Source of the DNA: Flavobacteriales bacterium
GTDB lineage: Bacteria; Bacteroidota; Bacteroidia; Flavobacteriales_F; PHOS-HE28
Assembly: GCA_017987895.1 (NCBI GenBank)
Contig: JAGNSU010000001.1
Coordinates: forward strand, 48,606-112,605
Length of the DNA stretch: 64,000 nt
Direction: 5' to 3'
Under the pieces are notes generated by a model. It made no database searches. It was not told the origin of the DNA and worked only from the letters and a program-made list of their open reading frames with translations. Shown in pieces: positions 1 to 64,000 of this stretch (positions are counted from its first letter, which is position 1; each line of letters begins with the position of its first letter). The translations under genes were made by a program, and so were the position numbers.

Positions 1-132
1 CTCACCTCCTTGTCCATGGAAGCGCGTCAAAAGCTCGATAGGGTGCGACCAAACACCCTGGGACAAGCCTCCCGCATAAGCGGAGTTTCACCCGCCGACC
101 TTAGCGTGCTGATGGTCTACCTTGGCCGCTAG
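1..132 (+). CDS. mnmG: tRNA uridine 5-carboxymethylaminomethyl modification enzyme MnmG, C-terminal fragment (gene starts upstream of window)
   Basis: Frame-1 translation [43 protein letters not shown] ends at TAG 130-132. It resembles the conserved MnmG/GidA C-terminal tail. Confidence 0.7.
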
Positions 133-151
133 AACCTATTGATCGTTCCGC

Positions 152-1060
152 GTGGAACAGACCCCTCTCGAGACCCTTTCCGGTTGCCCGCTTTGCCGTT
201 CCGCAGCGATACGAACCGTGCTTACGGTGAAGGACCACTCGATCAGCCAGGAGTGGTTCACCCTGCAGGATTGTGAGGCATGCGGCTTCCGCTTCACGAA
301 CCCGCGGCCGGAAACCGCCCGGCTCGGAGCATACTACAAAGGGGAGAACTACATCTCGCACAGCAACTCCAGGCGCTCGTTCACCGATCGGCTGTACCAG
401 CTCGCGCGCACGGTGGCCTTGCGGGGCAAATATGCCCTGATCAAGGCCCATCAGCCCCATGGCAAGGCCCTCGATGTCGGCTGCGGCACGGGGGAGTTTC
501 TGGCCTATTTAAAGAGCCGCGGCTATCTCGTAACCGGGGTTGAACCGGACTTGGGCGCTCGGGAATCCGCCATCGCCAACCACAGCCTGGAGGTACTACC
601 AGGGATCGATGCCGTTCCCGCACGCGGCCAATTCCAGGTGGTTACCCTTTGGCATGTCTTGGAACACCTTCCTGAGATCAGAGGGACCTTCAAAAAATTG
701 CACGCACTTCTCTCCGATCAAGGCCTTCTAGTGATCGCCGTGCCCGACCGCGGAAGCTGGGATGCGGGGCACTATGGTCCCTACTGGGCAGCGTACGACG
801 TGCCCAGGCATCTCTCACACTTCCGTCAGCAGGATGTGAAAGGCTTACTGCGTCAACATGGTTTCGACCTCATTCGGATGCGTGGTATGTCCCTGGACGC
901 TTTCTATATCGCCATGTTGAGCGAGCGGTACCGGGGCGCCTCTTGGGGGGGTGCCCTGACCAAGGGCATTTTGCTCGGGGGCTGGAGCGATCTGCTCGCC
1001 TTCCTTCTGAACCGTCCGAATTCGAGCTCGCTCTATATCGCCCGAAAGACCCCTCTTTGA
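152..1060 (+). CDS. class I SAM-dependent methyltransferase with N-terminal Cys4 zinc-ribbon
   Basis: 302-aa ORF. Has CPLC...CEACG cysteine pairs, SAM motif I LDVGCGTGEF and a VLEHL motif. GTG start. Confidence 0.8.
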   Translation: MEQTPLETLSGCPLCRSAAIRTVLTVKDHSISQEWFTLQDCEACGFRFTNPRPETARLGAYYKGENYISHSNSRRSFTDRLYQLARTVALRGKYALIKAHQPHGKALDVGCGTGEFLAYLKSRGYLVTGVEPDLGARESAIANHSLEVLPGIDAVPARGQFQVVTLWHVLEHLPEIRGTFKKLHALLSDQGLLVIAVPDRGSWDAGHYGPYWAAYDVPRHLSHFRQQDVKGLLRQHGFDLIRMRGMSLDAFYIAMLSERYRGASWGGALTKGILLGGWSDLLAFLLNRPNSSSLYIARKTPL

Positions 1061-1302
1061 GGAGGCTGTTTATTTCGCCTTTCCCGCGATCGGGCCCCTT
1101 CCATAGTACATCACCTAAGGCGCATCGGCGTTCGTGGCCCCTGGATGGGATTTGGAGGTCGTGTGTGAGCGCGACCTATAGCGCTGTTTATCAGAGCATT
1201 ATGGGCATTCGGCACCAAAATATCATCGAAACCAGCCGAATAGCGCCCAGAGCCGGACGAGCAGGCCACCAGAGTACCTTTGCGGCCCGAAAAAAGGACG
1301 CC

Positions 1303-2865
1303 ATGAGCAAGACCCTGGTCGCACCGAACCACCCCATCGCTGATGTGCTGAAGGGGCTCGGCCTCTCCGAAGAACACAGCGGCATCAGCACGGGCAATGC
1401 GTGGCCCACTGGAAAAGGGGAAAGGATCGCCTCGTTCTCGCCTGTTGACGGCTCTCTGATCGGCACCGTACGCGGCGCCGACCGCGCCGAATACGATGCT
1501 GCCGTGGTGTGCGCGCAGGATGCGTTCCACGCATGGCGTGCCTGGCCAGCGCCAAAGCGCGGTGAGGTGGTGCGCCAATTCGGCGAAGAGCTTCGCAAGC
1601 ACAAGGCCGACCTCGGCAAGCTGGTGAGTTATGAGATGGGCAAAAGCTACCAGGAGGGGCTCGGCGAGGTGCAGGAGATGATCGATATCTGCGACTTCGC
1701 CGTGGGGCTTTCACGCCAACTGCACGGTCTCACCATGCACAGCGAACGACCCGAGCACCGCATGTACGAGCAGTGGCATCCTGTGGGCCTGGTGGGGATC
1801 ATTTCGGCGTTCAACTTCCCCGTCGCCGTGTGGAGTTGGAACACCGCGCTCGCATGGGTTTGTGGCGACGTCTGCCTGTGGAAGCCGAGCGAAAAGACGC
1901 CTCTATGCAGCATCGCCTGTCAGCGGATCATCGCACAGGTGTTCGCGCGCAACGGCGTTCCTGAAGGGGTGAGCGTGATCGTGAACGGCGGACGTGAAGT
2001 GGGGGAGTGGTTGAGCCACGACGCCCGCATCCCGTTGGTGAGCGCCACCGGAAGTACCCGTATGGGCAAAGCGGTGGGCGCCTCGGTGGGCGAACGTCTC
2101 GGCCGCGCACTGCTCGAGCTGGGCGGCAACAACGCGATCATCATCAGCGACAAAGCGGACTTGGACATGTCGTTGATCGGCTGCGTGTTCGGCGCCGTAG
2201 GTACTGCCGGCCAGCGCTGCACCTCCACACGCCGCCTCATCATCCACGACAAGGTCTACGAGGCGTTCAAGCAGAAGCTTGTCAAAGCCTACGGCCAGTT
2301 GCGCATCGGGGATCCGCTCAACGAAAAGAACCATGTCGGACCATTGATCGATACAGCCGCCGTCACGCTCTATCAGCGCGCGCTGGATGCCGCCAAAGTG
2401 CAGGGCGCCCACATCGCGGTGGAAGGCGGCGTGATGACGGGCGCCGGTTACGAAAGCGGTTGCTACGTGAGACCTGCGATCGTGGAGGCCACGCCCGATA
2501 TGCCGATCGTACAGGAAGAGACTTTCGCGCCGATCCTCTACCTGCTGCGCTATTCCGGGGATATCCACGAAGCGATCGGGATCCAGAACAATGTGAAGCA
2601 GGGCTTGAGCAGTGCGATCATGACCCTGGACCTGCGCGAGGCGGAGCGTTTCCTGAGCGCGGCGGGCAGTGATTGCGGGATCGCGAACGTGAACATCGGT
2701 ACCAGCGGCGCGGAGATCGGAGGCGCCTTCGGTGGCGAGAAGGAAACCGGCGGTGGCCGGGAGAGCGGCAGCGACGCGTGGAAGGCCTATATGCGCCGCC
2801 AGACCAACACGATCAACTACGGCACCACGCTCCCCCTGGCCCAAGGCATCACGTTCGGTCTCTAG
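1303..2865 (+). CDS. aldehyde dehydrogenase, ALDH7 (aminoadipate-semialdehyde/piperideine-6-carboxylate dehydrogenase)-like
   Basis: The ORF track entry is 943..2865. The ATG at 1303 (MSKTLVAPNHP) gives a typical ~520-aa ALDH. Has ELGGNNA and GTAGQRCTS catalytic motifs and an antiquitin-like C-terminus GAFGGEKETGGGRESGSDAWKAYMRR. Confidence 0.9.
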   Translation: MSKTLVAPNHPIADVLKGLGLSEEHSGISTGNAWPTGKGERIASFSPVDGSLIGTVRGADRAEYDAAVVCAQDAFHAWRAWPAPKRGEVVRQFGEELRKHKADLGKLVSYEMGKSYQEGLGEVQEMIDICDFAVGLSRQLHGLTMHSERPEHRMYEQWHPVGLVGIISAFNFPVAVWSWNTALAWVCGDVCLWKPSEKTPLCSIACQRIIAQVFARNGVPEGVSVIVNGGREVGEWLSHDARIPLVSATGSTRMGKAVGASVGERLGRALLELGGNNAIIISDKADLDMSLIGCVFGAVGTAGQRCTSTRRLIIHDKVYEAFKQKLVKAYGQLRIGDPLNEKNHVGPLIDTAAVTLYQRALDAAKVQGAHIAVEGGVMTGAGYESGCYVRPAIVEATPDMPIVQEETFAPILYLLRYSGDIHEAIGIQNNVKQGLSSAIMTLDLREAERFLSAAGSDCGIANVNIGTSGAEIGGAFGGEKETGGGRESGSDAWKAYMRRQTNTINYGTTLPLAQGITFGL

Positions 2866-2928
2866 CCTTCCCCAGGTTAAGCCCCTTCGGTCAGGCTCTG
2901 CGTTCCCTGACGGCTACATTCGCCTCCT

Positions 2929-4200
2929 ATGCTCCATCCCTTCTTTGTTCGCGCTCTTTTGTTCGCACCTGCCGCCTTTCTTCTTGGCTGTGGTGCGCCG
3001 AGCGGGAAGCCGCTCGGCCCGCGCGAGGGGCCGTGGCATCTCTCGTTGGACCTGAACGGTGAGGAGCTGCCTTTCCTCTTCGATCTGGAACGCGACAGCG
3101 CGGGCTGGCGCATGGTGGTGCATAACGGGGAGGAGCATATCGTTGTGGACGACCTGTTGATGTACAAGGATTCGGTGCGCGTGCGCATGCCTTTGTTCGA
3201 TTCGGAGTTCCGCGGTGCTCTGCTGAACGATTCCACCATCACGGGTCAGTGGCACAACTACCTCAAGGGTCCTGATTACCGAATCGGTTTCGTAGCACGC
3301 GCGGGTCGCACCCCGCGCTTCGGTCCCTCCGTGGCCAGCAACGCCGAACTGAGCGGTCAATGGGAGGCACACTTCAGCCCCGGGACCGCCGATGCGTACG
3401 ACGCCTTGGGTATATTCCAACAGAAGGACGGCCGCGTGACAGGCACTTTTGGCACCGAGACCGGTGATTATCGCTTCCTGGAGGGTGTAGTGGACGGCGA
3501 CTCGCTGAAGCTGTCCTGCTTTGACGGTTCGCACGCGTTCCTCTTCAAGGCCCTATTGCGCAACGACAGTTTACTGGGCCGCTATTGGAGCGGCACCCAC
3601 TGGCAGGAGCCCTGGGTCGCGGTGCGTAATCCCGCTTTCCACTTGCGCGATCCGGATTCGCTCACTTTCCTCAAGGAAGGATACGATATGGTCGACTTCA
3701 GTTTCCCCAGCATCGATGGGGGAGCGGTTTCGCCCAAAGACGCGCGCCATGCGGGCCACGTCATGATGGTGCAGGTAATGGGCAGCTGGTGCCCCAACTG
3801 CGTGGATGAGACCCTGCTGTTGGACGAGATGTACGCCAAGTACCACGACGCGGGTCTCGACGTGATCGCCATCGCTTTCGAGAAGTACGAGGATGAGCCC
3901 CGTGCCATCGCGGCGTTGAGGCGCTTTCGCGACCAACTCGAGGTGAAGTACGACATCCTGTACGCTGGATCGGCCAACAAGGAGATCGCTGGTGCCAAGC
4001 TGCCCTTCCTGGACCATGTAATGAGCTATCCCACCTGCATCTTCATCGATCGGGCGGGCAAGGTGCGGCGCATTCGAACCGGCTTTTACGGGCCGGGCAC
4101 AGGAGAGCACTATGCGCACTACAAGCGCAACCTCGATGCGTTCCTGCAGCACCTCCTGAACGAGCCCGTCGCCACCCCCGTCACCCAAGTCGGCGGCTGA
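2929..4200 (+). CDS. TlpA-family thiol-disulfide oxidoreductase lipoprotein (N-terminal unknown domain + thioredoxin fold)
   Basis: Signal peptide with lipobox FLLGC. C-terminal thioredoxin-like domain with a WCPNC active site. Confidence 0.8.
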   Translation: MLHPFFVRALLFAPAAFLLGCGAPSGKPLGPREGPWHLSLDLNGEELPFLFDLERDSAGWRMVVHNGEEHIVVDDLLMYKDSVRVRMPLFDSEFRGALLNDSTITGQWHNYLKGPDYRIGFVARAGRTPRFGPSVASNAELSGQWEAHFSPGTADAYDALGIFQQKDGRVTGTFGTETGDYRFLEGVVDGDSLKLSCFDGSHAFLFKALLRNDSLLGRYWSGTHWQEPWVAVRNPAFHLRDPDSLTFLKEGYDMVDFSFPSIDGGAVSPKDARHAGHVMMVQVMGSWCPNCVDETLLLDEMYAKYHDAGLDVIAIAFEKYEDEPRAIAALRRFRDQLEVKYDILYAGSANKEIAGAKLPFLDHVMSYPTCIFIDRAGKVRRIRTGFYGPGTGEHYAHYKRNLDAFLQHLLNEPVATPVTQVGG

Positions 4201-4204
4201 AGCC

Positions 4205-5773
4205 CTACTGGCTTCCTTCAGGGCGGTCCACTACGATGCGCTGCTCCCGGTTGGCCAGTTCCCACGCCGTGTAGAACACGAGCCGGGTACGCTGTTCCAG
4301 CAGGTCCGGGAGGATCTTCTCCACTTCATCGCCCGGGCCGTGATAGTCCTCATGGACACCGCTGAAATAAAAAATGGAGGGGACCCCCTTCCGTGCGAAG
4401 TTGTAGTGATCGCTGCGGTAGTAGAAGCGGTTCGGATCGTCCTTCGCATTGAAGGTGTAGTCCAAGTGGAGCGAGACATAATTCGCGTTCGCTTCCTCGT
4501 TGATCGCATGGAGTTCGGTGCTCAACCGGTCGCTCCCGATCACATACACATAAGAAGGGCCTGATGCGTGCGCGCTGTCGCGCCGCCCGATCATGTCGAT
4601 GTTAAGGTCCGCGATCGTGTTCTCCAGAGGGAACACGGGCGCATCGCTGTAGTACTCCGAACCCAACAGGCCTTTCTCTTCCGCGCTTACGGGCATGAAC
4701 AAGACACTCCGGCGCGGGCCGTGACCCTCCGCCTTCGCCTTTGCGAAGGCCTCGGCCATCTCCAACAACGCGACCGTTCCTGAGCCGTCGTCGTCCGCCC
4801 CATTGTATACTTCGTCGCCGTCCTTGCCGATGTGATCGTAGTGCGCGGTGACCACCACCAGTTCTTCCCTCTTGTCCGAGCCCTCGATGTAGGCCAGCAC
4901 GTTCTCGCTCCGCAATTTGCTCGTGAGCGGTGAGACACGGAACGCGATCTCCGTGAGCGCGTTCTTGCTGTACCGTGCCTTGCGGGCTTTGCGCTTGGCC
5001 TTCTTCGCGTCCGTTCCTGCCGCGGCCAACAGCGCATCGGTGAACTCCGGACCAGTGAGCATCACTTGCATCCCACTGCTCGCTGCGGCGGGCTCCTTCC
5101 GTGCGAGTTGCATCCTGGGGCTGCTTATGTAGTGCGCATAGTTGACGCGCAGCGTACCATAGTTGGATGTGCTGAACAGCAATGCCACTGCTCCGGCTCT
5201 TTCCGCAGCGCCGCTCAACAGGCTCATTCGGGCCATGATATCCGCAGCCGGCACGTTGCCGCCGACCTTCGGGTCTTCGCCACTATCCAAGTAGAGCACA
5301 ACCTTCCCCTTTAGGTCCAGTCCGGAGAAAGGCTCCGGCCCCATCGTTCGTTCCGCCACGACCACCAGGTCGTTCACCTTCACATCGCTGTTCAGTTTCT
5401 CATTGAAATAGAACTGCCCCTCCATGAAACGGTAGGGCCGCTCCTTGTGGAAGACCACGATCCCTCCTGGACGGCGTACTTCCAGATCGAACGGCTGGAA
5501 ATAACCTTGTTCCAATCCACGCGCCTCCGCGTTCGGGACCGCCGGAATTCCGAAGGAGGCGAACTGCTCGCGCAGGTATTCGGCCGCCATCTTCTGCCCC
5601 TTCATGCCGGCCTCACGCCCTTCATACGCATCGCTGGCGATCACACCAAGGTGACGCATCAGATCATTGGACGATATGGTGTTCGCGTAGTGCATGCGAA
5701 CACTGTCCGTTTGGGCATGGACCAGGCCGACCCACAGGGTCCCGGCGAGCAGGAGCGAACGATAGTAGCGCAT
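4205..5773 (-). CDS. M28-family metallopeptidase with PA domain (secreted)
   Basis: Signal peptide MRYYRSLLLAGTLWVGLVHAQ. M28 zinc-ligand block HYDHIG...GADDDGSGTVALLE. Confidence 0.85.
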   Translation of the reverse strand: MRYYRSLLLAGTLWVGLVHAQTDSVRMHYANTISSNDLMRHLGVIASDAYEGREAGMKGQKMAAEYLREQFASFGIPAVPNAEARGLEQGYFQPFDLEVRRPGGIVVFHKERPYRFMEGQFYFNEKLNSDVKVNDLVVVAERTMGPEPFSGLDLKGKVVLYLDSGEDPKVGGNVPAADIMARMSLLSGAAERAGAVALLFSTSNYGTLRVNYAHYISSPRMQLARKEPAAASSGMQVMLTGPEFTDALLAAAGTDAKKAKRKARKARYSKNALTEIAFRVSPLTSKLRSENVLAYIEGSDKREELVVVTAHYDHIGKDGDEVYNGADDDGSGTVALLEMAEAFAKAKAEGHGPRRSVLFMPVSAEEKGLLGSEYYSDAPVFPLENTIADLNIDMIGRRDSAHASGPSYVYVIGSDRLSTELHAINEEANANYVSLHLDYTFNAKDDPNRFYYRSDHYNFARKGVPSIFYFSGVHEDYHGPGDEVEKILPDLLEQRTRLVFYTAWELANREQRIVVDRPEGSQ

Positions 5774-5782
5774 GGTTGGTGA

Positions 5783-6223
5783 TCAGGGTAACGCTTCGAT
5801 CTTCAACACACGTCGTTGGTGACGGCCTCCCTCGAAGCGGGCCGCAAGGAACGCATCCACAATGGCGACCGCCTGATCTTCCGTAATGAAGCGCGCGGGA
5901 AGCGCCAGCACATTGGCATCGTTGTGCTCGCGGGCCAATGCGGCCACTTGTGGTTCCCAAGCCAGTGCGGCTCGGATGCCAGCATGCTTGTTGGCTGTGA
6001 TGTTGACCCCGTTCCCACTTCCGCATATCAGCAGGCCCAGTGCTCCTGTGTTGTTAAGAACACCCTGGGCTACCGCATGCGCGAAATCCGGGTAGTCCAC
6101 GCTGTCCTTCACATGCGTGCCTTTGTCCATGACCTCAAGCCCAAGTGATTTCAGATGCTCCTTCAAGTGATGTTTGAGATCTACCCCGGCATGGTCGCTG
6201 CCTATCAGGATCTTGGGTGCCAT
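5783..6223 (-). CDS. rpiB: ribose-5-phosphate isomerase B
   Basis: MAPKILIGSDHAGVDLK...GLLICGSGNGV is the RpiB/LacAB signature. The ATG at 6223 gives ~146 aa. The upstream extension to 6337 is unlikely to be coding. Confidence 0.85.
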   Translation of the reverse strand: MAPKILIGSDHAGVDLKHHLKEHLKSLGLEVMDKGTHVKDSVDYPDFAHAVAQGVLNNTGALGLLICGSGNGVNITANKHAGIRAALAWEPQVAALAREHNDANVLALPARFITEDQAVAIVDAFLAARFEGGRHQRRVLKIEALP

Positions 6224-6648
6224 GGTCCAAAGATACCCTCCCACCACCTCATTGAGGTTGTGAACGATCGGGCCTCCCATGGTGCTCAGATCATGTTCAC
6301 CCTTGGTGGTAACACGATACGAGCACAAGTTGCTCACGATCCCATACGTACCGTGATCGTCAACAGCAAGATATTCTTACCCCCATGCTTTGCACGAGGA
6401 TCCCACCTGAAGGTCGAGGCATTGGTCTGGGATATTGCGAACACCGGGTTCACCTGATCGTTGTGCACGATCGTGCGTTCGCTTCTTATATCTCAACAAG
6501 TCCGGGGGGTCGCGTACCGATCCGAACAGCGCGATCGTTCATCGCTTGTGAAGTACTTTTGATAAGCCGTCTATCCTAGTGCTCCAACCACTGATCATCA
6601 ACCCTTTCAACAGCTCTTATCATTACATCTATTCCTTTTAAGAAGTTA

Positions 6649-8196
6649 ATGATGAATACAAGGATGATAAGTCGAGCATGGGCCATGGCGGTAACGGCAT
6701 GCACATTTGCATCGGTCGCTCCGGCCCAGGAAGATGGCCCCGCACGATATCTCTATCCCAACGGTCAGGTTAGTAGTGAGGGTGTCTTGGTGAACGGTAG
6801 GCCGGAAGGATATTGGAGGACCTACTACGAGACGGGCACATTGCGCTCCGAGGGGAACAGGAAGCGTTTCGAGCTGGATAGTATTTGGAAATTCTACGCG
6901 GCTGAGGGTTGGGTCACTACGACGATCACTTATGCGCAGGACAAGAAGAACGGCCCCCAAAGGAAGTACAGCAGCGACGGGGTGTTGCTGAGCGAGGAAT
7001 TGTTCTCCAATGATCTGAAGGAAGGTGAGAGCCGATACTACCACCCGAACGGCGCGGTGCAGAAGGTCGTCCCCTTCGTGGCCGGCAAGGAAGAGGGGAG
7101 GGGATTCGAGTACGCGGAGGACGGTCGCCTAGTGGGTTTGCTCACCTATGGCGGGGGTATGCTAAGGAGAAGGGAGACGATAAATAAGCTGGACGCGAAC
7201 GGTTGGAGGCAGGGCCCTTGGAAGGAGTTCTACGCCAATGGAAAGGTGCGTTGGGAAGGCACTTTCGTGGATGATAAGCGACAAGGTATTTTCAAGGAGT
7301 ACGATAGCAACGGCAGCCTCAAGGAAATGGTGAAGTATGACCAGGACCTTGTCGATGTGGGATCACGAGCGGCCATGACGCTCACCATCAAGAACACGTA
7401 CCACACCAATGGCAAAGTGGCCAGTATTGGGAGTTACAGTAAGCAAGGGACTAAAGAGGGACTTTTCCGTGAGTTCGATGAGCAGGGGAGCGTTCGTTCC
7501 GCAGCGATCTATGCGGAGGACCGTCTATTACGCGAAGGCTCGGTGGATGAGCGGGGCGCGCCGCAGGGAAAATGGGTGGAGTATTACGCGACCGGAGAGA
7601 AGCGCGCGGAGGGGGAATACAAGGATGGTAGAAGGGAGGGAGAGTGGACCTTTTTCCATCGGAGCGGTGCGGTGGAGCAAAAGGGGCGTTACCAGACAGG
7701 TCTAGCACAGAACACCTGGAGGTGGTTCTACGAGAGCGGCAAGCTGCACCGGGAGGAGAATTACCGCAAAGGCAAAGAGGACGGGGCCGCCGTGGAATAT
7801 GATGAGGAAGGGGTGGTGATCACCCAGGGGGAGTACATCGACGGTCGCAAAGAAGGTGCTTGGACCTACGAGGTCGGGGACCACTCCGAGAAGGGATCTT
7901 ACAAGGACGGCTTGAAGGAAGGAGAATGGGTGCATACCTATGCGAACGGCAGGAGGAGCTTCGAGGGTGATTTCGTGAACGGAGAGCCCAACGGAAGGCA
8001 TCGCTGGTGGTGGCCGAACGGACAGATCAAGCTGGAAGGCCGTTATGCGGTAGGTCTGGAGCAAGGCGATTTTGAACACCACGCCCCGGATGGCACCTTG
8101 CTGCTCACAATCCGCTACAAGGACGGGGCGGAGATCCGCATTGACGGCGAAAAGGTCCCTCCCCCGTTCGAACCCGGAGGAGAGGGGATCCCTTGA
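6649..8196 (+). CDS. secreted MORN-repeat-variant (YwqK-like) repeat protein
   Basis: Signal peptide. Roughly 20 tandem copies of a 23-aa G-x-W-x-x-Y-Y-x-N-G-x-x-x-x-E-G motif (MORN_2 type). Confidence 0.75.
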   Translation: MMNTRMISRAWAMAVTACTFASVAPAQEDGPARYLYPNGQVSSEGVLVNGRPEGYWRTYYETGTLRSEGNRKRFELDSIWKFYAAEGWVTTTITYAQDKKNGPQRKYSSDGVLLSEELFSNDLKEGESRYYHPNGAVQKVVPFVAGKEEGRGFEYAEDGRLVGLLTYGGGMLRRRETINKLDANGWRQGPWKEFYANGKVRWEGTFVDDKRQGIFKEYDSNGSLKEMVKYDQDLVDVGSRAAMTLTIKNTYHTNGKVASIGSYSKQGTKEGLFREFDEQGSVRSAAIYAEDRLLREGSVDERGAPQGKWVEYYATGEKRAEGEYKDGRREGEWTFFHRSGAVEQKGRYQTGLAQNTWRWFYESGKLHREENYRKGKEDGAAVEYDEEGVVITQGEYIDGRKEGAWTYEVGDHSEKGSYKDGLKEGEWVHTYANGRRSFEGDFVNGEPNGRHRWWWPNGQIKLEGRYAVGLEQGDFEHHAPDGTLLLTIRYKDGAEIRIDGEKVPPPFEPGGEGIP

Positions 8197-11100
8197 CCGC
8201 TGAACACCGCTATCGGCGCGGCATGCGTAAGTTCGGGGCGATGAGCGCCACCAGGCCGCGTGAGCAGGATAAGGAAGTGGAGCTGGCCAAGGCTTACCTA
8301 TCCATCAAACAACAGTACGAGGACCTGGTGAGCCGGAACATGGCCGGGGTCTTTCGCACGACCATGGATGGCCGGTTTCTGGAATGCAACGCCTCCATGG
8401 CCCGCATACTGGGATTTCCCGATGAAGAGACACTGATGAAGCAGCCGGTCTCCGCGCTCTATTTCGATATGCGCGATCGCGATATGTACCTGGCCGAGCT
8501 GCTCGAGAAGGGACATCTGATCAACCATACCGTACAGCTACGGCACGCCAATGGACAGGTGGTGCATGCCATGGAGAACGTGCATGTGAACCGGCAGAAA
8601 GGAAAGCCGGACACCATCGAAGGGACCCTGATCGACACCACGGCCTTGATCAAGGCCGAAATGGAACAACGAGCGCTCCTGGACAACTACCGGCGTTTGG
8701 TCGAGCGCATCCGCGACGGGATCATGATCGTGCAACGGGGTCAAGTGCGCTATGCCAACCCCGCCGCCGATGCACTGGTGGACGGCCCCTTGACCGGTAA
8801 GGACCTCGAACAACTGCTCCATCCCGAGGATCGGGGAGCGTGCGCCGAGTTGTTCCAAGAGGCCGAGCGGAACGGCAAGTCGGGGCCTATGGAATTGCGG
8901 TTCGGCGGTACTGCAGTCACCTGGCATGAGCGGCTGGTGGAAGCGTCCGCCACATTCCACGAGGGGGCGCCGGCCATTCAGATAGGGCTGCACGATCCCG
9001 GTCCCGAAAGGGCCCTGATGCGGGAAAGGATGCGCGCCCAAATGGCCGAGGAGGTGAACCTTGTTCTCCGCCAGGAGATCAACGAGCACCGTCGCACGCA
9101 GGCACAATTGCATCGGTCGCGACGTTTCGCGCGTAGTCTGGTGGACAGCTCCCTGGACATGATCATCGCGGTGGACGGCGAGGGGCTTATCACCGAGTTC
9201 AACCCTGCCGCCACCATCAAATTCGGATTTGAGGCCGAAGAGGTCCTTGGTCGGCCCTCCAGGCAACTTTATTCCGATAATGGCGAGTACGGCCGCATAC
9301 AGGAGGAGCTTAACGCCCATGGCGCCTTTGCCGGTGAAGTGCGCAACGTGGACCGCAATGGCCGCGAGTTCCTCTCGTTCCTGGCCGCCTCGCGCCTGTA
9401 CGACGAGTCCGGAGAACTACTGGGATCCATGGGCGTAAGCCGCGACATCACGGCGATGAAGCGGGATGAGGAAGCGCTCCGGGCCAGTGAGGAACGGTAC
9501 CGCGACCTTTTTGAGAACGCAATGGACCTGATCCAAAGCGTGGATCAAGACGGAAGGATCGAATACGTGAACGATTCCTGGAAGCGGACCCTCGGGTACA
9601 CGGACGAAGAGGTGCGCGGATTGACGCTGAAAGAGGTGGTGCATCCCGATCATCTCGCCACCTTCGAGGAACGTTTCCGCCGGGTCATGGCCGGTGAAAC
9701 CGTCGAGCGTATCAGTACCGTATTCCTCGCCAAGGACGGACGATCCGTGCGTGTGGAGGGTACGACCAACTTGCGCCGGGTAGGTGGTCGTCCGTCCGCC
9801 ACCCGCAGCATTTTCACGGACGTCTCCCACGTGCATGCGGCACGGCGGAAGGTGGAGGAGCACGAAGCCAAGTTGCGCGCCCTCTTCGAAAGCAGCGATC
9901 ATATGTTCTGGACCGTGGACCACCGCATCGCCCTTACCTCGTTCAACCGCGGCTATGCGGACATGATCGAGCGCCTGCACGGATCACGACCAGAGGTGAA
10001 CAACGCGCCCGACGAGCCTCGTAAACAATTCGCAAGCCCCGAGTACCATGCCTTTTGGGAAGCGAAATACGCGGAAGCGTTCAGAGGTCGGCCCCTGCGC
10101 TTCGAAACCGAACTGCATGATGCCAAGGGCCGATTCGTCAGCAACGAGATCTTTCTGAGCCCGGTGTTCGATGCGGACGGATCGGTGAAGGAGGTTTTTG
10201 GCGTGGGCCACGAGATCACCGAACAAAAACTGGCCGAACGCATCGTTCGCGAACAAGCCGCCCGCTTGACGGCGATCTTCGAGAATTCGGCGAACATGAT
10301 GGTCTGGACGCTGGACAATGCGTTCCGGATCACCTCGCTGAACGACCACTTCCGCGACAGCAGCCAGGAGGCCTTTGGCTACACCCCGGTCATTGGTGAC
10401 GCCTTTCTGGACCACATGCTCGAACGGTTGGCGAGCAAGGTGCGCCGCACGGTGCGTGCCCATTATGAAGCGGCCATGAAAGGACGCCCCCAACAGTTCG
10501 AAGTGGAGCTTCTGGACAATAGTGGCGACTCGCGCTGGGTGGAGAATTTCCTTAACCCGATCAAAGTGGATGGCGAGGTGCGCGAGATCAGCTGTCTTGC
10601 CTATGGCATCACCGAGAAGAAGTTGGCCGAACACCAACTGCGGGAAAGCCTGAACGAGAAGGAGGTGTTGTTGAAAGAGGTACACCACCGGGTGAAGAAC
10701 AACCTGCAGGTCATAAGCAGTATCCTGAACCTACAAACCGCCTACGTAGGAGAAGACAAACGAATGCTGGACCTGATCCATGAGAGCCAGGACCGCATTC
10801 GCTCCATGAGCTTCATCCACGAGAGCCTCTATCAGACGAAGAACTTCAGCAGCGTCGACCTGGCCAGCTACATCGAACGCCTTTCTCGGAACCTGGTGAT
10901 GAGCTACAGCGTGAGCGGTAAAGTGGCTTTGGAGACCGACCTGGAGCGCGTGGACCTGACGCTCGATCAAGCCATCCCCTGCGGGCTCATACTCAACGAA
11001 CTGATCAGCAATGCCCTGAAGCATGGCTTTCCAGATGGGCGTGCGGGTACCATCCACATCGGACTTCGCTGCAAGGATGATCGCGTTCGGATAGAATTGG

Positions 11101-11261
11101 CGGACGACGGGGTGGGTATGCCGAAAGACCTCGACCCGGACACACAAGGAAGCCTGGGTCTTCAGTTGGTACATACCCTCATCGACCAGCTCGACGCCAC
11201 CTTGGATCGACCAATTGGACCTGGGGTTCGGTATTTCCTTACTTTTGAACGTATCAAGTAG
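8193..11261 (+). CDS. soluble multi-PAS sensor histidine kinase (HisKA_2 type)
   Basis: Several PAS-like segments, H-box EVHHRVKNNLQVISSILNLQ and HATPase_c (LADDGVGMP). No TM helix is visible. The TTG start overlaps the upstream stop; an alternative ATG lies at 8223. Confidence 0.85.
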   Translation: MTAEHRYRRGMRKFGAMSATRPREQDKEVELAKAYLSIKQQYEDLVSRNMAGVFRTTMDGRFLECNASMARILGFPDEETLMKQPVSALYFDMRDRDMYLAELLEKGHLINHTVQLRHANGQVVHAMENVHVNRQKGKPDTIEGTLIDTTALIKAEMEQRALLDNYRRLVERIRDGIMIVQRGQVRYANPAADALVDGPLTGKDLEQLLHPEDRGACAELFQEAERNGKSGPMELRFGGTAVTWHERLVEASATFHEGAPAIQIGLHDPGPERALMRERMRAQMAEEVNLVLRQEINEHRRTQAQLHRSRRFARSLVDSSLDMIIAVDGEGLITEFNPAATIKFGFEAEEVLGRPSRQLYSDNGEYGRIQEELNAHGAFAGEVRNVDRNGREFLSFLAASRLYDESGELLGSMGVSRDITAMKRDEEALRASEERYRDLFENAMDLIQSVDQDGRIEYVNDSWKRTLGYTDEEVRGLTLKEVVHPDHLATFEERFRRVMAGETVERISTVFLAKDGRSVRVEGTTNLRRVGGRPSATRSIFTDVSHVHAARRKVEEHEAKLRALFESSDHMFWTVDHRIALTSFNRGYADMIERLHGSRPEVNNAPDEPRKQFASPEYHAFWEAKYAEAFRGRPLRFETELHDAKGRFVSNEIFLSPVFDADGSVKEVFGVGHEITEQKLAERIVREQAARLTAIFENSANMMVWTLDNAFRITSLNDHFRDSSQEAFGYTPVIGDAFLDHMLERLASKVRRTVRAHYEAAMKGRPQQFEVELLDNSGDSRWVENFLNPIKVDGEVREISCLAYGITEKKLAEHQLRESLNEKEVLLKEVHHRVKNNLQVISSILNLQTAYVGEDKRMLDLIHESQDRIRSMSFIHESLYQTKNFSSVDLASYIERLSRNLVMSYSVSGKVALETDLERVDLTLDQAIPCGLILNELISNALKHGFPDGRAGTIHIGLRCKDDRVRIELADDGVGMPKDLDPDTQGSLGLQLVHTLIDQLDATLDRPIGPGVRYFLTFERIK

Positions 11262-11270
11262 AGATCGGCG

Positions 11271-12026
11271 ATGGCACAGACCAATGTCCTGGTGGTAGAG
11301 GACGAGAGCATCGTGAGCAAGGACATTCAGCACAGCTTGAAGAAGCTGGGCTACAACGTCGTAGGCGCGGCTTCCACAGGAGAACAGGCAGTGAAGCTGG
11401 CGGTGGATACCCAGCCGGACATCATCCTCATGGACATCATGCTCAAAGGGGAGATGAACGGGATCGAGGCGGCCACCCAGATCCGCCAGGAGACCAACAT
11501 CCCTGTGATCTTCCTCACCGCATACGCCGACGAGAGCACGTTGAGCAAGGCCAAAGTCACTCAGCCCTACGGCTATATCATCAAGCCGTTCAAGGAGATC
11601 GACATCCATACGTCGATCGAGATGGCACTTTACAAGCACAAAAAGGAGGCGGAGGTGTTGAAGGAGCGCGACCTGCTATTCTCCTTGGTGGAGAACCAGG
11701 GCGGCACCAATGACCTGCTCTTCGTGAAGAGCAACAGCCGGTTGGTGAAGCTGCGTATCAGCGACATTTACTACATCGAGGCGCTGAAAGACTATGTGGT
11801 CATCAATACCCTGAGCGCGCGGTACACCGTCCATAGCACAATGAAGGACATCGAAGGCAAATTACCCGAGAACGAGTTCGCGCGGGTGCATCGTTCCTTC
11901 ATCGTACGGATCGATAAGATCGTGGCCATCGAGCAGCCCAATCTCATCCTGGAGAACGACAAAAAGGTGATCCCCGTGGGAGGCAGCTACAAGGATGAGC
12001 TGGCCAAGCGCCTGAAGCTGGTGTGA
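11271..12026 (+). CDS. LytTR-family response regulator
   Basis: REC domain (VLVVEDE...DIILMDIML...) plus a C-terminal LytTR DNA-binding domain (YIEALKDYVVINT...RVHRSFIV). Confidence 0.9.
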   Translation: MAQTNVLVVEDESIVSKDIQHSLKKLGYNVVGAASTGEQAVKLAVDTQPDIILMDIMLKGEMNGIEAATQIRQETNIPVIFLTAYADESTLSKAKVTQPYGYIIKPFKEIDIHTSIEMALYKHKKEAEVLKERDLLFSLVENQGGTNDLLFVKSNSRLVKLRISDIYYIEALKDYVVINTLSARYTVHSTMKDIEGKLPENEFARVHRSFIVRIDKIVAIEQPNLILENDKKVIPVGGSYKDELAKRLKLV

Positions 12027-12051
12027 TACCAGCCCCGCCGAAACCTTTTCG

Positions 12052-14295
12052 CTAGCGGCGTTTCCCTTTTTTCGACGGACGGCTCGTCGTGTTCCTCTTA
12101 TCCGCACGCTTCGGCGCACTGTTCCGGCGCTCGAATTTTCCCGAGGTTGTGACCGGTTCGGCACCCTCTAGCATGAACGCCACGGTGCGGCGGTCCATGT
12201 CGACGCTTCGGATGGTCACCGTGAGTTCATCACCCAGCCGGAACTTGCGCCCGGTGCGTTGCCCCACCACACAATATCGCTCCTGATCGAAGCGGTAGAC
12301 GTCCCCGGGCAGTTCGCGCAGCCCGATCATGCCCTCGCATTTGTTCTCGCGCAGCTCCACATAGACGCCCCACGCGGTGATACCGCTTATGATCCCCTCG
12401 AACGACTGGCCGATCCGGTCGCGCAAGTACTCGGCTTGTTTGTAACGGATGCTGGCCCGCTCCGCATCGCTGGCCCGTTTCTCCATGTTGCTGCTGTGCT
12501 TGCAACTCAGGTCGAGCGAGCCTTTGTTCAGGTGGGCGCCGCCGTTCAGGTAGTGCGCCATGGCCCGGTGGACCAAGAGATCCGGATATCGGCGGATGGG
12601 GGAGGTGAAGTGCGTGTAGTGCTCGAAGGCCAATCCGTAGTGCCCGATATTCTCGGTGCTGTAGATGGCCTTGGCCATACTGCGTATCGCCACCTGTTTG
12701 ATGATGTTCTCTTCTTCTTTCCCGCGGACATCGTGCAACAAACGATTGATCGCGTGCGGAATATCCTCATCCTTGCTCGTGACGAGGGCGTGTCCGAAGC
12801 TTTTTGCCAGCGCACGCAACTGCTCGATCTTCTCCGGGTCCGGTAGGTCGTGGACACGATAGACGAAGGGCGGCACCCCGCCGGACCGCTGTTTTCCCAC
12901 CCACGCCGCCACACGTTTGTTGGCCAGCAGCATGAACTCCTCGATCAACCAGTTCGCCGACCCCATCACCTTCTCATACACTCCGAGAGGGCGACCGCTC
13001 TCATCCAGTTTGAATTTCACTTCATTGCCGCCGATCTCCAAGGCTCCGTTCGCGATGCGTTCTTTGCGCAGCACCTGTGCGAGGCGGTGGAAGGTGAGCA
13101 CCTCGTTCTTGAAATCGCCCTCACCGCCGTCTATTATGGCCTGCGCCTCCGCGTAAGCAAAGCGCCGCTGGGAACGCATCACGGTGCGCCCGAACCATTC
13201 CGTTTTGATCCTCGCCCGATCGTCGAGTTCGAAGATGGCACTGAAACTGAGCTTGTCGGTATGGGAATGCAACGAGCAGAGGTCGTTGCTCAGCTTCTCT
13301 GGAAGCATGGGCACAACGCGGTCCACCAAGTAAACGCTGGTGGCGCGAGCGGCGGCTTCCATGTCGAGCACGGTATCGGGGCGCACATAGTGGCTCACGT
13401 CCGCGATATGCACCCCCACCTCCCAATGACCGTTCTCCAGTTCGCGCAGGCTCAGCGCGTCGTCCAAGTCCTTCGCATCGTCCGGGTCGATGGTGATGGT
13501 CGGGATACTCCGCACGTCCCGGCGCTTCTCGATCTCCTCCGGCGTGCAGCCGTTCGTGATCTCCTCCGAGGCCCGCACCACACTCTCCGGGAATTCGAGG
13601 GGCAGACCGAATTCAGCGAGGATCGCGTGCATCTCCACCTGATGCTCTCCGGCCCTTCCAAGCACCCGTACCACCTTGCCCCGGGGCACGTCACGACTAT
13701 CCTTCCACTCGCCAAGTTCGATGATCGCCTTGTCCCCCTCGCGCGCGTTCATGGCTTCGTGCGGCGGGATCATGAACGGGCGCTGGACCCGCTGATCGTC
13801 AGCGACCAGAACGAGCCGTCCTTGATGCTGGTGTAAGGTGCCCACGAACTCCGTCCGCCGTCGTTTCACCACCTCCAAGACACGCCCCTCCGGCCGCGCG
13901 CCGCGCCCGCCCTCCAATCGTATGCGCACAGTGTCCCCATGCAAGGCCGTACCTACATGCCGGGCCTGCACGAACACATCACCGGGGTCCTTGCCCACAC
14001 CATCCTGAAGGCGTACATACCCCGCCCCACTTGCGATGATGTCGATGGTGCCCTCCAGCGTATCGCTTCCACCGGTCACTGTGTAGCGCCCCTTTTTACC
14101 GCTCTCTATGCGCCCGCTGTCCATCAGGGCTTCCAAGGCATCGTAGATTAGGTAGCGCTGGCTCTTGTCCTTGAAGCCAAGTTGAAGGCCCAATTGCTGG
14201 CTGGTGATACCCGCGTGCCCGGCTCGCCGGATCGCGGAAAGGACCTGTTGGTCAAGCGCTTGGGGCGGGGTGGGGTGGGGCTTGCGCTGAACCAT
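12052..14295 (-). CDS. rnr: ribonuclease R
   Basis: RNB catalytic domain (DPDDAKDLDDALS), C-terminal S1 domain and a basic tail. The ATG at 14295 is preferred; the ORF extends to 14358. Confidence 0.9.
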   Translation of the reverse strand: MVQRKPHPTPPQALDQQVLSAIRRAGHAGITSQQLGLQLGFKDKSQRYLIYDALEALMDSGRIESGKKGRYTVTGGSDTLEGTIDIIASGAGYVRLQDGVGKDPGDVFVQARHVGTALHGDTVRIRLEGGRGARPEGRVLEVVKRRRTEFVGTLHQHQGRLVLVADDQRVQRPFMIPPHEAMNAREGDKAIIELGEWKDSRDVPRGKVVRVLGRAGEHQVEMHAILAEFGLPLEFPESVVRASEEITNGCTPEEIEKRRDVRSIPTITIDPDDAKDLDDALSLRELENGHWEVGVHIADVSHYVRPDTVLDMEAAARATSVYLVDRVVPMLPEKLSNDLCSLHSHTDKLSFSAIFELDDRARIKTEWFGRTVMRSQRRFAYAEAQAIIDGGEGDFKNEVLTFHRLAQVLRKERIANGALEIGGNEVKFKLDESGRPLGVYEKVMGSANWLIEEFMLLANKRVAAWVGKQRSGGVPPFVYRVHDLPDPEKIEQLRALAKSFGHALVTSKDEDIPHAINRLLHDVRGKEEENIIKQVAIRSMAKAIYSTENIGHYGLAFEHYTHFTSPIRRYPDLLVHRAMAHYLNGGAHLNKGSLDLSCKHSSNMEKRASDAERASIRYKQAEYLRDRIGQSFEGIISGITAWGVYVELRENKCEGMIGLRELPGDVYRFDQERYCVVGQRTGRKFRLGDELTVTIRSVDMDRRTVAFMLEGAEPVTTSGKFERRNSAPKRADKRNTTSRPSKKGKRR

Positions 14296-14413
14296 GCGGC
14301 GTACCGTTGCGGGCGAAGGTCGCACAAAGCACGGGGGCATCGCAGGCACCGCCACCAACGATCGTTGATAACCTCCGGAAGATCACTACCTTCGCACCCC
14401 TTTCGCCAGGGCC

Positions 14414-15361
14414 ATGTACGAGTCCGCCAAGATCTTCTCGGGTACCGCCACACGGTATCTGGCCGAAAAGATCGCCAGCTACAGCGGCGAGCGGCTTGGC
14501 GAGGTGAGCGTGAGCCGCTTCAGCGACGGGGAGTTCCAGCCCAGTTTTGAGGAGACGGTCCGGGGCGAACTGGTTTTCATCGTACAAAGCACGTTCCCTC
14601 CAAGCGACAACTTGTTCGAGCTCTTGATGATGGTGGATGCCGCCAAGCGCGCCAGCGCTAAACGCATTGTGGCGGTGATGCCGTATTTCGGCTTCGCGCG
14701 CCAGGACCGCAAAGACAAGCCTCGCGTCAGCATCGGGGCGAAGCTGGTGGCCAATATGCTGACGGCGGCCGGGGTGGACCGCATCATGACAATGGACCTG
14801 CATGCCGATCAGATCCAGGGCTTTTTCGAGGTCCCCGTAGACCATCTCTTCGCGAGCAGCATCTTCCTGCCCCACATCAAACAAATGGGCCTGCCCGATC
14901 TGCTCATGGCCGCACCGGATACCGGAGGGACCAAGCGGGCCAGTGCTTATGCGAAGCACTTGGGAGTGGATATGGCAATCTGTTACAAACAACGCAAAGT
15001 GGCCAACCAGGTCGACAGTATGACCGTGATCGGCGAGGTGAAGGGGAAGGATGTCGTGCTCATCGACGATATGGTGGACACAGCGGGCACCCTCACCAAG
15101 GCTGCGGATATGATGGTAGACCAAGGCGCGGCAAGTGTGCGCGCGGTCTGCTCACATGCGGTTCTGAGCGGCGATGCGTGCGAGCGGCTTGAGCGCAGCG
15201 CGATCGCCGAACTGATCGTCACCGATACCATCCCCATCAGCGCGGAGAAGATGGGACGTACCAACAAGATCAAACAACTGACGGTGGCCGAGCTCTTTGG
15301 CGACGTTATCAAGCGCGTTCGCAGCCACGAGTCCATCAGCAGCCACTTCATCATCGCATAA
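14414..15361 (+). CDS. prs: ribose-phosphate diphosphokinase
   Basis: 315 aa. Has PYFGFARQDRK and VLIDDMVDTAGT PRPP-binding motifs. Confidence 0.95.
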   Translation: MYESAKIFSGTATRYLAEKIASYSGERLGEVSVSRFSDGEFQPSFEETVRGELVFIVQSTFPPSDNLFELLMMVDAAKRASAKRIVAVMPYFGFARQDRKDKPRVSIGAKLVANMLTAAGVDRIMTMDLHADQIQGFFEVPVDHLFASSIFLPHIKQMGLPDLLMAAPDTGGTKRASAYAKHLGVDMAICYKQRKVANQVDSMTVIGEVKGKDVVLIDDMVDTAGTLTKAADMMVDQGAASVRAVCSHAVLSGDACERLERSAIAELIVTDTIPISAEKMGRTNKIKQLTVAELFGDVIKRVRSHESISSHFIIA

Positions 15362-15376
15362 CCGATCCCCACGACC

Positions 15377-16072
15377 ATGAAAAAGGTAGCGCTCACCGGA
15401 ACGCTCCGCGAAGTCAACGGCACCAAGAACGCCGCTCAGCTCCGCCGCAACAAACAAGTTCCATGCGTACTCTACGGAGGCGGCAAAGTGGTGCATTTCG
15501 CCACTGAAGAAGCCGCCCTGAGCAAGTTGGTTTTCACTGCTGAGGCCTATCGTATCGAACTCGATCTCGGAGGCAACAAGGTGATGGCCAAGATGCAGGA
15601 GACCCAGTTCCACCCCACCTCGGACAAGATCCTCCATACGGACTTCATCGAGTTGGCGGAAGACAAGGCCGCCAAGGTGTCCTTGAGCCTGAAGCTCACT
15701 GGCCTGGCCGCCGGGGTCCGCAAGGGGGGCAACCTGAACCAGACCTTGCGCAAACTGCGCGTGAGCGGCCTGCCGGCGAATCTGCCCGAGCACCTCGAGT
15801 ATAATGTGGACGCCCTGGAGTTGGGCCAGAGCGTGCGTGTGCGCGATCTGAAGTTCGACGGGGTGGTGATCTTGGAAAAACCCTCGGATGTGGTGGTGAA
15901 AGTGAGCATCCCGAAGAAAGAGGCCGAGGTGGTCGCCGCGCCCGTGGTCGGTGCTCCTGTCGCTGCCGGTGCTGCTGGAGCTCCTGCTGCCGGTGCCGCT
16001 GGCGCCGCTGCTCCTCCCGCCGCCGCCGGAGCCAAGAAAGCAGAGCCCGCCAAGCCCGCTGGGAAGAAGTAG
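15377..16072 (+). CDS. rplY: 50S ribosomal protein L25/general stress protein Ctc
   Basis: L25/Ctc N-terminal and beta-barrel domains. Ala/Pro-rich low-complexity C-terminal tail. Conserved prs-rplY-pth order. Confidence 0.9.
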   Translation: MKKVALTGTLREVNGTKNAAQLRRNKQVPCVLYGGGKVVHFATEEAALSKLVFTAEAYRIELDLGGNKVMAKMQETQFHPTSDKILHTDFIELAEDKAAKVSLSLKLTGLAAGVRKGGNLNQTLRKLRVSGLPANLPEHLEYNVDALELGQSVRVRDLKFDGVVILEKPSDVVVKVSIPKKEAEVVAAPVVGAPVAAGAAGAPAAGAAGAAAPPAAAGAKKAEPAKPAGKK

Positions 16073-16111
16073 TCCAAAGTTTCGCTCGGACGGATCCCTT
16101 CTTGAGCGCGC

Positions 16112-16675
16112 ATGAAGGTGCTGATCGTAGGCTTGGGAAATCCGGGCCTGGAATACAGCGGTACGCGTCACAACATCGGCTTTGCGGTATTGGACGCCTT
16201 ATGCGCGGTCTTCAAGGCACCGTTCGTTGCGGACCGGTACGCGGACCGTGCCCAATTCCGCCACAAAGGGCGCACCTACGTGCTGATCAAGCCAAGCACT
16301 TTCATGAATCTCAGTGGCAAGGCCGTGCGCTACTGGCTCGCGCAAGAGGATGTGCCGCTCGATCGTATGCTCGTGCTCACAGATGACCTGGCCCTACCGT
16401 TCGGCAAAGTGCGCATCCGGGGCGCGGGCGGTGCTGGGAGCCATAACGGCCTCGCCAGCATCATCGAAGTCCTGGGCTCAGAGGAATTCCCGCGGTTGCG
16501 TTTCGGCATTGGCAGTGCCTTTCCCAGAGGGCGACAAAGCGAGTATGTGCTCGGCCAATGGAATGAGGAGGAACAGGCATTGCTGCCCGAACGTCTGGAG
16601 ATCGCCGGCAAGGCCGTGGTACAGTTCGGGCTGCTGGGGCTGGCGCATACGATGAACCACTTCAACAACCGCTGA
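16112..16675 (+). CDS. pth: peptidyl-tRNA hydrolase
   Basis: MKVLIVGLGNPG..Y..TRHNIGF signature. 187 aa. Confidence 0.95.
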   Translation: MKVLIVGLGNPGLEYSGTRHNIGFAVLDALCAVFKAPFVADRYADRAQFRHKGRTYVLIKPSTFMNLSGKAVRYWLAQEDVPLDRMLVLTDDLALPFGKVRIRGAGGAGSHNGLASIIEVLGSEEFPRLRFGIGSAFPRGRQSEYVLGQWNEEEQALLPERLEIAGKAVVQFGLLGLAHTMNHFNNR

Positions 16676-16739
16676 CCCTGCGTCTTGTGCTGAACCTTCG
16701 GCCGATGGCGTGGTTACTTTTACATCCCATACAGTTCCC

Positions 16740-17264
16740 ATGCTCTCCAAGAAGATCGAAGCGGCCCTTAACGGCCAGGTCGCCATTGAGGCGTTCAGCA
16801 GTCAGAGTTACCTGGCCATGGCCTCCTGGGCCGAGAACCAAGGCCTGAGCGGCACCGCCGCGTTCCTTTACAGACACAGCGACGAGGAGCGCCTGCACAT
16901 GCTGAAACTGATGAAGTTCGTGAACGAACGCGGTGGACGCGCTGTAGTCCCCGCGTTGAAGCAGCCGAGCACCAAATTCCAAACGATCACCGAGATCTTC
17001 CGATCCTTGCTGGAGCACGAGACCCATGTGACCGAGGAGATCAATGGGGTAGTGGACCTGTGCTTGAAGGAGAAGGACTACACCACGCACAATTTCATGC
17101 AGTGGTACGTCAGTGAGCAGATCGAAGAGGAAGCATTGGCACGCACCATGATCGATAAGCTCAACCTGATCGGGAATGACAAGGGTGGGTTGTACCTTTT
17201 TGACCGGGACCTCGTCGGAATGAGCGGACCGAGCAAGGGCGGGAAGGGAGGTAACGCGGAGTAG
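16740..17264 (+). CDS. ftnA: non-haem ferritin
   Basis: Ferritin-like di-iron ligands (E..Y, EERLH, QWYVSEQIEE). The ATG at 16740 (MLSKKIEAALN) is preferred over the ORF start at 16710. Confidence 0.85.
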   Translation: MLSKKIEAALNGQVAIEAFSSQSYLAMASWAENQGLSGTAAFLYRHSDEERLHMLKLMKFVNERGGRAVVPALKQPSTKFQTITEIFRSLLEHETHVTEEINGVVDLCLKEKDYTTHNFMQWYVSEQIEEEALARTMIDKLNLIGNDKGGLYLFDRDLVGMSGPSKGGKGGNAE

Positions 17265-17265
17265 C

Positions 17266-18747
17266 CTACCAGCGCCAGAGCCTTGCTAGGCGCAGATTTT
17301 CTTCCAGGCCCCCAGCCTTCAGGCGGTCTCTCAATGCGTCTTCTTCGAACGCTGCGGGAAGCTTTTCCGCATTGGCGATCCATAGCGCCAGCATGCCAAC
17401 GATGCGCACGTTGTTCACCATATCCCTGGGGTCCACCAAGTGGACGTCATCGCAGCTACTATGGTAGCACCCGTAGACATGGCCCCCCAGATCGCTCAAG
17501 GGATTGATGACCGGTACCCCCGCCAGAAGGAAGGACTGATGGTCACTGTGCAGTCCCGGCCGGTCTTTGAGTTCCGCGCGAAAGGTGGTGTCCATGGCAT
17601 GCATCGCGTCCATGCCACTATCAACGACGGCTGTCCAACCCTCCGGGCCCACAGCGGAGAACCCGAAGGGATCACCGGTCATGTCCATATTGATCATGCA
17701 CCGGACGTTCGCCAGTTCCTGGGTGCGCGCATACTGTGCAACAAGCGCCTCCGAGCCGAGGAGGCCCTGTTCTTCGCCCATGAAGAGCACAAAACGTATG
17801 GTGCGGGCCGGACGCACTCCGCTGGCCACCATCGCGCGGGCCATATCAAGAATGGAGTAAGCTCCCAGCCCATTGTCCGTCGCGCCGGTGGCCAGATCCC
17901 AACTATCCAAATGACCACCCACCAGCACCACCTCTTCGGGCCAACGGGTTCCCGGGATCTCCGCGACCACATTCCGCGCCTCGACCGGCTCGCTGCGGTT
18001 GTTCATGGTGATCTGCACGGAAATGGATCCTCCTGCCGCGAGGCGGGCGCGTAAGGAGCCCCCCTCCTCCGAAGCGATGCAAACCGCGGGGATGGGGATC
18101 GCGGAACCATCCACAGAGGCGGTACCCGTAAGTAGGACCCCCCCTTCTATGTTGTTCACGAACACCACCGCAGAGGCACCTTGTTGGATGGCCAACGCGG
18201 TTTTCTCACTCCGGTGCAGGTTAGCCGCGCCATTGGCGGCCGCCACCAATCCAAGGTTCATCAGTACCGCACGACCTTTTACCAGGTCCCCGACCCGCCG
18301 AAGATCCTCGGCAAGGCCGTTGCCCACATCGATCAATGGTGCGTCAACGGAGGCTTTATCCGGGGAGTGGGCGAGGGCTACGGAGGCGAGATGTTCCACA
18401 GTACCGCCGGACCGGACGGATAGCAGCACCGAACCGCGGGTCCAGGCGATGGCCGAGAAAGGCGAGTACTTCACTACCGGAAGTCCAGAGACGCGGAAAA
18501 GACTGTCCGCCGTGCTCTCGGCACGCGCGCCGTTCGTTGTTCCTGTGAGGCGGTGCCCGATGTGTTCGGTGCTCCACTTCAGCCAGGAATAGCCCTGTGC
18601 GTTCGTCCGGGCTTCTTGCTCGAACAGCCGCAGGGGATCGAGCCCTTGCTGGCCGTGAACACATACGTGTGAAAAGATGGCCAGAACGCAAGCCGATGCG
18701 AGGCTGGGCAGGCATCTACTTTGCTGCGCGGTGTTCAGGCTCGACAT
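17266..18747 (-). CDS. M28-family peptidase with PA domain (secreted)
   Basis: GGHLDSWDLATGATDNGLG and MGEEQGLLGS M28 motifs. Signal-like N-terminus from the ATG at 18747; the ORF extends to 18879. Confidence 0.8.
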   Translation of the reverse strand: MSSLNTAQQSRCLPSLASACVLAIFSHVCVHGQQGLDPLRLFEQEARTNAQGYSWLKWSTEHIGHRLTGTTNGARAESTADSLFRVSGLPVVKYSPFSAIAWTRGSVLLSVRSGGTVEHLASVALAHSPDKASVDAPLIDVGNGLAEDLRRVGDLVKGRAVLMNLGLVAAANGAANLHRSEKTALAIQQGASAVVFVNNIEGGVLLTGTASVDGSAIPIPAVCIASEEGGSLRARLAAGGSISVQITMNNRSEPVEARNVVAEIPGTRWPEEVVLVGGHLDSWDLATGATDNGLGAYSILDMARAMVASGVRPARTIRFVLFMGEEQGLLGSEALVAQYARTQELANVRCMINMDMTGDPFGFSAVGPEGWTAVVDSGMDAMHAMDTTFRAELKDRPGLHSDHQSFLLAGVPVINPLSDLGGHVYGCYHSSCDDVHLVDPRDMVNNVRIVGMLALWIANAEKLPAAFEEDALRDRLKAGGLEENLRLARLWRW

Positions 18748-18814
18748 GATCCTCGGAATACGCGGCGCCAAAGGTAGCCCCGCGCCTCGCCGCACCACAT
18801 GGTCCCGGGCCGTC

Positions 18815-19330
18815 ATGTTGTTCGTGGCCTCAGTGGTGCTCACGGCCAGTGCGCCACAGCGCGAGTTGGAAAAGGACACATCGGCGATCCTGCAGGCCAG
18901 CTACATCTATAATATCGCCAAGCTGGTGGAGTGGAAGGACCCCGCCATGAGCAGCGGCACTTTTATCATCGGGGTTATCGGCGGGGCCAACCTGTACCAG
19001 GAGATGATCAAGAAGTACAGTACCAAATCCATCGGCAAACAACCGATCGAGGTGCGTAAGCTGCCCCGATCCTCCACCGTTGACCGCTGCCACATCCTGT
19101 TCGTGGGGCAGAGCGATATCGCCCTGATGCCGGAGATCTACCGCAATCTGGCCGGCAAGAGCACGCTGATCATCACCGAATACCCCGACGCCCTGGAGGA
19201 TGGCTCCGTGGCGAACTTCGTGCGTACCGACAACACGCTGAAGTATGAGATGAGCGTAGTGAACGCACGGAAGCACAAGCTGGAAGTGGCCCTTACGCTG
19301 AAACAACTGGCGCTCCGAGTGGAGGAATGA
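18815..19330 (+). CDS. YfiR-family (DUF4154) periplasmic protein
   Basis: N-terminal signal segment. SYIYNIAKLVEWKD...FIIGVIG...ILFVG...TLIITE pattern typical of DUF4154/YfiR. The ATG at 18815 is preferred. Confidence 0.7.
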   Translation: MLFVASVVLTASAPQRELEKDTSAILQASYIYNIAKLVEWKDPAMSSGTFIIGVIGGANLYQEMIKKYSTKSIGKQPIEVRKLPRSSTVDRCHILFVGQSDIALMPEIYRNLAGKSTLIITEYPDALEDGSVANFVRTDNTLKYEMSVVNARKHKLEVALTLKQLALRVEE

Positions 19331-19331
19331 C

Positions 19332-20222
19332 ATGTTGCGCAAGCTCCACATAGCGCTGTTCATGCTGCTCCTGGTCCAAGGGGTGGTCGGGCAGCAGGAC
19401 CCTCTCGCGGAAGCGCTTCGCAAGTATCAGGAGGGCGCGCTCAATGAATCACGTGCGCTGGTCGAAGAGGCGGTGTTGTCCACCAGATACGCGCGCGATC
19501 CGGAGGCTTGGTTATTACGCGGGTTCATTCTCAAGGACCTCTATAAGTCCCACAACGCGGAACCCCAAGGCGATACCCTGCGCGATGAAGCGCTCGCATC
19601 TCTGAGCACCTGCCTGGACCTCGACACGGGACTGGTCTATCGGGACAATGCCACCCAAGCGTTCGAGTTCCTAACGAAAACCTGCTACAACGATGCGGCG
19701 AAAGCCCTGAACGACTTGCGGCCGGAACGGGCCGAAGCGCTGTATCTCAAGTACAAACGACATGCGGCGCGCACCGGGGGCATTCCGGACGAGAAGGCCA
19801 AGGAGGTGGAGTTCTATAACGCGTTGGGCACAGTACACACGAAGCTCTATAACCAGGACCGCGAGAACCTGATCTGGTACGACCGGGCCCTGGTCACGTA
19901 CCACGCCGTGCTCAAAATGGATCCGGAGAACTACGGCGCTAACTACAACCTGGCCACGCTTTACTACAACCGGGGGGTCTACAATATCCAGCGCGTTGAT
20001 GTAGAGAACGACATCCCGAGTTTGCAGAGGATCCAGGAGGTGAGCCGCGAGTTCTTCTTAGAGGCGTTACCGTTCATGCTGAAGGCGTTCGAGATGAACC
20101 CCAAGCGCAAAGAGACCCTGCTCGGTCTGGAGGGTATCTACTATAGCTTACAAGACCCGGAGAAGTCCGAGCACTATCGCAGCCTTTTCGAACAACTCGG
20201 CCCGAAGGAGGAAGACCGCTGA
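19332..20222 (+). CDS. secreted TPR-like helical repeat protein
   Basis: Signal peptide. All-helical sequence with TPR-like A/Y/L periodicity. Starts 1 nt after the yfiR-like stop. Confidence 0.55.
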   Translation: MLRKLHIALFMLLLVQGVVGQQDPLAEALRKYQEGALNESRALVEEAVLSTRYARDPEAWLLRGFILKDLYKSHNAEPQGDTLRDEALASLSTCLDLDTGLVYRDNATQAFEFLTKTCYNDAAKALNDLRPERAEALYLKYKRHAARTGGIPDEKAKEVEFYNALGTVHTKLYNQDRENLIWYDRALVTYHAVLKMDPENYGANYNLATLYYNRGVYNIQRVDVENDIPSLQRIQEVSREFFLEALPFMLKAFEMNPKRKETLLGLEGIYYSLQDPEKSEHYRSLFEQLGPKEEDR

Positions 20223-20232
20223 CCATTGACAT

Positions 20233-22023
20233 ATGGCACGGTTCCGCATGACCATTGGAAGGAAGATCGGGATGGGCTTCGGCTTGTTCATCTTCTTCGC
20301 GGCCCTGGTCTTGTTGCTCACGAACCGCACCCTGGAGCGGAGCCGAAGGATCAACGACGAGATCAATCAGGTGTATAGCCCCAGCGTAGACGCCCTGGTG
20401 CGTCTGCGCAACCTCATCGTCAATGCCCATATGCTCATCAAGCACTGGGCCCTTGTGGAAAGCCGCCCCGACGCGCGCGAGAAGACCGCCTTGATCGAAC
20501 TGACCAACCAAGCCCTGCCGAAATTGCTCGATCAGATCGATACGCTTTCGGCCAATTGGGACAAGGAGGAGGTCGCGTTGGTCAATAGGGTCTTTGGCGA
20601 GATGGACGGACTCTTCATCATCCACGAGAACATCAAGGAGTTGCTCCCCAATATGGAGAGTTACAGCGACCCATTGGTCTTCCTGGAGCGCAATGACCTG
20701 GCGGAGGAGGGAGGCCCGTTGGACGAACAGACCGATAAGGTGCTGGGTGACCTGGATGTCCTTCTTGTCATGCAGGAATCGAAACGGCGCCAGTTGAGCA
20801 ATGGTATGATCCGCAGTTTCGACTCGCTGAAGTTCTTTGTGCTTTATCTCGGCATGGGCCTTATCGCCATCGGACTGCTGGTGGCCTTTTTGATCATTCG
20901 CGGCATCGTGGGGCCCGTGCAACGCCTGCGGTCCGTACTTCTCGGCCTGGGCAGAGGAGTGTTCCCGCGAGCGCGCATGAAAGCGGGGAACGATGAGATC
21001 GGCGAAATGACGAGCGCGTTGATGGGTCTTGTGGACGGCCTTCGCCGCACTACGGACTTCAGCCATGCCGTGGCGGCGGGCGATTTCGTGACCGAGTACA
21101 AACCACTTAGCGAAGAGGACGTTTTGGGCCATGCCCTGCTCAAAATGCGCACCGAACTGGGTGAACGGGAACGTACGCTGGAGCAGAAGGTCCGCGAACG
21201 CACCGAGGAAGTGGTGCGTCAAAAGGAGGAAGTGGAACGCCAGAGCCGCAAGGTGGTGGAACTCTACAAGAACGTCACAGATAGTATCCGCTACGCCAAG
21301 CGGCTCCAGGAGTCCATCCTACCCCCCGAACGACGTATCCGGGAAATGCTACCACGGTCGTTCGTCTTCTATCGCCCGAAGGACATCGTTTCCGGGGATT
21401 TCTATTGGTTCGACAAGGTGGGCGAGAAGATCGTTTTCGCGGCGGTGGACTGCACGGGCCACGGGGTGCCAGGAGCCTTCATGAGCCTCGTAGGTCACAA
21501 CGGGCTCAACCAGGCCATCAAAGAACGCGGACTGGTACGCCCGAGCGAGGTGCTGAAAGACCTCAACCGGATCGCTTTCGACGCGCTTCACAAGGATCGG
21601 GACCAGTCCTTGGTGCGCGATGGAATGGACATGGCACTGTGTGTCTTCGACCCCAAGGACCTCACCCTCGAATACGCCGGAGCCAACTGTCCGCTCTATC
21701 TGGTGAGGGACAGGGAGGTGATCCACTTCACACCGGACAAGATCCCCATAGGAGGGTTCGAACTCAACGGGAAAGCGTTCACCGACCATCGGGTCCAACT
21801 CCGAGAGGGGGACCTGATCTATATATTCTCCGACGGGTATGCGGATCAGTTCGGGGGGCCTAAAGGCAAGAAATTCCTCTACCGCCGCTTCCGCGACCTC
21901 CTGATAAGCGTGAGCAACGAGCCGTTGGAAGCTCAGAAGCGGGCACTTCTCGACGCCTTTATGGAGTGGAAAGGCGCCCACGAGCAAGTAGACGACATCC
22001 TGGTGATCGGCATGCGCGCCTGA
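20233..22023 (+). CDS. membrane sensor HAMP domain-containing PP2C (SpoIIE/RsbU-type) serine phosphatase
   Basis: TM1, a ~170-aa periplasmic helical domain, TM2, a HAMP domain, a coiled coil, then a SpoIIE domain (SGDFYWF...DCTGHGVPGA...SDGYADQFGG). Confidence 0.85.
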   Translation: MARFRMTIGRKIGMGFGLFIFFAALVLLLTNRTLERSRRINDEINQVYSPSVDALVRLRNLIVNAHMLIKHWALVESRPDAREKTALIELTNQALPKLLDQIDTLSANWDKEEVALVNRVFGEMDGLFIIHENIKELLPNMESYSDPLVFLERNDLAEEGGPLDEQTDKVLGDLDVLLVMQESKRRQLSNGMIRSFDSLKFFVLYLGMGLIAIGLLVAFLIIRGIVGPVQRLRSVLLGLGRGVFPRARMKAGNDEIGEMTSALMGLVDGLRRTTDFSHAVAAGDFVTEYKPLSEEDVLGHALLKMRTELGERERTLEQKVRERTEEVVRQKEEVERQSRKVVELYKNVTDSIRYAKRLQESILPPERRIREMLPRSFVFYRPKDIVSGDFYWFDKVGEKIVFAAVDCTGHGVPGAFMSLVGHNGLNQAIKERGLVRPSEVLKDLNRIAFDALHKDRDQSLVRDGMDMALCVFDPKDLTLEYAGANCPLYLVRDREVIHFTPDKIPIGGFELNGKAFTDHRVQLREGDLIYIFSDGYADQFGGPKGKKFLYRRFRDLLISVSNEPLEAQKRALLDAFMEWKGAHEQVDDILVIGMRA

Positions 22024-22027
22024 TCCC

Positions 22028-22867
22028 CTAGGGGCCCCACACCGGCATGTCGCTCACCGTGGTGTTGAGCGGGTTCATGCACATCACCGGGATCATCGGC
22101 TCATTGGTGATCACCTCTTGCTCGTTGGGCACGCCTAGCACACCGAAGATGCTGTTCTGAAGCATGTTGACGATCGCGATCAGGTCGGCGTCCACCTTCA
22201 CCGCATAGCGGATGACGCCCTTCACAAAATCGTCACTGTCCTCGTCCAGGATAGCGGCCTCGTGCTCGATACCCCGTTCCCGGAGGAACTGGTTCGCGAA
22301 CTTCAAATGGTTGCCTAACTGGTTGTGAAGGAACTCATCGCTCTCCTTGGGCACGACCAGGTGTACTCGGCTCCCAAAGTACTTGGCCATATCAGCGACC
22401 AGGCTAAGCTTGTTCCGCGATTCCTTATGCAGGTCGAGGGGTACGACGATGTCGCCGTAACCAGTGGCCTTGATATCGCGCTCCTGGACCACTATGAAGG
22501 GCACGGAGCTATTCGTTATCACGCGCAGGGCGCGGCTGCCGGTAATGAACTGCATGCCGCGCATCCCGTGAGTGCCCATGATGATCATGACGGCCCCCAA
22601 CTCCGCGGCCACCACCCCGATGTCCTCATATACGCTTCCCACACGGACCACGGGTGTCACGGGCACCTGAGCGTTCCACCTCTTCGCACGTTCGGCTTCC
22701 ATGTGCAACTTCATCATGGCCTCCTCGGTATGCGCTGCCTTATCCACGATGTGCAGGATGGCTACGCCTGCACCCAGGCGCTCCGCTAGCTTCATCGCGT
22801 GGTTCATAGCGCAATCAGCCACTTTTGTGAAATCCGTGGGAACGAGGATGGTCTTGCCCTTGCTCAT
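22028..22867 (-). CDS. tandem-domain universal stress protein
   Basis: Two UspA-like halves (ILVPTDF...GTHGMRG; VPLDL...). Confidence 0.85.
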   Translation of the reverse strand: MSKGKTILVPTDFTKVADCAMNHAMKLAERLGAGVAILHIVDKAAHTEEAMMKLHMEAERAKRWNAQVPVTPVVRVGSVYEDIGVVAAELGAVMIIMGTHGMRGMQFITGSRALRVITNSSVPFIVVQERDIKATGYGDIVVPLDLHKESRNKLSLVADMAKYFGSRVHLVVPKESDEFLHNQLGNHLKFANQFLRERGIEHEAAILDEDSDDFVKGVIRYAVKVDADLIAIVNMLQNSIFGVLGVPNEQEVITNEPMIPVMCMNPLNTTVSDMPVWGP

Positions 22868-22964
22868 GCGTGCATTGGTACTGGTGAGGTGGCCGAAGAT
22901 AGCGGGCGTGCGACATCCGGCGGAAGGTTCGCCGTTGGATGTCGCCGGAGCTCATCGCAGCGGG

Positions 22965-25900
22965 TTATGGCATCCGCACTAAGCGCTGGATGTGCATACG
23001 TTCGTCACCCCCCACCTCCAGCAGATAGACGCCCGAAGCCAAGGCAGGGGGGGAGAGGTCTATCTCAGCCCTGCCCCCGACCAGCTCGCGCCACACCAAT
23101 TGGCCCGTGGCGTCGGTGAGCCGGATCTCTCTGGCGCCAAGGAGGGCGGACCCCCGCACGTGCAGCTCTGTGCTGAAAGGAACAGGCCAAACCACCAGAA
23201 CATCGTTCCGGAAGGAGGGGGCGACCGCCGTGGAGAGGAGGTCGATCTCCTCACAATGCTCAGCGAAGCAGGAGTCTTGGGTCAGAGGGTCCCACGCCCA
23301 GACCACCAGGCACGCCTCATATATCGCGCCCCCGGCGTACGTGTGGGTGACGTTCGGCCCCTGATCCGTGGAGCCGTCCCCGAAGTACCAGAGGTAGTTC
23401 CATTGTGGATGCACCAGTGCACTCGCGAACTCCACCGTCGATCCATTGCTCGCCAGGCTGAAGTTCGCGCTCAGGCTGTCGCAGGGCGATCCCTGGCCAG
23501 GAACCACTACCTGGGTACAGGTGCTGTCCACGCAGTTCTCCCAGTACGCGGTTAGGCATATGGTATACACTCCAGGCGCCGGGAACGTGTGCAGCGGAGC
23601 AACATCGGTGCTGCCAGACCCATCCCCGAAGTTCCATTGATACTGAACTCCCTGGCCCGGGCTGGAGGTGCAATTGTTGAAGAAGAGCGCTTGTTGACCG
23701 ATCGCGGAAGGCACGAAACACGCCTGCAGGCTGTCACAGGGAGAACCACCGCTGGCCACGGTCACCCATTCGCAATGCTCAGCGAAGCAGGAGTCTTGCG
23801 TCATTGGGTCCCAAGCCCACACCACAAGGCAGACGTGATAAGTGGAGTCGGCCTGGTAGGTGTGTTGCGCGACCGGCCCAAAGCCGGACGAGCCATCGCC
23901 GAAGTACCACTGATAGCTCCACAGGGGGTCGATCACGGCGCTCTGGAAACTGGCGGAGAGGCCATTGGGGATGGCGGTGAAATCCGCGTTCAGGCTATCA
24001 CAGGGGCTCTGCACTTGCAGGTCGACAACGCCGCAGACCGTTAGCATACAAGTGTCTTGAGAAAGCGGGTCATAAGCCCATACGGTGAGGCATACTTGGA
24101 AATAGTCGGGACCCGGGAAAGTGTGCGTCGCGCTTGCGGTATAGGCGTAGGTGCCATCACCGAAACCCCACTCCAAGTATGCGGGGATCAAGCTTCCGTA
24201 GGTGACGGTCGCGTCGAACGCCACGGTGAGCGGGCCTGTTTCTTGATGGGTCCAGGAGGCGGTAAGCGCGTCGCAAGGATCGCTGCCGCCGCCGATCTGG
24301 ACGACAGCGCATGTACTGTCGACGCAATTCTGCCAATAAGCGATCAAGCAGACGTTGTAGGTCCCGGGCCCGGGGAACGTGTGGATAGGGGAAACATCCG
24401 TGCTACCGGAGCCATCGCCGAAGTTCCACTGGTACTGTGTTCCCTGCCCTGGTGCGGAGGTGCAGTTGTTGAAGAAAGCAACCTGTTGACCAAAGATCGA
24501 GGGCACAAAACACGCCTGGAGACTATCGCAAGGAAGGCCCCCGTTCGTCACGGTCACCCATTCGCAATGGTCGGCAAAGCAGGTGTCTTGGGTCAGCGGA
24601 TCCCAGGCCCACACGAGGAGGCAGACGTGATAGGTGGAGTCAGCAGGGTAGGTGTGTTGAGCGATGGGCCCAAAGCCGGACGAGCCATCGCCGAAGTACC
24701 AGAGATAGCTCCATTGCGGATGGATCACCGCGCTCTGGAAACTGGCGGAGAGCCCATTGGGGATGGCGGTGAAGCCCGCGTTCAGACTGTCACACGGGCT
24801 ATGCACTTGTAGATCGACGATGCCGCATACCGTCACCATGCAGGTGTCCATGGAAAGGCTGTCCCAGCCCCATACGGTCAGGCAGACCTGGAAATAGTCC
24901 GGCCCCGGGAAGGTGTGCGTGGCGTTCGCGGTATAAGCGTAAGAACCATCGCCGAAGTTCCATTCGAGATACACTGGGATCAAGCTTCCGTAGGTCACCG
25001 TCGCGGTAAAGTCCGCCCCGAGACCTCCGGTTTCCTGGTGGGTCCACGAAGCGGTCAACGCGTCGCACGGATCACCGCCACCACCGATCTGCACGGAGGC
25101 GCAGGTGCTGTCCACACAATTTTGCCAGTAGGCGATCAAACACACGTTGTAGGTACCGGGCCCGGGGAAGGTGTGGGCCGGCGAGACGTCCGTGCTGCCG
25201 GAACCATCCCCGAAGCTCCACTGGTATTGCGCGCCTTGGCCGGGTGTGGAGGTGCAATTGTTGAAGAACACCAGCTGACCCAATGCGGAAGGGAAAAAAC
25301 ACGTCTGTAGGCTATCGCAAGGAGAACCACCGCTGGCCACGGTTACCCATTCGCAGTGGTCGGCGAAGCAGGTGTCTTGGGTCAGCGGATCCCAGGCCCA
25401 CACGAGGAGGCAGACGTGATAGGTGGAATCGGCCAGGAAGGTGTGTTGCACGACGGGTCCGAAGCCCGAAGATCCATCGCCGAAGTCCCAGAGATAGCTC
25501 CAGAACGGATCGATCACGGCGCTTTGGAAACTGGCGGAAAGGCCATTCGGGATCGCGGTGAAATCAGCGTTCAGACTGTCACACGGACCTGATCCTCCGC
25601 CGATCACTACGGTCGTACAGGTGCTGTCGGCACAACTCTGCCAATATGCGATCAGGCATACGGTGTAAGTCCCGGGCGCGGGGAAAGTGTGGAGAGGCGA
25701 AGTGTCCGTACTTCCTGAACCATCGCCGAAGCTCCATTGGTATTGTGTGCCTTGCCCGGGTGCGGATGAGCAGTTGTTGAAGAGCACTACTTGCTGGCCG
25801 AGCACTTCCGTGTCGATGCACGCCTGCAGGCTGTCGCAGGTCGTTCCACCCCCGGTCGCTACAACCCACTGGCAGTGGGTCGTTGTGCAGGTATCCTGGG

Positions 25901-26462
25901 TGAAGGAGTTCCAGTACCCGGCGGTATAGCAAACCTGGTATTGGCCTGCCTGTGGATAGGCGTGCTGTGTGGGGTCGCCGAACCCTTGGGTACCATCGCC
26001 AAAATTCCACCAATGCCAGATGGCCGGGAGATTCGCCGCGCCGTCGAACAGCACGGTGTTGTTACCCACCGAGGTCCAGGTGAACCCCGCCTCGAAGGTG
26101 CTGTCGCATTCATTGTTCGCACCCACTACGAGCGTATCGCAGTACTTGCTCACGCAGTTCTGCCAGGTCACAGTAAGACAGATCTCCCAGGCGCCCGTTT
26201 GGAACGTGTGCGTAGGAAAGGACTGTGTACTCGTGGTGTTGTCGCCGAAGTACCAAAGGAGATCGGTGTTCTGAAGGTCCGGCGAGGTGCTCCCGTTGTT
26301 GAAGGCGTAAGTGTTGCCTTGTAACAGCACTGGGGTAAAGAAGGCGTTCACCAAAGAGTCGCAGGGGTTTTGCGCTGCGACCAAGAAGGGGAACGCTACG
26401 GACAGCAGAGTAGAATATCGGAGGATCATTCGCAAGGGGGTGTGTCGATGAAGAGGACGCAC
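22965..26462 (-). CDS. Cys-rich PKD-repeat surface protein with T9SS C-terminal sorting domain
   Basis: Signal peptide. 12 modules carrying the PKD core W-x-F-G-D-G. C-terminal ~80 aa T9SS type-A tail (VWPVPFSTELHV...GVYLLEV). A possible alternative start lies at 26429. Confidence 0.85.
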   Translation of the reverse strand: MRPLHRHTPLRMILRYSTLLSVAFPFLVAAQNPCDSLVNAFFTPVLLQGNTYAFNNGSTSPDLQNTDLLWYFGDNTTSTQSFPTHTFQTGAWEICLTVTWQNCVSKYCDTLVVGANNECDSTFEAGFTWTSVGNNTVLFDGAANLPAIWHWWNFGDGTQGFGDPTQHAYPQAGQYQVCYTAGYWNSFTQDTCTTTHCQWVVATGGGTTCDSLQACIDTEVLGQQVVLFNNCSSAPGQGTQYQWSFGDGSGSTDTSPLHTFPAPGTYTVCLIAYWQSCADSTCTTVVIGGGSGPCDSLNADFTAIPNGLSASFQSAVIDPFWSYLWDFGDGSSGFGPVVQHTFLADSTYHVCLLVWAWDPLTQDTCFADHCEWVTVASGGSPCDSLQTCFFPSALGQLVFFNNCTSTPGQGAQYQWSFGDGSGSTDVSPAHTFPGPGTYNVCLIAYWQNCVDSTCASVQIGGGGDPCDALTASWTHQETGGLGADFTATVTYGSLIPVYLEWNFGDGSYAYTANATHTFPGPDYFQVCLTVWGWDSLSMDTCMVTVCGIVDLQVHSPCDSLNAGFTAIPNGLSASFQSAVIHPQWSYLWYFGDGSSGFGPIAQHTYPADSTYHVCLLVWAWDPLTQDTCFADHCEWVTVTNGGLPCDSLQACFVPSIFGQQVAFFNNCTSAPGQGTQYQWNFGDGSGSTDVSPIHTFPGPGTYNVCLIAYWQNCVDSTCAVVQIGGGSDPCDALTASWTHQETGPLTVAFDATVTYGSLIPAYLEWGFGDGTYAYTASATHTFPGPDYFQVCLTVWAYDPLSQDTCMLTVCGVVDLQVQSPCDSLNADFTAIPNGLSASFQSAVIDPLWSYQWYFGDGSSGFGPVAQHTYQADSTYHVCLVVWAWDPMTQDSCFAEHCEWVTVASGGSPCDSLQACFVPSAIGQQALFFNNCTSSPGQGVQYQWNFGDGSGSTDVAPLHTFPAPGVYTICLTAYWENCVDSTCTQVVVPGQGSPCDSLSANFSLASNGSTVEFASALVHPQWNYLWYFGDGSTDQGPNVTHTYAGGAIYEACLVVWAWDPLTQDSCFAEHCEEIDLLSTAVAPSFRNDVLVVWPVPFSTELHVRGSALLGAREIRLTDATGQLVWRELVGGRAEIDLSPPALASGVYLLEVGGDERMHIQRLVRMP
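23240..25840 (-). repeat. in-frame tandem super-repeat, period ~789-792 bp (three PKD modules per unit), about 3 copies
   Basis: Near-identical blocks start at 23763, 24555 and 25344 (CACCCATTCGCAATG / TACCCATTCGCAGTG). Spacings are 792 and 789 nt. Outer boundaries are approximate. Confidence 0.8.
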
Positions 26463-26490
26463 CCAAGGCGCGGATCGTCGCCCTAGGTCC

Positions 26491-27645
26491 TCAGGACTTA
26501 ATGAAACGTGCGGTCCAAGCCTGGCTCGGTCCTTCCAATCGCAGAACGTACATACCCGCCGGGAGGCCGAAGGTGTCTATGTCCAAGGGCGCCCCAGCCG
26601 GCCATTTGCCGCTGCGAAGGGGTCTGCCTTGTGGGTCCAAGAGCGCCCAAGTTCGCACCCGGGCATCCTGTGGCACGCTTACGTGGAGCACGTCCGAACA
26701 CGGCACGGGCCAAAGCGAAGGGGCGCCATAAGTCGGGCGCTCTTCGACGGTCACCAAGGGGTACATATCGATCAGAACACACGTGGTGAGCGTGCACGTA
26801 TCCGGCGCAAGCCCGCCCCAAATGGACACAGTGAGGCATACGGTATAGCTGCTTATCATCTGGTACTCGTGGATGGGGAACTCCTCTGTACTATAGTTCC
26901 CATCACCGAAATCCCAGAGCACCGAACCCGTGGCGCCGATATTGAAGGAGGTGTTGAAGAACGCGCAGAAGTTGCCATTGGTCGACCAGCCGAAGGAGGG
27001 GATCAGGATCTGTCCGCAGGGCAGGGTATCCGGCCCGAAATAGACCCAGTGGCAAACGGTCGTTTCGCAGCTGTCCTGGTTCAACTGGTCCAGTAGATAG
27101 GCGGTCATGCAAACCTCGTAAGGCCCGTTGCCGCTGAACGTGTGCGTAACAGGATCGCCGGTACCGTACGAGCCGTCGCCGAAGTTCCAATCCACTCCCA
27201 GCACCGTCGCGCCGACGCTGTCGTTCATCATGAAGGTGAAGGCGCCATTGTCGAAGCTGCCGGTGAAATCGACCTCTACGGAATCGCAGAGCCCGGCAGG
27301 AAGCGGGTCCACCACAACGACTTCGCAAACCGTGGTCTGGCAGTACTGTCCCAAGCTATCCTGGGCGGTCACGGTCACACACACCAAGTAGGTGCCCGGG
27401 ACCACGAAATCAAAGTTGATATACGACCCGTTCTCAACGGAGGCCTGTGCGTCGCCCATGTTCCAAGAGATACCCACTATGCCGTAGCCGCCACTATCGA
27501 CCGTGGCCACGAAGACCCAAGAGGTTCCTCCTGTCGATATGGCTTCGATCGAAACCTGCAACGTGGAATCGCACGGCTGCCCTTGCGCGCGTGCGCCGAA
27601 AAACGACGACATCAGAAGGAACGCTATGAGCAGTGGACGGCGCAT
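26491..27645 (-). CDS. PKD-repeat protein with T9SS C-terminal sorting domain
   Basis: Signal peptide MRRPLLIAFLLMSSFFGARAQ. Four W-(N/D)-(M/F)-GDG PKD-like modules. T9SS tail (LWPVPCSDVLHV...GMYVLRL). Confidence 0.8.
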   Translation of the reverse strand: MRRPLLIAFLLMSSFFGARAQGQPCDSTLQVSIEAISTGGTSWVFVATVDSGGYGIVGISWNMGDAQASVENGSYINFDFVVPGTYLVCVTVTAQDSLGQYCQTTVCEVVVVDPLPAGLCDSVEVDFTGSFDNGAFTFMMNDSVGATVLGVDWNFGDGSYGTGDPVTHTFSGNGPYEVCMTAYLLDQLNQDSCETTVCHWVYFGPDTLPCGQILIPSFGWSTNGNFCAFFNTSFNIGATGSVLWDFGDGNYSTEEFPIHEYQMISSYTVCLTVSIWGGLAPDTCTLTTCVLIDMYPLVTVEERPTYGAPSLWPVPCSDVLHVSVPQDARVRTWALLDPQGRPLRSGKWPAGAPLDIDTFGLPAGMYVLRLEGPSQAWTARFIKS

Positions 27646-27651
27646 GAACGG

Positions 27652-29127
27652 TCAGCGGGTTCGCGAAGGAAGGGTATAGGTCAGTTGCGCCAAGCCGCCC
27701 CAACGCCTCGGCAGGGCTTGGAGGGGAGCATGGGAAGAGAACAGCGTTAGGCCAGTATGATAGGCCGGACCAGCGGAGATGACCCAACGCTCGCCGACCC
27801 GGAATCCGGCGCTCACGCCGATCTGGGCGCTTAGAAGACCGTAGGAGCGGTCTTTCTCCGGGAGTTCCTCCGCAGTTAATGTTTCCACCCCAGCGTTGTT
27901 GGCCCCACTTACCAGTACGTAGCCCTCCCGCAACGTATGCCATTCGCCGGCCAGAGCCATATTAAGCCCCAACTTCCATCGACGCGATCCCCAGTCCCAA
28001 CCCAACAGCACCGGCACGCGGATCACCGAAGAGCGATTGGTCCCCGTGAACGTCTCGCTACGCTGTTCCACGACCACCGCGGTATCTGTCACGACCGCGA
28101 TCACCATTTCATCGAAAGTGGCGAACTGGGTGGTCACCGCCATGGTCATGTCCTGGCGCTGGTCCATGTGATCGAACGAAGAACGACCCTTTCCGAATTC
28201 GACACCCGAGCCAGCCCAAAAACCGCTGTGCCAGGAACGACCGAAGTACAGGCCATAGAGCAGGTCGCGCTTCTTCTCCTCTGACTCGCGCCAGGCAGCC
28301 ACCAGTTCCTCGTCGTCTCCGCTCCAGTGGCGGGTTACGGAATACATACCCACACCAGCGCCGACCCACCATTCACCATGGGGAAGGACATAGTCCGCCG
28401 GGGGCGTAACACTCTTCGTCGTCGAGGAGGGAGGATCCAATGGCATCAGGCTTTTCCAAGGCTCCATGCGGACCGGATCAGCCGCGATGAGCGGGCGTTG
28501 GCCGCCAAATGCTGAAACACCGGTCGCCGCGACCTGTGACGGAGCCGCATGATCCACGCGGCCGGTTTCGGAGGTGCCACCAGAAGGGCCCGTATCAGCG
28601 TTGACCAAGGGTTCGGCGTCGGCGTACTGCACGGACCGTTCTTCAGCCTTGCGACCTTCATCGATGTTGTCCGCTAGGGGGCGGTTCTCCTCTGCGCGGT
28701 CGGGGTTGGTTACCTCTGTGGGTGGGATCTCGGGAATGTATGCCGTTGGAACAGATCCGCTTCCGCGGCCAGCAACCAGAGTTGCCTGTTCGGGTGCGTC
28801 AGAATAGACCTCGGAGAGGGGCATGATCTCCGGAGCGGTCGTCCTGGGTGCTTGTACTTCCGGCTGGGTGTTCGAGGTCGGACGTGCAGCATACGTGCCT
28901 TGCGGACCAGAGGAAGAGGCCGCGTACCACGTCGTGCCCCCACCGCACAACAGGAGGACAACAAGTAGTGGCCACCGACGCCGCAAGCGAATGAGCTGGC
29001 GATGGCCCCAGGAGCGCTGGTGCATCACCCCTTCCAGAACCCCGGAAGGAGGTGCCATCTCGGCGTTCGCCAGGCCCTGCCTGAACAGATCATCTATCGG
29101 ATGCTTTTCCCGCATGGGATGGCTCAT
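27652..29127 (-). CDS. ECF-associated membrane protein: anti-sigma-like N-terminus, one TM helix, Pro/Ser/Thr-rich linker, C-terminal beta-barrel-like domain
   Basis: Start overlaps the sigma gene stop. HPIDDLFRQGL N-terminus and TM helix LLVVLLLCGG. The last ~230 aa show alternating hydrophobic beta-strand patterns (WWVGAGVGMYS, WKLGLNMALAGEW). Confidence 0.5.
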   Translation of the reverse strand: MSHPMREKHPIDDLFRQGLANAEMAPPSGVLEGVMHQRSWGHRQLIRLRRRWPLLVVLLLCGGGTTWYAASSSGPQGTYAARPTSNTQPEVQAPRTTAPEIMPLSEVYSDAPEQATLVAGRGSGSVPTAYIPEIPPTEVTNPDRAEENRPLADNIDEGRKAEERSVQYADAEPLVNADTGPSGGTSETGRVDHAAPSQVAATGVSAFGGQRPLIAADPVRMEPWKSLMPLDPPSSTTKSVTPPADYVLPHGEWWVGAGVGMYSVTRHWSGDDEELVAAWRESEEKKRDLLYGLYFGRSWHSGFWAGSGVEFGKGRSSFDHMDQRQDMTMAVTTQFATFDEMVIAVVTDTAVVVEQRSETFTGTNRSSVIRVPVLLGWDWGSRRWKLGLNMALAGEWHTLREGYVLVSGANNAGVETLTAEELPEKDRSYGLLSAQIGVSAGFRVGERWVISAGPAYHTGLTLFSSHAPLQALPRRWGGLAQLTYTLPSRTR

Positions 29128-29680
29128 GTATTGCGTGAATGCGTTCTTGTAACATGCGGCGCGCCTTGGCTAATTGGCTGCGCGAAGTGCTTTCTCCGCA
29201 ACCCAACATGGCGGCTATCTCCGCATGGTCGTATCCTTCTATGGCGTACAGATTGAACACCATCCGGTATCCATCCGGTAAAGCCGCCACCAGTGCGAGC
29301 AACTCCTGCGTTCCGAGGTCGCCCACCACGGTTTCCGGCACCGGGCTCTCGGGCAGCTTTTCCAGTCCGAACCGTTCTTGCTGGAAGGCCTTGCGCCGGT
29401 AGTGATTGATCGCGGTATGCACCATGATCCTCCGCACCCAGCCCTCCAGCGAACCATCCTGGCGGAAGCCGCCCAGCTTGTCGAACACTCGGATAAAACC
29501 CTCCTGCATCATGTCCTCGGCTTCCAGTTCGTGGCGGGCATAGCGGAGACACACGGCGTACATGCGCCGTGCATAGCGGGCGTAGAGCAACTCCTGACAG
29601 CGACGGTCCTCCTTCAGGCAGCCCTCCACCAACTCGCGTTCCGTGAGTTCGCGCACTGTTGTGGTTCGTTCCGTTGACAT
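29090..29680 (-). CDS. RNA polymerase ECF-type sigma-70 factor
   Basis: Region 2 (YARRMYAVCLRYARHELEAEDMMQEGFIRVF) and region 4 (GYDHAEIAAMLGCGESTSRSQLAKAR). Confidence 0.9.
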   Translation of the reverse strand: MSTERTTTVRELTERELVEGCLKEDRRCQELLYARYARRMYAVCLRYARHELEAEDMMQEGFIRVFDKLGGFRQDGSLEGWVRRIMVHTAINHYRRKAFQQERFGLEKLPESPVPETVVGDLGTQELLALVAALPDGYRMVFNLYAIEGYDHAEIAAMLGCGESTSRSQLAKARRMLQERIHAIHEPSHAGKASDR

Positions 29681-29726
29681 GACGGGTGTGGTGGCTCGAC
29701 CGCTGCCTGACCGGCCGATCGGGCTC

Positions 29727-29734
29727 GGCCCGCA
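29727..29734. repeat. target-site duplication, left copy (GGCCCGCA)
   Basis: An identical 8-mer abuts the outside of both terminal inverted repeats. Confidence 0.8.
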
Positions 29735-29760
29735 GGCAACTACATACCAGTTGGGACAGG
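29735..29760. repeat. terminal inverted repeat, left (GGCAACTACATACCAGTTGGGACAGG)
   Basis: Exact reverse complement of 34284-34309. Confidence 0.9.
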
Positions 29761-30017
29761 GGTAAGAACGTGCTTTGGCGGCAAGCCCATTTGGCTTTTT
29801 AGGTGGTGTCCGCCTTGCCCGCCATTGCCCAAGGGATGGGGCTCCCCCGGCAGGCTCAAAAGGCGTCCTGCCAGTGCCCTACTTCACGGGGTGTGGGTGG
29901 TGGTCACTATCGAAAGAGCGGAGTGAAGATACCCCCTCCTTGGTCGGGGAGAAATACCCCCTAGTGAATTACCTCGCTTAACGGTTTATTTGCATTGGAA
30001 CCAATTCTATCATCATC

Positions 30018-30623
30018 ATGGAAGTAACTTCAGAGGTAATCGTCGTCAGTATTGTCACGAGCGTGATCGCGTCGGCGATCTTCTTTGTGATCATGTACTT
30101 CCTGCGGCCTACGATGCGGGTGTCCGATCAAATAGCCGAGCACATCAATGAAGAGGGCCGAAAGGTTTATTCCATCAAGGTCTATAACAGCAACCTTGTC
30201 AGGGCGGTTAGTGTAGAGGTAGAGGGCCTTATCATCCGAAGGATACCTAAGGACACGGACATCCTTTTGAAGGCCACGAACCTATCCTTCACACGTGATC
30301 GGATGTTCAAGCTTACCGGCTGGTGGCCCTGGGACAAGGAGTCGAAATACGCGTGGCGGCTCTCAATAATTGATGATGTTCGCACGTTGTGGAGCGATGG
30401 GCAGCAGTACATTGAAATAGTGGTGACCGCCCGGCACCCGTGGAGCGGGTCGACGCGGTGGTTCATCAAGCGGTTCTACAATGGGGACGACACCTTGATC
30501 ACTGGCGAATTTGACGGGGGAACTAGCATGGTAATCCGGAGAAAGGCGCTAGGCGCCTATGCCTCAGCACCTTATCCCCCTCAAAACCCTATCCCACCCT
30601 ATGGAGCGGCCCCGCTACTCTGA
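30018..30623 (+). CDS. hypothetical membrane-anchored protein (transposon cargo)
   Basis: 201 aa. N-terminal TM helix VIVVSIVTSVIASAIFFVIMYFL followed by a ~150-aa Trp-rich domain and a Pro-rich tail. I recognise no family. Codon usage is AT-shifted. Confidence 0.6.
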   Translation: MEVTSEVIVVSIVTSVIASAIFFVIMYFLRPTMRVSDQIAEHINEEGRKVYSIKVYNSNLVRAVSVEVEGLIIRRIPKDTDILLKATNLSFTRDRMFKLTGWWPWDKESKYAWRLSIIDDVRTLWSDGQQYIEIVVTARHPWSGSTRWFIKRFYNGDDTLITGEFDGGTSMVIRRKALGAYASAPYPPQNPIPPYGAAPLL

Positions 30624-30799
30624 ACACCCCGCTGTGGACGCTTGCCAGTGGCACGCTATTCGTCCTAATTTGGTGGGTGTCACCTTTGTCACCTAAGGTT
30701 CGTACAATTGCAACCCATATACACCCTGAGCATCATGGCTAAGAATCATAAGGACATCGAGTTCCTCTAGCAGGGACGCGGAAACCGGAAACTCTCGGA

Positions 30800-30830
30800 G
30801 GGGGCCCCATAAGGGCCCTTTTCCGTTTCA
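30800..30830 (+). terminator. hairpin plus T-tract (candidate intrinsic terminator)
   Basis: GGGCCC stem, CATAA loop, GGGCCC stem, followed by TTTTCCGTTTC. Confidence 0.45.
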
Positions 30831-31136
30831 AGGCGCGGGGTGTCGATTCCACGTACCGCCCTCCCGCATCCACATTCCCACCTCAGCTGAGGTCGTCACT
30901 TCCAGTTCTCGGGTCGATAACGGTCTTCGACATCGGCTGGGGGTGCGAACAGGATCCATGATCCGCGCCCATACCCATCGGAGCACCTTCACCGCTTAGC
31001 TTTCTTGGCTGCCTTCTTTCGCTTGGCCTTTGGCGGTTTCACCGCCTTGGTCATGGCAACACGAAGCACCCCGTCAAGGGTGCCGTGGATCTTCAGAGGC
31101 TGTTCCTTCTTTGCCATGGATCGAAGGTAGCGCCGC

Positions 31137-32069
31137 TCACTTTCCGATCAGTGCGCGGTAGGTGAGGCGGCGACCATCGGCGTTGAACACGGCGATGTTG
31201 AACTTGTCTTGCTGGCACACTTGGCGTTCGTTGAAACGGAAAGCGTATTCGTTGCAGTAACGGTGCAAGTGTTTCGGGCTCACTTGGTGGTAGATCCCGT
31301 TGATCCCCCTCTTCAACAAGGACCAAAAATTCTCGATCCCGTTGGTGTGTGCGTTGCCCTTCACGTATTCACCGGCCGCGTGTTTCACGGTTTGGTGCGC
31401 GTAGGTGCGGCTAAGACCACGGTAGGCCAAGTGTTCGTCGGTGTTGATAGTGGTGCCGATCGCCACATGCGCCCGCATTACGGGCTGGATCGTGGTCTGC
31501 TTGCTGTCGGCAATGGGACGCACCACCACGCGACCGCCACGCTCCAAAATCCCCAGGACAGCGGCCTTGCCCTTCCCGCCCTGGGTGCCTTCGGTACGCT
31601 TGTTCGCGTGCTTGTTCTTTTCAGCGCCGCCGATATATGCCTCGTCGATCTCAACGGTTCCGGTCAGCATTACCGGTTCAAACTCCTTCAGCATTTCACG
31701 GATCCGGCAGAGCAGGAACCACGCGGTCTTTTGTGTGATACCCAGGTTGCGGTGCAACTGAAGGGAGGAAACACCCTTGCTGCTATTCGCGGTCAGGTAG
31801 ATAGCTGCGAACCACACGCTCAAAGGGAGCTTGGTGTTCTCGAAGATCGTCCCGACGGTAACGCTGAACTTCTTTCCACACTCCTTAGAAGAGCACTTGT
31901 AACGCTTGCCCGCTTCGATCGAATAGGCGCCTACCGTGCCACAGAAAGGGCAGCAGGGGATACCATCTTGACCCCAGCGAAGGGAAGCAAGGTGAGCGCG
32001 GCAAGTTGCTTCGTCGGCAAAGTGCTCGTTCAGTTTGATCAGCGTCTCGAAGTTCGTCGTCGGCATCAT
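31137..32069 (-). CDS. IS1595-family transposase (zinc-ribbon + DDE)
   Basis: N-terminal CCPFCG...YKCSSKECGKKFS zinc ribbon. DDE_Tnp_IS1595 blocks EIDEAYIGG, TDEHLAY, HTNGIENFWSLLKRGINGIYHQVSPKHLHRYCNEYAFRFN. The start at MM (32069/32066) is preferred over 32105. Confidence 0.92.
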   Translation of the reverse strand: MMPTTNFETLIKLNEHFADEATCRAHLASLRWGQDGIPCCPFCGTVGAYSIEAGKRYKCSSKECGKKFSVTVGTIFENTKLPLSVWFAAIYLTANSSKGVSSLQLHRNLGITQKTAWFLLCRIREMLKEFEPVMLTGTVEIDEAYIGGAEKNKHANKRTEGTQGGKGKAAVLGILERGGRVVVRPIADSKQTTIQPVMRAHVAIGTTINTDEHLAYRGLSRTYAHQTVKHAAGEYVKGNAHTNGIENFWSLLKRGINGIYHQVSPKHLHRYCNEYAFRFNERQVCQQDKFNIAVFNADGRRLTYRALIGK

Positions 32070-32077
32070 GCACCAAA

Positions 32078-32099
32078 TGTATATACAGACGTATATACG
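32078..32099. promoter_or_regulatory. two adjacent GTATATAC palindromes (TGTATATACA, CGTATATACG), candidate operator
   Basis: Boxes at 32079-32086 and 32091-32098, between the RHH ORF stop and the transposase start. Confidence 0.4.
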
Positions 32100-32101
32100 T
32101 G

Positions 32102-32260
32102 TCAAGTATCTGACGACATTTCCTTCTCTAAAGTTTCCCGGATGAACTCAGAAACCTTTTTCCCCCGCTTTTTCGCCGCCTTCGCGATACGTGCCTTGAA
32201 CTTGGGATCGACCCGGACCAGTAGGTTCGTGTCCTTCAACGGGGGTGGTTTGATCGCCAT
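32102..32260 (-). CDS. small ribbon-helix-helix (CopG/Arc-like) protein, 52 aa, below the ORF-track cutoff
   Basis: Manual translation gives MAIKPPPLKDTNLLVRVDPKFKARIAKAAKKRGKKVSEFIRETLEKEMSSDT*. It shows a beta-strand, helix, helix pattern typical of RHH. It lies directly upstream of the transposase and in the same orientation. Confidence 0.55.
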   Translation of the reverse strand: MAIKPPPLKDTNLLVRVDPKFKARIAKAAKKRGKKVSEFIRETLEKEMSSDT

Positions 32261-32279
32261 GGGTGCAATGATAGGGCCT

Positions 32280-32287
32280 GTATATAC
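32280..32287. promoter_or_regulatory. GTATATAC palindrome, third copy
   Basis: Lies 20 nt upstream of the RHH start codon. Confidence 0.35.
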
Positions 32288-32382
32288 GTCCCCAAAGGCG
32301 CTGAAACCCCGTTTGGGAAGGGCTTAGGCCGGAAAGGCCTGCTATCATTGGTGAAAATAGTTGTGCCGGTTGCGCGTCCGTT

Positions 32383-32390
32383 GTATATAC
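32383..32390. promoter_or_regulatory. GTATATAC palindrome, fourth copy
   Basis: Overlaps TATACTTG (32386-32393), a one-mismatch match to the TAnnTTTG -7 box on the + strand. Confidence 0.35.
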
Positions 32391-32621
32391 TTGCAGCGAG
32401 CCCGGCCCCCAAACCGGGAACCGGGCTCGCTTGAAATACTGGGCTGCGTTGAGGCTGTTACTCTCGATCTAAGGCCGGGGCTGCTACCCCCGGTTGGACG
32501 GCTAATGGGACCGCCTTCGACCCGCAGCTTTTGAAATAAGGAGACCCACACCCCCTTCCCCTGCCGGGGCTAACCCGCGCGGTTCCTAGCGCCAGCATGC
32601 GGGGGCGTGAGCCAGATGATG

Positions 32622-32649
32622 AGGCCCCGCAAGGGGCCTTGTCGTTTCC
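32622..32649 (+). terminator. GNRA-looped hairpin plus T-rich tail
   Basis: AGGCCCC-GCAA-GGGGCCT followed by TGTCGTTTCC. Sits 3 nt from the stop of the convergent gene 32652-33068, so it may act in both directions. Confidence 0.45.
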
Positions 32650-32651
32650 TA

Positions 32652-33068
32652 TTAGTCCGGTATGCGCCATCGTCCGTCTTTTCCTAGTTCTACCTCTTCC
32701 CGCTTCATAAGCGCATGTAACGTTACCCGCAGCCGCAAACGCACGTCAGCGGGTTCCTTCCCGGAAAACCTTCCCAGCCGATCCGCTTCTTCGATTATCT
32801 CATCTAGGGATGCGGATTCGTGGGTTTTCAAGTAGTCCATGATGTGCTTCGTCCACCCCACGGGCTGAAGCAGGGTCTTGGCAGACCTAGCTTCTCGGAT
32901 AACGTCTAGTTCGTCATCGTCCGGGCTGAATGATGGGTCCTCGCTACGAATCACGGTAGTGAGGGCCCGCGCCGCTTCGATCTTTTCCTGACCGGAGCGA
33001 ATCAGCGCTTTCCCCTGGGCAATCAGGGCGCGCCGAAACTCAACTAGTGGCTTCAGGTCGGATTTCAT
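32652..33068 (-). CDS. hypothetical small protein with C-terminal winged-helix (HARE-HTH/Mrr_N-like) region (transposon cargo)
   Basis: The ATG at 33068 (MKSDLKPLVEF) gives 138 aa. The segment WTKHIMDYLKTHESASLDEIIEEA...TLHALMKREEVELGKDGRWRI resembles HARE-HTH-type wHTH; that assignment is an inference. Confidence 0.55.
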   Translation of the reverse strand: MKSDLKPLVEFRRALIAQGKALIRSGQEKIEAARALTTVIRSEDPSFSPDDDELDVIREARSAKTLLQPVGWTKHIMDYLKTHESASLDEIIEEADRLGRFSGKEPADVRLRLRVTLHALMKREEVELGKDGRWRIPD

Positions 33069-33521
33069 GGTGCGAATGTAGCGCGTTCTCTCGGAAAAGA
33101 GACGGATCAAACTACAAAGATTGTACACGCCGCCGTGTGGGTCATTTTGCACGCCCCACATATAGTGAACGGGCGCGCGCGAATTATGAAGTCTTTAGCA
33201 GCGGAAAAAAGACGCGTTCGAGGTGCTTTAGCTCGTGCTCACTTGTCCTTTTAAGGATCAAGGACTTTCACTACTATGCCGCCCGCCTTCCCCCGGCACC
33301 TGGTTCCTTGGAAACCCGGAAAACATTTTCTCCGAATCGTTGTATTTTCGGATTCTATCCGTAATGTTTTGTATTACACTTTGTTTTAATGTTGTAGACG
33401 TTGTTAGATCGTTGACGACAACGATACAAAGGGGCATACAACACTTTAGCGCAGTGTAGACCGCTTAAACGTGGTAGGCCCCCGATCTAGCGCAGTGCTG
33501 CTCAACGGCTAGCTTGGCGGT

Positions 33522-34229
33522 ATGACTGCTGAGGATAATGGCGAGATAGTGTTCTCTATTCTGAATCAGAATGCTCCGACCGGTGCGTGGATTAACCTCA
33601 AGGACTGGCTGGGAATTGAAGGACTAACGGACACCGCTTCAATAAAGGACGCCCTACACTATTGTGAGCACAGGGATTGGATCGAGGCCAGCCCTTCGCA
33701 CAAGGACATTCGTGTCCGGGAAGAAATGGGGCCAGTGATTCCGGGTACCAGGACCAGGCAAACGCTGATTGCCATGACGCTGGCGAATACCTCGTTCACG
33801 GCGCGCCTCACCACAAGGGGAATTGAAGAGCAGAAGGCCCGGACAGCCGCCGTGATCCAGCGCGAATTGATCGCTAAGCAGAATGATTCCTTCAGCGAGG
33901 CAATGAACCTCGCGCGAATTGGGGCAGAGGCGGCAAAGGAAAGCGCTGCCGCAACCAAGGATGCCGTTGCGCAAGCTCGCACGGCGAATGGGGTCGCGCG
34001 AACCTCCGCAATCGTTGCCATCGTCTCGGCCGTTGCCGCTATCGTTGCCGCTGTTTGGCCAATGTTCAATGCATCCGATACCAAGCAAGACAGATTGATA
34101 GTACTGCCGTTGCTATACACGCCGCACGGAACAGATAGTGACCCCACAGGGTCCAGCCCCAAGCCGTCGGCTGACTCAGTTCCTGGTCTAGCTGTCGATA
34201 CCACGCGGAAAGATTCCGCCACGCGCTAG
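33522..34229 (+). CDS. hypothetical protein: N-terminal globular domain, coiled coil, one TM helix, Pro/Ser-rich tail (transposon cargo)
   Basis: 235 aa. Ala/Lys/Glu-rich helical middle region, TM helix AIVAIVSAVAAIVAAVWPMF. I recognise no family. Confidence 0.55.
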   Translation: MTAEDNGEIVFSILNQNAPTGAWINLKDWLGIEGLTDTASIKDALHYCEHRDWIEASPSHKDIRVREEMGPVIPGTRTRQTLIAMTLANTSFTARLTTRGIEEQKARTAAVIQRELIAKQNDSFSEAMNLARIGAEAAKESAAATKDAVAQARTANGVARTSAIVAIVSAVAAIVAAVWPMFNASDTKQDRLIVLPLLYTPHGTDSDPTGSSPKPSADSVPGLAVDTTRKDSATR

Positions 34230-34283
34230 GCGCTTTCACGGCTGCCCGTATTTGAGCAACGCCGCGCTGGGTGGGCCTTCCGG

Positions 34284-34309
34284 CCTGTCCCAACTGGTAT
34301 GTAGTTGCC
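34284..34309. repeat. terminal inverted repeat, right (CCTGTCCCAACTGGTATGTAGTTGCC)
   Basis: Exact reverse complement of 29735-29760. Confidence 0.9.
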
Positions 34310-34317
34310 GGCCCGCA
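34310..34317. repeat. target-site duplication, right copy (GGCCCGCA)
   Basis: Identical to 29727-29734. Confidence 0.8.
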
Positions 34318-34514
34318 CAATGCAAGGTATTGAAAATGAGGCCTGTATCATGAGTAGGATTGAGCGATCATTAGCCGGTGACAAACGACTGTATTCGACT
34401 ACAAATGGAGAACAACCGGATCCCGCTTTCCGGCCGATGAACGTTTGCAGCGGAGTTCAACAACAACCCGAACTCCGGATAACGAAACAGTCAACCCACA
34501 AACACGGAAGACAG

Positions 34515-34874
34515 ATGAACACCATGAAGAACCTCGTGCAACTGATCGGCAACCTGGGTAACGACCCGGAAGTGAAGGAGACCGCCCAAGGGCGCAAAAT
34601 GGCCCGCCTCAGCGTGGCCACCAACGAGAGCTATACCAACAAGAGCGGTGACCGCATCACCGACACCCAGTGGCACACGGTCGTTGCGTGGGGAACCCAG
34701 GCAGAACAGGCCGCACAAATGCTGCGAAAAGGCGCCAAAGTCGCCTTACAAGGCAAGTTGGTACACCGCAGCTACGAAGGCAAGGATGGACAGAAGCGCT
34801 ACATCACGGAGGTGGTGATGAGCGAGTTCCAGGTGGTGCCCAAGAGCGAACCCGAAACCGTGAGCGCCGATTGA
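34515..34874 (+). CDS. ssb: short single-stranded DNA-binding protein (OB fold only), paralogue 1
   Basis: MNTMKNLVQLIGNLGNDPE...TQWHTVVAWG...KVALQGKLVHRSYEGKDGQKRYITEVV is a typical SSB OB fold. 119 aa with no acidic C-terminal tip. Confidence 0.8.
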   Translation: MNTMKNLVQLIGNLGNDPEVKETAQGRKMARLSVATNESYTNKSGDRITDTQWHTVVAWGTQAEQAAQMLRKGAKVALQGKLVHRSYEGKDGQKRYITEVVMSEFQVVPKSEPETVSAD

Positions 34875-34906
34875 CCCATTGCATTGAACGACTAAAAGAA
34901 AAGAAC

Positions 34907-35254
34907 ATGAATACCTTGAAGAACAAAGTGCAGCTCATCGGCTTCCTCGGCTTCGACCCGGAGGTGCGTGAGATCGCCAAAGGCCGCAAGGTGGCCCGCA
35001 TCAGCGTGGCCACGCATACCAGCCACAGGAACGAAGCAGGGGACCGTGTGACCAGTACCCAGTGGCACACGGTCGTGGCCTGGGGCCACACCGCTGAAAT
35101 GGTGGAGCGCTTGCTGCGCAAAGGCACCGGCGTGGTGCTCGAGGGCCGCCTGGTGCACCGCAGCTATCAGACCAAGGAGGGCGGAAAGCGCCAGGTGAGC
35201 GAGGTGGTCCTGAACGACTTCCAACTCCTGAGTTCCACCGCCAAGGCAGCCTGA
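34907..35254 (+). CDS. ssb: short single-stranded DNA-binding protein, paralogue 2
   Basis: MNTLKNKVQLIGFLGFDPE...TQWHTVVAWG...LEGRLVHRSYQTKEGGKRQVSEVV. 115 aa and colinear with paralogue 1. Confidence 0.8.
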   Translation: MNTLKNKVQLIGFLGFDPEVREIAKGRKVARISVATHTSHRNEAGDRVTSTQWHTVVAWGHTAEMVERLLRKGTGVVLEGRLVHRSYQTKEGGKRQVSEVVLNDFQLLSSTAKAA

Positions 35255-35279
35255 AGGGCTCCTCCCGCCGCTCTTTCGC

Positions 35280-35309
35280 AAGGGGCCGTTCCGAAAGGAG
35301 CGGCCCCTT
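35280..35309. terminator. hairpin between convergent genes
   Basis: AAGGGGCCG, a 12-nt loop, then CGGCCCCTT, directly after the ssb paralogue 2 stop. Confidence 0.45.
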
Positions 35310-35409
35310 CTGCGTTCATGACGGCAACCCGAAACGCAGGAAGGGCCACCCCCACCGGGCAGCCCCTCCGCTGTGCCAGGCCGGGTGGACACACCCGGAC
35401 CGGTCATTC

Positions 35410-35889
35410 TTAGCGCGATGCGGTAACGTTCTCTTGGGCCAAGGTCACCAGCGTGTGGTCGTAATGGACCTTCATCAGGCCGCTGCCTTTGGTGAAGGTG
35501 ATGTGACCCACCGGAGCGGCGAAGGCCAGATCGTTGTTCGGGCTCTGGGGCAGCAGTTGCACGTCGAAGCGAACGGTGCGATCGGTCTCGTCCTTGAACT
35601 TGGGGAAGCAGTTCACTGTGTTCACCTCCACCACTTTGGTGATGTAGCCGTTCTGCTTGAAGGTGAGGTGAACGCGGGTGTTCTCCTCCACGGTGATCTT
35701 GAACTTGCCATTGGCTGAGATGGCCAGGCTATCGGTGCTTCCGTCCGCGCGGTCGATCACCACCATGCCTTTGCGGTAACCGCCATCCAGCGTTTCGATC
35801 TGGCCGTGGAAGGTGATCTGCTTGCTGGCGAAGATGGCACCAGTGGCGAGGATCAGGATCGCGGTGAGGAGGAGGTTCAGGGGCTTCAT
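35410..35889 (-). CDS. secreted hypothetical protein with CarboxypepD_reg-like beta-sandwich N-terminal region
   Basis: Signal peptide MKPLNLLLTAILILATGAIFA. The segment ISANGKFKITVEENTRVHLTFKQNGYITKVVEV matches the pattern of that fold. Confidence 0.55.
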   Translation of the reverse strand: MKPLNLLLTAILILATGAIFASKQITFHGQIETLDGGYRKGMVVIDRADGSTDSLAISANGKFKITVEENTRVHLTFKQNGYITKVVEVNTVNCFPKFKDETDRTVRFDVQLLPQSPNNDLAFAAPVGHITFTKGSGLMKVHYDHTLVTLAQENVTASR

Positions 35890-36056
35890 GGCGGTGGGTT
35901 GTTGCTGTTCGACGGGTCAAAACTGCCCCGACCAGCAAGGGTTTTGAAGCCCCCCCGAGCAAGTGGCGGGGCCCGGGGAGCAAGTGGCGGGAACCGGCCC
36001 TGTCGCCTCAGAGGATCTGAGCCGCTAGGTTCATCTTCTCGCTGGCAGATGGTCTA

Positions 36057-36087
36057 TTTGCCCGTGCTGCCCGGTCTGCTACATTTG
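36057..36087 (+). promoter_or_regulatory. Bacteroidota-type promoter for tRNA-Asn (-33 TTTG, -7 TACATTTG)
   Basis: TTTG at 36057-36060, a 19-bp spacer, then TACATTTG at 36080-36087, 20 nt before the mature tRNA 5-prime end. Confidence 0.5.
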
Positions 36088-36107
36088 CGGTCCCTTTTCG
36101 GGAACCT

Positions 36108-36181
36108 TCCCTGGTAGCTCAGCTGGTTAGAGCACATGACTGTTAATCATGGGGTCGCTGGTTCAAGTCCAGCCCGGGGAG
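36108..36181 (+). tRNA. tRNA-Asn (anticodon GTT)
   Basis: Manual cloverleaf: acceptor TCCCTGG/CCGGGGA, D arm GCTC-AGCTGGTTA-GAGC, anticodon arm CATGA-CTGTTAA-TCATG, T arm GCTGG-TTCAAGT-CCAGC. CCA is not encoded. Confidence 0.9.
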
Positions 36182-36184
36182 CAG

Positions 36185-36212
36185 AGGGCCGCAGCTGCGG
36201 CCCTTTTGTTTT
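36185..36212 (+). terminator. intrinsic terminator after tRNA-Asn
   Basis: Palindrome GGGCCGCAGCTGCGGCCC followed by TTTTGTTTT. Confidence 0.7.
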
Positions 36213-36289
36213 CACCACCAGCCCTGATCGATAAACGACCACGGCAAGCCATCAGACCTTTGCGTCCTTTACTCTAGCGCCCCCCCACA

Positions 36290-37219
36290 ATGCAACTCAT
36301 CACCGTAGGTACCGTCGCTTTCGACCGTATCGAAACCCCCTTCGGCGTGGCCGAGAAGACCGTGGGTGGTGCCGCCACTTATATCTCCCTGGCGGCCTCC
36401 ATCTTCCTGGAAAAAATGGGTTTGGTGAGCGTGGTAGGGGATGACTTCCCCGAAAGCGTGATGCAAAAGCTTCGCGACCGCGGGGTCGACCTACAAGGCC
36501 TGGAGGTGCTCAAGGGCAAGGAGAGCTTCTTCTGGGCGGGCCGTTACCACTATGATATGAACACGCGGGATACGCTGGAGACCCGCCTGAACGTGCTGCT
36601 GGACCTAGACCCCAAGCTACCGGCCGAATACCGGAAGGCGCCCTACGTCATGCTGGGCAACCTGGATCCGGTGGTGCAGGGCAAGGTGCTGGACCAGATG
36701 AACGAGCGTCCCGCGCTCGTAGTGATGGACACCATGAATTTCTGGATGGATAGCGCCATGCCCAAGTTGCTGGAAGTGATCGAGCGTGTGGATATCCTAA
36801 CCATCAATGATGCGGAGGCTCGCCAGTTGAGCGGCGAACACAGCCTGGTGAAAGCGGCGAACAAGATCCTCGCGATGGGTCCCAAGTACCTCGTGGTGAA
36901 GAAGGGCGAGCACGGCGCTCTGCTCTTCGGTGCGGGCCGCGTGTTCTTCGCACCGGCGCTACCGCTTGAGGAGGTCGTTGATCCCACCGGTGCAGGCGAC
37001 ACGTTCGCTGGCGGCTTCATCGGCTTCCTCGCCCGCACGCAGGATCACAGCTTCGACAACCTGAAGCGCGCGATCATTGTGGGCAGTGCCCTGGCCAGTT
37101 TCTGCTGCGAGCGCTTCGGGATCGAACGCCTGCTCGAGGTGAGCCGGGAGGATATCGACGAGCGGATCCAGCAGTTCGTGGAACTGGTGGACTTCGATAT
37201 CGAGCTGGTTGAGGAATAA
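36290..37219 (+). CDS. PfkB-family carbohydrate/nucleoside kinase
   Basis: C-terminal PfkB signature DPTGAGDTFAGGFIG. 309 aa. Confidence 0.85.
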   Translation: MQLITVGTVAFDRIETPFGVAEKTVGGAATYISLAASIFLEKMGLVSVVGDDFPESVMQKLRDRGVDLQGLEVLKGKESFFWAGRYHYDMNTRDTLETRLNVLLDLDPKLPAEYRKAPYVMLGNLDPVVQGKVLDQMNERPALVVMDTMNFWMDSAMPKLLEVIERVDILTINDAEARQLSGEHSLVKAANKILAMGPKYLVVKKGEHGALLFGAGRVFFAPALPLEEVVDPTGAGDTFAGGFIGFLARTQDHSFDNLKRAIIVGSALASFCCERFGIERLLEVSREDIDERIQQFVELVDFDIELVEE

Positions 37220-37222
37220 GTC

Positions 37223-37924
37223 CTATCCCATTCTTCCCGCCACCGCGTCCCAATTCACCAGGTTCCACCAGGCGGCCACATAGTCGGCGCGCTTGTTCTG
37301 GTACTTGAGGTAGTAGGCGTGTTCCCAGACATCCAAAGCCAGAAGCGGCTTGCCATGCACCTCGCTCACGTCCATGAGCGGGTTGTCCTGGTTGGCCGAG
37401 GAGGTGATCTCCAATTTGCCATCCCGGGAAATGAGCCAGGCCCAACCGCTTCCGAAACGCTTCATGGCGGCATCTGCGAAGACCTCCTTGAATTTGTCAA
37501 AACCGCCGAACGCACCCGTCAGCGCATCGTTCACCTTGCCTGCGGGAACACCGCCCTTGCCAGGCCCCATACAACTCCAGAACAGGTCGTGGTTCCAAGC
37601 GCCGCCGACGTTGTTGCGGAGCTTGGGGCTCGCGGAACCGATCGTGCCGAAAAGCTGCTCTATAGTGGTGGACGGGTTCGCCTCCGCAGCAATGGCTTCG
37701 TTGGCGTTCTTCACATAAGCCGCGTGGTGCTTGCCGTAGTGGAGCTGCATGGTGAGCGTGTCGATGTGCGGCTCAAGCGCTTCGTAAGGGTAGGGCAGTG
37801 GCGCTTGGGAGAAGGTCAACGCTTCCGGTGTGGGCGGAAGCACGAACGCGCGAAGCGCCGAGGGGGCGAAAACGGCACCAGCGGCCGCTTGGGCACTAAG
37901 CGAGAAGAATCGTTTGCGGTCCAT
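37223..37924 (-). CDS. Fe/Mn superoxide dismutase with N-terminal export (Tat-like) signal
   Basis: The ATG at 37924 gives MDRKRFFSLSAQAAAGAVFAPSALRA followed by the SOD core LPYPYEALEPHID...HYGKHH...DVWEHAYYL. Confidence 0.85.
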   Translation of the reverse strand: MDRKRFFSLSAQAAAGAVFAPSALRAFVLPPTPEALTFSQAPLPYPYEALEPHIDTLTMQLHYGKHHAAYVKNANEAIAAEANPSTTIEQLFGTIGSASPKLRNNVGGAWNHDLFWSCMGPGKGGVPAGKVNDALTGAFGGFDKFKEVFADAAMKRFGSGWAWLISRDGKLEITSSANQDNPLMDVSEVHGKPLLALDVWEHAYYLKYQNKRADYVAAWWNLVNWDAVAGRMG

Positions 37925-37988
37925 GGGAGGGGATTGGCGGGATGAAGGTAGCGGAGTACCGACCGGCCGCAACGCAACCATCGGGCCG

Positions 37989-38510
37989 CTATCCCTTGGC
38001 GAACACCAGGAGCAATTGCCCCTTTTCCACCGCCTTGCCCTGCACCGCATGCACTTGTGCAACCACCGCATCGCCGGGCGCCTTGATCACATTCTCCATC
38101 TTCATGGCCTCCAACACCAGCACCGGATCGTTCTTTCGCACCGCGTCACCCGCCCTTACCAGCACATTGAGCACCAGGCCGGGCATGGGAGCCTTCAGCT
38201 CGGGGGACACCATGCCCGCCCGCTTATCCAGGCCGAGCGTTTGCATGAGATGCGCGCGCTCATCCTCCAATGCCACGGTGTACAGCTTGCCGCCGATACG
38301 CACCTTCACCAAGCCCTGCTCCCTGTCCTCCTTCACTACAAACGCGCGTACGGAACGGCCATCGATCAGTACGCTGAAAACCCCCTTGTCGCTCGCTTTA
38401 AGGTCGACCGGCCGATCATCCTCCGGCCGCCAGCTGCGCACTTCTTGATCGCGCACCAGGACCAGGGGCTTTTCCGCTTGGTTGATGCGTGCGTAGAGTT
38501 TGCGGGCCAT
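37989..38510 (-). CDS. biotin/lipoyl attachment domain protein (biotin carboxyl carrier-like)
   Basis: C-terminal VLEAMKMEN biotinylation motif. 173 aa. Confidence 0.8.
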   Translation of the reverse strand: MARKLYARINQAEKPLVLVRDQEVRSWRPEDDRPVDLKASDKGVFSVLIDGRSVRAFVVKEDREQGLVKVRIGGKLYTVALEDERAHLMQTLGLDKRAGMVSPELKAPMPGLVLNVLVRAGDAVRKNDPVLVLEAMKMENVIKAPGDAVVAQVHAVQGKAVEKGQLLLVFAKG

Positions 38511-38540
38511 GGCTGGCGAATGTAGCGGTCGAAGGGACGC

Positions 38541-39011
38541 TCAAGCATCGGCCCCCTCGCCGAGCTGTTCGTACACCTCGTCCGCCTCCAGGTCCTTTTG
38601 TTCACGGGCGGCTACTGCGAGGCGATCGCATAGTTCGTTCTGCGGATGGCCATTGTGCCCCCGTATCCAATGGAACTTCACTTTGTGTTGGCGATAGGCG
38701 ACCAGGAAGCGCTTCCAGAGGTCGGGGTTTTTGCGCTTGGCGAACCCCTTTTTTTCCCAATCGAACACCCAGCCCTTTTCCACGCTATCCACCACGTACT
38801 TGCTGTCGCTCACGATGGTCACGTCCATGCCGGATCTTTTCAAAGCTTCCAACGCCGCGATGGCGGCGAGCAACTCCATGCGATTGTTCGTCGTGTGCCG
38901 GAACCCGCCCCAGAGCTCGCGTCGATGGGGGCCAGCTTCGAGCACGACCCCATAACCACCCGGGCCCGGATTGCCGCTGGCGGCGCCGTCGGTATAGGCG
39001 ATCACTTTCAT
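38541..39011 (-). CDS. rnhA: ribonuclease HI
   Basis: [16 protein letters not shown]...TNNRMEL...SDSKYV...W..HNGH..NE.CD catalytic pattern. The start overlaps the marC-family stop by 4 nt. Confidence 0.9.
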
Positions 39012-39619
39012 GGGGTGGTGTGCGGGAACAGCTGGGTGATGTTCGCCGCGAAGAGCTTAATACTTATGGCCAGCAGGATGATGCCGAAAGCCTTGCGCAG
39101 CACGATGAGCCCGACACGCCCCAGCAGTCGTTCGATGCGTCCCGTGAGCAGCAGTACCAGCAGCACCGGGACCATGTTCAGCAAGATGGCCACCAGAATG
39201 TTCTCCCGCTGGAACTCGGCTCGAAGCGAGAGGATGGTAGTGATCGTCCCTGCGCCGGCGATCACCGGAAAGGCAAGAGGGACGACGCTGTACACCTTGG
39301 GGTCATCACTCGGCAACCCCGGCGCGCTGTGGTCCTCCTTGAAAAGTTTGATGCCGAGTATCATTTCCAGCGCGATGAAGAACAGCACGAACGCCCCGGC
39401 CACGGCGAACGAGCGCACGTCGACCCCGACAAAGCCGAGGATGGTCTCGCCGAGATAGAGGAACACCACCATGATCCCCAGGCTGACCAACACAGCGCGC
39501 AACGGATAGACCTTGCCGGCCTTCTGCCGCACCTGAAGGATGAGTGGTATGCCCCCCACGATGTCGATCACCGCGAAAAGGATGAGGAAGGCCTTGCCGA
39601 TCTCGGTCAGGGAGAGCAT
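39008..39619 (-). CDS. MarC-family (UPF0056/NAAT) integral membrane protein
   Basis: Six hydrophobic segments and family-like FAVIDIVG / [11 protein letters not shown] motifs. The ATG at 39619 is preferred; the ORF extends to 39673. Confidence 0.8.
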
Positions 39620-39650
39620 CGTGGGCAAAGGAACGCGCTGCTGGCCATTG

Positions 39651-39712
39651 GCCTCTGGCGTCTGGCCGCTCAATTACCCCCGAAGGATACTGAGCGGCCA
39701 GACGCCAGAGGC
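39651..39712 (-). repeat. perfect 22-bp inverted repeat (stem) with 18-nt loop immediately after the purN stop
   Basis: GCCTCTGGCGTCTGGCCGCTCA (39651-39672) is the exact reverse complement of 39691-39712. Confidence 0.85.
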
Positions 39713-40284
39713 TAACGGCCCATAGCCGCAACGATGGATCCTACGACCGCGGGGTAGTTCGCATGCTCCAACGCGTGGATCCGCGTGGCTAGGGAATCCG
39801 GGGTGTCTTCTGGAAGGACCGGGCATTTGACCTGGAGCAGGTGTTCTCCTTCATCATACCGCTCGTTCACATAGTGTATGGTGATGCCACTTTCTTTCTC
39901 GCCCGCCGCGATCACCGCTTCGTGCACATAGTGCCCGTACATCCCTTTGCCCCCGTATTTCGGCAAGAGGGCTGGGTGGATATTGATGATCCGCCCGGGG
40001 AATGCCTGGACCAGAGAAATGGGGATCAAGCGCAGGAACCCGGCCAACACCACCAGGTCGATCCGCTGGGCCAGCAGCTCGCGTCGCACGGACCCGCTCC
40101 GCAGTTCTGGACCGCTGAACAGGTAGGATGGTACACCAAGGTCCCAGGCGCGTTGCACCACCCCGGCCCGGGGTTGGTCGCAGCCAATAAGTACTACACG
40201 GGCCGTATCGCTTCCCTGGAAGTACTCCACCAACCTTTGGGCATTGGTACCCGAGCCAGAAGCGAGAACGGCGATGCGGATCAT
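39712..40284 (-). CDS. purN: phosphoribosylglycinamide formyltransferase
   Basis: MIRIAVLASGSGTN...LAGFLRLI...IINIHPALLP signature. The ATG at 40284 is preferred over the ORF start at 40428. Confidence 0.9.
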   Translation of the reverse strand: MIRIAVLASGSGTNAQRLVEYFQGSDTARVVLIGCDQPRAGVVQRAWDLGVPSYLFSGPELRSGSVRRELLAQRIDLVVLAGFLRLIPISLVQAFPGRIINIHPALLPKYGGKGMYGHYVHEAVIAAGEKESGITIHYVNERYDEGEHLLQVKCPVLPEDTPDSLATRIHALEHANYPAVVGSIVAAMGR

Positions 40285-40439
40285 CTTGAGCGCGAAGGTG
40301 TCGATTCGTTCATGGACCCTATCTATTGACCGGACCAAAGGACCTTGGCCCCGGGCCCCATTACTGACCTCCGTGATCCGGGGTGGTGCCGGATCGAAAA
40401 AGTGTTTCCTTTGCAGCCTCACTTTCAAAAGACACTGTC

Positions 40440-40676
40440 ATGTCGGATATCAAATCCAGGGTCATCGCGATCATTGTGGACAAGCTCGGGGTAGACCAGG
40501 GCGAGGTCAACATGGAGGCGAGCTTCACGAACGACCTTGGCGCTGACAGCCTAGATACCGTCGAGCTCATCATGGAGTTCGAGAAGGAGTTCAACATCGC
40601 CATCCCCGACGACCAGGCCGAGAAGATACAGACCGTGGGCCAGGCGGTGGATTACGTGGAGAAGAACGCCAAGTAA
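40440..40676 (+). CDS. acpP: acyl carrier protein
   Basis: 78 aa. [11 protein letters not shown] phosphopantetheine attachment motif. Confidence 0.95.
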
Positions 40677-40688
40677 GCCGCATAGCGG

Positions 40689-41939
40689 ATGCAGCTCAGA
40701 CGTGTGGTCATCACCGGTCTGGGCGCGCTCACCCCTATCGGCAACACTCTCCAAGCCTATTGGGAGGGTCTGGTGAGCGGCCGAAGCGGAGCCGTGCCCA
40801 TTTCCCGGTTCGACGCCTCCAAGTTCAAGACCCGCTTCGCCTGCGAGGTGAAGGGCTTTGACCCGGAGCAGTTCATGGACCGCAAGGAGGCCCGCAAGAT
40901 GGACCCGTACGCGCAATACGCCGTGGTGGTGGCCGATGAGGCCATCAAGGACAGCGGGCTGGACCTGGAGAAGGCGGACAAGGACCACATCGGTGTGATC
41001 TGGGGTTCGGGCATTGGGGGCCTCAAGACCTTCCAGGACGAGTGCATCGGCTTCGCCAAGGGCGATGGCACACCGCGGTTCAATCCGTTCTTCATCCCTA
41101 AGATGATCGCCGACAGCGCCTCGGGCCTCATCAGCATGCGCCATGGACTGCGCGGGCCGAGCTATGTGACCGTGAGCGCATGCGCCAGCGGCAACAATGC
41201 GCTGATCGACGCCTTTAATAACATCCGCCTTGGCCTATGCACTGCCGTGGTGACCGGAGGTAGCGAGGCCGCGATCTACGAGGCGGGGGTCGGCGGGTTC
41301 AACGCCCTGCACGCCATGAGCACGCGCAATGACGACCCCGCAACGGCCAGCCGCCCCTACGACAAGGACCGGGATGGATTTGTGCTTGGAGAAGGCGGCG
41401 CGGCCATTATTCTGGAAGACCTGGAACATGCGAAGGCGCGCGGTGCGAAGATCTACTGTGAGGTGATCGGTGGGGGAATGAGCAGCGATGCCTATCACAT
41501 CACCGCCCCGCACCCGGAAGGGGTCGGCGTGTTCCTGTGCATGAAGAACGCGTTGGCGGACGCGCACATCACCGCCAACGACGTGGACCATATCAACACG
41601 CACGGAACCAGCACCCCCATCGGCGATCCCCAGGAGCTGAAGGCGATCCAACAGCTCTTCGGCGAGCAGGCCTACCGCATGAACATCTGCTCCACCAAGA
41701 GCATGACCGGGCACTTGTTGGGTGGCGCCGGTGCGGTAGAGGCGGTGGCCACCATCCTGGCGATGAAGCATGGAACGATCCCGCCCACGATCAACCATTT
41801 CACGGACGACCCCGAGATCGATCCGCGCCTGAACCTCACCTTCAACGCCGCGCAAAAGCGTACGGTGAACGTGGCCATCAGCAACACCTTCGGGTTCGGT
41901 GGGCACAACACCTCGGTGGTGTTCCGCACCTACAGCTAG
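40689..41939 (+). CDS. fabF: beta-ketoacyl-ACP synthase II
   Basis: Active-site ACASG, HGTSTP and GHLLGGAG motifs. 416 aa. Confidence 0.95.
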   Translation: MQLRRVVITGLGALTPIGNTLQAYWEGLVSGRSGAVPISRFDASKFKTRFACEVKGFDPEQFMDRKEARKMDPYAQYAVVVADEAIKDSGLDLEKADKDHIGVIWGSGIGGLKTFQDECIGFAKGDGTPRFNPFFIPKMIADSASGLISMRHGLRGPSYVTVSACASGNNALIDAFNNIRLGLCTAVVTGGSEAAIYEAGVGGFNALHAMSTRNDDPATASRPYDKDRDGFVLGEGGAAIILEDLEHAKARGAKIYCEVIGGGMSSDAYHITAPHPEGVGVFLCMKNALADAHITANDVDHINTHGTSTPIGDPQELKAIQQLFGEQAYRMNICSTKSMTGHLLGGAGAVEAVATILAMKHGTIPPTINHFTDDPEIDPRLNLTFNAAQKRTVNVAISNTFGFGGHNTSVVFRTYS

Positions 41940-41945
41940 GCCCGC

Positions 41946-42758
41946 TTGATCCGATCCCTGCTCCTCCGCGCCCGCGCTTCGGCCGAGGATCGGCGTATCG
42001 CCGCATGGGTCAAAAAGTCCTTTGGCGTTCGCCCGTCCAATTTCACGCTCTACCGCCAGGCGCTGCGTCATAGCAGCGCGGTTCCGGATGATAGGCCCGA
42101 CCTGGCGAACAACGAGCGGCTCGAGTTCCTGGGCGACGCCGTTCTCGATGCCGTGGTAGGCAGCTTGCTGTTCGAGAAATACCCGAAGGAGGGGGAGGGT
42201 TTCCTCACGCGCATGCGGAGCAAACTCGTAAGTCGACAGCAACTGAACGAATTGGCGCATCGCGTGGGGATCGAGCACGTCATCGAGAGCAATGTGACAC
42301 GGGGCCACGAGACCAGCGTGCCCGGTAACGCGTTGGAGGCTACGTTCGGCGCGCTTTATCTGGACAAAGGATTCGATAAGGCCCGCAAGGCCATTGTGCG
42401 TTTGATCGCTTCGCAATACGACCTGCGCGCCCTGGAAAAGGAGGACCGCGACAACAAGAGCCGCCTATTGGAATGGGGGCAGAAGAACAAGAAACGCGTT
42501 GAGTTCCACCTTACCGAAGAGGGGGGACGAGGCGGCCGGGGCAAAACGTACGTGGCCGAAGTGAAGGTGGATGGCCAGGTGCAGGGCAAGGGTCGGGGCA
42601 ATAGCAAGAAGAAAGCGGAACAAGAGGCGGCGGACCAGGCCTTCGCGGAGATCCAGGAAAGGCGCTCCCAAGGCCGGGGCCGCGGTCGGGGCCGCGCGCC
42701 GCGCCGTTCCGCCGACCGGCCAACGCGCGATCACGGGGAACGGCCCGAAAGTGACTGA
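41946..42758 (+). CDS. rnc: ribonuclease III with Arg/Gly-rich C-terminal extension
   Basis: RNase III signature NERLEFLGDAVL, a dsRBD, then an RSQGRGRGRGRAPRR tail. TTG start as given in the ORF track. Confidence 0.88.
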   Translation: MIRSLLLRARASAEDRRIAAWVKKSFGVRPSNFTLYRQALRHSSAVPDDRPDLANNERLEFLGDAVLDAVVGSLLFEKYPKEGEGFLTRMRSKLVSRQQLNELAHRVGIEHVIESNVTRGHETSVPGNALEATFGALYLDKGFDKARKAIVRLIASQYDLRALEKEDRDNKSRLLEWGQKNKKRVEFHLTEEGGRGGRGKTYVAEVKVDGQVQGKGRGNSKKKAEQEAADQAFAEIQERRSQGRGRGRGRAPRRSADRPTRDHGERPESD

Positions 42759-42888
42759 GGTGGGCGGGACGGGAGCCTCCCCGGGCCCCCTCCTTCTGAG
42801 GACCGGGAATGGTATGTGGAACGAGCCTCATGCGCCCGTCGTGCGGTTCGGGCGCGGCCTACCTTTGGCACACCACCCCCACGCCGCC

Positions 42889-43302
42889 ATGGCCAAAACC
42901 ACCAAACTGCGCTTGGACCTGGAGCCCGACCCGGAGGTGAACGTCATCGGCATTAGTTGCCATGTGAACGATTACCGCCTTTGCTGGTCCCTGAACCGGA
43001 GCATCGGCATCGCGCTCAGTCGACGGGAGCGTGATATCCAGGACGAGGGCGATGCCAGCTACGCCGCGTTCGACCATGATGATGCCGAGACCGAGGCCCG
43101 CTTCACGTTGGTGAACAATCGCGGCGGGTCCGGGTTGTTGGTGAAAGAACAACGTTCGGCGGACTATTTCCTGGTCGTTGACGAGCGTGCGCCTTTCGAT
43201 ACGGACCAACTGCTCGAGCGCGTGCGCAATGCGGAGTTCGTCCTCGCCGCTTTCCCCTTGCCCTTCGACCAGCTGCGGGCCGGTCACAAACTGCTCCGAT
43301 AG
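42889..43302 (+). CDS. IPExxxVDY-family protein (Bacteroidota-specific, unknown function)
   Basis: The ATG at 42889 gives MAKTTKLRLDLEPDPEVNVIGISCHVNDYRLCWSLN, a variant of the family N-terminal motif. Conserved position between rnc and pyk. Confidence 0.7.
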   Translation: MAKTTKLRLDLEPDPEVNVIGISCHVNDYRLCWSLNRSIGIALSRRERDIQDEGDASYAAFDHDDAETEARFTLVNNRGGSGLLVKEQRSADYFLVVDERAPFDTDQLLERVRNAEFVLAAFPLPFDQLRAGHKLLR

Positions 43303-43308
43303 ATCCTG

Positions 43309-44730
43309 ATGACCGACCCCAAGACCAAGATCGTGGCCACCATTGGCCCCGCCTCCGCCTCCGCCGAGGTGCTTCGTGATCTCCTTCATGCGGGAGTGGA
43401 CGTATGCCGGCTCAACTTCAGCCATGGCAGCTATGACTTCTACGCGGAGGTGATCGGCACGATCCGCTCCCTCAGCAAGGAACTCGGGATCCACACCGCC
43501 ATCCTTGCCGACCTCCAGGGCCCCAAAATGCGTGTGGGTGAAATGGAGAACGGGGGAATCGACCTCCCCGATGACAGCGAACTTGTGATCAGTACCGACC
43601 CCGTGAAGGGACGCCCCGGCCTGGTAAGCACGACCTATACCCAGTTCCCGCAGGATGTGAAGCCCGGCGAACTGGTATTGCTGGACGATGGCAAATTGCG
43701 GCTGGAGGTGACCGCCACGGATGGCCGCAGCACCGTGACCACCCGTGTGATCAACGGAGGAAGGCTCACCGGGAACAAAGGGCTCAACCTGCCCAATACA
43801 CGCATCAGCTTGCCCTGTCTTACCAACAAGGATAAGGAGGACCTCGCCTTCGCCCTTTCACACGATGTGGATTGGGTGGGTTTGAGCTTTGTGCGCAGCG
43901 CGCGCGACATCATCGAGTTGAAGCACATCATCCGCGCACAGAACAAGCACGCCCGCGTGGTGGCCAAGATCGAAAAGCCCGAGGCGCTCAAGGAGATCGA
44001 CGACATTATCCGCGAGGCCGATGCGTTAATGGTGGCACGTGGCGATCTGGGCGTGGAGATCCCCATGGAAAAAGTGCCGCTGATCCAGAAGGACCTTATC
44101 CGCCGCTGCCTCGCCATGCACCGCCCGGTGATCGTCGCCACCCAGATGATGGAGAGCATGATCACCAGCTTCACACCCACCCGCGCCGAAGTGAACGACG
44201 TGGCCAACGCCGTGCTGGACCATGCCGATGCCGTGATGCTGAGCGCCGAAACGAGCGTCGGAAAATACCCCGTGGAGGTGGTCCGTACGATGAACCGCAT
44301 TCTCGTGGAGATGGAAACATCCGATGGCATGTTCAACGTGCCCAATCCTCCCCTGGAGGAGAACGACCGGACCATCAGCGATGCCATCAGCATCGCCGCC
44401 GTACGCATGACCGAGGCGATGCCCGTGAAGGCGATCGTGACGATGACGCACAGCGGGTACACCGCCTTCAAGATCAGCAGCATGCGGCCCCGGGCGAACA
44501 TCTATGCCTTCACCAGCAACCCCGCGATCCTGTGCATGCTGAACCTGGTGTGGGGCGTGCGCGCGCACTACTACGACAAGACGGTGAGCACCGACCACAC
44601 CATCGCCGACATCAAGCACATCCTGCGCAACAAGAAGTTCGTGCAACAGGGCGAACTGGTGATCAACATCGCCAGCATGCCCATCGCCGAGAAGGGCATG
44701 GCGAACATGCTGAAGGTGAGCCCGGCCTAA
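43309..44730 (+). CDS. pyk: pyruvate kinase
   Basis: KIVATIGPAS...NFSHG...MVARGDLGVEIP motifs. 473 aa. Confidence 0.95.
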   Translation: MTDPKTKIVATIGPASASAEVLRDLLHAGVDVCRLNFSHGSYDFYAEVIGTIRSLSKELGIHTAILADLQGPKMRVGEMENGGIDLPDDSELVISTDPVKGRPGLVSTTYTQFPQDVKPGELVLLDDGKLRLEVTATDGRSTVTTRVINGGRLTGNKGLNLPNTRISLPCLTNKDKEDLAFALSHDVDWVGLSFVRSARDIIELKHIIRAQNKHARVVAKIEKPEALKEIDDIIREADALMVARGDLGVEIPMEKVPLIQKDLIRRCLAMHRPVIVATQMMESMITSFTPTRAEVNDVANAVLDHADAVMLSAETSVGKYPVEVVRTMNRILVEMETSDGMFNVPNPPLEENDRTISDAISIAAVRMTEAMPVKAIVTMTHSGYTAFKISSMRPRANIYAFTSNPAILCMLNLVWGVRAHYYDKTVSTDHTIADIKHILRNKKFVQQGELVINIASMPIAEKGMANMLKVSPA

Positions 44731-47363
44731 CGCGCCTGTTTGATCAGCTTGCACCTATGTGCTGCGCCATCCGCGCGCATCATCAACAAGTAATGCCCGT
44801 CGGCCAAGCGGGAGAGATCGAACGTCTGTCTGGTTGATAACACCCTCTCCTGGAATACGACGCGTCCGCTGGCATCGTGCATTTGGAGCAGGCCACCGAC
44901 CATGTCCTCTTCCACGGAAAGCTGAACAAGATCAGTTGCTGGATTGGGCACCAAGTGCATCTGCGCGCCTGCATCCGCCGTACTGATATCCGTGGTGGTG
45001 ATGATCGCCGTTCGCGCCGTATTCGTGATCACCGGGGCATTGAGGTCGAAGTGGATCGCCGCTGTATTCCGGATGGAATCGCCGACCACGAGATCGGTAC
45101 GCGGCCGCATGCGGTAGCGAACGAAGCCATGGCTCATCAATTCGTTCACGTTGCTATCCGGCAGCAGGATGTTGTCAAACTGGAAGCGCATCTTGTGATC
45201 GAAGTCGTAGTAGGTCAGTGTCAATGGGTGCGACGCGTCGATGAGTTCGAAGCTGGGTAGGGACGCGTTCGCTGGTAGGTGATTTTCCACCGCAACGGTG
45301 AATGCCGTATCGGTGCCCGTGTTCTGGAACCGGATCGTGTAGTCCAGAATGGCATCGGCCAATGCGCTCACGAGCACTTCGGTCGGCTCCACAAGAATGT
45401 CGTTGGGGTCGAAGGAGCCGGTGACCTGGTTGTTCGTGGTAACGGTGTTGTCCCCGGGAACGAGATCGCCTGCGATTGGCGTGATCTCGGCCGTTGTGGT
45501 CACCGGGCTACCCAGTGTGTCCGCAACGGATTGCGTGCAGTACACGGAGAGCTGGATGTTCTGCAGCGGAAGCATCGGTCCGAGTGCCCATGTGAGCATG
45601 TTGCCATTGATGCTTCCGGGTGCGATCGACGTGGAGTCAAAACCGAGGCCATCATCGAGCACAAGGCTGAGGTCTGCATCAACGCTCATCGTTCCCACGT
45701 TGCGGCACAGTACATCGTAGCGCACGGGGAAGCCTGGACGGAAGGGCGAGACAGGTGTGAGGAAGACCTGGAGGTCCTGCGCGGGCACCCCTGCCGTGTA
45801 CCGGAAGTCGAACCCGCTCACAGCTGGTTCATTGCCGGTGATGCTTGCGGTATGCGTGGCTGGGTCTTGCGCGAAGTGCGGGATCGTTGGGCCTGTGATG
45901 GTGTGCTGGGCCGGGCCGTTCACCGCGAACACATAACTGCCGTTGGGTTGTGAAAGCGCTAGTTCGCCATTGTTGCTCAGCCCCACCAACCGCCAACCGA
46001 TACGCGGGTCGTCAACGCTGATGCTGGTGTCGTTGTCCGCATCCATGTAGAGCGTGCCAGCGAGCAGGGTGCTCTTCCTGTTGAACCGCACGGTCCAGAT
46101 GTCCTGATAAGCCACGTTGCCGGGAACGAAGTGGTCCGCCGACAGGGATATTCCAGTAGCGATGAATCCATTGTCAGTAGGCGCAAGTGCATAGAAGATA
46201 TCCCCATCACTTCCTCCCACGGACTTCTCCCAGAGCAGGTCACCATTTGGGCTTACCAACAGGAGCCAGCCATCCCCGCCCCCATAGGGCACCGGATTCT
46301 CCAACACGTCGTAGCAAACACTAACATCTCCATCGGAGGAAGTGGTACTTCCCGCGATCAGATAGTTTCCTTGATATGGTATCATGTCCGACGGACTATC
46401 CGGAAGACTCCCGCCGTAGGATCGGTTCCAGATGATCGAACCAGAGGCGTCCACGCGCATGAGCCACACATCCCAGTTACCGTGGTTCTCTGTAAGATCT
46501 CCATCGGAAGAGATGGATGTGCCAAGGATGAGGTAGTCCCCGCCAGGCAAGCCACGGATGTCCTGGAATTGATCCACGTCCGTACCGCCATACGTGCGGT
46601 CCCACTCGATATCTCCGTTCGCATCGATCTTCACCAGCCAACCATCGTATTCGCCATGGAGCGGCGTGCTCACATCGCCATCACTGGATCCGGTCCACCC
46701 CGCGAGAAGGGCACCGCCATCCGCAGTAGCTATGATGGATTGGCCAATGTCGATGGTGCTGCCCCCATATGTGCGCTCCCATAGTTCATTGCCATCGCTG
46801 TCCAAGGCGATGACCCATGCTTCCCAGTCGTTTTGTCCACGGAATCCGGAAACGAAGCAACCTCCATCCGATCGCGCGGCTACATGGATCCCCAGATCGT
46901 TCTGGTCCACAAGACCAGCATAGAAGCGCTCCCAGATGACAGAGCCGGCGGGGGAGACCTTCACGATCCAGAGGTCTTCGTCGCCCCAGCTATCGATGAT
47001 CACCTGCCCCGCATCGTAGATGGCGCCAGTGACCACATAATTCCCATCGGCCATCACCTCGCCATGAAGGATCCGCACACTACCGAGGTCGCCGATGCGG
47101 TTTCCCCATTGCATCTGCCCCAAGCTGTCGAGACCGATGAACACCACCTCCCCGTTGGCCGGCCCCGTGGTGTTGCCAAGTTGACCATCTGCGGAATTGC
47201 TTGTTGCTGCGAGAAAGAAGCTCTTGTCGGGCAACTGATGGATGAAGTGCCCGGCGTCCGAAGAGCCGCTTCCAAGCGAGCGTGTCCAGGCCACGGTGGG
47301 GATCTGCGCATGGACCGACGCGGCCGAGGCCAGCAATAGCAGTAAAGCGAGCATCGGTTTCAT
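44727..47363 (-). CDS. secreted beta-propeller-repeat (SBBP-like) protein with DUF11/DUF7619-like domains and T9SS C-terminal sorting domain
   Basis: Signal peptide. Repeated YGGS..D.G..I..T.DGG..L.G.T.SSDGDV units. The block YTIRFQNTGTDTAF...SHGFVRYRMRP. T9SS tail (LVPNPATDLVQL...GHYLLMM). Confidence 0.75.
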   Translation of the reverse strand: MKPMLALLLLLASAASVHAQIPTVAWTRSLGSGSSDAGHFIHQLPDKSFFLAATSNSADGQLGNTTGPANGEVVFIGLDSLGQMQWGNRIGDLGSVRILHGEVMADGNYVVTGAIYDAGQVIIDSWGDEDLWIVKVSPAGSVIWERFYAGLVDQNDLGIHVAARSDGGCFVSGFRGQNDWEAWVIALDSDGNELWERTYGGSTIDIGQSIIATADGGALLAGWTGSSDGDVSTPLHGEYDGWLVKIDANGDIEWDRTYGGTDVDQFQDIRGLPGGDYLILGTSISSDGDLTENHGNWDVWLMRVDASGSIIWNRSYGGSLPDSPSDMIPYQGNYLIAGSTTSSDGDVSVCYDVLENPVPYGGGDGWLLLVSPNGDLLWEKSVGGSDGDIFYALAPTDNGFIATGISLSADHFVPGNVAYQDIWTVRFNRKSTLLAGTLYMDADNDTSISVDDPRIGWRLVGLSNNGELALSQPNGSYVFAVNGPAQHTITGPTIPHFAQDPATHTASITGNEPAVSGFDFRYTAGVPAQDLQVFLTPVSPFRPGFPVRYDVLCRNVGTMSVDADLSLVLDDGLGFDSTSIAPGSINGNMLTWALGPMLPLQNIQLSVYCTQSVADTLGSPVTTTAEITPIAGDLVPGDNTVTTNNQVTGSFDPNDILVEPTEVLVSALADAILDYTIRFQNTGTDTAFTVAVENHLPANASLPSFELIDASHPLTLTYYDFDHKMRFQFDNILLPDSNVNELMSHGFVRYRMRPRTDLVVGDSIRNTAAIHFDLNAPVITNTARTAIITTTDISTADAGAQMHLVPNPATDLVQLSVEEDMVGGLLQMHDASGRVVFQERVLSTRQTFDLSRLADGHYLLMMRADGAAHRCKLIKQAR

Positions 47364-47511
47364 GGCAGGTGGTATTCTACGACGAAGCTAGACGCAGGAC
47401 CGTGTGCCGCCAAACAGCGCGGGCCTGGGGCGATCCTCTAGCACACATGGCCCTATAGTCCATCGCGGAACAAGGCATGGTGAACATGCTCCGGCCGCGT
47501 CCGGTACAGAA

Positions 47512-48774
47512 TTACTTCACCACCACCTTCTGGTAGCGCATCCCTTCGTTCGTTTTCAGCACAACGACGAAGGTGCTACCCGTGTGACGCGATAGATCGG
47601 TCGTGAAGCGATGTTCACCCTGCACCGCATGGCGATGCAGCAGTTGTTCGACCAATGCACCGTCGCTTCCGAAGAGAGAAAGGTCCGCGATGGTGGACCG
47701 ATCCAAACGGATGGAGATGGTGATCCGCCCATCGGTGATCGTGGGCTCCACCACCAATGCGTGGTAGTGCGGCACGGGCTCGCTCGATATGATCGCCGTG
47801 GGAGCATCCACGGTGTACTTGTAGATCCGCGCGCCGGACATGTAGGCGAGCGAATCGTTCAAGCGGAAGAAACGGTTGTAGTTGCTGCCCACCGGTTCCT
47901 GGCTCCAGCTAGCGCCGCCATCGGTGGTGCCCCACAGCGAGTTGTCGCCGCCGATCCAGCCTCGGAGACTGTCCAGGAACCCGACGACTTCTACGTACGT
48001 GTATGAGTTCGATACGACCGTGGTGCTCCACGTCTGGCCTCCATCGGTGCTGCTGAGCAGCCGCGTATCATCGTTCACCGGCTCGCTGTACACTGATGCG
48101 TACCAGCGATCGGCATCCAGCCGCTGGATCTTCCAGACGATGTCCGATGCCAAGCCGGTGAGGTGCTTGGGCTGCCAGGTGGTACCGCCGTCGGTGGTAT
48201 GCAGAATGATGCCTCCGTCGCTCGCAGGACTTGCCGTGCCGGTGACGAAGCCCGTGTCGGCGCTGAGGAAGTGGATGTCCACCAGGGCAGTGGCATGTGC
48301 GCTCATATCGATGTAGCTCCAACTATCACCGCCATCCGTGCTCTTCACCACGTAGGCAGGAGAAGCCCACAGGCCGGTGCCGTAGATCGTGTTCGGCGAG
48401 GGTGCGGATAATCCGCAGATACCCGGTGGGGAAGGGGTGATCGACCCGCTTACGTCGATCCATGTGGTGCCGCCATTGTGCGTGCGGTAGAGCTCGCCGT
48501 TCAGCGATCCGCAGAAGCCGGTGTCGGCATTGATGAACTCGATGCTACGCAGATAACTAGGCGAGGTGAACTGCAAATTCCAGGTGGCACCCCCGTTCAC
48601 GGTCTTGCGGATCCAGCCCGTGGGTCCGCCCGCGGCCCAGCCGACGCTATCGTTGACGAAGTAGATGTCGTCGTAGCGCGCGGAGGAAGGAATATTAAGC
48701 GTGGACCACGTGCCTTGCCCGTGGGCGATCGTCGCAAGAAGAACAACGAACGGGATCGCGATGACCTTTCTCAT
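47512..48774 (-). CDS. BNR/Asp-box repeat (Ycf48-like beta-propeller) protein with T9SS C-terminal sorting domain
   Basis: The ATG at 48774 gives a signal peptide. Six S/T-x-D-G-G-x-(T/S)-W Asp-boxes. T9SS-like tail. Confidence 0.75.
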   Translation of the reverse strand: MRKVIAIPFVVLLATIAHGQGTWSTLNIPSSARYDDIYFVNDSVGWAAGGPTGWIRKTVNGGATWNLQFTSPSYLRSIEFINADTGFCGSLNGELYRTHNGGTTWIDVSGSITPSPPGICGLSAPSPNTIYGTGLWASPAYVVKSTDGGDSWSYIDMSAHATALVDIHFLSADTGFVTGTASPASDGGIILHTTDGGTTWQPKHLTGLASDIVWKIQRLDADRWYASVYSEPVNDDTRLLSSTDGGQTWSTTVVSNSYTYVEVVGFLDSLRGWIGGDNSLWGTTDGGASWSQEPVGSNYNRFFRLNDSLAYMSGARIYKYTVDAPTAIISSEPVPHYHALVVEPTITDGRITISIRLDRSTIADLSLFGSDGALVEQLLHRHAVQGEHRFTTDLSRHTGSTFVVVLKTNEGMRYQKVVVK

Positions 48775-48937
48775 ATGCTCAACGTGTCCGACAAAGGTGA
48801 TGTGATAATGTGGTTGCTCACTTGGGATCGTGGAAACATGCTTGTGCACACCCCGCAGCACCGTGAGGAGCCCGGATACCTTGCCTTGCACAACCGCCCG
48901 TCATTGCGAGCAATGGTGACGGCTTAACCCTGGACCG

Positions 48938-49684
48938 ATGCTGGAACGCGACTGGGACCGAGTGGCAGTAACTTTCGAAGAGGAGATATTCAATGTTCCG
49001 GCGAACGATCGGAGAGGCCTGATACCGCAGGCGGTACAACGGTATGCATCAAAGGAAGCCGTGGCCACCGATCTTGGTTGTGGTGTGGGCCGTACACTGC
49101 CCTTATTGGCCGATCGCTTCGGCAAGGTGTACGCGGTGGACGTGAGCAGTCAATGTTTGACAGTCGCCGCGGAAGCTTGTGCCGACCACCCGAACATCAG
49201 TTATGTGCATGCCGATCTTTCCAAGGACCGCAACAGCTATCCCGCAGCGGATCTTGTGCTGTGCATCAACACATTGTTGAACGCATCGATCGAAGTGCGT
49301 GAACCCTTGATCGACCGCACCTGTCGCAGCGTGAAGCGCGGTGGTCATTTGTTGCTCGTCGTACCCTCGTTGAACTCCGCATTGCTCACCGCGTTCCGGC
49401 ATTTGCAATGGAACCTACGGGATGGCATGGATCCGAAGGAGGCGCAAAAAGCGGCCGCGCTCAATAGCAAGGGCCTTGACCACGGCACCGTGTACATAGA
49501 TGGGGTGCCCACCAAGCATTACCTACGCGAGGAGCTCGAAGCGATGCTCGACGATCACGGCTTCGCGGTGGAATCGATCGAGAAATTGGAGTACCCGTGG
49601 AACACCGAGTTCGATGCGCCACCCAAATGGATGAAGGCGCCCTATCCCTGGGATTGGTTCGTGGCCGCGCGACGCGTGCGGTAG
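48938..49684 (+). CDS. class I SAM-dependent methyltransferase
   Basis: Motif I DLGCGVGRT. 248 aa. Confidence 0.8.
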   Translation: MLERDWDRVAVTFEEEIFNVPANDRRGLIPQAVQRYASKEAVATDLGCGVGRTLPLLADRFGKVYAVDVSSQCLTVAAEACADHPNISYVHADLSKDRNSYPAADLVLCINTLLNASIEVREPLIDRTCRSVKRGGHLLLVVPSLNSALLTAFRHLQWNLRDGMDPKEAQKAAALNSKGLDHGTVYIDGVPTKHYLREELEAMLDDHGFAVESIEKLEYPWNTEFDAPPKWMKAPYPWDWFVAARRVR

Positions 49685-49688
49685 GCCA

Positions 49689-50954
49689 TCACCGCGCCGC
49701 ACGTCCTAGGGCGAGGTCGAGATAGAACCCCGGCTCTCTCAGCCGCGCACGCAGATCCATGTCCGTGAACATGCTGCTGATGGTATCGGCCAGCGCGGGG
49801 TTCTTGTTCGCGCGGTCCACCACGAAGTCGAAGAGCCAGGCCTTGTGCGCAAGACGCTGCAGCCGCGTGCTGATCGCAAGCTCCTGCCCCAAGCGCTTCC
49901 AGACCCGTTGGTCGTAGGCTTTCAGGAACTCAGCATCCGTGCGTTGCGCGCGCAGAGCTTCGGTGGCCACATCCGCTGCATGCACCCCGCTGATCATGGC
50001 GTGGCTGATGCCTTCGCCGGTGAACGGATCGATCAAGTGGCCCGCGTCGCCGATCAGCAGAAACCCAGCGCCGCTCAATGGATGTCGCTTGCTGGCGAGT
50101 GGAAGACCCATGCCTTGAACGGGACCTTCCAGCGTAGCTGTGGCGAAACGATCCTTCAGTGTCGGATGCGTGGTGACGAGCCGCGGAAGCTCGGCTTTCA
50201 GATCGACCTTCCGGTCGCGCACCACATCGCTGCGCAGACCCAGGCCCACATTGGCCCTTCCGCTGGGGAGCGGAAAGATCCAGAGGTAACCGGGCAGCAA
50301 CTGTTTTAGGAAGTGGAGTTCGATGAAGCCTTCTGGATCGAGGCCTTGTATGCCCCGATAGTAGGCGCGCACGCCGGCCGCATGATGATGCGGGTCCATG
50401 GGCAGACCCGCCACATGCCGCGCGAAGTGCGAGTTGGCACCATCGGCCGCCAGGATCAGCTTGCAGTTCGCGGTTGTCGGTTGATGGTTGTCCGTCGTCT
50501 TGGACAGTGCAATGGACCATCCCGAAGAGGAACGCTCATAGCTCTTGGCTTGCGTCCCCTCGAGCACGTCAACATGCGGGTTCCGCTTCACGGCATCAAA
50601 AAGGAGCGCATCGAACGCAAGCCTTGGTAGAATGGCTCCGGGCGCCTCTCCAAGTCCGATCTCGCGGCTGAACGGAACGCGCAATGCCCGTCCGCTCGGT
50701 GCGACGAAGGTCACCCCCCAACTGGGCAGCCGACCGGCGTTCCGGTTCACGGCGTCGGTCAGGGCGGGGTCCAAACGACCCAGCGAACGCATCACCTTAC
50801 CGCTGAGCGCATCCCCACACACCTTGTCGCGTGGGAAGACCGCCTTCTCCACCAGTACGCACCGCATCCCGTGCTTCGCGAGCTGTAGGGCGGCCGCACA
50901 GCCACCAGGGCCACCGCCGACTATGCAAACATCCGTGTCGATCGCCGCGCTCAT
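49689..50954 (-). CDS. geranylgeranyl reductase-family FAD-dependent oxidoreductase
   Basis: DVCIVGGGPGGCAAA dinucleotide fold, RDKVCGDALSG, and GDAGHLIDPFTGEGI. Confidence 0.85.
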   Translation of the reverse strand: MSAAIDTDVCIVGGGPGGCAAALQLAKHGMRCVLVEKAVFPRDKVCGDALSGKVMRSLGRLDPALTDAVNRNAGRLPSWGVTFVAPSGRALRVPFSREIGLGEAPGAILPRLAFDALLFDAVKRNPHVDVLEGTQAKSYERSSSGWSIALSKTTDNHQPTTANCKLILAADGANSHFARHVAGLPMDPHHHAAGVRAYYRGIQGLDPEGFIELHFLKQLLPGYLWIFPLPSGRANVGLGLRSDVVRDRKVDLKAELPRLVTTHPTLKDRFATATLEGPVQGMGLPLASKRHPLSGAGFLLIGDAGHLIDPFTGEGISHAMISGVHAADVATEALRAQRTDAEFLKAYDQRVWKRLGQELAISTRLQRLAHKAWLFDFVVDRANKNPALADTISSMFTDMDLRARLREPGFYLDLALGRAAR

Positions 50955-51034
50955 GAGATGGTCACTTCGTGCTGGACCGACATTCGTTCCGGTCGGCCGA
51001 CGTCACGGTGTTACTCCGGTCCATCCCGGCAAGT

Positions 51035-52072
51035 TCAGGACCGGAAGGCTTCCCCACCGAACTGCTCCAGGAAGCGCACATCGTTCTCCCAATAGAGGCG
51101 GAGATCGGGGATGCGGTACAACAACTGGGCGATCCGCTCCACACCCATGCCGAAGGCGAAGCCGGAGTATTCCGTGGGGTCGATACCGCAATTGCTCAAC
51201 ACGGCAGGGTCCACCATGCCGCAACCCATGATCTCCACCCAGCCGCTGTGCTTGCACACGGCGCAACCCGTACCGTCGCAGATGCTGCAGCTCATATCCA
51301 CCTCCGCGCTCGGCTCGGTGAAGGGGAAGTAGCTGGGCCGCATGCGGATCCGCACCTCCGGCCCGAAGAGGCTCTTGGCGAAGTGGTCCAAGGTGCCCTT
51401 CAGTTCAGCGAAGTTCACGTCCTTGTCCACATAAAGCCCTTCCACTTGGTGGAACATGCAATGCGCACGTGCGCTTATCGCTTCGTTGCGGTACACGCGA
51501 CCGGGGCTCACCGTGCGGATCGGTGGTTTCTGGCCTTCCATCACGCGCACTTGCACACTGCTGGTGTGGGTGCGAAGAGCCAAGCCCCCCGGACCTTCCA
51601 CGAAGAACGTGTCCTGCATATCCCGTGCGGGATGTTCGGGAGGGAAGTTGAGCGCACCGAAGTTGTGGTGGTCGTCCTCCACTTCCGGGCCCTCGCTCAC
51701 CGTGAAGCCGATGCGGGCGAAGATGTCGACGATGCGTCGGCGGACCAGGGTAATGGGATGCAAGCTGCCCGGGAGGTCCAGCGCGGCGGGACGCGTGCCG
51801 TCCGAAGAAGCGATGGTTCTGGCCTCTTGCCCGGCCGTGGCGGTCTGTAGTTCCTCCAAGCGGGCCTGTGCGGCTTGCTTCAACTGGTTGATGCGCTGGC
51901 CCAGTGCCTTCTTTTCCTCCGAGGAAACCTGTTTGAAAGCGTCGAAGAGCGCGGTTAGTGAGCCGTTCCGCCCCAAGTAGGCCACCCGGAAGCGCTCGAC
52001 CTCATCAGCGTTCGTCGCGGCCGCAGCGGCCACTTCGGCCTCCAGCGAATTGATGCGTTCCAGGAGGCTCAT
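51035..52072 (-). CDS. pheS: phenylalanine--tRNA ligase alpha subunit
   Basis: Class II motifs (FPPEHPARDMQDTF, GRVYRNE, GMGVERI). The ATG at 52072 forms an ATGA overlap with the upstream PPIase stop. Confidence 0.93.
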   Translation of the reverse strand: MSLLERINSLEAEVAAAAATNADEVERFRVAYLGRNGSLTALFDAFKQVSSEEKKALGQRINQLKQAAQARLEELQTATAGQEARTIASSDGTRPAALDLPGSLHPITLVRRRIVDIFARIGFTVSEGPEVEDDHHNFGALNFPPEHPARDMQDTFFVEGPGGLALRTHTSSVQVRVMEGQKPPIRTVSPGRVYRNEAISARAHCMFHQVEGLYVDKDVNFAELKGTLDHFAKSLFGPEVRIRMRPSYFPFTEPSAEVDMSCSICDGTGCAVCKHSGWVEIMGCGMVDPAVLSNCGIDPTEYSGFAFGMGVERIAQLLYRIPDLRLYWENDVRFLEQFGGEAFRS

Positions 52073-52767
52073 TCCAGCACTTTCATCCACATGCGTACAT
52101 CCACCAAGGGTCGGTCGTGTTGATCGCGCTCGACCGCGGCGATCCTGTCCAGCACATCGAGGCCTTCGATCACCTCCCCGAAGACAGTATAGGCACCGTC
52201 GAGATGAGGAGCCCCGCCCTGCGTGGCATACGTGCGCTTGGCCTCGTCGTCGTAGCTCACCGGAGTGCCCATGCTCGCATTGCGCTTGCTCATCATGTCC
52301 ATTTCCGCGGCCTGGTAGGTACGGCCGTGCACGATATAGAACTGGCTGCCGCTGCTTTCCTTCGCGGGGTTCACTTGGTCGCCTTGCCGCGCGGCGGCCA
52401 GCGCACCTTTTTTGTGGAACATGCCCGGGAGGATCTCAGCCGGTATTTTATAGTCCGGTCCGCCCGTACCCAAGGGCATTCCCGCAGCAGCATGTTTACT
52501 GCCCGGGTCGCCGCCCTGTACCATGAAGCCCGGAATGATCCGATGGAAGCACAGGCTGTCGTAGTACTGATCTCTGACCAACTTCAGGAAGTTGTCCCGG
52601 TGCAGCGGGGTCTCATTGTACAGGGCTACGATCAGGACCCCGAGGCTGGTGCGGATCTCCACCAAGTGTTGGGGGCCATCGTCCTTCGGCTGGGCCGGGA
52701 GAGCCGGAATACCCGCCAGGATCATTAGCACAGAGAGGACTTTGGCCCGGAGGCATTGCAGGGACAT
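52069..52767 (-). CDS. cyclophilin-type peptidyl-prolyl cis-trans isomerase (exported)
   Basis: FHRIIPGFMVQGGDP and SQFYIV motifs. Signal-like N-terminus from the ATG at 52767. Confidence 0.88.
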   Translation of the reverse strand: MSLQCLRAKVLSVLMILAGIPALPAQPKDDGPQHLVEIRTSLGVLIVALYNETPLHRDNFLKLVRDQYYDSLCFHRIIPGFMVQGGDPGSKHAAAGMPLGTGGPDYKIPAEILPGMFHKKGALAAARQGDQVNPAKESSGSQFYIVHGRTYQAAEMDMMSKRNASMGTPVSYDDEAKRTYATQGGAPHLDGAYTVFGEVIEGLDVLDRIAAVERDQHDRPLVDVRMWMKVLE

Positions 52768-52831
52768 CGCGCGCAGCGTTACTTTTGAGGATCGCCGAAC
52801 CTTGGCTGGCAAGGCGCCCAAAAGTAAACCG

Positions 52832-53224
52832 ATGAGGCGATCGACCTTCCGTGCCCTGGTCCCCGTGGCCGCATTGCTCCTGCTTTGGCTGGTACTACCG
52901 GCTTGCAATAAGGAGAAGCCCACGACGGCCATCGTCACCATTACCGATGAGGATGGGTACCCCCAAGCCGAGGCTTATGTGAAGCTCTATGCCAACCCGG
53001 TCTATCCCTTGGGCGACCCCTCCCGTCTGATGCAGGAGAAGTTGACCGGCAGCGATGGACGCGCGGAGTTCGACTATTCCAGCTTTTATGAGCAGGGACA
53101 GTCCGGGTTCGCGGTGCTGGATATCGTGAGCTTCAAGGATAGCGCGGTGGGCGAGGGCATCATCAAGATCGTGGAGGAGGAGACCTCGGAGGAGACCGTG
53201 GTTCTCGTGCCGATCGCACCCTAG
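52832..53224 (+). CDS. small lipoprotein, unknown function
   Basis: The ATG at 52832 gives MRRSTFRALVPVAALLLLWLVLPAC with a lipobox. 130 aa. High-GC3 coding frame. Confidence 0.6.
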   Translation: MRRSTFRALVPVAALLLLWLVLPACNKEKPTTAIVTITDEDGYPQAEAYVKLYANPVYPLGDPSRLMQEKLTGSDGRAEFDYSSFYEQGQSGFAVLDIVSFKDSAVGEGIIKIVEEETSEETVVLVPIAP

Positions 53225-53252
53225 GCCGTAGCGCCGAGCCACCGGGTCAACC

Positions 53253-53588
53253 TCAGGCGGGTCGATCGAAGTAGTCCAACACCGCCTCCTTCATCAGGCG
53301 CTCCTGTTCCTTGTCGTTGAGCGGTGGCAGTTCCTTCACTCGTTCGAAATGCGGCCATCCGTCCGCATCGCGGCCTAGCTCCTTATAGTAGCCGTAGGGC
53401 ATCAGCAGCACGCAAATGCCGATGTGCATCAGGTTCAACTTCTCGTCCTTTTTGAACTCGCGCGCGTGCTGCCCCAGCTCTTGCACGCCGATCAGGAAGA
53501 TCAGCCCGTTGAGGTCCACGGGGGCGCCAAACCGAACCTCCATGGCCTTGAGCAGGTCGCGCCAGCGTTTTTCGAACTGTAGGTCCAC
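53253..53588 (-). CDS. hypothetical small cytoplasmic protein
   Basis: 111-aa ORF with host-like codon bias. GTG start. I recognise no motif. Confidence 0.5.
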   Translation of the reverse strand: MDLQFEKRWRDLLKAMEVRFGAPVDLNGLIFLIGVQELGQHAREFKKDEKLNLMHIGICVLLMPYGYYKELGRDADGWPHFERVKELPPLNDKEQERLMKEAVLDYFDRPA

Positions 53589-53654
53589 GTGGGGTCGGAA
53601 TTCCGGGTGCGAAGATCTTCACATCTTCACCGCCACGCGAACGGATCTTCTGCT

Positions 53655-54176
53655 ATGAACTGGCTTGACTGGGCGATCATCATCGTGCTGGGCATCGCGG
53701 CCTTCCAAGGCTTCGCGCGGGGCTTTATCGTGGAACTCGCGTCGCTGGTGGCGCTGGTCGCCGGCATTTGGGCGGCCACACACATCAGCAGCAGTGTTGC
53801 AACGGCCATCGGTCTCGACCCGACGAAGGAGATCTTGGCCTTCGTGGTGACCTTCCTGTTGGTGCTGATCGGGGTGCATTTGCTCGCGCGCTTCCTAACC
53901 ACCCTCCTAGACGCGGCCGAGCTGGGCCTGCCGAACAAGTTGGCGGGCATCGTCTTCGGCGTCCTGCGGTCGGCGTTCACCCTCAGCATCGCCCTGAACC
54001 TGCTGCTCGGTTATTCCAAGGGGGATATGCCGCCCAAGCATGTCCAGGAAGGCTCTCAGTTCTTTGAACCGCTGCGGGCCTTCGCGCCATTGATCATGCC
54101 CGCACTCGGTGAGACCAAGTGGGTGCATCAAGTGATGGAGGATGTGAAGGAGGAGGCGAGCGAGTTGACCGATTGA
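53655..54176 (+). CDS. cvpA: CvpA-family membrane protein
   Basis: MNWLDWAIIIVLGIAAFQGFARGFI is the typical CvpA N-terminus. Four TM helices. Confidence 0.8.
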   Translation: MNWLDWAIIIVLGIAAFQGFARGFIVELASLVALVAGIWAATHISSSVATAIGLDPTKEILAFVVTFLLVLIGVHLLARFLTTLLDAAELGLPNKLAGIVFGVLRSAFTLSIALNLLLGYSKGDMPPKHVQEGSQFFEPLRAFAPLIMPALGETKWVHQVMEDVKEEASELTD

Positions 54177-54210
54177 TACGGACGATAAAGGCTGCGGGTC
54201 GAACGGCCCC

Positions 54211-55401
54211 TTATTCCCATACCGCCGCGATCCCCGGCAGCACCTTGCCTTCCAGGAACTCAAGCATCGCGCCGCCGCCGGTGCTCACATAGCTCACCTG
54301 GTCCGCCAGACCGAACTGGTTCACTGCGGCTACGCTATCACCGCCGCCCACCAGGGAGAAGGCACCGTATTTGGTCGCATCGGCTAGAGCGGTGGCGATG
54401 GCGAGCGTGCCACGCTGGAAATTCTTCATCTCGAACACGCCCATGGGACCGTTCCAGAGGAGGGTCTTGTTGCGGTTCACCACCGTGCTGAACGCTTCTA
54501 TCGTCAATGGTCCGATGTCCAGGCCCATCCATCCGTCGGGAATGCTCGTGGCCGGGCAGATGTCCGTGTTGGCGGTGTCCGAGAAGGCATCGGCCACCAC
54601 CGCATCGGTGGGCAAATGGATATGGACACCCAGGTCCTGCGCTTGTTGCATGATGGCCCGAGCGGTGTCCAGCTGGTCTTCTTCCACCAACGACGACCCC
54701 ACCTGGCCGCCGTGCGCCTTAATGAAGGTGAAAGCCATGCCCCCACCGATGATAACCTCATCACACTTCGCCAACAGGTTCTCCAGGACGGCGATCTTGC
54801 TGCTCACCTTGGCCCCACCAATGATGGCGCATACGGGCCGCTGCGGGTTGTCCAACACCTTGCCTACATTGGCCAGTTCGCTCTCCACCAAATAGCCGAA
54901 GAGTTTGGCGGAGGGAAAGAAGCGGGCGACGATGGTGGTGCTGGCGTGCGCACGATGAGCGGTGCCGAACGCATCGTTCACATAAACGTCGCCGAGTTCG
55001 CTCAGTAGTTTGCTGAAGGCTTCATCGCCGATCTCTTCTTCCGGGTGGAACCGCAGGTTCTCCAATACCAGCACTTCGCCCGGCCTCAATGCGGTGGCTT
55101 TGGCCTTCGCATCCGGACCTATGCAATCAGTGGCGAACTGTACGGGTTTGCCGAGCAGCGTGCCAAGGTGTTCCGCCACGGGTTTCAGGCTCATGGCGGG
55201 GTCCACTTTCCCCTTCGGGCGGCCGAGATGGCTCATGAGGATCGCGCTACCGCCATCCTTGAGGATCTTGTTCACCGTGCGCACGATGGCCCGCGCTCTG
55301 GAATCGTCCGTCACCCTGCCATTGGCATCCTGTGGCACATTGAGGTCCACACGGACCAGTGCTTTCTTACCCGCGAAGTCGAACGTGTCCATTGTCAACA
55401 T
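54211..55401 (-). CDS. pgk: phosphoglycerate kinase
   Basis: [15 protein letters not shown] and STGGGA motifs. 396 aa. Confidence 0.95.
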
Positions 55402-55468
55402 GGGGCAAAAATACCATGCCTATAGCGAGCATTGGCCGGAAGTGGACCAGACAGGGTCACATGAGCGC

Positions 55469-56605
55469 ATGTTGCGTTGCTTTGCAATCGTGCTCTTCTC
55501 CCGCATCATCGGACAAACGGCGCTGAAAGCGCGACTTATCGGCAACATACGCGAGGGCCGTGTCCCGCATGCACAGTTCTTCCTGGGCCCGCGCGGCAGC
55601 GGCAACCTGGCGCTGGCGCTGGCCTATGCCCGTTACTTGCTCTGCGAAGCACCGGGTGTGGCCGATAGCTGCGGCGAGTGTCCGGCCTGCAAGCAAATGG
55701 ACAAGCTGGCACACCCGGACCTGCACCTGAGCTTCCCGATCTACTTGAGCGAGAAAGTGAAGACCTGCGATACGTTCACTGCGGATTGGCGCGCACTTGT
55801 CCTGAAGGAACCGTTCCTGGACGCGGCCATTTGGCGGGACCAGCTGGAAGGGGAGAACAAGCAGCTACGGATGGGTGTCAACATCGCGGCCGACATTACG
55901 CGCAAACTCAGCCTCAAAGCGTACTCCGGAGGTTGGAAGGTGATGTTGGTGTGGCTTCCTGAAATGATGGACGCCCCCGCAGCGAACAAACTGCTCAAGG
56001 TCCTGGAGGAACCAGAACCCCGAACGCTCTTCTTGCTCGTAGGGACCGAAGCCGACCAATTGCTCCCCACCATACTCAGTCGCACCCAGCTTGTGAAGGT
56101 GCCGGCCCTGGCGGAGGCCGATGTGGAACAGGCGCTTCTTGCGCGGTACGATGACCTGAAACCGGAGGATGCGCGCGCGTGCGCGGTACGCAGCGGGGGT
56201 GACCTGCTTGAGGCGGTCGCCATGGCCGAAAAGAGCGAGGAGGAGCTCTTCGTGCTCTTCCGGGATTGGTTGCGCGCTTGCTACGGGCTGCGCGTGCATG
56301 AGGCCGCCGAGTTCTCGGAGCACTTCGCCAAAATGGGTCGCGAGCGCCAGAAGAGCCTGATGCGCTACGGCCTCCATTTGATCCGCATGAGCCTATTGCA
56401 GGCCGAACGCGTGCCACAGTTGGTGCGTGCCGTAGGGCAGGAGCAGGATTTTGTGCAGAAGTTCGGTGCGTTATTGAACGAACGGCGAGTGGCCGGCTTG
56501 CGCGAAGAACTGGAAACGGCCCATGTGCATCTGGAGCGCAACGCCAATCCGAAGGTGCTTTTCATGGATCTGAGCTACCGGGTGTACGGGCTGCTGCGGG
56601 CATAG
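55469..56605 (+). CDS. holB: DNA polymerase III subunit delta-prime
   Basis: IIGQ...HAQFFLGPRGSGNLALALAYARYLLCE...CGECPACK zinc module...NKLLKVLEEP. The start is uncertain (ATG 55469); the ORF-track extension from 55010 is antisense to pgk. Confidence 0.85.
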   Translation: MLRCFAIVLFSRIIGQTALKARLIGNIREGRVPHAQFFLGPRGSGNLALALAYARYLLCEAPGVADSCGECPACKQMDKLAHPDLHLSFPIYLSEKVKTCDTFTADWRALVLKEPFLDAAIWRDQLEGENKQLRMGVNIAADITRKLSLKAYSGGWKVMLVWLPEMMDAPAANKLLKVLEEPEPRTLFLLVGTEADQLLPTILSRTQLVKVPALAEADVEQALLARYDDLKPEDARACAVRSGGDLLEAVAMAEKSEEELFVLFRDWLRACYGLRVHEAAEFSEHFAKMGRERQKSLMRYGLHLIRMSLLQAERVPQLVRAVGQEQDFVQKFGALLNERRVAGLREELETAHVHLERNANPKVLFMDLSYRVYGLLRA

Positions 56606-56652
56606 TCCTACCCGTATTTCGGGCCCCAGCGAGCCACCTATCTTCGCGCCCC

Positions 56653-57984
56653 ATGGGATGCGCGAGCTGTAGCAGCGGGAAGGACGGGAAACCGGCAGGG
56701 TGCAAGAGCAACGGCTATTGCAGCAGCAGCGGGTGCAACAAGCTCGGCGTGTTCGACTGGCTCACGGGGGTGCCGCTTCCCGGCGGCCAACAGGCCTTCG
56801 ACGCGGTGGAGGTGCGGTTCAAGAACACCCGCAAAGGGTTCTACCGATGCCCGCCCAGCCTGGGTCTTACCCAAGGCGATGCCGTCGTACTGGAGGCCAG
56901 CCCAGGATACGACGTGGGCGTGGTGAACCTCACGGGTGAACTGGTACGAGCTCAAATGTCCCGTAAGGAGAAGGAGCTGGATACCTTCGAATTGCGCAAA
57001 GTGCTCCGCAAGGCCACCCAGGAAGACCTGGACCGCTGGCATGCCGCACGGAAGCAGGAGGACGAGACGCTCTTCGCTTCGCGCGCCATCGCTCGCGAGG
57101 CGCGCCACGAGATGAAGGTCACGGACGTGGAATACCAAGGCGACGGTACCAAGGCCATTTTCTACTATGTGGCCGAGGAGCGAATTGATTTCCGTGACCT
57201 GGTGCGCAAGTTGTCGGACCGTTTCAAGGTGCGTGTGGAGATGAAACAGATCGGTGCACGGCAGGAGGCCGGGCGCATCGGCGGCATCGGTAGCTGTGGG
57301 CGCGAGTTGTGTTGCAGCACCTGGCTCACCGATTTCCGCAGTGTGACCACAAGCGCCGCCCGCTATCAGCAACTCGCTCTCAACCCGCAGAAGCTCGCGG
57401 GCCAATGCGGCAAGTTGAAATGCTGCCTCAACTATGAGCTCGATATGTATATCGAGGCCGTGAAGAGCTATCCTTCACCCAACGCCAAGCTGAAAACCAA
57501 GCAAGGGATCGGTGCGCATCTGAAGACGGACATCTTCTTGGAGAAGATGTGGTACGGGTTCAAGCGACCGGGAGAGCCGTTCGTGATGGCGGGATTCCCC
57601 ATTGACGTAGTACGTGATGTCCTCGCCAAGAACAAGGAGGGCATCGAGCCCGAAGTGGACCTGAACATGACGGACGAGCCGGTCAGTGCTGTCAAAGCGC
57701 CCGACTATGAGAACGTGGTGGGCCAGGACGACCTCACTCGCTTCGACCAAAAGAACAAAGGGGGCAAGCAACGTGGAGGGCGCAACGATCGGGACCGCAG
57801 GAACCGCGAACGGCCTCGTGGCGAAGGCGGAGCACCCGCCAAACCGCCCCCTGCAGCCGCTCCACAAAGCACCGGACAACCACCGCGTCAGGGTCGTGGC
57901 GATCGTCGCGGACGGGATGGACGGCGTGACCGGGGCCCACGGCCGGACCGACCTGCGCAACCCCCGCAACCGCCCCAGGCGTGA
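56653..57984 (+). CDS. PSP1 domain protein (RicT/YaaT-like) with Arg/Gly/Pro-rich C-terminal tail
   Basis: Cys-rich N-terminus and PSP1 C-terminal domain (GSCGRELCCSTWL...CGKLKCCLNYE). Confidence 0.85.
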   Translation: MGCASCSSGKDGKPAGCKSNGYCSSSGCNKLGVFDWLTGVPLPGGQQAFDAVEVRFKNTRKGFYRCPPSLGLTQGDAVVLEASPGYDVGVVNLTGELVRAQMSRKEKELDTFELRKVLRKATQEDLDRWHAARKQEDETLFASRAIAREARHEMKVTDVEYQGDGTKAIFYYVAEERIDFRDLVRKLSDRFKVRVEMKQIGARQEAGRIGGIGSCGRELCCSTWLTDFRSVTTSAARYQQLALNPQKLAGQCGKLKCCLNYELDMYIEAVKSYPSPNAKLKTKQGIGAHLKTDIFLEKMWYGFKRPGEPFVMAGFPIDVVRDVLAKNKEGIEPEVDLNMTDEPVSAVKAPDYENVVGQDDLTRFDQKNKGGKQRGGRNDRDRRNRERPRGEGGAPAKPPPAAAPQSTGQPPRQGRGDRRGRDGRRDRGPRPDRPAQPPQPPQA

Positions 57985-58478
57985 ACCGCTCGGCTCTAGT
58001 TCTTCTGCTCGCAGTTGCGCTCCTGGCGTGCGGTCGGCCGGAGATCTACCAAAGCGACGTGCCTTTACCAGAAAGCGGTTGGGTCCGAGGCCTACGGCCG
58101 ACGTTCTGTTTCGGGATCACCGACACGGTGACCCCGCACGATGTCTTCATCGATGTGCGCCACACGGGCGATTACGCCTACAGCGACCTCTATCTGTTCG
58201 TGGACATCATCGCCCCGGACGGGCGCATACTTCGCGATACGGTGGAATGCCTTCTGGCCGACCCCATGGGCCGCTGGTATGGGCGCGGTAGCGGCTTCGT
58301 CCTCGCCGATCGCTTCAAGGCGCACGTTCTGTACAAGTTGGGCAATAGGTTCCCGCGCACCGGCCGTTATTGCCTTCGCATGGAACAGGCCATGCGCACC
58401 GACACCCTGCATGATGTGTTGGATATCGGGATCAGTATCGCTCCTTCGCAAGCCGACCCGCCACCGACCCGCCGCTAA
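57981..58478 (+). CDS. gldH: gliding motility lipoprotein GldH
   Basis: Lipobox LLAC. The pattern F.F...D...DVFIDVRH...Y.YSDLYLFV...LLADP.G.W.G.G matches my memory of the GldH family. The GTG start overlaps the PSP1 stop. Confidence 0.75.
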   Translation: MNRSALVLLLAVALLACGRPEIYQSDVPLPESGWVRGLRPTFCFGITDTVTPHDVFIDVRHTGDYAYSDLYLFVDIIAPDGRILRDTVECLLADPMGRWYGRGSGFVLADRFKAHVLYKLGNRFPRTGRYCLRMEQAMRTDTLHDVLDIGISIAPSQADPPPTRR

Positions 58479-58490
58479 CTTCGGCCTCCG

Positions 58491-60872
58491 ATGAGTGCAT
58501 CTCCCGCCGCCCCGCGTCGCCGCCCGCTCCTCTGGCTCCTCTGGTTCGCGTTGCTCGGCCCGCTGCTGGCACTTGCCCTGGCGCTCTTCATTGCCGCCAC
58601 TGGCGACCTGCCGGGAACCAGTGACCTGGAGAACCCGCGCAGTGACCTGGCCACCGCCATACTCTTCAGCGACGGCAGCCTCATGGGCCAGTATTATCGC
58701 GAGAACCGGATCCCCGTGAAGTACGATCGGATCAGCCCGCATGTGGTGAACGCGCTGATCGCTACCGAGGACGAACGCTTCCGCGATCATAGTGGGATCG
58801 ACCTGCGCGGAACGCTCCGGGCGGCCGTGTACTTGGGCCGCAAGGGGGGCGCCAGCACGATCACCCAACAGTTGGCCAAGATGTTGTTCACGGAAAAGCC
58901 GGCCAGTTCCGTGCAACGCATCTTCCAGAAGCTACAGGAATGGATCATCGCCGTACGACTGGAAAGGCAGTACACCAAGGAGGAGATCATCGCCATGTAT
59001 CTGAACCGCTTCGATTGGATCAACCAGGCGGTGGGGATCCAAAGCGCGGCGCATGTGTACTTCAACACAAGCCCGGACAGTCTGCGCATCGAAGAAGCAG
59101 CACTGCTGGTGGGTATGTGTAAGAACCCCGCGCTGTTCAATCCCCTCCGCCGACCCGACACCACCGAGCACCGGCGCATGGTCGTGCTGGCACAGATGCA
59201 GCGCGCGGGCATGATCGACCGCGAACGATACGATTCACTGAAAGCACTTCCGCTCGGGCTGCGTTTCCAACGGATCGATCATACCGAAGGCCCTGCGCCC
59301 TACTTCCGCGAGGTGTTGCGCGCCAAGCTCACGGCCCTTTTCAATGAAAAGGACCCGGCCACGGGCAAGTACAGATTGGCCAAGGCCGACGGCAGCCCAT
59401 ACGATATTTATACCGATGGCCTCAGCATCCACACCACCGTGGATCCCCGCCTGCAGGCCTACGGTGAGTTCGCCGTGCAGGAACATCTGCGCAGCGAATT
59501 GCAGAAGGATCTCTTCAAGGACCTGGCGAAGAAGAAGAACAAACCCTTCGATTTCCGCGTGACCGAGGCGGAGATCCAGACCATCATGAGAACCGCGATG
59601 AAACGTAGTGTGCGTTACCGCGTCCTCGTCGGTAAGCAGTGCCCAGCGTGCGAGCGCCCAGCGCAATTCATCGAGGAGAGGATGCACGAGGGTACGCGCC
59701 AGCACCACTGCCGTGCCGACTTGGGCGGTTGTGACACGTTCTGGCCGGTGGTGAAGGAGAAGGACATCCCCCCCATTTTCGAGAAGCCAGTTCCCATGCG
59801 CCTTTTCAGTTGGCGCGGGGAGATCGATACGGTGATGAGCCCGATGGATTCGATCCGCTACTACAAGAGCTTCTTACAGAGCGGACTTTACAGCATCGAT
59901 CCGCGCACCGGCTTCGTGAAGGCCTGGGTGGGCGGCATCAACTTCAAGCACTTCCAGTACGATCATGTGGAGCAGGCACGTCGGCAGGTCGGTTCCACCT
60001 TCAAGCCCTTCATTTACGCCACGGCCATGCGCGAAGGACTGGCCCCTTGTTTCACACTGCCCAACCAGAAGGTGTGTTTCGATATGCCCGAGGGTCAGCC
60101 CGATTGGTGCCCGGAGAACAGCGATGCCAAATACGGCGGCATGATCACCCTGAAGCAGGCCCTGGCCGGATCCATCAACACCGCGACCGCCTGGCTGATG
60201 AAACAATACGGCCCATTGCCGGTCACCGTTCTGGCCAGGCACATGGGCGTAAAGAGCCCCTTGGACCCCGTTCCAAGCCTTTGCCTCGGGGTGGCCGACC
60301 TTACTCTCGAAGAGATGACCGGTGCGTTCGCCGCGTTCGCGAACCAAGGGGTCCACATCGAACCTATCCTTTTCACCCGGATCGAGGACAAGAACGGCAA
60401 CGCCATCTACGACGTGATGCCCAGCACCACCGAGGCGCTGGACGAGAACACGGCTTACATCATGCTGGACATGCTCAAGGGGGTGATGGACCGCGGCACC
60501 GGCCTGCGCCTTCGCGGAGGCGGGGGGGGGAACCGGGCCAAGTATGGGAACATCAAAGTGCCCACCGCAGGAAAAACAGGGACCACCCAGAACAACAGCG
60601 ACGGCTGGTTCATCGGGATCACGCCCGACTTGGTGACCGGAATCTGGACTGGTGCGGAGGACCGCAGCGTGCGCTTCGCCAGCACGGACAAGGGCCAGGG
60701 CGCGAACATGGCGTTGCCCATCTATGGTTACTACATGAACAAGGTTTACGCGGACAGCACCATCACCATCAGCACCGAGGATTTCGAACGCCCCAGTGGC
60801 TTCGACGCATCCGTGCTGGACTGCGGGAAAGAGCTCCCCATGCTACTAGAGGAAAGCCCGGAGTGGGAGTGA
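58491..60872 (+). CDS. mrcA: penicillin-binding protein 1A (bifunctional transglycosylase/transpeptidase)
   Basis: GT51 motifs EDERF and GASTITQQ. Transpeptidase motifs STFKP, SIN and KTGTT. Confidence 0.92.
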   Translation: MSASPAAPRRRPLLWLLWFALLGPLLALALALFIAATGDLPGTSDLENPRSDLATAILFSDGSLMGQYYRENRIPVKYDRISPHVVNALIATEDERFRDHSGIDLRGTLRAAVYLGRKGGASTITQQLAKMLFTEKPASSVQRIFQKLQEWIIAVRLERQYTKEEIIAMYLNRFDWINQAVGIQSAAHVYFNTSPDSLRIEEAALLVGMCKNPALFNPLRRPDTTEHRRMVVLAQMQRAGMIDRERYDSLKALPLGLRFQRIDHTEGPAPYFREVLRAKLTALFNEKDPATGKYRLAKADGSPYDIYTDGLSIHTTVDPRLQAYGEFAVQEHLRSELQKDLFKDLAKKKNKPFDFRVTEAEIQTIMRTAMKRSVRYRVLVGKQCPACERPAQFIEERMHEGTRQHHCRADLGGCDTFWPVVKEKDIPPIFEKPVPMRLFSWRGEIDTVMSPMDSIRYYKSFLQSGLYSIDPRTGFVKAWVGGINFKHFQYDHVEQARRQVGSTFKPFIYATAMREGLAPCFTLPNQKVCFDMPEGQPDWCPENSDAKYGGMITLKQALAGSINTATAWLMKQYGPLPVTVLARHMGVKSPLDPVPSLCLGVADLTLEEMTGAFAAFANQGVHIEPILFTRIEDKNGNAIYDVMPSTTEALDENTAYIMLDMLKGVMDRGTGLRLRGGGGGNRAKYGNIKVPTAGKTGTTQNNSDGWFIGITPDLVTGIWTGAEDRSVRFASTDKGQGANMALPIYGYYMNKVYADSTITISTEDFERPSGFDASVLDCGKELPMLLEESPEWE

Positions 60873-60911
60873 TACCGGGCCTATCTTCGCCAGCACCTCA
60901 AGGTATTCCAG

Positions 60912-61610
60912 ATGAATAAAGTGGTGGCCAACGCGGATGCGGCAACAAAGGGTATCGGCGATGGCATGACCCTCATGGTCGGTGGCTTCGGTCTTTGCGG
61001 AATACCGGAGAACAGCATCGCCGCCCTCGTCCGCATGGGTGTAAACGGCTTGACGTGCATAAGCAACAATGCCGGGGTGGATGACTTTGGCCTAGGGCTC
61101 TTGTTGCAGCGGAAGCAGATCAAGAAGATGATCAGCAGCTATGTCGGAGAGAACGAGGAGTTCGAACGCCAGATGCTGAGCGGTGAACTGGAAGTGGACC
61201 TGATCCCCCAGGGTACGTTAGCGGAACGTTGCAGGGCCGGTGGCTCGGGCATCCCCGCGTTCTTCACACCGGCAGGCTACGGTACCGAGGTGGCGCTTGG
61301 AAAGGAGGTGCGTGAGTTCCATGGAAAGATGTACGTGATGGAACAATGGCTGCGTGCCGACTTCAGCATTGTGAAGGCGTGGAAAGGAGATACGCTCGGG
61401 AACCTGGTCTACCGCCATACCGCCCGCAACTTCAATCCGATGATGGCCATGGCCGGTGGCATCACCATCGCAGAGGTGGAACACTTGGTACAGCCAGGTG
61501 AATTGGATCCGGACCAGGTCCACACACCCGGGATATTCGTCAATCGCATTTTTCAAGGGAGCGGATACGAAAAGCGTATTGAGCAGCGCACCACAAGGAA
61601 GCGCGGCTGA
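60912..61610 (+). CDS. scoA: 3-oxoacid CoA-transferase subunit A
   Basis: [10 protein letters not shown]...SNNAG...[16 protein letters not shown] motifs. 232 aa. Confidence 0.9.
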
Positions 61611-61639
61611 CGACGAGCAGGACGGGGGCCTGTGAACAA

Positions 61640-63403
61640 GTGTCCATGATCGGCAAGGACCATCGCTTTTTTGTTGCCCTTGTATCGTGCCTGTTCTGTT
61701 TTCTGATCGCCCGGGCGCTATGGGTCCCTTGGGTGCATGATGAATGCGCCTCGCTCCTTTGGTACGCAGAGCCAGGGGTGTTCCTGCCACCGCACGCCCA
61801 TGCCGACGCGAACAACCACATCCTGAGCTCGGCCCTTGGCGCCCTGTTCATCCGGCTGTTCGGGCTGTCTTTGTTGGTCTCGCGGCTTGGTAGCGTGCTG
61901 GCCTTCGCGCTCTATGCCTTCACGGTTTGGAGGCTCGGCGCCCGTATCCGGTCACGATCGCTGCGTTGGTGCGCATGGCCCCTCCTTCTCTTTTGTCCCT
62001 TTCTCTTCGAGTTCTTCGCTTTGTTCCGCGGATACGGGTTGGAACTCGCCTTCCTCGCGGTGGCCGTGAATGGCGGCTTGCGATGGGCCCGTACATTTTC
62101 GCTACCAGCGTTCGCGCAGTTGCTCGGTGGGGTCGCACTGGCCGATCTGAGTGTGCTGGCATTGGTGCCCTTGTGGGCGTTGTTGGTGGCTTTTTTGGCC
62201 GCGGTGCTTGTGTTCCGTCGCCAAGGGTTCCAGCGACGCGCGCTCGTTCTTCATTCCGCGCTTTGGTTCGTCTTGGGGCTGTTGCCGCTGCTTTGGGGCT
62301 TGGACCTGGCCTTCGATCTGCGCGCGAAAGGATTGCTGTACCATGGAAGCACCACCGGTCTTCTGCCGGTGACGATCGGCCCGCTGAGCAATTTGGTGGT
62401 CGGCGGAGATGGTCCACTGATCCGGTGGGCTGTGGTCCTCTTCTGCTTGTTCCCGCTCGGCACGACCATCGCGCTGAACGCGTGGAGGCGTCCGCTGGGG
62501 ATCGTGAGCGTGTTTTTTATGGCGGACGTGTTCATGCGTATTGCCCTCGCATGGTGTCTTGATGTGAACTATCCGGAGGACCGCGCCGCGTTGCACTTGC
62601 TTTGGTTGGTACTGTTCGCTGTGCCGTTGGCGTTGGATGAACTCTCCACGATCCGGCCCCGAGTACGCTGGTTGGGCCCGCTTCTGCTCTTGCTCCCGCT
62701 TCGCGCTCTCTTGTCGGCGAACGTGGACCATACGTCCCTATGGCCGGAACAATCCGCCCCCGAACGCTTCGTGGTACGCTTGGATGAAATGCAACGCAAG
62801 GCGGGCCGTTCGCTCGTGGTAGGTGCCTACCACCAGATGGAGCTTACGCTGCCATACATGGCACGTCACCTTGGGCGCACCCCGGTCCGGCCGCACGCGC
62901 AGGGATTTCCGGAAGGCACACACGACGTGCGCATCGCGGACGAGCGACACCTGGCCGCCGCATCCATAGGTTTTACGGAAGTGGATCACAGCCCTGGGAA
63001 CAGGTTGCATTTCCTGGTGCGGGGAACTCCGTTGCAGCGTTCATTGGTCCATGCCGATAGCACGCTCCGTATGGATCCGAACGATGAGTTCTTCCGGTTA
63101 TGGACGGGTGAGGCTTCGCACGATGTGATCTTGGTGGAGGTGCGCTGTTCCATTAATGCGCGAGCGGTATCCCCCGATCTATTGTTGGTGGCGTCCACCA
63201 AGGATGCGGAGGGGCATGATCTGGTCTACGACGCGGTGCGACCCTCCGCATTGGGCCGGATGAACACCGGGGAGCCCGCGACCTATTCGGCGCGTTTCGA
63301 GAGCATCCCTGGTGCCGCGCACTACGCACTGTACTTCTGGAACGCAACGGGACATCCCGTGGAGATCAGTGGCGTGGAGTTGCGGGTGTTCACGCTAAGG
63401 TGA
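61640..63403 (+). CDS. multi-pass membrane protein, GT-C-fold (ArnT/PMT-like) glycosyltransferase candidate with C-terminal soluble domain
   Basis: About 11 hydrophobic helices in the first ~380 aa, then a ~200-aa hydrophilic domain. The family assignment is inferred from architecture only. Confidence 0.55.
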   Translation: MSMIGKDHRFFVALVSCLFCFLIARALWVPWVHDECASLLWYAEPGVFLPPHAHADANNHILSSALGALFIRLFGLSLLVSRLGSVLAFALYAFTVWRLGARIRSRSLRWCAWPLLLFCPFLFEFFALFRGYGLELAFLAVAVNGGLRWARTFSLPAFAQLLGGVALADLSVLALVPLWALLVAFLAAVLVFRRQGFQRRALVLHSALWFVLGLLPLLWGLDLAFDLRAKGLLYHGSTTGLLPVTIGPLSNLVVGGDGPLIRWAVVLFCLFPLGTTIALNAWRRPLGIVSVFFMADVFMRIALAWCLDVNYPEDRAALHLLWLVLFAVPLALDELSTIRPRVRWLGPLLLLLPLRALLSANVDHTSLWPEQSAPERFVVRLDEMQRKAGRSLVVGAYHQMELTLPYMARHLGRTPVRPHAQGFPEGTHDVRIADERHLAAASIGFTEVDHSPGNRLHFLVRGTPLQRSLVHADSTLRMDPNDEFFRLWTGEASHDVILVEVRCSINARAVSPDLLLVASTKDAEGHDLVYDAVRPSALGRMNTGEPATYSARFESIPGAAHYALYFWNATGHPVEISGVELRVFTLR

Positions 63404-63416
63404 TCACGCAAGGAGC

Positions 63417-63977
63417 TCACCTGAGCGAATACAGCGCACAGACCCCATTGCTTTTTTCCTCCTGGTGCGTGGCATGCAAATGGGATCGCAACAAGTCCAA
63501 GGCTTGGCGTTGCGCATCGTTCTGCGGCGATCCGACCACGAGGATATGGTCCGCCCCGATAAGCAAGGCGCCGGGCACATTGCTCCAAGGCTCCAACAGA
63601 TCGAGCGGATGAGCAGGGGCGTTGGCGCGCGCTGCCATAGTGCCATCGGACCACCGCAGGGGGAAGTGGGGATTGATGAACTCGTAGTTGGAAAGGTCCA
63701 ATACCGCGCGATCCGCGAAGGCAAGCTCCGGCAGATGCGCGTCCAACCAATCGAAGCTGATGAACGCGACCGAACTCCCCGCGACCACACCGTTCGCAAT
63801 GGAATAGCACGCACTGAGGCGCTCGTTCTTCCGCCCCTGATCCCGTTGGCGGACGACCTGCTGAGAAACAAGGATCGCCAGCACGATGGGTGATGCCCAG
63901 GCCGCTCGCAGGCCTCGTTGGGGAAGCGCGATCAACCAGAACATGACGCACAAATGGGTCAGGATCGCCATTCGCAT
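63417..63977 (-). CDS. hypothetical membrane-anchored protein
   Basis: Of three overlapping minus-strand ORFs, this frame has high GC3 and two N-terminal hydrophobic segments. No family recognised. Confidence 0.45.
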   Translation of the reverse strand: MRMAILTHLCVMFWLIALPQRGLRAAWASPIVLAILVSQQVVRQRDQGRKNERLSACYSIANGVVAGSSVAFISFDWLDAHLPELAFADRAVLDLSNYEFINPHFPLRWSDGTMAARANAPAHPLDLLEPWSNVPGALLIGADHILVVGSPQNDAQRQALDLLRSHLHATHQEEKSNGVCALYSLR

Positions 63978-64000
63978 CAGTATATCGCTACCCTTGCCGT

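Follow-up and report, generated by a model that had tools for sequence, protein, structure and literature searches.

The window, which is the whole 64-kb stretch of DNA that was analyzed, contains one copy of a 4,575-bp element (measured between the outer ends of its inverted repeats) located between two host genes. To the left of the element is the gene of an ECF-type sigma-70 factor (29090–29680, minus strand; Pfam Sigma70_r2 and Sigma70_r4_2), whose ATG is 54 nt from the element end, and to the right is a short ssb gene, which encodes a 119-aa protein and is the first of a tandem pair (34515–34874, plus strand; Pfam SSB, 5.5e-31), with its ATG 205 nt from the element end. The region upstream of ssb contains a degenerate triple repeat, ACAAACGACT GTATTCGACT ACAAATGG (34381–34408, plus strand), which lies outside the element. 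Inside the inverted repeats there are a single transposase gene, a ribbon–helix–helix (RHH) gene, a small basic ORF and three passenger ORFs, which confirms the size and the presence of cargo reported in the first-pass annotation.

The 26-bp terminal inverted repeat GGCAACTACATACCAGTTGGGACAGG at the transposase-3′ end (29735–29760, plus strand) is the exact reverse complement of the repeat at the transposase-5′ end (34284–34309, minus strand), and a repeat finder returned this pair as the longest inverted pair between positions 29000 and 35000. When the 26-mer was searched for with up to three mismatches, the only two sites in the 64 kb were the two arms of the element, with none expected from 100 shuffles. 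Each arm is abutted on its outer side by the octamer GGCCCGCA (29727–29734 and 34310–34317, identical as read directly). Hence, the perfect repeats and flanking octamers noticed earlier were upheld by direct reading, the repeat finder and the shuffles. Both inverted repeats start with 5′-GG (GGCAAC...), and these ends, as well as the 8-bp target-site duplication, are those of the IS1595 family. A C precedes each octamer, and the duplication could therefore formally be read as 9 bp long with unequal ends, but the 8-bp reading is preferred because the ends stay symmetric and because it fits the family. The GC content of the element is 55.6%, compared to 60.2% in the rest of the window, and only 0.5% of the 4,575-bp windows across the 64 kb have a lower value. 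The shift toward AT in the interior, which had been described as visible, is therefore real, although modest in size.

The flanks of the element were compared with a sister Flavobacteriales species, in which the sigma and ssb genes are adjacent and uninterrupted on ten contigs, and in which the triple repeat upstream of ssb is also present. The empty site reconstructed by joining the flanks and the sister species form a colinear alignment of 478 nt, which has 85.6% identity and lacks a 4.6-kb gap; this agrees with the reconstruction proposed earlier, although the octamer itself differs (GGGGGGTG in the sister species versus GGCCCGCA).

Family assignment and relatives of the element

The intact 310-aa transposase (31137–32069, minus strand) is encoded by one uninterrupted ORF with no frameshift, as is expected for the IS1595 family, and it is the sole transposase inside the element. 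It matches Zn_ribbon_IS1595 (PF12760, residues 19–66; 2.9e-10), DDE_Tnp_IS1595 over the full profile (PF12762; 7.5e-46) and the NCBIfam model NF033547, "IS1595 family transposase" (4.2e-62), so that its initial placement in this family stands. In an alignment of 34 homologues, residues D142, D211 and E246 are invariant, as are the zinc-ribbon cysteines C40, C43, C59 and C64. To our knowledge, an N-terminal zinc ribbon is present in every IS1595 subgroup but IS1016. The element may belong to the ISNwi1 subgroup of the ISfinder table, whose members have the end consensus ggnnatTAT, a DDEK motif and a length of 1.75–4.75 kb with passengers. The end of the window element, GGCAACTAC, matches 8 of the 9 positions of this consensus, while the inverted repeat consensus of the relatives, GGyAAyTATATAC, matches all nine. 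A lysine, K253, is located seven residues after E246, and the length of 4,575 bp falls within the range of this subgroup. The element is IS-like and carries passenger genes without a function in transposition within its inverted repeats, which is the definition of a transporter IS (tIS) in the TnCentral preprint; this known kind of element is stated there to occur only in the IS1595 and IS66 families. Hence, the element is a passenger-carrying tIS of the IS1595 family, the features of which have been described (PMC8101967), and the statement of the first-pass annotation that this family includes passenger carriers is consistent with a recognized family feature (TnCentral preprint).

The survey of relatives covered 170 loci, which are labeled in the style of L173. 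Inverted repeats with an exact 8-bp duplication were found in 92 of the 170 loci, and 90 of these 92 have GG ends; the set of bounded elements comprises 93 (three added by hand), all of them 1.9–8.7 kb long. Cargo was present in every bounded relative of the examined set. Near-identical inverted repeats delimit the relatives L173–L184, and close relatives with the same repeat have different 8-bp duplications at other sites, including L177 (TGCGTTTA), L180 (GCGCACGG), L181 (CGAACGCG), L174 (ATCCGAGA/ATCTGAGA) and L182 (TTCCTTTT), which demonstrates mobility, in line with the transposition proposed at the outset. It is very likely that the window contains an intact, probably still mobile tIS, which was inserted between the ECF sigma and short ssb genes after the split from the sister species; that it would still be active is suggested by its intactness, although the window has just one copy and the exact transposase sequence was found solely on contigs with the same insertion. 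During insertion the transposase would bind the 26-bp ends and make staggered target cuts 8 bp apart, the repair of which would produce the duplication.

Passenger genes

The first passenger ORF (30018–30623, plus strand) encodes a 201-aa protein with one N-terminal membrane helix and a β-sandwich domain. This protein had no match in Pfam, NCBIfam or PADLOC, and a profile search yielded 20 proteins, one of them the query itself. Its AlphaFold2 model has a pLDDT of 85, and the best PDB folds were KirBac3.1 and other Kir channels (E 9e-9, TMq, which is the TM-score normalized to the query, of about 0.5), with a match that covers the helix and the cytoplasmic domain. On the basis of this model, the protein could be a membrane-acting effector. 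The second ORF (32652–33071, minus strand; 138 aa) has a C-terminal winged-helix-like segment and a longest reading of 169 aa, which extends to 33161. The 138-aa protein had no family match in Pfam, NCBIfam or PADLOC, and it is weakly similar (24–27%) to ORFs at the same position in L175, L173 and L177. The third ORF (33522–34229, plus strand; 235 aa) consists of an N-terminal winged-helix-like domain, a long helix and a C-terminal membrane helix; it had no family match in the same three collections either, and its model (pLDDT 71) gave only weak MarR-type fold matches (E ~0.2).

The related elements carry restriction, toxin, abortive-infection or defense-type genes, with methylases, Mrr_cat, PIN, NYN, AIPR, SocA, KilA-N and DUF3800 among their cargo families, and L175 carries a gene with a PADLOC match to HEC-09 (4e-54). 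By analogy with them, the passenger genes of the window are most likely a defense or addiction-type load, and this role is assigned by analogy because none of the three proteins matched any PADLOC defense model. The three orphan passengers, among them the Kir-like membrane protein with its single helix, are candidates for new defense or addiction functions.

Insertion relative to the ssb repeat array

The positions of the relatives indicate targeted insertion beside the repeat array upstream of ssb. Fifteen relatives, whose target duplications are distinct, precede short ssb genes by 80–210 nt and lie next to a conserved array of three ACAAACG repeats. In 14 loci ssb is oriented with its 5′ end toward the element, and L042 is the fifteenth. 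There are two modes of insertion, before and after the array; the gap to the array is 16–18 nt in eight of the nine insertions of one orientation, and 14 of the 15 insertions have their transposase-3′ end toward the array. Arrays with at least 18 of 21 matches occur at just seven loci in 1.74 Mb on both strands; all lie beside an element, except that the array of L042 immediately precedes the ssb gene adjoining its transposase. SSB is also the only large recurrent flank family among the relatives. The other recurrences in 169 flank ORFs are pairs and the divergent neighbors of the ssb region (ECF sigma in four loci and an unnamed gene in four loci). The window copy is located in the ssb intergenic region; its distance from the array is 63 nt, and its orientation is opposite to the rule of the relatives. 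Neither ssb nor the array was found beside the elements in three phage-like loci of the clade or in 38 viral-contig loci. Because these three clade members sit at other sites, in phage-like DNA (two of them without a duplication), the targeting amounts to a preference rather than an absolute rule. The interpretation of the locus as an IS1595 cargo transposon is supported; the apparently non-random landing site, the putative repressor control of the transposase and the cargo in every bounded relative examined are additions to it. The lineage would prefer the triple ACAAACG array upstream of short ssb genes and would usually insert at a fixed distance, with the transposase-3′ end toward it; the window copy departs from both.

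Two alternatives question the element itself. Faulty assembly or a chimeric join could have produced the block, in which case the repeats and duplication would be absent from real molecules. In favor of this, all the sources are assemblies derived from metagenomes, one MAG contig begins 11 nt before the left inverted repeat, and the L175 contig stops inside an inverted repeat. However, contig breaks at IS ends are normal for repeats or mixed populations, and at least two other assemblies join the element to flanking host DNA, which brings the number with this insertion to three. GCA_017990515.1 matches at 99.98% identity across 12.3 kb, taking in the ssb side and 11 nt of the sigma side, and GCA_020047475.1 reaches the sigma gene through the left junction. 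Because of this recurrence an artefact, which the first-pass annotation had named as a way to be refuted, is rejected as extremely improbable. It is also unlikely that the passengers are decaying remnants or spurious ORFs in what is just an oversized IS. This would agree with the lack of a curated family match for all three proteins and with the tiny size of the 201-aa and 235-aa families, but the confidently modeled 201-aa protein is also cargo in the distant elements L017 and L030 with 24–27% identity, a recurrence that implies that the protein is under selection. The 235-aa protein has just five homologues among 1.84 billion representatives, yet these are full-length and 33–40% identical, and all three ORFs are annotated as genes on the NCBI assembly contig.

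The two other alternatives concern the site. If the ssb neighborhood reflected one ancient insertion, vertically inherited, domesticated and immobile, this would explain why sigma–ssb synteny is shared by several carriers, which are related Flavobacteriales, and why the ends of L174 are decayed (its arms have six mismatches and its duplication is 7/8). Against it, every copy has its own duplication, and the insertions occupy three different positions of the intergenic alignment in three species (columns 161–168 in the window, 218–225 in L174 and 265–272 in L175), with the window sequence unbroken at the L175 site. In addition, the sister species lacks any element, L177 precedes a different ssb paralogue, and the carriers are as diverse as Dyadobacter, Reichenbachiella, Flagellimonas, Dokdonia and Patiriisocius, with transposases only 42–54% identical. 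The distinct positions and duplications contradict a single ancient event, which we regard as highly improbable. Insertion could instead be random or AT-favoring, with the ssb-upstream copies as survivors at a harmless spot or next to an essential neighbor. The AT-rich duplications and lack of a recurrent neighbor in most of the distant relatives, the non-canonical distance of the window copy and the phage-borne copies at other sites are in agreement with this, but survival can produce neither the 16–18-nt gap nor the polarity. Moreover, thousands of other intergenic sites should be as harmless, and the flank ORFs contain no other recurrent family apart from the ssb-region neighbors and pairs, so we give this explanation only a small chance. 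As to targeted insertion, we consider the chances about even that an IS1595-family tIS lineage in Bacteroidota homes to the conserved triple ACAAACG in front of short ssb genes. Its spacing and polarity would be defined, it would use a single DDE transposase, perhaps with a host protein on the array, and no known selector protein, and it would deliver small defense or addiction-type loads to this single chromosomal site.

Tn7 inserts at attTn7 downstream of glmS, directed by TnsD. The relatives studied here likewise insert at a near-fixed distance and with fixed polarity at a conserved sequence by a conserved host gene, which stays intact, while the window copy, 63 nt away and of opposite polarity, does not follow this. 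In contrast to Tn7, there is a single DDE transposase without TnsABCD-like machinery, there are two insertion modes, and the landmark is located in the promoter region, not at a coding end. No cargo family was common to all the ssb-targeting elements, so none qualifies as a target selector. IS30 and IS911 insert next to sequences resembling their own ends, and here too an IS transposase would guide insertion beside a specific short sequence. However, the array showed no resemblance to the inverted repeats or subterminal sequences of the elements, so end mimicry is unsupported. With the ISNwi1-type elements with passengers and the ISNha5-type tIS (ISfinder subgroups), the element shares the zinc-ribbon and DDE_Tnp_IS1595 transposase, the 5′-GG ends, the 8-bp duplication and the passengers within inverted repeats. 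The RHH gene with its palindromes, the small basic ORF and the ssb-array preference of the lineage are additional here. Compared to the defense and addiction genes on small transposons and other mobile elements, the cargo of the relatives is similarly rich in methyltransferases, Mrr-type nucleases, PIN/NYN, AIPR and SocA proteins and a HEC-09 candidate, whereas the three passengers of the window match no known defense model.

The element itself is one more passenger-carrying IS1595 member, and routine. We found no description of target selectivity in the IS1595 family, including insertion beside an ssb array. If the pattern holds, a one-protein transposon would find a promoter-proximal repeat with near-nucleotide precision despite the divergence of the transposases. 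Target choice of this kind would be new for a simple IS, and the elements would make a testable system for how it works, possibly via tethering to a host DNA-binding protein. The pattern would also mean that Flavobacteriia and Cytophagia gather small defense-type genes at one fixed chromosomal "address", and it would flag an uncharacterized conserved cis-element before short ssb paralogues, which would be regulatory for ssb.

Genes and palindromes beside the transposase gene

The CopG/NikA-like RHH ORF (32102–32260, minus strand; 52 aa) is located 33 nt upstream of the transposase gene, and matches Pfam RHH_1 above its cutoff (1.2e-4) as well as NikA-like (2.1e-5). The gene is kept in L173, L175, L178 and L182. 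Two GTATATAC palindromes are located between its stop codon and the transposase ATG (32079–32098), the second of which overlaps a TAcaTTTG box of the Bacteroidetes −7 type, and two more are upstream of the RHH gene (32280–32287 and 32383–32390). These are the only four copies in the 64 kb, where 0.07 would be expected. The same layout is present in L173 and L177, with a covarying GTGTACAC in L175. The position, rarity and covariation suggest repressor control of the transposase, in which the 52-aa protein would bind the four palindromes, putative operators overlapping promoter-like boxes of both the RHH gene itself and the transposase gene, and hold transposase expression down. For the IS1595 family we found described neither an RHH gene with palindromic sites before the transposase gene nor a conserved small basic ORF after it. 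The latter, a 42-aa ORF known from its translation (30989–31117, minus strand), is directly downstream of the transposase gene. Together with the RHH gene, it is not confined to the ssb-targeting elements. Counterparts at the same position with the motif PLKI.GT.(D/E/N).VL.V are present in L173, L175, L177 and L180, and a looser form of this motif in L013, L020, L027 and L034.

Boundaries and insertion site of the element

Direct reading of the sequence showed that the arms at 29735-29760 and 34284-34309 are exact reverse complements of each other (26-mer GGCAACTACATACCAGTTGGGACAGG), and that the same octamer, GGCCCGCA, flanks both of them on the outside (29727-29734 and 34310-34317), which bears out the perfect 26-bp terminal inverted repeats (IRs) and the 8-bp target-site duplication described in the first-pass annotation. 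A repeat finder returned this pair as the longest inverted pair of the region, while the 26-mer, with up to three mismatches, was found at just two sites in the 64 kb, and at none in 100 shuffles. The span between the outer ends of the IRs is 4,575 bp. The GC content of the element is 55.6%, compared with 60.2% elsewhere in the window, and a lower value was found for just 0.5% of 4,575-bp segments across the 64 kb; the AT shift previously noticed in the interior is genuine, yet modest.

In the orientation of the transposase, which is the minus strand of the window, the IR at the transposase-5′ end (34309-34284) is followed by a 235-aa passenger ORF on the opposite strand (33522-34229), a 138-aa passenger ORF on the transposase strand (33071-32652, minus; 169 aa in its longest reading), a 52-aa ribbon-helix-helix (RHH) ORF (32260-32102, minus), the gene of the 310-aa transposase (32069-31137, minus), a 42-aa basic ORF (31117-30989, minus), a 201-aa passenger ORF, again on the opposite strand (30018-30623), and the IR at the transposase-3′ end (29760-29735). 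The flanks contain a host ECF-type sigma gene (29090-29680, minus) and two host short ssb genes in tandem (from 34515, plus). The start codon of the sigma gene is located 54 nt from the element end, and therefore its upstream control region would have been moved 4.6 kb away by the insertion. An Rfam scan of 29000-35500 at E<=1 returned nothing inside the element and a single spurious miRNA match outside it; this sub-threshold match to mir-BART20 (35285-35363, minus; 28 bits versus a gathering score of 70) is almost certainly due to chance.

All sequences compared here come from metagenome assemblies. The exact transposase was also found in the MAG GCA_017990515.1, on a contig (locus L001) that starts at window position 29724 and matches the window over 12.3 kb with 99.98% identity, and the exact sigma protein was found on a contig of GCA_020047475.1, which crosses the left junction. 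In a sister Flavobacteriales species, whose sigma protein has over 90% identity to that of the window, sigma and ssb are adjacent in ten contigs, about 250 nt apart, and the IR is absent from all ten. The empty site reconstructed by joining the flanks aligned colinearly with these sister contigs over 478 nt with 85.6% identity, without the 4.6-kb gap. The octamer differs between the window and the sister species, and hence the empty site that had been proposed was recovered as an uninterrupted homologous site, but not as an identical one. The comparisons support a genuine insertion.

In two MAG contigs the break is exactly at an element end: L001 starts 11 nt short of the left IR, and L175, which carries a close relative, stops inside the right IR. 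Such breaks may stem from a mixture of filled and empty sites, or from additional copies, in those populations. The same element as in L175 is present in L176 (ENA ERZ842397 NODE_9212; 2,957 bp, coverage 3.5), where positions 2876-2935 read as the right IR, 8 bp (GCCATTTG), and the left IR leading into the interior. This head-to-tail junction, in which the spacer is as long as the duplication, has no counterpart in the other fetched loci, and could represent either a tandem copy or the element in circular form. The left flank in L175 is GTCATTTG.

Mobility and classification of the relatives

The search for transposase homologues returned 7,781 proteins at E<=1e-20, for the most part from Bacteroidota. 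The close relatives (64-83% identity) have a nearly identical 26-bp IR, and each has its own duplication where one is present, as in L177 (4,217 bp; TGCGTTTA), L180 (2,650 bp; GCGCACGG), L181 (2,632 bp, with perfect IRs; CGAACGCG), L174 (3,062 bp; ATCCGAGA / ATCTGAGA), and L182 (4,208 bp; TTCCTTTT), which points to mobility. No duplication was found in L173 (4,241 bp) and L184 (2,953 bp); L184 contains two transposase copies, which together with the missing duplications could match the outcome of recombination between copies.

Of 170 loci, 92 proved to contain bounded elements when a script looked for 24-nt inverted ends accompanied by an exact 8-bp duplication, and 90 of the 92 start with GG. 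The final set of 93 bounded elements, including three defined by hand, ranged from 1.9 to 8.7 kb, and none of the 93 had the size of a minimal IS (about 1 kb); cargo is a constant feature of this set. Plasmid records annotate such proteins merely as "IS1595 family transposase," without a subgroup. The relatives share the end consensus GGyAAyTATATAC, which, together with the size, would fit, as a tentative assignment, the ISfinder ISNwi1 subgroup with passengers.

The transposase matched Zn_ribbon_IS1595 (2.9e-10), DDE_Tnp_IS1595 over the full profile (7.5e-46), and NCBIfam NF033547 (4.2e-62), which confirms its earlier assignment to the IS1595 family with zinc-ribbon and DDE domains. The four cysteines, D142, D211, and E246 are invariant across 34 aligned homologues, and, as judged from these residues, the enzyme looks intact. 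The 8-bp duplication, the single transposase, and both of its domains are common to the window element and the members of the IS1595 family (PMC8101967). IS-like elements with passenger genes are known as transporter IS (tIS), and have so far been confined to the IS1595 and IS66 families (TnCentral preprint). The element is a further member of the known IS1595-family tIS, in support of the first-pass reading as a passenger-carrying transposon. The element goes beyond routine in that its lineage appears to home to an ssb repeat array, and in its putative repressor-type control module and three orphan passenger proteins.

Clade members L173, L182/L183, and L184 are located within phage-like or integrase-bearing gene strings. 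Additionally, 38 more distant relatives (L185-L222) are on IMG/VR viral contigs, which suggests that phages may ferry these elements. The elements of a subclade with IRs ending in ...TTGACTnACC, from Acidobacteriota and other hosts (loci L059, L061, L062, L079, L088, L117, L125, L133, L145, L146, L156, L159, L160, L170, L172, and L216), have many CTnnnnAG duplications, which are often palindromic (CTAATTAG in three cases, CTAGTTAG in two, and also CTAACTAG and CTAAATAG). This suggests that the subclade could have a different sequence-level target preference.

Putative transposase control and passenger genes

The 52-aa protein matched RHH_1 above the cutoff as well as the NikA-like family, and an RHH ORF is kept ahead of the transposase gene in the related loci L173, L175, L178, and L182. 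The palindrome GTATATAC occurs in four copies in the 64-kb window versus 0.07 expected, all of them within 32079-32390. Two copies are located in the gap from the RHH stop codon to the transposase ATG, and one of these, the second, overlaps TAcaTTTG, a box of the Bacteroidetes -7 type. The remaining two are upstream of the RHH ATG, one at 20 nt and one at about 120 nt. The same layout was observed in L173 and L177, and L175 has GTGTACAC at the equivalent places. The position, rarity, and covariation of the palindrome suggest that the RHH protein could be an autoregulated repressor of the transposase, which would keep transposase expression low. A sigma-70 promoter scan gave scores no better than shuffles, and this promoter type is wrong for Bacteroidota.

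Other features of the element were also noted. The conserved basic ORF directly 3′ of the transposase gene (30989-31117, minus; about 40 aa) has the motif PLKI.GT.(D/E/N).VL.V with a K/R-rich tail, which is also present in L173, L175, L177, and L180, and in a looser version in L013, L020, L027, L034, and L025; we know of no IS1595 accessory peptide reported to date. The 391-nt noncoding spacer that separates the 138-aa ORF from the RHH gene (32261-32651, GC 60.6%) is full of GC-rich hairpins, for example at 32396-32430, 32474-32495, and 32620-32640. It had no Rfam match, and a noncoding RNA was rejected for this region given its poor conservation among relatives (L173, L175, and L177). Some 50-75 nt in from the transposase-3′ end, as read inward from the IR, the sequence forms a hairpin with a T-run behind it, which is strong in L024, L030, L031, L058, L078, L084, L174, L177, and L181, and weak in the window (29780-29800). 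This hairpin could stop transcription coming into the element from outside.

The three passenger proteins of the window had no match in Pfam, NCBIfam, PADLOC, or PDB sequences. The 201-aa protein belongs to a family of 20 proteins in a profile search, including the query, and is also cargo of the related loci L017 and L030, with 24-27% identity. In its AlphaFold2 model (pLDDT 85), a single membrane helix leads into a beta-sandwich, and the best PDB folds were KirBac3.1 and other inward-rectifier channels (E 9e-9, query-normalised TM-score about 0.5), with the match spanning the inner helix and the cytoplasmic domain and the pore not covered. The 235-aa protein has five homologues among 1.84 billion representatives. 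In its model, a winged-helix-like domain at the N-terminus is followed by a long helix and, at the C-terminus, by a membrane helix, and the fold search gave only weak matches, of the winged-helix type. The 138-aa protein showed weak C-terminal similarity to position-equivalent ORFs of L175, L173, and L177. Among 150 cargo ORFs of the relatives, the commonest families were DNA methyltransferases, Mrr-type nuclease, PIN, NYN, DUF3800, P63C, KilA-N, AIPR, RhuM, and SocA, while the cargo of L175 matched the PADLOC candidate HEC-09 (4e-54). By analogy, the window cargo would most likely be a module of the defence or addiction type.

Insertion near short ssb genes and their repeat array

Placement was compared for ten distinct elements whose transposases share 64-100% identity with that of the window (L093, at 62%, was unplaced). 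Six of them are located just upstream of a short ssb gene, which are those of the window, L174, L175/L176, L177-L179, L180, and L181, and three are in phage-like DNA (L173, L182/L183, and L184). Nine elements among the more distant relatives (44-54% identity) were also found in this position, in L013 (Dyadobacter), L024, L030 (Reichenbachiella), L031 (Flagellimonas), L038, L042, L058 (Dokdonia), L078 (Patiriisocius), and L084. In all these cases the 5′ end of ssb is toward the element, with the ATG 80-210 nt away. When 169 flank ORFs were clustered, SSB was the sole large recurrent family, and the next two clusters, of four members each, consisted of divergent neighbours of those ssb genes. 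The landing site appears to be non-random. The duplications of the ssb-associated elements are all mutually different, the insertions fall at different columns of an intergenic alignment (161-168 in the window, 218-225 in L174, and 265-272 in L175, with the window sequence unbroken at the L175 site), and L177 is in front of another ssb paralogue, which indicates that the ssb insertions are independent events.

Ahead of each targeted ssb gene there is a conserved array in which three direct repeats recur with a period of 10-11 nt, e.g., ACAAACGACT ACAAACATTT ACAAACG, and which ends 92-121 nt before the ssb ATG (167 nt in L058; L175 not scorable). The array is followed on its 3′ side by a TAnnTTTG-type box and a 5′-leader hairpin, and it is present in the element-free sister species too. 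The insertion in the window appears to spare the array, the promoter-like box, and the leader. In a scan of both strands of 1.74 Mb, arrays with at least 18/21 matches were found at only seven loci, six of which adjoin a bounded element; the seventh, in L042, is just upstream of the ssb gene neighbouring the transposase. Neither the three clade loci in phage-like DNA nor the 38 loci on viral contigs had such an array.

When the transposase gene is directed toward ssb, the duplication is separated from the array, in eight of the nine cases, by 16, 16, 16, 16, 17, 17, 18, and 18 nt; the gap is about 8 nt in the ninth, L174. When it is directed away from ssb, the insertion is within or 1-11 nt past the third repeat (L030, L177, L175, L038, and L013). 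In 14 of the 15 cases, it is therefore the transposase-3′ end that is on the array side. The lone exception is the window copy, which has its transposase-5′ end toward the array (34381-34408), 63 nt away, and is thus off-register relative to the spacing and polarity of its relatives.

Several explanations of this targeting were considered. The ACAAACG array is neither of the SOS motifs published for Bacteroidetes, GGA-N5-TCC and CTAA-N5-TTAG (PMC8565304). Mimicry of the element ends is not supported, as the array is unlike the IR and unlike the subterminal sequences of the elements. A cargo gene is unlikely to select the target, since none is common to the targeting elements, and the same holds for the small basic ORF and the RHH gene, neither of which is confined to ssb-targeting elements. 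A rough neighbour-joining tree, in which the ssb elements were interleaved with others in several groups, speaks against monophyly of targeting, and no transposase signature for targeting was definable; the transposase identity between targeting lineages is 42-54%. The simplest interpretation would be guidance of the transposase complex by a factor bound to the array, or by the structure of the array itself. No published link of IS1595 elements to ssb was found in the literature searched.

The unit of array, box, and leader (34381-34477 in the window) is located ahead of 110-120-aa ssb paralogues across Flavobacteriia and Cytophagia, including those in L013, L024, L030, L031, L038, L042, L058, L078, L084, L174, L177, L180, and L181. 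This conserved cis-element had no Rfam match, and the stem sequence of its leader hairpin varies by species (CGGAGTTC...GAACTCCG in the window). The tandem short ssb genes (34515-35254 in the window and 7010-7750 in locus L002) share 76% DNA identity over the first 93 nt, and both are without the usual acidic C-terminal tail. The element-free sister species has this ssb duplication too.
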